IMG/VR virus record: IMGVR_UViG_2671180603_000001
Reading direction: 5' to 3' (one strand)
Source of the DNA: a virus
Taxonomy: Duplodnaviria > Heunggongvirae > Uroviricota > Caudoviricetes
Length of the DNA stretch: 13,077 nucleotides
This document shows, piece by piece, positions 1 through 13,077 of the stretch (positions within the stretch are counted from its first letter, which is position 1; each line of letters begins with the position of its first letter). Below the pieces are notes generated by a model that searched no databases, was not told the DNA's origin, and saw nothing but the letters and a program-made list of their open reading frames with translations. A program made the position numbers and the translations under genes.

Positions 1-6049: not shown

Positions 6050-8956
6050 TTAATACTCCGTCACGTTTTCCTGTCGCCACGCCTCGTCATATTCCGATTT
6101 CGGCATATTGGCGATGTAGCTATATGGCGATCCTGATTCAAGTTGCAGGAACTGGTGCGATTGCTCGTCAAGGAACAACGGAACACCACCTTCCCAGCCT
6201 TCGCCGTTACGTTGTTTTTCAAGCATCAAAACAGATGCAGGAGACGCCAGTAGCTGTTCGTCCTTCTCTGACATCTTTTCACCACTCTGAACTCTCTGTA
6301 ACGCTCTCTCGCGAGCCTTGTTACGCCAGATGATGAAAAGGTTGTCTGTCAGGTCTGTTATCGCTCCAGAGCCTTTCACGTCCATTTTCCCGGTTGGTTT
6401 TTCTTCGCTGTCTCCTTTTCTGGAGTGAGTAACGAGAATGACGTGGGAGTTTGTTTTGTTTTTGAAGTCACAAATCGAGTCAACAAACGCTTTCTGCCCG
6501 TTATAGTCATCGTCACCTATGCCGCATTTCATCAGGCTGTCGATAATGAATAACTGGATGCCGTATCGGCGGCGAGCGTAGTCGAATATTTCGATCAGCC
6601 TGTCGGCTTTCGCCGTTCCGGTCAGGCCAAACACCCAAAGTCTTTCGTCATAAAATTTAAATGCAGAGTCAATTTCCAGCACTGGCGGCATCTTGCAGCA
6701 CGTTGCCTGACGGGTAAGTCGCTTAAGGAGAATACCAGGCTTCAGCTCAAGTGACGCGATGCACGTCTTCACACCCTGACGCATTGCCTCAAGTGCCATA
6801 TGCCCGACAACCTCGGTGTTATGCGTCGCCACATATCCCCTGGTTACATACAGGTGGCGAGGGTGATCGACCATAATACACAAGCATTCTGCATTGCCGA
6901 TTTTTTCAACATTCCTGACGAATACCCCACAGCCCTCGAATCGATGCGCAGTTAATCTGCCATTGAGTCGTGGTGAACGGATGGCCTCCCTGATTTCTCT
7001 TGTCAGTCTGATTCTTGCCTCGTATGAATCCATCCCATGCCGCTTATCGTCCTTGTATGTGTATGTCACGCCAGTTTTAACTCGCGTCCGGCATGACCCG
7101 CCGAGTGAGTTAACCAGTTGAACAACCCCATTGCGCAGTTTTTCACTTGCTGAGGAAAAAACAAGCGTTCCATCCTTCTCGACATACCCATCCGTTTCAA
7201 GCAGACCACACAGCATGCCTATACGCGTTGATTTATTTGCGGAAAAAAACACACGAGGGATGAATTTGTTTTTTGCTGTGCACCCCATTAGTCCATAACC
7301 TCGCAGGGTCTCCATGAGTGGATTTACCTGACCACGCGCCGTTGATATCAGCCAGTCCTTACCATCTCCAGAGAAGTTGTAATCAGGCAGTTCAGCCTTC
7401 ATACGCTCGATCATGTATGGCTCGACGTTTGAAAACTTCACGCTCCCATTGCTAAGACTACCATCCCCGAGAAGGGAGCCGATAACCCATGCTAATGGCT
7501 CTGAGTGGTCGCCAAAGTCACCAGTTATTTCAGGAATCCTAACGCCATTTTTGTGCCTCTTCGTTTCACTCAACCGCTTCAACCCGAAGGTATCTATCAC
7601 GCGGCGTTTCTCGCCTTTCGTGAATCCACGACTAGTGACCTCCCATAGGTGATCGCCTGCGCAATCAACATAACGACCATCTTCAAATGTGACTCGGTAA
7701 ACATCTCTAACACCCTGCGGGAATATCCCAGTGACAGTTGACGGATTGCCGTCTACTGACGCCACCTGATCGCCAATTTTTACATTCCCGTGAGTAGTCC
7801 ATGTCCCATCAGCTAAAAGAATAGGCTCATTCAGTGGGCATGCCTTTCCGTGACCGTTCACACCATTGACCAGCGTCAACTCTGCCTCACGGAACTGGAA
7901 TTTATCTGCCAGAGATTCCCACGGTGGATTAAACAGATACTGCTGCTTGCCGTAGAAAGCGTTGATAGTGTCCTGGTAAAACTCGCGCGCGCTGTAGAGT
8001 TCTTCAGGATCGAAGTAGGATGCCGTGCCGATGTACTGCCAGATTTCATCCTCGGTAACACCGTTCATCAGGCATTCGTTGATGTCTTTGTACGGCAGAG
8101 TAACAAGACGGCAACGATGTTCACCGAGTCGGCTTGCGATTTCCCTTGCGGCTTCACGACCAACATCATCAACGTCCATCGAGATGAATATTTCCTCAAA
8201 CCTGTCGAGGTTGTGATACTCAAACTCAATCCACTGTTGCTTAGCGCCTTTCCCGCCACCAAACGGCACGGATAACGCCGAGATGCCGTATTGCGCATAG
8301 CTCATACAATCAATTTCGCCTTCGCAAAGCACAACCGCCCTCACGCCAGCGTCCAGAGCCTGCCATCCGAACAGGCAAGGTTCGCAATCACCTTCTGCCA
8401 TAATGACTTTCTTCCCGTCCGGGCGCTCAGTGCTGATTCGCTTGACCTGCAACAACTCACCATCGCGTTTGTACGGAAGCACCAGAGCATCCAGTTCTCG
8501 TTCTCCATTCCACACCTTGCCGCTGACAACCTCGTAGCGCTTTACGACTTCTGGCGATATGCCACGCGATTGCAGGTACTCAAGATGGGATTCTGTTCTG
8601 GTAACGTAGTGGGCGATTTTCTTGCGATCAGGTCTGGAGAATTTCTTCTCACGTCTGGCATCGAAATGGTGATCGTCATCCTTGATACCGAGAAATGCTT
8701 TCGCTTCCTGCATAGCCTGATGCAGGTTAATTCCACGACATGCCATCCACAAATCAAGCATGTCACCGCCGTCTCCCTCAGCGAAATCAGCCCATTTTTT
8801 CTTACCGCTAAGGTTGACCTTAAGGCTGTTTCCCTTGTCACCGTTGACGTTACCGGCAACCCACTCATGCCCCTCTTTCTTGCCGTTTGGCAACAGGTGC
8901 GGAGCCACCCTGTCAACCTGCGCCCAAAGCAGGTCGCTAAGTTCTGATGGACTCAT
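6050..8956 (-). CDS. bifunctional Toprim primase - SF4 (T7 gp4/DnaB-like) helicase, intein-containing
   Basis: 968-aa ORF. Toprim motifs at residues 200-265 (VVLCEGEIDCMS, SMDVDDVG). Helicase motifs in the C-terminal part (Walker A GVNGHGKA.T split by the intein, Walker B QLFIIDSLMK, then ILVTHSRKG and KGSGAITDLTDNLFII, which parallel T7 gp4 H2-H4 as I recall them). Confidence 0.8.
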   Translation of the reverse strand: MSPSELSDLLWAQVDRVAPHLLPNGKKEGHEWVAGNVNGDKGNSLKVNLSGKKKWADFAEGDGGDMLDLWMACRGINLHQAMQEAKAFLGIKDDDHHFDARREKKFSRPDRKKIAHYVTRTESHLEYLQSRGISPEVVKRYEVVSGKVWNGERELDALVLPYKRDGELLQVKRISTERPDGKKVIMAEGDCEPCLFGWQALDAGVRAVVLCEGEIDCMSYAQYGISALSVPFGGGKGAKQQWIEFEYHNLDRFEEIFISMDVDDVGREAAREIASRLGEHRCRLVTLPYKDINECLMNGVTEDEIWQYIGTASYFDPEELYSAREFYQDTINAFYGKQQYLFNPPWESLADKFQFREAELTLVNGVNGHGKACPLNEPILLADGTWTTHGNVKIGDQVASVDGNPSTVTGIFPQGVRDVYRVTFEDGRYVDCAGDHLWEVTSRGFTKGEKRRVIDTFGLKRLSETKRHKNGVRIPEITGDFGDHSEPLAWVIGSLLGDGSLSNGSVKFSNVEPYMIERMKAELPDYNFSGDGKDWLISTARGQVNPLMETLRGYGLMGCTAKNKFIPRVFFSANKSTRIGMLCGLLETDGYVEKDGTLVFSSASEKLRNGVVQLVNSLGGSCRTRVKTGVTYTYKDDKRHGMDSYEARIRLTREIREAIRSPRLNGRLTAHRFEGCGVFVRNVEKIGNAECLCIMVDHPRHLYVTRGYVATHNTEVVGHMALEAMRQGVKTCIASLELKPGILLKRLTRQATCCKMPPVLEIDSAFKFYDERLWVFGLTGTAKADRLIEIFDYARRRYGIQLFIIDSLMKCGIGDDDYNGQKAFVDSICDFKNKTNSHVILVTHSRKGDSEEKPTGKMDVKGSGAITDLTDNLFIIWRNKARERALQRVQSGEKMSEKDEQLLASPASVLMLEKQRNGEGWEGGVPLFLDEQSHQFLQLESGSPYSYIANMPKSEYDEAWRQENVTEY
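6818..7840 (-). mobile_element. intein with LAGLIDADG homing-endonuclease domain (residues 373-713 of the primase-helicase)
   Basis: Starts with Cys373 in a block-A-like context (CPLNEPILLADGTW...VKIGDQVASVDG, similar in pattern to the Sce VMA intein start). Ends ...YVATHN followed by Thr714, the canonical HN plus nucleophile. Two LAGLIDADG-like motifs inside (WVIGSLLGDGS at 490-500, GMLCGLLETDGYV at 580-592). Boundary codons checked on the DNA. Confidence 0.75.
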
Positions 8957-8974
8957 ACTTTAACCGTCCTGAAT

Positions 8975-9064
8975 CGCATTCTGACGCAATATTTTTTTAT
9001 CCTGTGTATTCGTCAGACCGTCGTTTATCGCACTACAGCGCGTCTGATGGCGTTTAAACGCCAT
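8975..9064. promoter_or_regulatory. structured intergenic region between initiator and primase-helicase genes
   Basis: Inverted repeat TCTGACG(C)AATA (arms around 8980-8990 and 9007-9017) flanking an AT-rich core, plus a perfect 18-bp palindrome ATGGCGTTTAAACGCCAT (9047-9064). The left arm is also part of the leader motif shared with the 71-aa gene. Confidence 0.4.
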
Positions 9065-9183
9065 TGACGGAGCTAATGGCTGCTGAGGTCGAGATTTTTA
9101 AACCAGAAATCGACAAACGAAATACTTAACCAGCCGTGGTTATAACCAGCGACCAGTAGCGATTTGATTTTTGATTTCATGGT

Positions 9184-9915
9184 TCACCTGTCGAAAAACA
9201 CGTAGCCAGTTTTCGATACGGTAATTGCGGATGATGGTCTGGATTGTGGTTGAATGGTTTCTGGCTTCTCGTCGTTCCAGCGCTGACCGTTCAGGTAGCT
9301 CGACGGTAACAACCTGTCGAATCCGAACTGCTTACCATTCCTGCATGCGATGTCTTCTGCCAGCATCGTGGCAAACTCGCTTGCCGTACCCCTGGTAGTT
9401 TTACGCCATTCCCTGAACTGTGTTCTGAATGCCGAAGCTGCGTTTTTCTTCCCGGCTTTCCGCATGCCTGCACACCAGAATATTTCCTCGAATGCCTTGT
9501 CGGTTTCTTCGTGACGGTCAGGAGTTTTTTCACACTCCGTTCGGACATGTTCGAACATAATGTTTTTAGGTTCATTGACTGGTTCAAAAGAGTGATAGGT
9601 TCTGGGGGCAGCTCCTGCCCCACCCCCTAGGGCAGCTCCTGCCTGTGCATTATCCAGCGTCAGATAAAAAACGTTTGACTGGTTAAGCTCTCCTTTTCTT
9701 CTGCATTCCCTTTTCAAAAGCCCCATCTCTTCCAGTGCCCTAATGTGACTTTTTACTGTCGATCTGCTCACCTCACACTGGTCAGCGACATGTTGATATG
9801 AAGGCCAGCATTCGCCATTATCATTGGCGTTATCGGCAAGTTTAATCAGAATCAGTTTTCTCAGTGGGTTGCCAACCTTTATATTCATGGCCTTAGCCAT
9901 AAGATTCATGCTCAT
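9184..9915 (-). CDS. phage replication initiator with N-terminal winged-helix/HTH domain
   Basis: 243-aa ORF with an N-terminal HTH-like domain (LADNANDNGECWPSYQHVADQCEVSRSTVKSHIRALEEMGLL), a Gly/Ala-rich linker and a basic C-terminal half. Occupies the lambda O position upstream of the helicase. GGAGAA Shine-Dalgarno. Confidence 0.7.
   Translation of the reverse strand: MSMNLMAKAMNIKVGNPLRKLILIKLADNANDNGECWPSYQHVADQCEVSRSTVKSHIRALEEMGLLKRECRRKGELNQSNVFYLTLDNAQAGAALGGGAGAAPRTYHSFEPVNEPKNIMFEHVRTECEKTPDRHEETDKAFEEIFWCAGMRKAGKKNAASAFRTQFREWRKTTRGTASEFATMLAEDIACRNGKQFGFDRLLPSSYLNGQRWNDEKPETIQPQSRPSSAITVSKTGYVFFDR
9575..9684. repeat. iteron-like direct repeats inside the initiator gene (candidate origin)
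   Basis: Exact 10-mer TTGACTGGTT at 9575-9584 and 9675-9684, exactly 100 bp apart. Between them GGGCAGCTCCTGCC occurs twice (9606-9619, 9630-9643; 24-bp period), followed by an A-rich tract (9662-9670). The 12-bp palindrome ATGTTCGAACAT lies just upstream (9547-9558). Confidence 0.4.
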
Positions 9916-10055
9916 TTTGACTTCTCCGAAGTTTTGTACCTGTTAAGTATTTCTCTCAGTGGCACAGCTATTTCTGGATTAACCCCCTGATAAAACTGGT
10001 CACGTAGCACATCTTTTCGGTGATTAACGCGTTTATTTTCCTGCGTTTTTCGCAT
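9912..10055 (-). CDS. small hypothetical protein (47 aa) between cII and the initiator
   Basis: ATG at 10053-10055 with GAGG 8 nt upstream; its stop overlaps the initiator start in ATGA. The longer track ORF (to 10223) overlaps cII out of frame and is unlikely. Confidence 0.35.
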   Translation of the reverse strand: MRKTQENKRVNHRKDVLRDQFYQGVNPEIAVPLREILNRYKTSEKSK

Positions 10056-10066
10056 ATAATTACCTC

Positions 10067-10134
10067 GTTGGATGTTGTTAAAATTCCATTTGTATTTGAT
10101 CAGAACGCTCGGTCTTGCACACCGGGCGTTTTTT
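10067..10134 (+). ncRNA. oop: oop-like antisense RNA with promoter and terminator
   Basis: Consensus -10 TATAAT at 10055-10060. Intrinsic terminator at 10106-10134 (CGCTCGG-N9-CCGGGCG with one G-U pair, then TTTTTT) lies antisense within the cII 3-prime end, the same arrangement as lambda oop. Predicted RNA about 68 nt. Confidence 0.45.
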
Positions 10135-10377
10135 ATTGGTGAGTCCATCAAGCGCATACTTAAAAGCCCTGCTAATCGGACTGATGTCTGATGCCATTCC
10201 GAAAGCACACAAGACCGAAGCAATAAACCTCCAGTCCGTTCTGCTTATCTTCGATTCATGACAGCCAATCATCTTTGCCAGACCGCGCTGGGTAAGCGTT
10301 GACAGGTTGATGAGTAAATCTGTTTCTGCACGATCAACGTCGCGCTGTGATAGTTTGCTGTAACTTGTTTGTTCCAT
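10078..10377 (-). CDS. cII: transcriptional activator CII
   Basis: 99-aa ORF whose C-terminal half matches my memory of lambda CII (ILTNKKRPAATERSEQIQMEF versus LTNKKRPVCKTERSDQIQMEF here). HTH in the middle. Confidence 0.85.
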   Translation of the reverse strand: MEQTSYSKLSQRDVDRAETDLLINLSTLTQRGLAKMIGCHESKISRTDWRFIASVLCAFGMASDISPISRAFKYALDGLTNKKRPVCKTERSDQIQMEF

Positions 10378-10462
10378 TTCTTAAGATTTCCAATAGTGAA
10401 TAGTTAGTTGAAAGCTATGCGTGGAAACGCATATGGCCTTAGTTGGTCAGATATCTTGGGGC

Positions 10463-10509
10463 TCGCTTTGTCAGCGACGTAGGACGAATGCCCATTGTGA
10501 AAATAGCGG
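10463..10509 (-). promoter_or_regulatory. nutR-like site (boxA plus boxB hairpin)
   Basis: Minus-strand transcript carries CGCTATTTT (boxA-like, about 10500-10509) and the hairpin TCGCT-GACAA-AGCGA (10463-10477), whose GACAA loop matches the P22-type boxB as I recall it. Lies between cro and cII. An 18-bp palindrome TATGCGT-GGAA-ACGCATA at 10416-10433 may be part of a tR1-like region. Confidence 0.4.
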
Positions 10510-10515
10510 TGTTAC

Positions 10516-10740
10516 TTATGCTGCCTGATTCGGTTTTGGAAACAGGTGTGGTAAATCTGGGCGAATTTCGTAAGCCTTGATCTGCCCTCCAGTGGCGTTA
10601 ACGATGGCGGTAACTTTCTCTGGAGAAACCTGCCCGCCTTTCAGCCATTTGTGTACTGCTGGCTGCGTTACACCACACTTGTCGGCAAGCCGCTTTTGAC
10701 TACCGACAATCTTCAAGGCTCGTTGAATTACTAAATTCAT
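10516..10740 (-). CDS. cro: Cro-like HTH repressor
   Basis: 74 aa from the ATG at 10740 (AGAGGT Shine-Dalgarno 7 nt upstream; track ORF extends to 10761). HTH segment QKRLADKCGVTQPAVHKWL. Divergent from the cI-like gene. Confidence 0.7.
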   Translation of the reverse strand: MNLVIQRALKIVGSQKRLADKCGVTQPAVHKWLKGGQVSPEKVTAIVNATGGQIKAYEIRPDLPHLFPKPNQAA

Positions 10741-10761
10741 GAGCATACCTCTTTCAGCCAT

Positions 10762-10851
10762 TACTTATAACCAAGGATAACTCAAGTTATAAAAGATAGC
10801 AATAACCTTTATTATTTTACTTTGGATAACCGTAGTTATAGATTTGTGGAT
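10762..10851. promoter_or_regulatory. right operator region with divergent promoters for cro and cI
   Basis: Three 14-bp sites of form ATAAC-N4-GTTAT at 24-25 bp spacing: 10777-10790 (ATAACTCAAGTTAT), 10802-10815 (ATAACCTTTATTAT, imperfect), 10826-10839 (ATAACCGTAGTTAT). Candidate cI promoter: TTTTAC (10815-10820) and TATAGA (10837-10842), which would give a near-leaderless cI mRNA. Candidate cro promoter -10 TATAAG on the minus strand (10764-10769). Confidence 0.5.
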
Positions 10852-11559
10852 ATGAAAACATTCGCAGAAAGACTAAATGCAGCCATGAGATCGGCAGGGG
10901 TGTCGCAATCACAGCTTGCGGACATGGTTGGAATATCTCAGCCAGCCATACAGAAGATGTCATCCGGTAAAACAAACGGATCTCGCAAGATGGTTGAGTT
11001 AGCTAATGCTTTAAAAGTACGCCCTGAATGGCTTAGTTCTGGTATTGGTGAAATGAGGGATGGTACACATGAAGAACCATCCAATATCCGTGAGTCATCT
11101 TTAAAAGCTGTGGTATGGGAAGACATTAAAAAAAACGATGACGAGTTTGTCGCATTGCCTCTTCTTAACGTTTCGCTTTCGGCTGGAAGCGGTAGCTGCG
11201 AGATAGAAGAATCATCAGAGTTCTCTTTGGTTTTCAGAAAGTACTATCTGAAAAAGATGGGGGTAACTGAAAGTTCTGCCAAGCTGGTAAGGGTAACAGG
11301 TCAAAGCATGGAACCAACTCTTCACGATGGCGATGTTGTTGGTGTTAACACACAAGATACCACCATCAGAGATGGTAAAACCTACGCTATTTGCCAGTCT
11401 GATTTGTTGCGAGTAAAAACATTAATCGCCACTCCTACATCGGTGATAATCAGATCAATAAATCGCGAAGAGTACCCGGATGAAGTAATGGATAGAGATG
11501 AATTTCATAAAACCGTAAGGATTATTGGCAGAGTATTCTGGTCATCGCATAGCTGGTAA
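10852..11559 (+). CDS. cI: CI-type prophage repressor (HTH plus S24 LexA-like autopeptidase domain)
   Basis: 235 aa from the ATG at 10852 (track ORF begins at TTG 10822). N-terminal HTH (QSQLADMVGISQPAIQKM); C-terminal S24 motifs (Ala-Gly site in LSAGSG, GQSMEP serine motif, downstream Lys in LLRVKTL). Confidence 0.85.
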   Translation: MKTFAERLNAAMRSAGVSQSQLADMVGISQPAIQKMSSGKTNGSRKMVELANALKVRPEWLSSGIGEMRDGTHEEPSNIRESSLKAVVWEDIKKNDDEFVALPLLNVSLSAGSGSCEIEESSEFSLVFRKYYLKKMGVTESSAKLVRVTGQSMEPTLHDGDVVGVNTQDTTIRDGKTYAICQSDLLRVKTLIATPTSVIIRSINREEYPDEVMDRDEFHKTVRIIGRVFWSSHSW

Positions 11560-11596
11560 CCAGTGGCCTGAAGAAACGTTTGGGTGAGGAGGATAG

Positions 11597-11938
11597 ATGG
11601 CGTTCACTGACCTTGAATATCAAGCGGTCAAAAAAGAAGTTCACCAATTCATTGAAAGCATAAGGCCGCCTGAACATATCCGCAATGAACTGGATATTGT
11701 TTATAGCATCAATGACCAAACGATAGATATCGGCGAACAGCGCCCCGTGTGGCAGGGCAACCCAGGTGAAACAAACATCCTGCCATCAGCAAGAATCAAG
11801 TACATACGTTCTCTGGATAGATGGAAAATCTATTGGATGCGGAAGGATATGAAATGGCATCAGTACAGTACTGAACTTTCGCTGACTGATGCGCTTGAGC
11901 TTGTGCGTGCTGACCCGGATTGCTGCTTCTTCGGATGA
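11597..11938 (+). CDS. hypothetical protein, 113 aa, in the rexA-equivalent slot
   Basis: Consensus GAGGAGG Shine-Dalgarno (11586-11592) 4 nt before the ATG, 38 nt after the cI stop with no terminator between, so probably co-transcribed with cI. Contains WxxYWMRKDxKWHxY and a terminal CCFFG. I cannot assign a family. Confidence 0.7.
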   Translation: MAFTDLEYQAVKKEVHQFIESIRPPEHIRNELDIVYSINDQTIDIGEQRPVWQGNPGETNILPSARIKYIRSLDRWKIYWMRKDMKWHQYSTELSLTDALELVRADPDCCFFG

Positions 11939-12100
11939 GTGAAGAGACATTTTGGTGATGGATGGTCGCAGAAGTGCGGCCTTTAATGTAATCGAAGAAA
12001 AGTAATCCTTGTAAAACTTGATTTGACTGTATTGTCACAAAGAAAGGAATCAACGATCGTTTCTTGGGTCTTGATTTGTTTTGACGATCAAATTAGTATT

Positions 12101-12127
12101 GCCTCATCAACTGTATGAGGCTTTTTT
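12101..12127 (+). terminator. rho-independent terminator abutting the next start codon
   Basis: GCCTCAT-CAACTGT-ATGAGGC (7-bp stem) followed by TTTTTT, then directly the ATG at 12128. The 3-prime arm contains GAGG, the only Shine-Dalgarno-like element for the 177-aa gene. Confidence 0.65.
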
Positions 12128-12661
12128 ATGCAAACCAAAAGCTACACCATCAAAGCATTTCAGGACTTCTTACAGATGCTTCCTGAGCTTGGTATCGTCA
12201 ATGATGCTACAGCCCGCAATCTCCGTGACTCTTCCCTGCGCCTTCTTACTGTTCTTGGGTCGGATTTCACCGATGCCGATATCCGTGATTATAGCGTTGC
12301 CAACTTAGCAAGTTCGTACGCAGACTCAGCAGAAAGCAAACCCTCTGAATCATCTTTGCAGGCATACAAAAGCCGGATGCAAAGTGCTATTGATAAATTT
12401 ATCTCCTACCAGAATGGTGAGATTAATGTGTCAGTTGGTGATGTAAATAAAAAAAAGCAGCGTAAAAAGATGGCACCTAAGAAGAAGGCGGTAACTGACG
12501 TACAGGTTGGTGTAAAAACATTTGAACTGCCGATTCCATTGCGCGGAGATCTTATCGTCACCATTGGCAACCTGCCTCGCGACCTGACAAAAGATGAAGC
12601 CAAGCGTATCAGTCTGATTGTGGAATCTTTTGCTATGATTGATGGCGGAACAAAAGAATAA
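12128..12661 (+). CDS. hypothetical protein, 177 aa, with Lys-rich linker
   Basis: Long ORF with a clear stop, bracketed by terminators on both sides. About 100-aa N-terminal domain, a highly basic linker (NKKKQRKKMAPKKK) and about 50-aa C-terminal domain. No family recognised. Confidence 0.65.
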   Translation: MQTKSYTIKAFQDFLQMLPELGIVNDATARNLRDSSLRLLTVLGSDFTDADIRDYSVANLASSYADSAESKPSESSLQAYKSRMQSAIDKFISYQNGEINVSVGDVNKKKQRKKMAPKKKAVTDVQVGVKTFELPIPLRGDLIVTIGNLPRDLTKDEAKRISLIVESFAMIDGGTKE

Positions 12662-12662
12662 A

Positions 12663-12684
12663 GCCCCGCGGCAACGGGGCTTTT
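12663..12684 (+). terminator. terminator-like hairpin after the 177-aa gene
   Basis: GCCCCG-CGGCAA-CGGGGC followed by TTTT, immediately after the TAA stop. Confidence 0.5.
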
Positions 12685-12834
12685 GGGGTCGGAAATATTT
12701 CCAGTATTTCCGAAGTGTATGGAGGATTACCTACCGCTACACCCTTGGCAACCGCAAGCCAAGGATAGCGGTTCTCCCAACAAACTACAACCTGTTCGGG
12801 TAAACAGGCTGTATACAAAAACAGGAGAAAAGCT

Positions 12835-12969
12835 ATGGCTCACGATGTTAATCGCGATGACTTCATCTACGAACACGACAAGCCGGTTTATGTGCGCAGT
12901 TACTGCCGCATACGTTTCGGTGAGCTCGAACATGTTCGTCAGCACTTCCGCTCTTATCCGAGCTGCTGA
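12835..12969 (+). CDS. small hypothetical protein (44 aa)
   Basis: ATG preceded at 6 nt by AGGAGA. Translation MAHDVNRDDFIYEHDKPVYVRSYCRIRFGELEHVRQHFRSYPSC (Cys/His-containing). Too short for the ORF track; followed by a terminator. Confidence 0.45.
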   Translation: MAHDVNRDDFIYEHDKPVYVRSYCRIRFGELEHVRQHFRSYPSC

Positions 12970-12986
12970 AAATAACTAAATCTCAA

Positions 12987-13013
12987 ACCCGGCTTCCGCG
13001 CCGGGTTTTCTTT
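12987..13013 (+). terminator. rho-independent terminator
   Basis: ACCCGGC-TTCCGC-GCCGGGT hairpin followed by TTTTCTTT, after the 44-aa ORF. Confidence 0.6.
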
Positions 13014-13077
13014 GCCTCGCGATCGTCCCCCATATTTAAATAGCTGCGCTTAATACCGCTACACTTTTGCCAGCCCA

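Follow-up and report, generated by a model that had tools for sequence, protein, structure and literature searches.

A candidate class 3 intein with a LAGLIDADG endonuclease domain at the Walker A motif of a lambdoid phage primase-helicase

The replicative primase-helicase gene of the lambdoid phage or prophage examined here is interrupted at its Walker A motif, GVNGHGK/T (a solidus marks the point of insertion here and below), by an element which, from its sequence and modelled structure, is very probably a 342-aa bifunctional class 3 intein, with splicing initiated by Cys322 and probable homing. The gene lies within a 13,077-nt stretch of DNA (the window), and the coordinates of its features are given in Table 1. 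It should be noted that the intein is already known, as it was described in the P protein of phage 24B in 2012, the class 3 P-loop helicase inteins are well studied, and the exact precursor protein is publicly available in NCBI as a Shigella sonnei 'toprim domain-containing protein'.

Table 1. Coordinates of the precursor gene, the intein and their key features in the window. Residues are numbered in the precursor for the exteins, the Toprim domain and the limits of the intein, and in the intein for all other features.
Feature	Position	Strand	Details
Precursor ORF, 968 aa plus stop	6050..8956	-	Single ORF with the intein inside
N-extein, residues 1-371	7844..8956	-	Ends ...GVNGHGK (Walker A through Lys); alignment with intein-free Sf101 and mEp043
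Toprim domain, residues 209-296	8069..8332	-	Pfam Toprim_2, E 7.6e-12
Intein, 342 aa, residues 372-713	6818..7843	-	Ala1...Asn342; insertion of exactly 1026 bp compared with intein-free alleles
Ala1 codon (GCA)	7841..7843	-	First intein residue, no nucleophile; alignment with intein-free alleles
Cys2 codon (TGC)	7838..7840	-	'Cys1' of the original prediction; lineage-specific, not conserved across the family
Block B, YVDCAGDHLWEVTS	7631..7672	-	His65 (7649-7651) and class 3 Trp67 (7643-7645)
First LAGLIDADG motif, LAWVIGSLLGDGSL	7454..7495	-	Catalytic Asp127 (codon 7463-7465)
Second LAGLIDADG motif, RIGMLCGLLETDGYV	7181..7225	-	Catalytic Asp218 (codon 7190-7192); Pfam LAGLIDADG_3
Block F, AECLCIMVDHPRHLYV	6845..6892	-	Predicted class 3 nucleophile Cys322 (F4; codon 6878-6880)
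Block G, GYVATHN	6818..6838	-	Thr340 (G5 of the WCT triplet), His341, Asn342
C-extein, residues 714-968 plus stop	6050..6817	-	Begins with Thr+1 (ACC, 6815-6817)

The precursor is a Toprim primase / gp4-type helicase which fills the 'P' slot in a lambdoid replication module, in an early region that includes cI, cro, cII, O, P, NinB, Ant, RusA and Q. Its N-terminal Toprim domain is combined with a C-terminal RecA/DnaB-type ATPase domain, also found by Pfam search, with a Walker A GxxxxGK[ST] motif, and this is the arrangement of T7 gp4-like primase-helicases (CDD assignments have been published for the 24B P host protein; PMC3430580). The intein-free protein of Sf101 has AAA_25 (residues 357–507) and DnaB_C (residues 355–594) matches which both cross the position of the junction, and when the intein is removed from our precursor GVNGHGKT is restored and the same two domains score 28 bits (AAA_25; cut-off 27) and 23.8 bits (DnaB_C; just under the cut-off of 27). 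The original prediction of a 968-aa primase-helicase carrying a LAGLIDADG-type intein in a temperate lambdoid setting is borne out by this single minus-strand ORF and its surroundings.

The ends of the insert were placed by comparison with intein-free alleles of ~98% nucleotide identity (~98.5% for Sf101, mEp043 and others) which read GVNGHGK/TEVVGHM, using protein alignment for two alleles and the DNA junctions for all six. The 1026-bp, 342-codon in-frame indel is exact relative to each of the six, with the intein junctions being AAG/GCA TGC...CAT AAC/ACC, and the empty site in Sf101 and mEp043 being GGTGTGAACGGTCACGGAAAA/ACGGAGGTTGTCGGGCATATGG. As intein-free GHGK/TEVV corresponds to GHGK-A-C...HN-TEVV in the window, the insert is 342 aa long with Ala as its first residue, and this placement is unambiguous at the protein level because Lys differs from Asn and Ala from Thr. 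A clean 341-aa insertion at the P-loop with a canonical Cys1 end had been predicted, and while the insertion is indeed clean and at the P-loop, it is one residue longer than this and the Cys is the second residue rather than the first. The codons originally given for this Cys and for the terminal Asn (6818–6820) are correct by codon arithmetic, and the His-Asn end followed by Thr is also seen. The expectation that the Walker A motif is split and that splicing would be needed likewise holds, as the insert separates the Lys and Thr of GxxGxGK/T, so that the P-loop is absent from the precursor and an ATPase-competent P-loop would be formed only after excision. An integral, non-excisable domain is ruled out by the intein-free alleles. 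Judged by sequence comparison, the reality of the insert is far beyond chance, given these six alleles and the 16,570 related proteins found in a HMMER search of a representative library of 1.84 billion proteins. The base composition of the intein gave no signal of foreign origin, with a GC content of 49.0% compared with 51.8% and 49.3% for the exteins.

Under the published class definitions for inteins (PMC2807308, PMC3196547), the insert has the features of class 3, with a non-nucleophilic Ala1, a WCT triplet formed by Trp67, Cys322 (residue 693 of the precursor) and Thr340, and Thr714 at the +1 position, a residue that serves the Walker A motif and, on splicing, would act as the nucleophile at the junction. 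The Cys, Ser or Thr which begins class 1 inteins is replaced by Ala1, and class 2 (KlbA-type, likewise lacking a nucleophile at the N-terminus but with otherwise standard blocks, no WCT triplet and a Cys at +1 that makes a direct attack on the N-terminal junction) is ruled out by the triplet and by Thr at +1. Conservation was counted in 144 full-length related inteins, of which 107 begin with Ala and none with Cys, while position 2 is Gln in 102, Leu in 30 and again never Cys. The block B His (B10) is found in all 144 and the Trp (B12) in 143, the F4 Cys is invariant, and in block G the Thr (G5), His and Asn (G7) are present in 141, 140 and 144, respectively, with Thr (132) or Ser (11) following at +1. 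The residues general to inteins (His65, His341-Asn342 and Thr+1) are all present in the window intein and are invariant or nearly so in this set, and five phage relatives all show the pattern GK/A...HLW...C(F4)...THN/T or S. Among solved structures, the closest by sequence is the MchDnaB1 intein of class 3 (6RIX; E 2.3e-9), with His65, Trp67, Cys322, Thr340 and Asn342 aligning on MchDnaB1 His65, Trp67, Cys124, Thr143 and Asn145, whose roles have been described with Cys124 as the catalytic residue (PMC7664689). All of the close alleles, including the 94%-identical Salmonella allele, retain the catalytic residues, and the precursor ORF is unbroken.

The two intact LAGLIDADG motifs proposed originally are present, each with its catalytic Asp. 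Pfam analysis of the insert identified LAGLIDADG_3 (E 3.4e-8, over the cut-off) and Hom_end_hint (25.5 bits, under the cut-off), and in a HMMER alignment the second motif was paired with FLAGLIDSDGYV of PI-SceI. Among the 144 relatives, the second catalytic position is Asp in 143, and the first is Asp in 120, Glu in three and Asn in 19, the last indicating that endonuclease decay is common in the family. The AlphaFold (AF2) model of the intein has a pLDDT of 94.8 and a pTM of 0.93, with the endonuclease domain modelled at pLDDT > 90, and the best Foldseek match of the model is PI-SceI (TMq 0.72–0.76), with the class 3 mini-inteins 6RIY and 6BS8 also matched (TMt 0.70–0.76). The model has a HINT fold, with matches to the PI-SceI, TliVMA, MchDnaB1 and Msm DnaB inteins, and a two-motif LAGLIDADG fold containing Asp127 and Asp218, with structural matches to PI-SceI and I-DmoI. 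PI-SceI (the yeast VMA1 intein), like other bifunctional LAGLIDADG inteins, shares this combined HINT and two-motif LAGLIDADG architecture, but it is a class 1 intein (Cys1, Cys+1). It also contains an extra DNA-recognition region, exceeds the window intein in length by ~110 aa and is only 15–17% identical to it.

The intein is polymorphic in its presence. Of 296 E. coli genomes with the gene, 79 have the full-length allele, and alleles with and without the intein occur side by side within Traversvirus and within Lederbergvirus. The exteins of Stx2_16002 (with the intein) and Stx2_EH2086 (without) differ at 11 sites, all of which lie between -1 and +303 from the junction (a 304-nt tract), and none of 200,000 permutations was equally clustered. 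This clustering is the result of allelic recombination at the site, a statement that leaves aside both its direction (gain or precise loss) and any endonuclease trigger, and the tract itself fits homing or allelic recombination. Synonymous differences are found at -1 and +1 of the junction (AAG and ACC compared with AAA and ACG), though these are not universal, as phiKp_30 has AAA at -1. A single vertical origin, in which extein haplotypes would be sorted by intein presence, was rejected as the haplotypes do not sort in this manner. Extein haplotypes are mosaic, and this includes the window's own C-extein.

The sequence evidence is compatible with intein mobility. In the route we propose, the LAGLIDADG domain would probably cut intein-free alleles at the AAA/ACG junction, repair of the cut would copy the intein in, and homing of this sort would carry it between those lambdoid and P22-like phages of Escherichia, Shigella, Salmonella and Klebsiella that reside in, or infect, the same cell. 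A less probable explanation, though one that merits serious consideration, is that splicing has been kept but the endonuclease is inactive, with the presence and absence of the intein arising only from ordinary lambdoid modular recombination. Lambdoid phages are highly mosaic, as are the extein haplotypes, and nuclease activity is not provable from sequence alone; the relatives with Asn at the first catalytic position also speak for such a loss. Against it, Asp127 and Asp218 are both present and one Lys aligns with a PI-SceI Lys, the endonuclease domain is modelled with the confidence noted above, and the LAGLIDADG motifs are conserved in comparison with the 50%-identical intein of TL-2011a. 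Furthermore, the window allele differs from that of phiKp_30 by 18 synonymous and 11 non-synonymous changes, which suggests purifying selection, and the Stx2_16002/EH2086 exchange tract is short and located exactly at the junction.

It is far less probable that the intein does not splice at all and that the gene is effectively dead, leaving the prophage defective or reliant on another helicase. This explanation would account for the many Shigella flexneri database copies that are broken within the intein (fragments ending at 608 or starting at 695) and for the frameshifts in the Min27 record. It is also favoured by the unusual Ala at block B7 of the window intein, which is shared with only three of the 144 relatives. 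However, the window ORF is intact with every splice-site and WCT residue in place. In 24B and Min27, two Stx phages that were both sequenced as phages, the replication module has no replicative helicase gene other than this same allele, which is also unbroken in Salmonella and in 79 complete genomes of E. coli.

For the class 3 intein that we favour, splicing would begin with an attack by Cys322 (F4), assisted by His65, Trp67 and Thr340, on the Lys371–Ala372 bond to give a thioester-linked block F branched intermediate. The N-extein would then be transferred to the side chain of Thr+1, cyclisation of Asn342 would free the intein, and an O-to-N shift would produce ...GVNGHGKTEVVGHM..., the same sequence as in the intein-free alleles. 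The efficiency of this splicing is uncertain, since an Asp at the block B7 position, which is Ala in the window intein, has been put forward as important for Msm DnaBi1 (PMC6195587). A class 1 route, in which the Cys after GVNGHGKA would be residue 1, undergo an N-S acyl shift and lead to a 341-aa excision, would leave GVNGHGK-A-TEVV instead, and insertion inside the GxxxxGK[ST] of a P-loop ATPase should disable it. This route is barely credible, for while the Cys is only one residue off the junction and retained in every close allele, and the C-terminal HN/T fits any intein class, none of the intein-free alleles has an Ala between Lys and Thr to match the extra P-loop Ala of GHGKATEVV, the relatives carry Gln, Leu or Met, but in no case Cys, at the equivalent position and conserve the preceding Ala, a block A pattern of A-x-P-L-x-E-P-[IV]-L is common to relatives with Gln or Glu at residue 2, and the complete WCT triplet, which co-varies with the absence of an N-terminal nucleophile (PMC2807308), is present. 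Judged from these alignments, Cys2, which adjoins the junction, is not the residue that starts splicing.

None of the 144 relatives has Cys2, but every close allele retains it, the 94%-identical Salmonella allele among them. By analogy with the class 3 Msm DnaBi1 intein and its Cys48–Cys118 trap (PMC6195587), Cys2 might conceivably pair by a reversible disulfide with Cys322 or the adjacent Cys320 and so act as a redox switch on the primase-helicase, but we regard this as a speculative and improbable idea. If it were true, the primase-helicase would be inactive when oxidised and released on reduction, and the replication of Stx-type and related prophages would be tied to oxidative stress.

In InBase, this intein probably corresponds to 'EP-Min27 Primase' and 'ShP-Sfv Primase'. 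It was noted in the phage 24B P protein by Smith et al. 2012 (PMC3430580), who give its activity as undetermined, and a search of the literature for further work or experiments on this intein found only their report. The 24B/Min27 P intein is the same element, with 98.5% nucleotide identity for the gene and an identical insertion point, and it differs from the window intein by 7 nt (4 aa), while the phage background is different, with ~53% of the window length in common. Smith et al. start the 24B intein at residue 372 (the Ala), as we do, but end it at residue 702, whereas our alignment ends it at residue 713. The Shigella flexneri prophage primase inteins (ShP-Sfv) are placed among those without an N-terminal nucleophile by Tori et al. 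2010 (PMC2807308).

The MP-Be DnaB prototype (PMC2807308), Msm DnaBi1 (6BS8; PMC6195587) and MchDnaB1 (6RIX; PMC7664689) inteins also begin with Ala or Pro and have His-x-Trp, the F4 Cys, Thr-His-Asn and Thr or Ser at +1, and they likewise sit after the Walker A GK of a replicative helicase. In contrast to the window intein with its full LAGLIDADG domain, the mini-inteins MchDnaB1 and Msm DnaBi1 have no endonuclease, and the class 3 DnaB inteins are found in DnaB hosts rather than a Toprim-primase/gp4-type helicase and have Asp or Ser at B7, compared with Ala here, where there is also a Cys at position 2. The same Ala1, WCT triplet and Walker A GK/T site are found in inteins of the TL-2011a-type Stx2a phage DnaB helicase, the Alice gp175 helicase, the ph0011 helicase and an Acinetobacter phage terminase, with the TL-2011a intein being 50% identical to the window intein over all 342 residues. 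The hosts of these four differ from ours, being a DnaB-type helicase, other helicases and a terminase large subunit, and their residue 2 is Met, Glu or Gln, compared with Cys here.

The practical value of this work is a corrected annotation, with an intein of 342 aa that starts with Ala1, has Cys322 as its predicted nucleophile, and is followed at +1 by Thr714, which also belongs to the Walker A motif. Reading the Cys as residue 1 would lead to the wrong choice of mutants and the wrong prediction of products in splicing and endonuclease experiments. The element is widespread in Stx and Shigella prophages, and since it is a natural full-length class 3 intein with an endonuclease domain, for which occupied and unoccupied alleles are each frequent in E. 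coli, it would make a convenient system in which to test homing in temperate phages.

The 968-aa protein encoded by the single long minus-strand ORF of the window has a Toprim domain at residues 209–296 (Pfam, E 7.6e-12) and a C-terminal AAA_25 fragment, with LAGLIDADG_3, Hom_end_hint and Hom_end matches located between the two, and every NCBIfam match to the internal segment is to the intein part of DnaB, RecA, GyrA, RNR or Tes. When phage genomes were searched by megablast, the full-length gene was found at 97.9–98.8% identity in the Stx phages Min27, 24B, Stx2a_F403/F451, phiXuzhou21 and Stx2_16002 and in Klebsiella phage phiKp_30. Other alleles at ~98% matched as two pieces covering 64–65% of the query (Sf101, mEp043, APC_JM3.2, Stx2_EH2085/2086 and vB_EcoP-720R6), as did several Salmonella phages at 87%.

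Protein alignment with Sf101 and mEp043 (GVNGHGK|TEVVGHM, versus GVNGHGK-ACPLNE...YVATHN-TEVVGHM in the window) confirmed a clean insertion at the P-loop, but the gap is 342 residues and not the 341 originally predicted, and it can be positioned without ambiguity, since K and T on either side differ from the insert ends N and A. The DNA insert is exactly 1026 bp (AAG|GCA TGC ... CAT AAC|ACC in intein-containing alleles versus AAA|ACG in intein-free ones), and the element therefore begins with Ala, the Cys previously taken as its first residue being residue 2. The earlier boundaries would leave a GHGKATEVV product with an extra residue inside GxxxxGK[ST], which is seen in none of the intein-free alleles. 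Walker A is indeed split as predicted, exactly between Lys and Thr, which is the 'classic' site for P-loop inteins (PMC5050341). The Sf101 protein, which is intein-free, has ATPase profiles that continue uninterrupted over the junction (AAA_25 at residues 357–507, DnaB_C at 355–594).

The neighbours of the gene form a lambdoid early region in reverse orientation, and this cI, cro, cII, O, P, NinB, RusA and Q gene set supports the predicted temperate lambdoid phage. Two ORFs sit between the antirepressor genes and NinB, one of 82 aa with zero PHROG matches and one of 167 aa with an unknown-function PHROG match restricted to its last 43 residues. NCBI contains an identical 968-aa protein (Shigella sonnei 'toprim domain-containing protein'), and the 90% cluster to which it belongs comprises 1494 members, which come from Shigella, E. 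coli and Salmonella. The closest E. coli allele (99.2%) lies in the FDAARGOS_943 prophage, where the downstream ninB is split by an IS600-family element (L014:10119-11275) and the immunity region is unlike that of the window (rexA/rexB-like plus a lambda-type cI); only the replication gene, and not the entire prophage, is common to both.

Features of the window around the intein-bearing gene
Feature	Coordinates	Strand	Remark
cI-like repressor	10822..11559	+	lambdoid early region
cro-like	10516..10761	-	lambdoid early region
cII	10078..10377	-	lambdoid early region
O-like initiator	9184..9915	-	lambdoid early region
Intein-bearing primase-helicase	6050..8956	-	968 aa; occupies the P slot
Intein	6818..7843	-	342 aa, Ala first
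Cys codon at intein position 2	7838..7840	-	
NinB	4640..5086	-	lambdoid early region
ORF	3753..4256	-	between antirepressor genes and NinB
ORF	3504..3752	-	between antirepressor genes and NinB
Two antirepressors, then RusA			between NinB and Q
Q	533..1156	-	lambdoid early region

Three features define class 3 inteins: residue 1 is not a nucleophile, a Trp-Cys-Thr triplet is spread over three splicing blocks (B position 12, F position 4 and G position 5), and +1 is usually Thr or Ser (PMC2807308, PMC3196547). All of these are found in the window intein (Ala1, GDH65-L-W67, ECLC322IMV, AT340-H-N342 and Thr+1). Its top PDB sequence match is the class 3 MchDnaB1 intein (6RIX/6RIY, E 2.3e-9), which likewise begins with Ala1 after GK, and the HMMER alignment pairs His65, Trp67, Cys322, Thr340 and Asn342 with MchDnaB1 His65, Trp67, Cys124, Thr143 and Asn145, described as catalytic residues in the 6RIX structure (PMC7664689). 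Five phage relatives were compared and have matching ends: TL-2011a (GMGK|AMALSEG...VTHN|T), Alice gp175 (GSGK|AEPVSEP...LTHN|S), ph0011 (GAGK|AQPLDEP...VTHN|T), an Acinetobacter phage terminase (GSGK|AQPLYSK...VTHN|T) and mycobacteriophage Spud gp208 (KSL|ACSTPIL...PTHN|T).

When 1.84 billion representatives were searched exhaustively with HMMER, 16,570 relatives were obtained, and residues were counted in the 144 full-length intein domains within the best 149 of these. His at B10, Cys at F4 and Asn at G7 are invariant (144/144), with Trp at B12 in 143, Thr at G5 in 141, and Thr (132) or Ser (11) at +1; Gly and Lys precede the junction at -2 and -1 in 125 and 126, respectively. Position 1 is Ala in 107 and Cys in none, and position 2 is Gln in 102, Leu in 30 and Cys in none. 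The Cys beside the junction, originally proposed as the nucleophile, is therefore at a variable position, and it is Cys322, inside the intein, that is the conserved nucleophile. The apparent membership of the class 3 clade is supported by the nearest relatives of the window intein, and the original description needs one correction which alters the chemistry, from a canonical Cys1 to an Ala1 class 3 intein.

Although absent from the 144 relatives, Cys2 is retained by all close alleles, one of them a 94% Salmonella allele, and is also seen in the Spud intein. With Cys320 and Cys322 it would place three cysteines near the active site. This lineage-specific residue adjoins the scissile bond and is conserved in close alleles, and it might, with low probability, form a redox pair with the catalytic Cys. 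Of the loose ends, it is the one of mild interest.

The AlphaFold2 model of the intein (47-sequence alignment, mean pLDDT 94.8, pTM 0.93) has PI-SceI as its best whole-model Foldseek match in the PDB (TMq 0.72–0.76), followed by the TliVMA, PhoVMA and PI-PfuI inteins, with the splicing domain covered by the class 3 mini-inteins 6RIY, 6RIX and 6BS8 (TMt 0.70–0.76) and the endonuclease domain by I-DmoI. The two intact LAGLIDADG motifs expected from the original prediction were both found, each with its acidic residue (Asp127 in the first, Asp in 120/144 relatives; Asp218 in the second, Asp in 143/144), the second motif pairing with FLAGLIDSDGYV of PI-SceI.

By analogy with the family, the precursor would lack a P-loop and should be helicase-inactive; Cys322 would attack the Lys371–Ala372 bond to give a block F branched thioester, and transfer of the N-extein to Thr714, cyclisation of Asn713 and an O–N shift would then yield a 626-aa protein with GVNGHGKT. 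The freed 342-aa intein would then serve as an endonuclease of the LAGLIDADG type that targets empty alleles. A caveat to this mechanism is the Ala at block B position 7, found in just 3/144 relatives; Asp here was proposed to be important in Msm DnaBi1 (PMC6195587), but Ser was dispensable in MP-Be DnaB (PMC2807308).

The gene is present in 296 of 5426 complete E. coli genomes, 79 of which carry the full-length, intein-containing form, and both states occur in Traversvirus (Min27 and 24B filled versus EH2086 empty) and Lederbergvirus (phiKp_30 filled versus Sf101 and APC_JM3.2 empty). The Thr+1 codon is ACC in 6/6 intein-containing alleles and ACG or ACT in 6/6 intein-free alleles, and the Lys-1 codon is AAG in 5/6 and AAA in 6/6, respectively. 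Extein haplotypes are not sorted by intein presence. Between Stx2_16002 (filled) and Stx2_EH2086 (empty) all 11 differing sites in 1881 nt of extein lie within -1 to +303 of the junction, a clustering equalled by none of 200,000 random placements. This is what gene conversion centred on the insertion site would leave, and may reflect gain or precise loss; the endonuclease may or may not have started it. Conservation of the intein is high: most alleles differ by 1–7 nt and phiKp_30 by 29 nt (18 synonymous); none has a stop codon and all retain the catalytic residues, including the 94%-identical Salmonella allele. In the Min27 record (NC_010237.1, 6001-8909) the gene is annotated as two CDS, 'P' and 'DNA primase', because, compared with all other alleles, an extra base is present at each of two points (near gene positions 2497 and 2509), which probably reflects sequencing error or a recent frameshift.

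The window intein is real but already known, and InBase probably also listed an 'EP-Min27 Primase' intein. Smith et al. 2012 (PMC3430580) reported an intein that begins at residue 372 of the phage 24B P protein, and Tori et al. 2010 (PMC2807308) listed Shigella flexneri prophage 'Primase' inteins without an N-terminal nucleophile, partial and stopping before block F. Many S. flexneri entries in the cluster of the window protein (P0001, P0008, P0012, P0016–P0018 and P0020) are fragments ending at residue 608 or starting at 695; the gene there seems to be broken within the endonuclease domain of the intein, and these fragments probably correspond to the 'partial' ShP-Sfv primase inteins (PMC2807308). 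Class 3 inteins in the P-loops of helicases have well-characterised biochemistry and structures (PMC2807308, PMC7664689, PMC6195587).

Related elements were seen elsewhere. The 'putative replication protein P' CDS of Acinetobacter phage MD-2021a (L008:1402-3948) is a terminase large subunit (Terminase_6N/6C), so that the product name looks wrong, and it has a related class 3 intein within Walker A. In E. coli 19AR0253 (NZ_CM132281.1 3007348-3009227) the annotation places a free-standing NUMOD4/HNH endonuclease gene under or beside an intein-free allele, and the replication region of phage SH2026Stx1 contains an HNH endonuclease, which suggests that this primase-helicase replication module attracts several kinds of homing endonuclease. 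A second Stx2a phage group (TL-2011a, L004:2501-3517, also Stx2_4151, Stx2_8048 and others) has an Ala1/WCT intein of 50% identity, located at GK|T in a different replicative helicase, which is DnaB-type (Pfam DnaB and DnaB_C) in contrast to the Toprim-primase/gp4-type host of the window intein. Stx phages therefore have two related class 3 inteins in circulation within their replication modules.

Follow-up and report, generated by a model that had tools for sequence, protein, structure and literature searches.

A probable replication origin of lambda-like plan, made of different parts, within the initiator gene of a phi24B/Min27-type prophage

Gene neighborhood and the initiator protein

The stretch of DNA analyzed here (13,077 nt, hereinafter the window) carries, from a lambdoid prophage of the phi24B/Min27 type (Stx2a beta subtype), the immunity and early-right region, with the operon on the minus strand (Table 1). 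Beyond the primase-helicase, the gene order continues with NinB, antirepressors, RusA, Q and two tRNAs. The DNA around the initiator gene shows 97-98% identity to the Stx2a phages F403/F451, phi24B and Min27, and the initiator protein matches P0001 from Shigella sonnei with 100% identity. Among Stx2a phages, the beta subtype is defined by the replication genes, and the subtypes distinguished by replication proteins correlate with toxin output (PMC4645166).

Table 1. Genes and sequence features of the window
Feature	Position	Strand	Remarks
cI	10822-11559	+	
cro	10516-10761	-	minus-strand operon
cII	10078-10377	-	minus-strand operon
Initiator ('O') gene, 243 aa	9184-9915	-	phrog_270/4617, replication initiation protein
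Second TTGACTGGTT	9675-9684	-	codons N-Q-S-N, wing of the HTH domain; probably no functional copy
Class A unit, distal	9630-9643		24 bp from the proximal unit; outer arm shortened (GGCAG/CTGCC)
Class A unit, proximal, GGGGCAGGAGCTGCCCC	9605-9621		7-bp arms, 3-bp spacer; contains the first GGGCAGCTCCTGCC
Class B block, CCAGAACCTATCACTCTTTTGAACCAGTCAATGAACC	9569-9605	-	37 bp, within the AT-richest 50 nt of mid-gene
Class B copy 1, GAACCTATCA	9593-9602	-	read R-T-Y-H; two bases off GAACCAGTCA; out of frame with copy 2
Class B copy 2, exact GAACCAGTCA	9576-9585	-	read E-P-V-N; 17 nt past copy 1; overlaps the first TTGACTGGTT
Class B copy 3, half copy GAACCTAAAA	9564-9573	-	12 nt past copy 2; only GAACC conserved family-wide
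Spacer between initiator and primase genes			227 bp
Small conserved ORF, 35 aa (37 aa in relatives)	9073-9180	-	phrog_21848, E=4e-26; outside the candidate origin
Rare non-coding insertion, ~125 bp	8957-9085		carries the palindrome at 9047-9064; outside the candidate origin
Primase-helicase, 968 aa	6050-8956	-	Toprim_2 and DnaB/gp4-like ATPase
Intein in the primase-helicase	6818-7840		aa 373-713

In the initiator, a winged-helix domain of the HTH_36 family (aa 1-88) at the N-terminus is connected to the C-terminal domain by a linker rich in Gly and Ala. A Pfam search identifies HTH_36 at aa 17-67 (E=6e-14), with no match to Phage_rep_O and none to the Rep_3 domain, and a profile comparison of the N-domain with the lambda-type N-domain of mEp043 yields a probability of 0.2%. 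By these comparisons, the initiator is not a homolog of lambda O, its N-domain having no detectable homology to Phage_rep_O. A sequence search of the PDB with the initiator retrieves only weak matches to HTH domains of the GntR type (E about 0.25), and an AlphaFold2 model built from an alignment of 17 near-identical sequences is unusable (mean pLDDT 40.9).

The two domains of the initiator are encountered in different combinations. The C-terminal domain is also found in the lambda-type O protein of mEp043, where it is fused to a lambda-type N-domain and followed, as in the window, by the small ORF and the primase-helicase; these three elements are shared at about 97% DNA identity. The phage SI8 carries a window-type N-domain fused to a different C-domain. 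The mosaic joints of mEp043 and of SI8 with the window both fall just beside 9569-9575, at the end of the repeat block denoted class B below. In other relatives, the N-domain is joined to C-domains that adjoin DnaB-like, DnaC-like or P-like genes; altogether, 96 non-redundant genes with this N-domain contain 11 unrelated families of C-domains, and all share the class B block. The primase-helicase is presumed to be the partner that is recruited by the C-domain of the window initiator.

The original prediction for this locus held that the region downstream of the initiator gene is intergenic DNA that contributes a palindrome and an inverted repeat to an origin. Most of this 'intergenic' gap is occupied by the small conserved ORF, which is retained in phi24B, SI8 and mEp043 with conservative or synonymous changes and with a stop codon that overlaps the ATG of the primase gene, so the region is not empty. 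The predicted 18-bp perfect palindrome ATGGCGTTTAAACGCCAT is indeed present at 9047-9064; as a part of an origin, it is disqualified by its location in a lineage-specific insertion of rare occurrence that phi24B, SI8 and mEp043 lack. Elsewhere, the insertion is found in the Klebsiella phage phiKp_30, the only phage record, and, as a single copy, in two of 5426 complete E. coli genomes; the palindrome of phiKp_30 is imperfect, with one mismatch, and the predicted RNA fold of the insertion is unremarkable (z = -1.6). The imperfect inverted repeat (9088-9114) drops out as well, being contained in the small ORF and disrupted in phi24B. A 34-aa ORF inside the insertion was rejected as a gene given that it is not conserved in the two other carriers, and the AACCAG words in the spacer, considered as additional iterons, are Trp-Leu/Phe codons of the conserved small ORF.

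Two classes of repeats in the linker-coding DNA

Comparison of the initiator gene with its relatives delineates two classes of repeats that together span nt 273-352 of the gene, between the HTH domain and the C-domain. Some 100 non-redundant relatives, ranging from Vibrio to Pseudomonas, contain both. Class B is an almost invariant 37-bp block with the consensus CCAGAACCAGTCACTCTTYTGAACCAGTCAnnGAACC in the 96 representatives, in which GAACCAGTCA is repeated two to three times, with spacings of 17 and then 12 nt, across two reading frames. Across the family, the first copy reads R-T-S-H, the second and third copies read E-P-V-K/N, and the copies are separated by a variable residue (F/S/L/I). 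The 13-kb window contains two occurrences of GAACCWRTCA, both in the class B block (0.13 expected).

The comparison that defined these repeats started from six divergent homologs with ~50% protein identity, encoded by Vibrio, Pectobacterium, Salmonella, E. coli and Psychrobacter phages; all six repeat GAACCAGTCA just past the linker, the Psychrobacter phage using in its place GAACCTATCA, which is the word of copy 1 in the window. A non-circular search was then performed with the N-domain alone (aa 1-88), using patterns in aa 23-42, outside the repeats. This search yielded 160 loci (80 viral, from IMG/VR, and 80 from genomes) in Pantoea, Pseudomonas, Aeromonas, Xenorhabdus, Shewanella, Marinomonas and other hosts. 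Nearly every complete gene among them contains GAACCAGTCA, with at most one mismatch, two to four times at nt 330-440; 195 matches fall within the 50-nt block, against 30 in the remaining 289 kb. A reverse scan of IMG/VR with the exact 27-nt block detected 120 loci, in 114 of which the N-domain is encoded upstream in the same ORF; five of the remaining loci run off the contig and one is frameshifted (114 of the 115 assessable loci thus encode the N-domain). In the sequences covered by these scans, class B is found only together with this family of N-domains. In two distant relatives of the N-domain, Pseudomonas MD8 and Aeromonas 4_4512, the layout is kept with different GAACCnnnnn words, in the same host genera, which implies that the word follows the initiator rather than the host.

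The codons of the block are frozen. Arginine is encoded by AGA in 91 of 91 cases (7% elsewhere in the same genes), serine by AGT in 91 of 91 (12% elsewhere) and by TCT in 84 of 84 (10% elsewhere), and glutamate by GAA in 96 of 96 and 92 of 92 (188/188, compared to 43% elsewhere); proline is CCA in 86 of 91 (28% elsewhere) and valine GTC in 92 of 94 (30% elsewhere). This uniformity persists despite a range of GC3 in the N-domain from 0.33 to 0.91. Codon usage of this kind indicates selection at the level of nucleic acid, and on the sequences compared here it amounts to proof of such selection, while being silent on whether the target is DNA or mRNA.

The block is also distinguished by composition. 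The AT-richest 50-mer of the mid-gene region is 9554-9603 (68% AT), and across the family no other part of the gene is as AT-rich as class B, which exceeds the gene mean by 0.14 and directly follows the GC-rich units of class A. The family average is 55-59% AT with no long AT tract, and the block falls short of the mean predicted stability of the window by only about 1.8 sd.

Class A consists of dyad-symmetric units of 17-21 bp in the linker-coding DNA, with GGGGCAGGAGCTGCCCC as the form found in the window. The dyad center of the proximal unit and the first GAACC of class B are 11 nt apart, and this register between the last dyad center and the first GAACC is always kept in the family. The distal unit of the window is trimmed by a 24-nt deletion relative to a 251-aa allele. 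When the 21 nt preceding the class B block are compared, class A falls into discrete types, namely GGGGCAGgagCTGCCCC, the window type, and TGCCAccagaTGGCA, GTGCAggagcTGCAC, GTGAatctccTTCAC and GGTGtaggcccagaaagCACC in relatives, with GTGACAgcgTGTCAC in the Psychrobacter phage; TGCCAnnnnnTGGCA is likewise a dyad type other than that of the window. The symmetry is maintained through compensatory changes, with 80% of the cells paired compared to 58% in shuffles (0 of 500) and to 25-46% with slid partners. In the 96 representatives, the core type partitions perfectly with the motif in the recognition helix, a correlation that linkage and shared ancestry could also generate. The spacing is 21-24 bp, about two helical turns, and the copy number is 1 (3 genes), 2 (7), 3 (18), 4 (43) or 5 (25). 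Near-identical genes of E. coli, Shigella and Salmonella carry from 1 to about 10 copies of the unit, which in these genes encodes the heptad GGAGAA[RL]; the commonest allele has a single unit, and so does the isolated phage SI8. Such variation of the copy number is also expected from slippage in a tolerant linker.

The original prediction drew its origin around two copies of the 10-mer TTGACTGGTT (9575-9584 and 9675-9684, start-to-start 100 bp) that would bracket two copies of the 14-mer GGGCAGCTCCTGCC (9606-9619 and 9630-9643, period 24) and an A-rich tract. The repeats are present at these positions, and most of the roles assigned to them have to be changed. The 14-mer, which had been treated as filling, belongs to the class A unit and is the iteron-like element; the tandem is real and beyond chance, given that at least three repeat diagonals, as in the initiator gene, appear in only 0.35% of shuffles. 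The two 10-mers do fall in different amino acid contexts (frames L-N-Q-S-N and F-E-P-V-N, minus strand), as had been pointed out; an exact pair of this length is within the range of chance, with at least one in 28% of codon shuffles of the initiator gene. The gene holds a second, unrelated exact 10-mer pair, and TTGACTGGTT with up to two mismatches is not enriched in the window (19 found, 12.6 expected). The 100-bp spacing is not conserved either, being 100, 121, 124, 145, 148, 166 or 187 bp in near-identical alleles.

The notion of a bracketing pair is further undermined by the different behavior of its members. The 10-mer at 9575-9584 is the core of class B, and its true partners, which had been overlooked, are GAACCTATCA at 9593-9602 and GAACC at 9569-9573. 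The copy at 9675-9684 varies freely at synonymous sites in 41 relatives (AAC/AAT, 24:17; serine TCA/TCC/TCG/TCT, 10:13:16:2) and, for this reason, is probably a coding coincidence rather than a functional copy. As for the A-rich tract, it amounts to no more than the codons GTT TTT TAT, and relatives do not conserve it.

Searches for additional signals around the repeats revealed little. No DnaA box with at most one mismatch is present within 6547-10820, which is neutral with respect to a lambda-like origin. Inspection of the sequence identified no convincing match to IHF sites, and an Rfam scan of the whole window, with E-values up to 1, produced nothing in 8900-9950. A scan for promoters and terminators gave counts at the chance level, with none in the repeat region; a candidate antisense promoter (TTGACT, plus strand) was rejected for lack of a usable -10 element and of conservation of the T of TTGAC.

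A candidate origin and the competing explanations

Taken together, the evidence of selection on the nucleic acid, the geometry of the repeats, the exclusive association with the N-domain, the independence from partner and host, and the positional equivalence to the lambda ori suggest that the segment 9564-9643 inside the initiator gene is probably the replication origin, with a lambda-like plan realized with different parts. The proposal that the origin resides inside the initiator gene, as the lambda ori does in O, is thus strongly supported by the relatives, while most of the anatomy that came with it was wrong. The minimal core seems to comprise one dyad unit and the class B block, since the isolated phage SI8 has only these.

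Under this scheme, dimers of the initiator would bind the class A dyads via the winged helix-turn-helix, and class B, the least stable stretch of the mid-gene region, would be the site where the initiator opens the duplex, perhaps through sequence-specific contacts to the class B repeats or to one strand. The C-domain would then recruit the primase-helicase encoded downstream, and the peptide ...GGAGAAPRTYHSFEPVNEP... would be largely a passenger of the DNA signals. A more specific version appears possible although we put it forward only tentatively: the GAACCAGTCA block might be a sequence-specific element for unwinding or helicase entry that is read by the HTH_36 initiator, possibly as single-stranded DNA, and that persists nearly unchanged in hundreds of temperate phages of Gammaproteobacteria whatever the helicase system, with the variable dyads setting the specificity of the replicon.

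The block is part of a transcribed and translated gene and encodes a conserved peptide, distant homologs also contain [ED]-P-x-x repeats, and frozen codons alone cannot separate DNA from RNA. Class B might, accordingly, act at the RNA or protein level, either as an element that affects translation or stability of the mRNA or as a docking motif, the peptide PRTSHSFEPVNEP, with the DNA repeats as a side effect. We consider this unlikely: a peptide motif explains neither the exclusive use of rare codons (AGA, AGT, TCT) nor the appearance of the same 10-mer in two frames; most of the amino acid changes in class B require a single nucleotide substitution in the word (R to I, T to I); no Rfam family matches; and direct repeats at 12/17-nt spacing beside dyad arrays in an initiator gene are a signature of protein-DNA sites. 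It is still less probable that the repeats are by-products with no role in an origin, with class A as a product of slippage in a low-complexity linker that tolerates tandem duplication, and with the 10-mer pair due to chance. The range from 1 to about 10 class A copies in near-identical genes, the frequency of exact pairs in shuffles and the lack of constraint on the upstream 10-mer are all in line with such an origin by accident; what it leaves unexplained is the dyad symmetry maintained by compensatory changes, the correspondence between class A core types and the recognition helix, the constant distance of 11 nt from the last dyad to the block, and the frozen class B codons. Free synonymous sites with neither symmetry nor register, as expected of a neutral linker, were found only at 9675-9684.

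Equally small is the probability that class B is a module junction, i.e., a short island of homology that serves for recombinational exchange of N- and C-domains. The joints of SI8 and mEp043 with the window directly adjoin the block and eleven families of C-domains are attached to it, but joints at this place are equally expected from a conserved functional site at a domain border. Moreover, with the synonymous sites on either side saturated, recombination cannot account for a 37-bp sequence that stays identical from Vibrio to Pseudomonas, and the internal repeat in two frames is left without explanation. The location of the origin outside the initiator gene, e.g., in the spacer between the initiator and primase genes or elsewhere in the phage, appears highly improbable. 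The spacer is unusually long here and contains the perfect 18-bp palindrome, but ~125 bp of it is the insertion of very narrow distribution described above, with a palindrome that is imperfect in phiKp_30 and an unremarkable RNA fold; the rest is the conserved small ORF, and the spacer travels with the primase gene rather than with the DNA-binding domain. None of these alternatives accounts together for the frozen repeat in two frames, the covariation within the dyads and the fixed register.

Relation to known origins and implications

The lambda ori sits in the middle of the gene for the initiator O, and lambda and the lambda-type Stx phages are established cases of an origin located in linker-coding DNA of the initiator gene, with four iterons in lambda and six in Stx phages; the published work on Stx phage origins covers only the lambda-type O (PMC7466680). 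The candidate described here resembles the origins of lambda, 933W and P27-type Stx phages in that the repeats lie in the DNA for the interdomain linker of the initiator gene, the tandem dyads have a spacing of about two turns and adjoin the stretch of lowest stability, the initiator is a two-domain protein with a C-domain matched to a helicase or loader partner, and the copy number differs between relatives. On the count of iterons, the window has two class A units, one of them truncated, compared to a family mode of 4-5 and to one in SI8. The differences from lambda concern the parts: the DNA-binding domain is the unrelated HTH_36 instead of Phage_rep_O; the AT tract is replaced by a block of direct repeats that is conserved in sequence and only 59-68% AT; the partner is a primase-helicase rather than a P-type loader; and the dyad array is extremely plastic, down to a single unit in a viable phage, whereas the iteron counts of lambda are fixed.

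The most direct comparison is provided by mEp043, in which repeats occur at the homologous position of the O gene, in the place taken by class A and class B in the window. The mEp043 gene has lambda-type iterons GTGACAnnnnTGTCAC followed by 50 nt of 80% AT and then by the shared C-domain, without the GAACCAGTCA block.

The origins of iteron plasmids (RepA/RepE/pi/TrfA) offer another parallel: the initiator binds direct repeats beside an unwinding element, with Rep dimers binding inverted repeats and monomers direct repeats; TrfA and RepE, in addition, make sequence-specific contacts with a single strand of this element. By analogy, this single-strand contact is a possible model for class B. 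The window differs from these origins in that there is no Rep_3 domain, no nearby DnaA boxes are present, and the repeats are inside a coding sequence. Direct repeats within the coding sequence of the initiator that are bound by its own product are known for SPP1 gene 38/oriL, TP901-1 orf13 and Tuc2009 rep, and the window resembles them in having direct repeats within the coding sequence of its initiator, whereas its proteins and repeat sequences are unrelated; we know of no block conserved across genera for origins of this type. SPP1 oriL is mentioned in PMC5737612. In the searchable literature, the coverage of which is incomplete, we found no description of the class A and class B motifs or of the origin of this replicon, nor experiments or marker-frequency data for this type of replicon; papers retrieved with the motifs were, judging by title, all unrelated, and PMC2647930 concerns a different element.

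The present analysis provides a base-precise candidate origin for the replication module by which the beta subtype of Stx2a phages (F403/F451, phi24B, Min27) is defined. The 27-37-bp block may also serve as a simple marker for the probable origin in many uncharacterized prophages, from Vibrio to Pseudomonas. More generally, the locus would be a clear example of a DNA signal that, read in two frames, determines the sequence of a protein-coding stretch; if the block is indeed an unwinding element, the conserved peptide PRTSHSFEPVNEP would be a by-product of the translation of an origin signal and a clean case of overlapping codes.

Antisense RNAs and other prophage genes

Rfam models identify a C4 antisense RNA, its a1/b1 target and isrK next to antirepressor genes (see the table). 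The group is an antisense immunity module of the P1/P7 type within a lambdoid prophage. The profile matched by the ORF upstream of the initiator gene, phrog_1913, carries the label 'tail protein', which looks misplaced for a gene of the early operon.

Coordinates of features in the prophage region
Feature	Position (nt)	Strand	Remarks
tRNA genes Thr-TGT and Asn-GTT	117-272	-	contig end, past the Q antiterminator gene (533-1156)
C4 antisense RNA, a1/b1 target, isrK	3485-3729	-	Rfam; 75, 50 and 72 bits, respectively
Intein of the primase-helicase	6818-7840	-	aa 373-713
Insertion	~8957-9085		non-coding
Small ORF	9073-9180	-	phrog_21848
Palindrome	9547-9558		codons M-F-E-H
ORF between cII and initiator	9912-10223	-	C-terminal 47 aa match phrog_1913 (DUF2740)

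Intein and insertion at the primase-helicase gene

The primase-helicase contains a 341-aa intein with Hint and LAGLIDADG homing-endonuclease domains, inserted in the Walker A region (…GVNGHGKA|CPLNEP…VATHN|TEVV…). The homologs from phages mEp043 and SI8 (626 aa) lack the intein, whereas the genes are otherwise ~97% identical to that of the window. Between the initiator and primase-helicase genes lies a small hydrophobic ORF (MKSKIKSLLVAGYNHGWLSISFVDFWFKNL…), with no annotation in the records inspected. In relatives, its stop codon overlaps the primase ATG (ATGA or TAATG), whereas in the window the two genes are parted by a rare insertion that includes a perfect 18-bp palindrome. Apart from the window, this insertion occurs only in the Klebsiella phage phiKp_30 and on two chromosomes of E. 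coli, at the same site every time.

Repeats within the initiator gene

A perfect 12-bp palindrome, ATGTTCGAACAT, directly downstream of the conserved 37-bp element (class B block), is present in phi24B but missing in SI8 and mEp043; it is the sole terminator-like match in a terminator scan, at chance level. In their initiator genes (P0002-P0118, alignment A5), close relatives carry 1 to about 10 copies of the 21-nt dyad-symmetric unit of the linker DNA, which encodes the heptad GGAGAA[RL]; outside the array, the proteins are at least 98% identical. Protein lengths across this set range from 243 to 300 aa, stepping by 7-8 residues. The dyad-unit array of the initiator genes thus evolves at a very high rate.

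Follow-up and report, generated by a model that had tools for sequence, protein, structure and literature searches.

Which genes fill the interval between cI and pL in this prophage, and do they act as one unit in the lysogen? The window (the whole stretch of DNA analysed, 13,077 nucleotides) comes from a 933W/Stx-type lambdoid prophage and carries three plus-strand open reading frames between cI and the OL/pL-N region, which is missing here. The original prediction took these genes for a single undescribed exclusion or defence module in the position that rexAB occupies in lambda. We find that two independently mobile cargo units, joined as a mosaic, make up the 1.4 kb from cI to OL/pL, a known accessory slot of the immunity region. 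In the overall reading, which we consider probable, gene 1 is transcribed with cI, and genes 2 and 3 form a separate, SOS-linked cassette whose products, we would guess, make up a repressor/antirepressor-type switch.

The slot between cI and pL

The operator region OR (10777..10839), in the interval between cro and cI, contains three ATAAC-N4-GTTAT sites at 10777-10790, 10802-10815 (one mismatch) and 10826-10839, where 0.3 would be expected by chance in the window. The motif is confined to OR, and the original prediction was right that no operator-type site lies to the right of the three genes. The repressor gene cI (10852..11559, plus strand), whose start agrees with that of the identical gene in the related prophage L001 (RefSeq places its ATG at the equivalent of 10852), encodes a LexA-like protein of the self-cleaving type, with Pfam matches to HTH_3 (2.6e-07) and Peptidase_S24 (3.9e-18), and is predicted to be the first gene of the pRM transcript. 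In L001 and a second relative, L002, the order is cI, gene 1, gene 2, gene 3 and then OL/pL and N; in relatives, OL/pL, with ATAACCTAGGTTAT, and then N are reached 100-450 bp past the gene-3 terminator. Homology of the window with L001 and L002 ends at about 13040, and the last positions of the window (13037..13077) are the end of an IS630-family element, with a 100% match to IS630-family transposase loci in 200 genomes. OL/pL and N are absent from the window because an IS630 copy interrupts the prophage just before OL/pL; the expectation that pL and N lie further right is borne out in the relatives.

All three open reading frames were found where they had been predicted, complete with Shine-Dalgarno sites and terminators, and RefSeq annotation of related prophages calls the same three. 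With dN/dS values of about 0.15 for gene 1, 0.13-0.17 for gene 2 and 0.05-0.09 for gene 3, all are under purifying selection and are real genes, not chance open reading frames. The GC content of the cargo genes is 44-51%, against 47% for the window, which is not a clear compositional contrast. Together, the genes fill the cI-to-pL interval, where lambda has rexAB, and relatives hold other lysogen-expressed cargo there: L0084-L0083/res-stk-L0081 in 933W and phi24B, a BstA-domain gene in Yersinia and a ParA-like gene in SE1. In Stx-type prophages, this is a site where pathogenic E. coli and Shigella lysogens carry genes that alter their behaviour towards other phages.

Searches of Pfam, PHROGs, NCBIfam and PADLOC revealed no similarity of the three proteins to Rex, and PADLOC matched them to no multi-gene system. 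None contains a membrane segment (Kyte-Doolittle maximum over a 19-residue window of at most 0.81). At the level of RNA, an Rfam scan of 10000-13077 returned sub-threshold RsmY noise only, with no antisense RNA or Rfam family detected, and a sigma-70 promoter scan of 10400-13077 found no canonical match anywhere.

Gene 1, a DUF3024 gene behind cI

Gene 1 (113 aa, 11597..11938, plus strand; phrog_3467) starts 4 nt after a consensus Shine-Dalgarno sequence, GAGGAGG, which we read at 11586..11592 (plus strand), and between the cI stop at 11559 and gene 1 there is no terminator on the plus strand. Both features had been pointed out before, and the co-transcription with cI that was then proposed for gene 1 is very probable. 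Past its 3' end, at 11964..11981 (plus strand), lies a weak hairpin with a poor U-tract (-12.1 kcal/mol, z = -2.1).

The view that none of the three proteins resembles a nameable family does not hold for gene 1. This protein belongs to DUF3024 (PF11225; 2.4e-31, 108.7 bits against a cutoff of 24.9, residues 4-113), and it matches the PADLOC model PDC-S43 over its full length (7.2e-42, positions 1-115 of 115). According to the PADLOC source paper, the 145 PDCs are candidates, picked because they lie within BREX, DISARM or type I RM loci. Judged by these matches, gene 1 is a putative defence candidate already catalogued by PADLOC and is not new as a candidate; what remains undescribed of the proposed defence candidate is the gene 2-3 cassette. 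The AF2 model of gene 1 (pLDDT 87.7) has an alpha-beta5-alpha fold, for which a BFVD fold search returned nothing at E <= 0.001; a PDB sequence search gave no meaningful match, and a literature search found no mention of DUF3024. Because gene 1 encodes a small acidic alpha/beta protein with neither a catalytic motif nor a membrane segment, it would have to act by binding a partner.

The gene 1 protein is 98% identical to L0084 of 933W and vb_24B_13c of phi24B, both of which sit in the annotated pRM-to-tRM operon. The authors of the phi24B work linked vb_24B_13c and res to the lysogenic state, and two phi24B proteins encoded 3' of cI were seen by 2D-PAGE, with expression restricted to lysogens. 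Upon induction, vb_24B_13c was unchanged (0.65-fold), like cI, and its transcript reportedly exceeds that of cI (PMC3342100). If read from pRM together with cI, gene 1 would be made in every lysogen, and it is most likely a lysogen-expressed protective or conversion factor. The lysogen expression that was originally proposed has published support for the phi24B homologue of gene 1; gene 3 is predicted to be repressed by LexA (see below). Elsewhere, gene 1 is accompanied by stk in 933W and Erwinia and by a ParA-like gene in SE1, or has no genes 2 and 3 downstream. Its assignment to DUF3024/PDC-S43 joins a candidate defence gene to the published lysogeny link of a near-identical gene.

The gene 2-3 cassette

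Gene 2 (177 aa, 12128..12661, plus strand) is directly preceded by a hairpin, GCCTCAT...ATGAGGC, with a run of six T (12101..12127, the hairpin itself at 12101-12121; plus strand; -10.1 kcal/mol, z = -3.2), which abuts its ATG and holds its Shine-Dalgarno sequence, GAGG, in the 3' arm; equivalents of this hairpin are present in the Salmonella and Yersinia loci. As far as its sequence tells, the structure would terminate transcripts arriving from cI and gene 1, and gene 2 would thereby be cut off from the cI transcript. A promoter-like motif, TTGATT-N17-TAGTAT at 12071..12099 (plus strand), agrees with the consensus at 8 of 12 positions, which is below our scan threshold. The form TTGATT-N17-TAnnAT keeps its spacing to the start codon across the window, Salmonella-type loci and Yersinia loci; the transcript start predicted for the window falls within the 5' arm of the hairpin, and gene 2 is probably transcribed from this promoter of its own. 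We also considered the CTTGATTTG repeats 5' of gene 2 as an operator and rejected them: although two exact copies stand 53 nt apart, the motif shows no enrichment in the window. A bidirectional, terminator-like hairpin at the 3' end (12660..12683) has a short U-tract in the window, and the other variants have a weak one or none. The earlier description of gene 2 as a terminator-bracketed gene with a Lys-rich linker thus proved accurate.

The gene 2 protein combines a four-helix N-terminus, the Lys-rich linker and a C-terminal motif. Its N-terminal domain is acidic, varies among family members and resembles, by fold, the core-binding (SAM-like) domain of tyrosine recombinases, which contacts DNA. 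Distant members of the family give weak HMM matches to Phage_int_SAM, and gene 2 itself gave no match to the catalytic domain Phage_integrase (RHRY active site). The core-binding-like domain may allow the protein to bind DNA. Residues 101-177 comprise the linker, NKKKQRKKMAPKKK (pI 10.5), and a 45-residue constant motif; the C-terminus is near-invariant, reading F-x-LPIPLR...NLP-x-DLT-xx-EA-x-RI, and the model of the C-terminal domain is of low confidence. The family contains 1122 clusters at 50% identity and is unannotated. NCBIfam, searched with the window proteins, and PADLOC, searched with the window proteins and 42 gene-2 family members, gave no meaningful match for genes 2 and 3, and neither did the PDB in a sequence search with gene-2 profiles. 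The hits to AvrPto and RPN8 in the PDB searches with gene 1 and the gene-2 profiles were weak and non-homologous. IrsA of the Gifsy prophages was also considered as a counterpart of gene 2 and was discarded, there being no tblastn similarity to Gifsy-type phage records.

The interval between genes 2 and 3 begins with a structured leader (12689..12791, plus strand), in which hairpin H1 (12689-12713) is followed by a second hairpin region. All 12 of 12 sequence variants give equivalent hairpins despite their differing sequence, and some of the pairs are compensatory. The leader runs into two tandem LexA-type boxes (12792..12824), CTGTTCGGGTAAACAG at 12792-12807 and CTGTATACAAAAACAG at 12809-12824, the second of which overlaps the gene-3 Shine-Dalgarno sequence by 2 nt. 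These two boxes are the only matches to CTGT-N8-ACAG in the window, where 0.12 would be expected. With a weight matrix built from 24 known E. coli LexA sites (leave-one-out range 11.4-26.5 bits), box 2 scores 17.2 bits, a value reached by 20 of 1000 shuffles, against 8.5 for the next unrelated site in the window; box 1 is poor, at 7.5 bits. The position of the boxes does not change among the 12-13 distinct leader variants, which cover at least four genera and two types of microprotein. Of the 50 loci surveyed, all but 8 (six Yersinia loci, Sakai and one truncated locus) have a box and an open reading frame of 44-46 aa about +140 to +165 nt past the gene-2 homologue. Since tandem LexA-type boxes are conserved in the cassette variants, gene 3 is probably induced by the SOS response and not expressed constitutively in the lysogen; it is predicted to be off in the healthy lysogen and turned on by DNA damage. 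Neither scanning nor inspection by eye, on both strands, detected a sigma-70 promoter for gene 3.

Gene 3 (12835..12969, plus strand; phrog_21154) encodes a hydrophilic microprotein of 44 aa (GRAVY -0.90, no hydrophobic stretch). Its Shine-Dalgarno sequence (AGGAG, 12823-12827, 7 nt before the ATG) and its own intrinsic terminator (12985..13014, plus strand; 9-bp stem, UUUUCUUU, -15.8 kcal/mol, z = -3.4) had both been recognised correctly. Its portrayal as a Cys/His open reading frame does not survive comparison, and we reject a zinc finger: C44 is replaced in the Raoultella-type variant (which ends ..PVR), H33 is Asn in most variants, and Pfam gave no match. The protein falls into one cluster at 90% identity, found in Escherichia/Shigella, Salmonella, Klebsiella, Citrobacter, Raoultella and Cedecea. 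A tblastn search of 50,697 phage records returned its own three records only, and a protein search returned the single cluster. Homology to a Gifsy antirepressor was rejected, with no tblastn similarity to Gifsy-type phage records, as was a GfoA-type gene in the Salmonella locus, where the gap between dinI and gene 2 is only 147 bp and leaves no room for one. In Enterobacter loci, an unrelated zinc-ribbon-like microprotein holds the position of gene 3 with the box arrangement kept. The microprotein thus seems exchangeable, because two unrelated types stand behind the same leader and operators; gene 2, for its part, can exist without gene 3, since its Yersinia and Sakai homologues have neither a LexA box nor an intact microprotein gene.

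At least three other genomic contexts contain genes 2 and 3 as a pair, with neither cI nor gene 1. The Salmonella copy of the cassette lies 3' of a dinI homologue with a perfect LexA box, near tail-fibre genes; in Raoultella-type elements (Raoultella/Klebsiella), it is found beside genes for SSB and a D5-type primase; and in Enterobacter elements, it sits between AAA_25 and capsid genes. Our leading guess is that genes 2 and 3 constitute a repressor/antirepressor-type switch, in which the gene-2 protein would work through its variable specificity domain as long as the cell is uninduced and would be modified or released by the microprotein upon SOS induction.

Alternative readings and known systems

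Could the three genes nevertheless be one lysogen-expressed exclusion or defence module, the equivalent of rexAB? They are contiguous and co-oriented in the cI-to-pL slot, the trio is conserved in SH2026Stx1, six complete E. coli genomes and about a dozen viral contigs, and the slot holds defence-type genes elsewhere, namely stk in 933W and the BstA-domain gene in Yersinia. However, the distribution already largely refutes a single module: among 5426 complete E. coli genomes, gene 1 is present in 227 and genes 2 and 3 in 6, leaving 221 of the 227 with gene 1 but not genes 2 and 3, and the cassette has its three other contexts away from cI and gene 1. Moreover, the hairpin with its T6 run parts gene 1 from gene 2, gene 3 stands behind LexA boxes, and the proteins lack membrane segments and any similarity to Rex or to PADLOC multi-gene systems. 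On this co-occurrence check, the one-module claim of the original prediction becomes highly improbable. For gene 1 taken separately, an accessory role in the lysogeny switch instead of defence, modulating for example RecA-stimulated cI cleavage or cI itself, would fit its position: with different cI alleles and in different genera (933W, phi24B, SE1 and the window), it nearly always comes first behind an S24-type cI. The reportedly higher-than-cI transcript level of the phi24B homologue (PMC3342100) would fit as well. We judge this role distinctly unlikely, given that the Erwinia copy lies in a dinI-stk block distant from any cI, that a distant DUF3024 member is found beside metabolic genes on a short metagenome contig, and that the PADLOC model PDC-S43 goes back to genes lying within BREX, DISARM or type I RM loci.

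For gene 3, two further proposals have to be weighed. Tandem LexA operators typically mark genes that do harm when expressed leakily, such as those for colicins, and the double operator would suit an SOS-induced toxic or growth-arresting peptide (an abortive-infection effector or an inhibitor of division or replication), with gene 2 as its modulator or antidote. Such a peptide would also be consistent with the terminator and strong Shine-Dalgarno sequence of gene 3, with the extreme conservation of its sequence (dN/dS 0.05-0.09) and with a structured leader that could supply post-transcriptional control. Yet gene 3 is hydrophilic, whereas the SOS toxins TisB and DinQ are membrane-active, neither an antisense RNA nor an Rfam family turned up, and the Enterobacter loci hold the unrelated zinc-ribbon-like microprotein in its place, which leaves a toxin quite improbable. 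It is also unlikely that gene 3 is an SOS-induced antirepressor of the kind of Gifsy GfoA/GftA, 186 Tum and N15 AntC, inactivating the non-cleavable repressor of another resident prophage, with gene 2 as a mere neighbour or its own regulator. The LexA boxes directly 5' of a very small open reading frame point in this direction, as does the Salmonella cassette, directly 3' of a LexA-boxed dinI, where Gifsy prophages keep a LexA-controlled antirepressor; such antirepressors act in trans between prophages (PMC3121763). But gene 3 shows no similarity to phage proteins beyond its own cluster, and at 44 aa it is shorter than the antirepressors of PMC3121763 (about half of the 146-aa Tum). Furthermore, the cI of the host prophage is of the self-cleaving S24 type and therefore needs no antirepressor, and the tight, long-range linkage of gene 3 to gene 2 would be left unexplained.

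We return to the reading of a gene 1 unit and a separate gene 2-3 cassette. Tentatively, and as a possibility that we do not press, genes 2 and 3 could be an undescribed, widespread, SOS-gated two-component system of mobile elements, in which the microprotein of about 44 aa, under LexA repression, would act as the switch of the modular gene-2 protein, with its variable, recombinase-core-binding-like specificity domain and its constant C-terminal motif for an effector function or an interaction. If so, prophages, satellites and islands would have a function triggered by DNA damage, either anti-phage/abortive or controlling induction between elements. The cassette, which prophages, satellite-like elements and islands carry, was previously unannotated and belongs to a family with more than 1100 protein clusters. 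Should the predicted SOS control be true, it would bring a new kind of DNA-damage-responsive accessory unit, and a new microprotein, to the set of links between prophage cargo and the SOS response of the host.

Several known systems share features with this locus. The Hendrix-type morons of lambdoid phages are inserts made up of a promoter, a gene and a terminator. Like them, the units of the window are self-contained inserts between otherwise adjacent genes, flanked by hairpin terminators and found in several unrelated contexts; in contrast to morons, the promoters in the window are predicted ones, the GC contrast is unclear, and an SOS operator on the second gene is not a general moron feature. 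In lambda, rexA and rexB lie between cI and pL, co-oriented with cI, and RexB is a polytopic membrane protein. The window shares this position and orientation but no sequence similarity; its proteins are without membrane segments, unlike RexB, and two of its three genes are probably off the cI transcript. The core-binding (SAM-like) domain likens gene 2 to tyrosine recombinases and to recombinase-derived regulators (MrpR of SPbeta and SroF of phi3T), whereas gene 2 lacks the catalytic domain of tyrosine recombinases, its N-terminal domain is acidic, and its C-terminal motif has no counterpart in them.

The LexA-controlled antirepressor loci, namely Gifsy dinI-gfoA/gftA-irsA, 186 tum and N15 antC, likewise have a small open reading frame directly behind one or more LexA operators (PMC3121763), and Gifsy prophages share with the Salmonella cassette its setting at dinI near tail-fibre genes. 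They differ from the cassette in showing no sequence similarity to it and in lacking the 160-200 aa modular protein that is paired with its microprotein, which is itself only 44 aa long. Finally, the pRM operon of 933W and phi24B (cI-L0084-L0083(res)-stk-L0081-tM) has the same slot, orientation and first cargo gene as the window, and its cargo is expressed with cI in lysogens. Past the DUF3024 gene the two diverge: 933W continues with a RuvC-like gene, the Stk kinase gene and a 54-aa open reading frame, whereas the window continues, past a terminator-like hairpin, with the gene 2-3 cassette.

The prophage early region and its right-hand end

The window covers the early region of a Stx/933W-type lambdoid prophage. 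Its closest complete relative, at 99.6% identity across the region, is an E. coli FDAARGOS_944 prophage, followed by phage SH2026Stx1 (96.5%). On the minus strand it carries a Q antiterminator gene (533-1156) with tRNA-Thr(TGT) and tRNA-Asn(GTT) genes downstream (117-272), the position in which Stx phages keep tRNAs, before toxin and late genes. The early region also contains antirepressor genes, ninB and ninE, and in the nin region a plus-strand pair that resembles a toxin-antitoxin module (3849-4425) consists of overlapping genes for a Gp49-like (RelE/ParE/HigB-type) toxin and an HTH_3 antitoxin; RefSeq labels the equivalents RelE/ParE toxin and HigA antitoxin. A 968-aa toprim primase/AAA_25 helicase-type replication protein (6050-8956, minus strand) is interrupted by an intein; residues 379-424 match a Hom_end-associated Hint domain and residues 579-634 match LAGLIDADG_3. 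An HTH replication-initiator gene is intact in the window (9184-9915) and split by the IS110-family element ISEc20 in the FDAARGOS_944 prophage (6313-8516 of that locus), which indicates that the latter is also defective. Minus-strand cII (10078-10377) and cro (10516-10761) are followed by three ATAAC-N4-GTTAT operators (10777-10839) and a plus-strand S24-type cI (10852-11559).

Beyond cI, the features described in the original prediction were all present: three ORFs, at 11597-11938 (gene 1), 12128-12661 (gene 2) and 12835-12969 (gene 3); a gene-1 Shine-Dalgarno sequence, GAGGAGG, 4 nt 5' of the ATG; no plus-strand terminator between cI and gene 1 in our scan; U-run hairpins bracketing gene 2 (12101-12127 and 12660-12683); a Lys-rich linker in gene 2 (pI 10.5); and a gene-3 terminator hairpin (12985-13014, -15.8 kcal/mol). 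All three are real genes: RefSeq calls the same ORFs in related prophages, and pairwise dN/dS is low in each (gene 3, 0.05-0.09; gene 2, 0.13-0.17; gene 1, about 0.15).

The expectation that pL and N lie further right was borne out. In the FDAARGOS_944 prophage TTGACC-N17-TATCTT, which overlaps ATAACCTAGGTTAT, comes after the gene-3 terminator and precedes N, and in SH2026Stx1 N starts about 450 bp past gene 3. In the window, an IS630-family element inserted directly past the gene-3 terminator separates the prophage from OL/pL-N, its end (13037-13077) replacing that part from about 13037; 200 E. coli genomes carry these last 41 bases as IS630-family ends with 100% identity. This insertion is probably why the sequence stops at 13077.

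A DUF3024 gene directly after cI

Gene 1, thought to belong to no nameable family, proved to match PF11225 (DUF3024) over its full length (2.4e-31); it is also a member of phrog_3467 in a PHROG search and matches the PADLOC model PDC-S43 (7e-42). By these matches it is a new member of a catalogued, candidate-only defence family; the PADLOC PDCs are 145 explicitly untested candidates, picked out because their homologues lie inside BREX, DISARM or type I RM loci. L0084 of 933W is 98% identical to gene 1, and its phi24B counterpart is vb_24B_13c, whose record cites pfam11225; both lie directly after cI, within the annotated pRM-to-tRM unit cI-L0084-L0083/res-stk-L0081. The proteins of two genes downstream of cI have been detected by 2D-PAGE with lysogen-restricted expression, and their transcript levels exceeded that of cI (PMC3342100). 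The same group later identified vb_24B_13c and res as the two genes tied to the lysogenic state, with vb_24B_13c unchanged upon norfloxacin induction (0.65-fold; cI, 1.23; stk, 1.81) (PMC4651098).

The confident AF2 model of gene 1 (pLDDT 87.7) runs from one helix through a five-stranded sheet to a second helix, and a BFVD fold search with it returned no match at E <= 0.001. As we found neither a catalytic motif nor a membrane segment in the sequence, the protein must act by binding a partner.

A gene 2-gene 3 cassette with LexA-type boxes

The description of gene 2 as lacking a family match held for Pfam, NCBIfam and PADLOC; gene 2 belongs to phrog_2602, a PHROG without known function. A word-indexed search gave an apparently small enterobacterial family, and an exhaustive profile search recovered 1122 clusters (50% identity, E <= 1e-3); the 150 top-scoring members listed are nearly all 160-200 aa long and align across the whole profile. 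In the AF2 model, residues 1-100 form a confident four-helix bundle, followed by a disordered linker. Fold likenesses listed for this N domain are IntI4, Brujita Int, XerA, the lambda Int core-binding domain and XerH, with MrpR and SroF lower in the list. Weak Phage_int_SAM HMM matches also appeared in 4 of 42 distant family members. The catalytic domain of tyrosine recombinases is absent from gene 2. Compared with gene 2 of the window, N domains average 48% identity (lowest, 22%), while the C-terminal 42 residues, with the motif F-x-LPIPLR...NLP-x-DLT-xx-EA-x-RI, average 88%, making the family strikingly modular, with a variable N domain and a constant C-terminus. The N domain has an acidic pI of 4.7 and the linker is the sole basic part, which leaves DNA binding a plausible but putative activity of gene 2.

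A 63-aa ORF corresponding to the C-terminal domain is annotated on >900 contigs, mostly from Shigella and Salmonella, and constitutes a separate PHROG, phrog_36396; in three loci (L039-L041) the gene-2 tblastn match ends after about 120 codons (4001-4360). Many copies may thus be in decay, or initiation at the internal Met114 may yield the C-terminal domain alone.

The plus-strand hairpin at 12101-12127, with its T6 run, abuts the gene-2 ATG and holds the Shine-Dalgarno sequence in its 3' arm. Just upstream lies a promoter-like TTGATT-N17-TAGTAT (12071-12099), and TTGATT-N17-TAnnAT is kept at equal distance in Salmonella-type and Yersinia loci. We infer that gene 2 could be transcribed from this promoter: a start about 7 nt past the -10 element would fall inside the 5' arm, such that the hairpin could stop cI/gene 1 transcripts and yet not form in the gene-2 mRNA. 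Two exact copies of CTTGATTTG are spaced 53 nt apart (12017-12025 and 12070-12078, of which the latter extends into the -35-like hexamer), and similar TTGATT/GATCTTG repeats lie upstream of homologues. These repeats could act as an operator; the motif showed no statistical enrichment in the window. The U-tract of the terminator at 12660-12683 is weak or absent in several variants, making read-through from gene 2 toward gene 3 possible.

Gene 3 sequences fall essentially into a single 90%-identity cluster, with members in Escherichia/Shigella, Salmonella, Klebsiella, Citrobacter, Raoultella and Cedecea. Its "Cys/His" label did not survive comparison: C44 and H33 are not conserved, and this character is incidental. 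CTGT-N8-ACAG has only two matches in the whole window (0.12 expected), side by side at 12792-12807 and 12809-12824, the latter overlapping the gene-3 Shine-Dalgarno sequence. On a provisional position weight matrix of 24 known E. coli LexA sites, a limitation of these scores, the second box reaches 17.2 bits (real sites, 11.4-26.5, leave-one-out; value also attained by 20 of 1000 shuffled versions of the 13-kb window), the first only 7.5 and the next unrelated site in the window 8.5. Across all 12-13 distinct intergenic versions the boxes keep their place while their inner eight bases vary. Two hairpin regions separate the gene-2 hairpin from the boxes; they form in each variant although the sequences differ, and some of their base pairs are compensatory. 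A promoter scan placed no promoter for gene 3. A separate conserved LexA-like site, TACTGGATCAATCCACAGGA (12-15 bits on the same matrix), lies at the cII/replication-gene boundary, in locus coordinates, of SH2026Stx1 (5591-5610), 933W (1966-1985), VT2-Sakai (1049-1068), SE1 (1499-1518) and Yersinia prophages (L016, 2365-2384); it is absent from the window, whose replication module differs.

Among 50 loci carrying a gene-2 homologue, all but 8 (six from Yersinia, VT2-Sakai and one truncated locus) have a LexA-type box and a 44-46 aa ORF 140-165 nt past the gene-2 stop. We found this cassette in four contexts. In E. coli/Shigella the order is cI-gene1-[cassette]-pL; Salmonella-type loci have it behind a dinI homologue that carries a perfect LexA box, in the vicinity of tail-fibre genes and pepN; in Raoultella-type elements it adjoins SSB and a D5-type primase; and in Enterobacter integrative elements it is flanked by an AAA_25 replication gene and capsid genes. 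In these Enterobacter elements the place of the microprotein is taken by an unrelated, zinc-ribbon-like ORF of 44-46 aa (MANGICPKCGNAC...; MANGICPKCGNACEVIFRPYKRNPDGTLSYPKRAKVFAIPVCNC at L013 5636-5800, also in L014, L015 and L046-L052) that gene callers missed, with a weak treble-clef zinc-finger match, the same leader and LexA-type boxes upstream and its own terminator. That the linkage survives 39-100% divergence of gene 2, plus this swap, speaks for a joint function of gene 2 and the SOS-boxed microprotein.

Two probable cargo units in the cI-to-pL slot

Gene 1 is present in 227 of 5426 complete E. coli genomes and the gene 2-3 segment in 6, all of which also carry gene 1. This distribution separates gene 1 from genes 2-3 and indicates that the three are not a unit, contrary to the original prediction; as it contradicts a single three-gene Rex-like module, we consider that reading highly improbable. 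Gene 1 homologues precede res-stk in 933W and phi24B and a ParA-like gene in the P22-like phage SE1, and VT2-Sakai retains a frameshifted remnant. In Erwinia the homologue lies far from any cI, in a dinI ... DUF3024-L0083-like-Stk block. There (Erwinia aphidicola, L021 3033-6130) the 933W cargo of DUF3024, an L0083-like gene, Stk kinase and a 47-aa ORF sits downstream of a LexA-boxed dinI (24.5 bits), an 80-aa ORF and a DUF333 gene and adjoins tail genes, indicating that the cI-pL and dinI/tail-fibre slots exchange the same cargo.

We favor, with moderate confidence, the reading that this known accessory slot contains two cargo units that can be separated: a DUF3024 gene that would be carried on the cI transcript, and a self-contained cassette whose second gene would be SOS-gated. 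Our leading functional guess is a repressor/antirepressor-like switch, in which the modular gene-2 protein would act via its variable specificity domain and be modified by the DNA damage-induced microprotein. A trans-acting antirepressor of the Gifsy/Tum kind would fit the genomic context of gene 3 (PMC3121763), but gene 3 lacks similarity to known antirepressors and its linkage to gene 2 would be left unexplained, making this unlikely. That gene 3 is an SOS-induced toxic effector seems quite improbable, its peptide being hydrophilic, even though the double operators fit. For gene 1, the reading that it serves the lysogeny switch as an accessory and has no part in defence is unlikely.

On the two-unit reading, the cassette is a well-defined, testable, unannotated and putatively SOS-linked unit, and gene 1 is a ready-made test case for the candidate PDC-S43.

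The cI-to-pL slot and its protective-cargo role are already established, with rexAB, the HK97-excluding Stk of 933W and BstA in BTP1 as examples. In Yersinia lambdoid prophages a gene-2 homologue alone fills the cI-N slot, in 2 of 6 loci right after a KilA-N/BstA_C gene, and this Pfam BstA_C gene fits that role; in one Yersinia pseudotuberculosis prophage (L016 3899-4829) the KilA-N/BstA_C gene and a 43-aa ORF immediately precede the homologue, and in two sibling prophages (L017, L018) it directly follows cI. As far as our searches of Pfam, PHROGs, NCBIfam, PADLOC and the literature show, what is new is the gene 2-gene 3 cassette, together with its modular architecture, exchangeable microprotein and conserved tandem LexA-type boxes.

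Follow-up and report, generated by a model that had tools for sequence, protein, structure and literature searches.

A hairpin at the start codon may shield a mobile prophage gene from transcripts of the upstream repressor operon

Analysis of a 13,077-nt stretch of viral DNA (IMG/VR record IMGVR_UViG_2671180603_000001; hereafter, the window) and of homologous loci suggests that a short hairpin abutting the start codon of a gene for a 177-aa protein probably insulates the mobile accessory (moron-type) cassette of which it is part. RNA arriving from upstream would hide the ribosome-binding site of the gene within this hairpin, whereas RNA initiated at the cassette's own promoter is predicted to lack the masking arm; production of the 177-aa protein would therefore follow that promoter alone, whatever lies upstream.

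The immunity region and its accessory cassette

The window is the immunity region of a Stx-type lambdoid prophage. The cI-type repressor gene (10853-11559, plus strand; Pfam HTH_3 and Peptidase_S24, i.e., an HTH together with an S24 peptidase) is counted here from its first ATG, at 10853, the mechanically called open reading frame beginning at TTG 10822. The gene is annotated as encoding a CI-like repressor in phage SH2026Stx1 (96.6% identity), and 4 operators of the form ATAAC-N4-GTTAT are located at 10767-10839. The next gene on the plus strand (11597-11938) encodes a DUF3024 protein (Pfam DUF3024, 2.4e-31), is a PADLOC candidate (PDC-S43, 7e-42) and is probably co-transcribed with cI; a literature search for "DUF3024" found no paper with that term. 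At the end of the DUF3024 module, on a mosaic junction, lies a plus-strand hairpin, GGTCGCA-GAAG-TGCGGCC (11964-11981; −12 kcal/mol), just after which, at approximately 11982, the homology of other Stx phages to the window breaks. Because its tail here is only TTTAATG, this hairpin is a weak terminator at best; in VT2-Sakai it is followed by T6 and in P27 by no T-run. Loss of the T-tract at the mosaic junction thus makes read-in from upstream plausible.

The 177-aa gene (phrog_2602; 12128-12661, plus strand) is opened by the ATG at 12128-12130, which is its real start, since the first methionine lines up with the start of all homologues. A four-helix domain forms the N-terminal part of the protein and is followed by a lysine-rich linker and a C-terminal part with the conserved motif KTFELPIPLR...NLPRDLT..EA.RI. 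Searches against Pfam gave only a sub-threshold match to CagZ, and no match was found in NCBIfam, PADLOC or a PDB sequence search. Foldseek comparison of the AlphaFold2 model (mean pLDDT 71) returned only weak matches (E approximately 0.5), with 3lys and 2kob, both N-terminal domains of integrases, a weak likeness of the model that we treat as a lead rather than an assignment. Directly after the stop codon, a G+C-rich hairpin, AAAGCCCCG-N6-CGGGGCTTT, followed by T4 (12660-12684, plus strand; −15.3 kcal/mol), is probably the terminator of the 177-aa gene; the terminator scan places it on the minus strand, and it is possibly bidirectional. The next gene (phrog_21154; 12835-12969, plus strand), which encodes a 44-aa protein, has the same position in most homologous loci; in the window, a further plus-strand terminator hairpin (stem at approximately 12985-13008, followed by the T-rich TTCTTT) lies 3' of it.

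Together, in many cases, with the 44-aa gene 3' of it, the 177-aa gene forms a mobile accessory cassette that occurs in at least 4 prophage contexts. It is located 3' of cI, DUF3024, dinI or int in different prophages, and is also found in Yersinia phage YP3. In most loci, these upstream genes are co-oriented with the cassette. Phage morons are independent promoter-gene-terminator units that are expressed from repressed prophages (PMC3594210). The cassette resembles them in being an accessory gene with, as judged from motifs, its own promoter and hairpin terminator, and in its patchy distribution, being present in some and absent from other related phages, in differing genomic contexts. The deviating G+C content that also marks morons was not observed, with values of 0.41-0.47 across cI, DUF3024 and the cassette, and the cassette is not a transposon, neither inverted terminal repeats nor a transposase having been seen. 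The masking hairpin upstream of the gene would be an addition to the usual description of a moron.

The hairpin, the promoter and their conservation

The hairpin is built from a 5' arm, GCCTCAT (12101-12107), carrying the anti-Shine-Dalgarno sequence CCTC (12102-12105), a 7-nt loop, CAACTGT (12108-12114), and a 3' arm, ATGAGGC (12115-12121), carrying the Shine-Dalgarno sequence GAGG (12117-12120), all on the plus strand. It is preceded by TAGTAT and a single t, and is followed by a T6 tract (12122-12127), which ends directly at the ATG and also separates the Shine-Dalgarno sequence from the start codon. Within the 20 nt 5' of the ATG, GAGG, at a distance of 7 nt, is the sole purine-rich element resembling a Shine-Dalgarno sequence. 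Thus, the arrangement reported in the sequence-only reading, namely, a 7-bp stem with T6 running into the start codon and the sole Shine-Dalgarno-like sequence in the 3' arm, is present as claimed. The terminator scan of the window recovered the hairpin as a stem of 7 pairs, including 4 G-C pairs, around a 7-nt loop; RNAfold assigned it −10.1 kcal/mol (z = −2.55, with 4 of 200 shuffled sequences folding as well), and it persisted in a 251-nt fold. The window contains 24 terminator-like sites, compared to 13.6 ± 3.8 in shuffled sequences. On the window alone, the hairpin is therefore only mildly beyond chance, and its significance stems from conservation in homologous loci. No Rfam family matched the site at either gathering or permissive thresholds.

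The CCTC/GAGG pairing, the promoter and the geometry linking the −10 hexamer to the 5' arm are all kept in homologues whose proteins have diverged to as little as 52% identity. Hairpins of the Serratia and metagenome types have the same form as in the window, whereas those of the Salmonella/Citrobacter/Enterobacter type, CACCTCATA-N7-TATGAGGTG, comprise 10-11 bp and those of the Yersinia type, TCCTCATCAA-N5-TTGGTGAGGA, comprise 11 bp (−14.6 kcal/mol), the helix being extended by different extra pairs in each lineage. The Salmonella or Enterobacter versions are represented by protein P0006, on 235 contigs. The spacing from CCTCAT to ATGAGG is 7, 9, 11 or 18 nt, depending on the lineage. MAFFT alignment of 13 leader variants followed by RNAalifold predicted no pairs, the 3' arms being out of register, and the stems were compared using per-sequence folds, an arms-only alignment and a covariance-model alignment; the covariance model missed loci L032, L056 and L074 and produced 1 spurious minus-strand match, in L054. 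Within the arms, 91-95% of the cells are paired, compared to 28-56% in slid controls. The outermost stem pair is G-C, A-U or U-A, and C has separately become U at 3 places in the 5' arm (L019, L049 and L056), each time leaving a G.U pair in the plus-strand RNA. Covariation is thin: double changes are seen at only 1 stem position, and the side carrying the Shine-Dalgarno sequence is held constant by its other role, so that shared ancestry could explain much of the seeming conservation. The stem is weakened in L002 (−3.2 kcal/mol), and the hairpin is dispensable, given that 2 homologues with 56-59% identity (L051 and L053) are devoid of it.

The sequence-only reading also proposed an internal promoter, which proved to be correctly placed and is real by comparative criteria. 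The −35 hexamer, TTGATT (12071-12076, plus strand), is invariant in all 13 distinct hairpin-bearing sequences, with TTGATA or TTGATC found in some hairpin-less relatives, and the −10 hexamer, TAGTAT (12094-12099, plus strand), is represented in homologues by TATTAT, TAATAT, TACTAT, TATCAT or TACCAT. The 17-nt spacing is conserved in the hairpin-bearing homologues (TTGATT-N17-TAnnAT), the sequence of the spacer being variable. This pattern occurs once in the window (0.06 occurrences expected). Across 34 loci, each has a single occurrence, at an equivalent position 5' of the gene, apart from one extra match in L032. The window promoter agrees with the consensus at 8 of 12 positions, below the cut-off of the promoter scanner, which therefore missed it. 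Hairpin-less relatives, including homologues from Burkholderiales, carry a promoter-like hexamer pair approximately 24-33 nt 5' of the ATG, which in some is near-consensus, for example TTGACA/TAAAAT in L005. In every hairpin-bearing variant, only 0-1 nt separates the end of the −10 hexamer from the 5' arm, so the expected start falls within the arm, at arm position 6-7, and the Shine-Dalgarno sequence would be freed. Given the 7 nt that usually separate a −10 hexamer from the start, and a conserved TCAT at the expected position, we infer a transcription start at approximately A12106 (range 12105-12109), inside or just after the 5' arm. No published transcription start, 3' end or translation measurement was found for this locus or its homologues, and the cluster members have no model-strain locus tags for look-up in published transcription-start maps.

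Another copy of CTTGATT (12017-12023, plus strand) is located 53 nt 5' of the CTTGATT that holds the −35 hexamer and is conserved in the alignment of window-type homologues. It has no −10 hexamer, the sequence 17 nt further on being GAAAGG, GATAGG or GATCGG, which rules out a second upstream promoter or a small RNA ending at the hairpin. There is no ATAAC-N4-GTTAT operator near the promoter of the cassette that would point to control by cI. Hints of conditional control come only from conserved GATC motifs, the sites of Dam methylation, in and upstream of the promoter: CGATC (12085-12089, plus strand; GATC at 12086-12089) is invariant within the otherwise variable spacer of the window-type alignment, and 31 bp 5' of it, at approximately −52 from the predicted start, is the conserved ACGATCG (12053-12059, plus strand; GATC at 12055-12058). 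GATC is enriched 6-fold upstream of the homologues.

Masking, termination and rival explanations

Computed accessibility differs between the 2 kinds of RNA. In read-through RNA, the Shine-Dalgarno sequence is fully paired, with a probability of being unpaired of 0.00-0.05 in all 13 variants. Opening the region from the Shine-Dalgarno sequence to +5 costs 9-15.6 kcal/mol in read-through RNA versus 4-8 kcal/mol in promoter-initiated RNA, and hairpin-less homologues lack such a difference. In promoter-initiated RNA, weak structure is still predicted around the Shine-Dalgarno sequence and the AUG, with an opening cost of approximately 5.6 kcal/mol. The repressor operon is transcribed constantly in lysogens and heavily during the establishment of lysogeny. 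RNA from the repressor promoters would extend across cI, the DUF3024 gene and the weak 11964-11981 hairpin, and would contain both arms of the start-codon hairpin, with CCUC of the 5' arm pairing with the GAGG Shine-Dalgarno sequence and preventing ribosomes from loading. In the E. coli/Shigella lineage, U6 may additionally let part of the read-through transcripts end at the start codon. The sigma-70 promoter of the cassette, by contrast, would yield an mRNA starting in the 5' arm, with a leader of approximately 22 nt and no masking arm, which would escape termination and be translated from an open Shine-Dalgarno sequence. The amount of read-through, the efficiency of termination and the effect on translation are all inferred.

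In the window, the hairpin looks like an intrinsic terminator, albeit a weak one for a class with stems of about 5-14 bp (here 7 bp, −10.1 kcal/mol, followed by T6). In other lineages, the T-tract is lost, being replaced by GTTTT, GTTCT, GTATC or ACGTTCA, and the hairpin is kept; masking thus appears to be the conserved function and termination a lineage-specific addition. Accordingly, of the 2 fates that had been proposed for transcripts arriving from cI, carrying a masked site is upheld by the comparison, whereas the terminator label is secure, as judged from the sequences, only for those of the E. coli/Shigella/Serratia type. A bidirectional terminator at 12101-12127 is ruled out, as no T-run follows the stem on the minus strand, and so is an attenuator, no alternative pairing being found in the 251-nt fold. 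A similar terminator-then-start arrangement had been suggested at 5992-5975 on the minus strand, but it turned out to be a plain terminator: the hairpin (6020-5997) and its T-tail (5996-5989) precede GGGGGAGAGGG (5988-5978) and GTG 5975, so that the Shine-Dalgarno sequence lies downstream of the stem and is exposed.

The hairpin could simply be the intrinsic terminator of the cI-DUF3024 operon, akin to the terminator of the lambda immunity region, its overlap with the Shine-Dalgarno sequence being incidental. The terminator form with 4 G-C pairs and T6, the position 163 nt 3' of the stop codon of the co-oriented DUF3024 gene and the poor T-tail of the preceding hairpin at 11964-11981 are all compatible with this explanation. 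We nevertheless consider it rather unlikely: the hairpin moves with the 177-aa cassette and not with the upstream genes, is retained where the T-tract is destroyed (ACGTTCA, GTATC and GTTCT) and in L056, whose upstream gene runs in the opposite direction, and has the anti-Shine-Dalgarno/Shine-Dalgarno pairing as its invariant core. Furthermore, the stem lies 3' of the conserved promoter, and the gene's own transcripts, were they to include all of it, would be inactivated. That they do contain it, with transcription starting 5' of 12101 and the hairpin either constitutively dampening translation from within the gene's own leader or sensing temperature, a small RNA or a protein and opening in response, is similarly doubtful. 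The start is only predicted here, and leader hairpins hiding the Shine-Dalgarno sequence are common, examples being the small sigG ribosome-binding-site hairpin (PMC5942855) and IS200 (PMC4513863). However, the sole conserved promoter puts the start within the 5' arm in 13 of 13 variants, and no alternative −10 hexamer was found upstream. The stems, unlike those of known RNA thermometers of the fourU or ROSE type, are fully canonical at 37 °C and stable (−10 to −14.6 kcal/mol), and the predicted start leaves the 5' arm out of the transcript; the 251-nt fold provides no alternative anti-terminator pairing, and Rfam no match.

It is very improbable that the inverted repeat is instead a DNA operator for a dimeric repressor overlapping the transcription start, even though it is a perfect 7-bp palindrome at approximately +1 to +16 of the promoter and the 177-aa protein may bind DNA, if its modeled likeness to integrase N-terminal domains is a guide. 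The half-sites are separated by 7, 9, 11 or 18 nt rather than by a constant distance, which is incompatible with the fixed footprint of a dimer and fits an RNA stem. Moreover, where C is changed to T in the 5' arm, the change is accepted only if the plus-strand RNA can still form a G.U pair, and Shine-Dalgarno function explains one of the half-sites.

Known parallels and implications

The proposed mechanism introduces no new principle, being already textbook for phage T4, sigG and insertion sequences. The T4 genes e (lysozyme), soc, 49 and I-TevI have a ribosome-binding-site hairpin with a late promoter within its 5' half, and long transcripts from upstream promoters fold so that the Shine-Dalgarno sequence, the AUG or both are buried in a helix (PMC3014915). 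In T4 and, by the predicted start, here, the promoter overlaps the DNA encoding the 5' strand of the helix. In T4, however, this arrangement provides temporal, early-to-late control through a phage-specific late promoter and, unlike the present case, which is known from computation, does not involve upstream RNA from a repressor operon, a sigma-70-type promoter in a temperate prophage or a hairpin with a T-tract that could terminate. In Bacillus subtilis sigG, the hairpin is found only in read-through RNA of the upstream operon and not in RNA from the gene's own promoter (PMC5942855). The hairpin of the cassette is predicted to behave likewise, forming in read-through RNA and being unable to form in own-promoter RNA, but it is a stem of 7-11 bp in a mobile cassette, whereas that of sigG is very large, exceeding 20 bp, is part of a chromosomal developmental gene and does not act as a terminator.

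Read-through transcripts of IS10 and IS50 are subject to fold-back inhibition, and the IS10 promoter is Dam-sensitive. Like these insertion sequences, the cassette would be a mobile element that shields its gene from incoming transcription, by termination and/or by masking of the Shine-Dalgarno sequence, and its promoter has the conserved GATC sites. It is conceivable, if quite improbable, that the 177-aa/44-aa unit is a self-insulated mobile cassette following the logic of IS10, with a promoter gated by Dam methylation or SeqA binding; outside transcripts would be terminated and translationally silenced by the masking hairpin, and the protein would be made only after replication or entry of under-methylated DNA. 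Such gating, if true, would suit a function in superinfection exclusion or defence in the rex position. IS200 combines a left-end terminator with a stem-loop hiding the Shine-Dalgarno sequence (PMC4513863). These are 2 separate hairpins, with the masking stem in the element's own leader, whereas in the cassette a single hairpin may do both jobs.

The cassette occupies the interval between cI and N, where lambdoid phages keep exclusion genes expressed in lysogens, such as rexA and rexB, located downstream of cI in lambda. In lambda, rexAB is co-transcribed with cI; the cassette, by contrast, appears to be built to avoid that. If the insulator reading is correct, a horizontally moving prophage gene would keep control of its expression wherever it is inserted, here directly behind a repressor operon, and one 21-nt hairpin would combine termination and translational silencing of foreign transcripts. 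An anti-Shine-Dalgarno sequence immediately 3' of a −10 hexamer would then provide a rule for finding other insulated cassettes, and the 177-aa/44-aa pair in the rex position of Stx-type phages of E. coli/Shigella would be deliberately uncoupled from cI.

Hairpin and ribosome-binding site of the 177-aa gene

The 177-codon ORF found by the ORF scan on the plus strand (12128–12661) starts at the ATG at 12128, which is the true start because residue 1 aligns with residue 1 of all homologues. Upstream, on the same strand, a −10 hexamer, TAGTAT (12094–12099), and a single T are followed by a 5′ arm, GCCTCAT (12101–12107), a loop, CAACTGT, a 3′ arm, ATGAGGC (12115–12121), and the tract TTTTTT (12122–12127). 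Coordinates and fold agree with the sequence-only reading, which described a terminator-form hairpin with T6 reaching the ATG, and the sole Shine-Dalgarno-like element, GAGG (12117–12120), lies, as had been claimed, inside the 3′ arm; it is 7 nt before the ATG. The hairpin has 7 pairs (4 G-C) and a loop of 7 in the terminator scan, folds with −10.1 kcal/mol (z = −2.55, RNAfold) and persists in a fold of 251 nt; no Rfam family matched it. The scan returned 24 terminator-like sites in the window versus 13.6 ± 3.8 in shuffles; by the window sequence alone, the feature stands out only mildly. In read-through RNA carrying both arms, the computed probability that the Shine-Dalgarno is unpaired is 0.00–0.05 and opening the segment from the Shine-Dalgarno to +5 costs 9–15.6 kcal/mol, compared to 4–8 kcal/mol in RNA starting 5–9 nt after the −10; this difference is absent in 2 hairpin-less homologues.

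A similar arrangement had been suggested at 5992–5975. There, a minus-strand hairpin (6020–5997) and T-tail (5996–5989) are followed by GGGGGAGAGGG and a GTG at 5975, but the Shine-Dalgarno is outside the stem, so no ribosome-binding site is masked, and the site is a normal junction between a terminator and the next gene, following the replication gene. The 968-aa replication protein (6050–8956, minus strand) contains a Toprim primase domain, an AAA_25 helicase-like domain and an inserted intein with Hint and LAGLIDADG homing-endonuclease matches (about residues 379–634).

Conservation of the pairing and of the predicted promoter

Comparison of upstream regions supplies the decisive sequence-level evidence for the hairpin interpretation. 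Pairing of the Shine-Dalgarno with its complement is retained down to 52% protein identity, with the helix extension differing by lineage: GCCTCAT/ATGAGGC in the window type, CACCTCATA/TATGAGGTG in the Salmonella/Citrobacter type (10 bp, −12.6 to −13.1 kcal/mol), 11 bp in the Enterobacter type and TCCTCATCAA/TTGGTGAGGA in the Yersinia type (11 bp, −14.6 kcal/mol). The outermost pair is G-C, A-U or U-A, and 91–95% of cells are paired versus 28–56% with the partner slid. Covariation is thin: with the Shine-Dalgarno side frozen, double changes appear at one position only. In three homologous loci (L019, L049 and L056), a separate C-to-U change in the 5′ arm retains a G·U pair, which fits plus-strand RNA only. 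The T6 tract is restricted to E. coli/Shigella/Serratia-type sequences; other tails are GTTTT, GTTCT, GTATC or ACGTTCA. Thus, of the earlier proposal that cI read-through terminates or is masked, masking is favored by the comparison, whereas the terminator form is lineage specific, the T-tract being lost elsewhere; the conserved function appears to be masking, with termination a likely extra in the window lineage. In Salmonella/Citrobacter-type sequences (L025, L026, L028 and L074), the 3′ arm holds an in-frame ATG, 12 nt ahead of the normal start, which would place MRCF before the usual M; this ATG has no Shine-Dalgarno of its own, and its window equivalent (12115) is out of frame.

The −35 hexamer, TTGATT (12071–12076), lies 17 nt from the −10; the pair matches the sigma-70 consensus at 8 of 12 positions and is absent from the promoter scanner's list. 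TTGATT-N17-TA(n)(n)AT is found in every hairpin-bearing homologue, with invariant hexamers and variable spacer sequences. The motif occurs once in the window (0.06 expected), and each of 34 loci carries one copy in the same position; L032 has a further copy approximately 900 nt upstream. Since the −10 ends 0–1 nt before the 5′ arm in all hairpin variants and a conserved TCAT occupies the expected start position, the RNA should begin at arm position 6–7 (A12106), without CCUC. The retained hexamers and spacing and the −10 abutting the arm argue for the previously postulated promoter starting inside the hairpin. Hairpin-less homologues, including those from Burkholderiales, have promoter-like hexamers, some near-consensus, 24–33 nt before the ATG. 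A search for cI operators found none near the cassette promoter, which could therefore be active in lysogens.

CTTGATT occurs twice, 53 nt apart (12017–12023 and 12070–12076), and the −35 hexamer is part of the second copy. Window-type homologues retain the upstream copy, with GAAAGG, GATAGG or GATCGG, and no −10, lying 17 nt on; a regulator site is one possible role for this copy, a remnant of promoter duplication another. The −35 hexamer lies between two GATC (Dam) sites separated by 31 bp: 12055–12058, part of ACGATCG approximately 73 nt before the ATG, and 12086–12089, part of an invariant CGATC in the otherwise variable spacer. Across 28 homologue upstream regions, GATC density is approximately 6 times that of the flanks (1.93 versus 0.32 per 120 nt), and a GATC reappears between −70 and −75, distant variants included (the observation covers the window, L002, L047, L051, L053, L055, L057, L061 and others). 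This pattern points to control that is sensitive to methylation or of SeqA type, or to a regulator site containing GATC.

Proposed mechanism and competing explanations

The comparison supports the core of the interpretation, namely, masking combined with an internal promoter. RNA from the repressor promoters, running through cI and the DUF3024 gene, would be partly halted at U6, and RNA passing U6 would be untranslatable, with its Shine-Dalgarno buried. The cassette promoter, firing inside the hairpin, would yield a leader of approximately 22 nt with a free Shine-Dalgarno. A plain operon terminator, the form of which the hairpin has in the window, is an unlikely explanation: the hairpin is kept where the T-tract is lost and travels with the cassette. 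We give similarly little credence to a damper or sensor hairpin in the leader of the gene itself, against which both promoter geometry and stem stability speak. The paired arms are least likely of all to represent a DNA operator, because the spacing of the half-sites CCTCAT and ATGAGG (7, 9, 11 or 18 nt among homologues) excludes a fixed protein operator, and the G·U-type substitutions also count against it.

IS10 and IS50 are protected against impinging transcription by a logic like that of the cassette hairpin. The masking logic is also common to T4 e, soc, 49 and I-TevI (PMC3014915), the large read-through hairpin of sigG (PMC5942855) and the protection of IS200 against impinging transcription (PMC4513863).

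A mobile cassette in the immunity region

The window corresponds to the part of an Stx-type lambdoid prophage that encodes immunity and replication; identity to Escherichia phage SH2026Stx1 is 96.6% over 10700–13032. It carries cro (10516–10761, minus strand) and, on the plus strand, cI (approximately 10853–11559), with 4 ATAAC-N4-GTTAT operators at 10767–10839, and, directly downstream of cI, the DUF3024 gene (11597–11938; PADLOC candidate defence family PDC-S43, 7e-42). The latter is a frameshifted remnant in VT2-Sakai, and a search of one literature library found no paper mentioning DUF3024. The 177-aa gene (phrog_2602) and the plus-strand 44-aa gene (12835–12969; phrog_21154; MAHDVNRDDFIYEHDKPVYVRSYCRIRFGELEHVRQHFRSYPSC) follow, the latter with its own terminator hairpin (stem approximately 12985–13008). 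In SH2026Stx1, N comes next, beyond the window end, so the 177-aa gene occupies the lambda rexAB position; the 2 genes probably form one cassette there.

In many other Stx phages, homology is limited to the DUF3024 module and ends at approximately 11982, directly 3′ of a hairpin (11964–11981) with a tail of T6 in VT2-Sakai, no T-run in P27 and TTTAATG in the window. This hairpin closes the DUF3024 module and coincides exactly with a recombination junction. The mosaic junction would thus have left a poor terminator ahead of the cassette, and the differing tails of the same stem imply that terminator strength is set by the module joined on. In P27, the stk operon continues past the equivalent hairpin.

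Elsewhere on the minus strand, Rfam identified a C4 antisense RNA (3532–3616), isrK (3643–3716) and a c4 a1/b1 target (3677–3729) upstream of antirepressor-type ORFs (2793–3479 and 1697–2467); together, these elements make up a c4/ant immunity module of P1/P7 style, carried here by a lambdoid prophage of the Stx type. Two tRNA genes (120–192 and 201–272, minus strand) downstream of the Q antiterminator gene (533–1156, minus strand) are in the usual Stx-phage position, upstream of stx.

In the AlphaFold2 model of the 177-aa protein (mean pLDDT 71), a confidently predicted four-helix domain at the N terminus is joined by a disordered, lysine-rich linker to a small C-terminal unit. Foldseek gave weak matches only, to integrase N-terminal domains (E about 0.5), and Pfam, NCBIfam, PADLOC and PDB sequence searches yielded nothing usable. 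In many genomes, only the conserved C-terminal part is present, as a 59–63-aa ORF (phrog_36396; 311 and 613 contigs for the 2 commonest forms; protein clusters of P0001 and P0006), which is either a common truncation or an independent gene for the C-terminal domain.

Enterobacterales contain homologues of the 177-aa protein, and Burkholderiales contain distant ones; a 44/45-aa gene follows in most, not all, homologous loci. The upstream gene encodes cI repressors of different immunity types (L047, L048, L053, L058 and L032), DUF3024 (window, L057 and L051), dinI at the prophage end (L049, L050 and L026), an integrase (Yersinia phage YP3, L074) or, on the opposite strand, a Dam methylase (L054). 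The G+C content of the cassette does not depart from that of its surroundings. The cassette is mobile and conforms to the description of a moron, an independent promoter–gene–terminator unit (PMC3594210).
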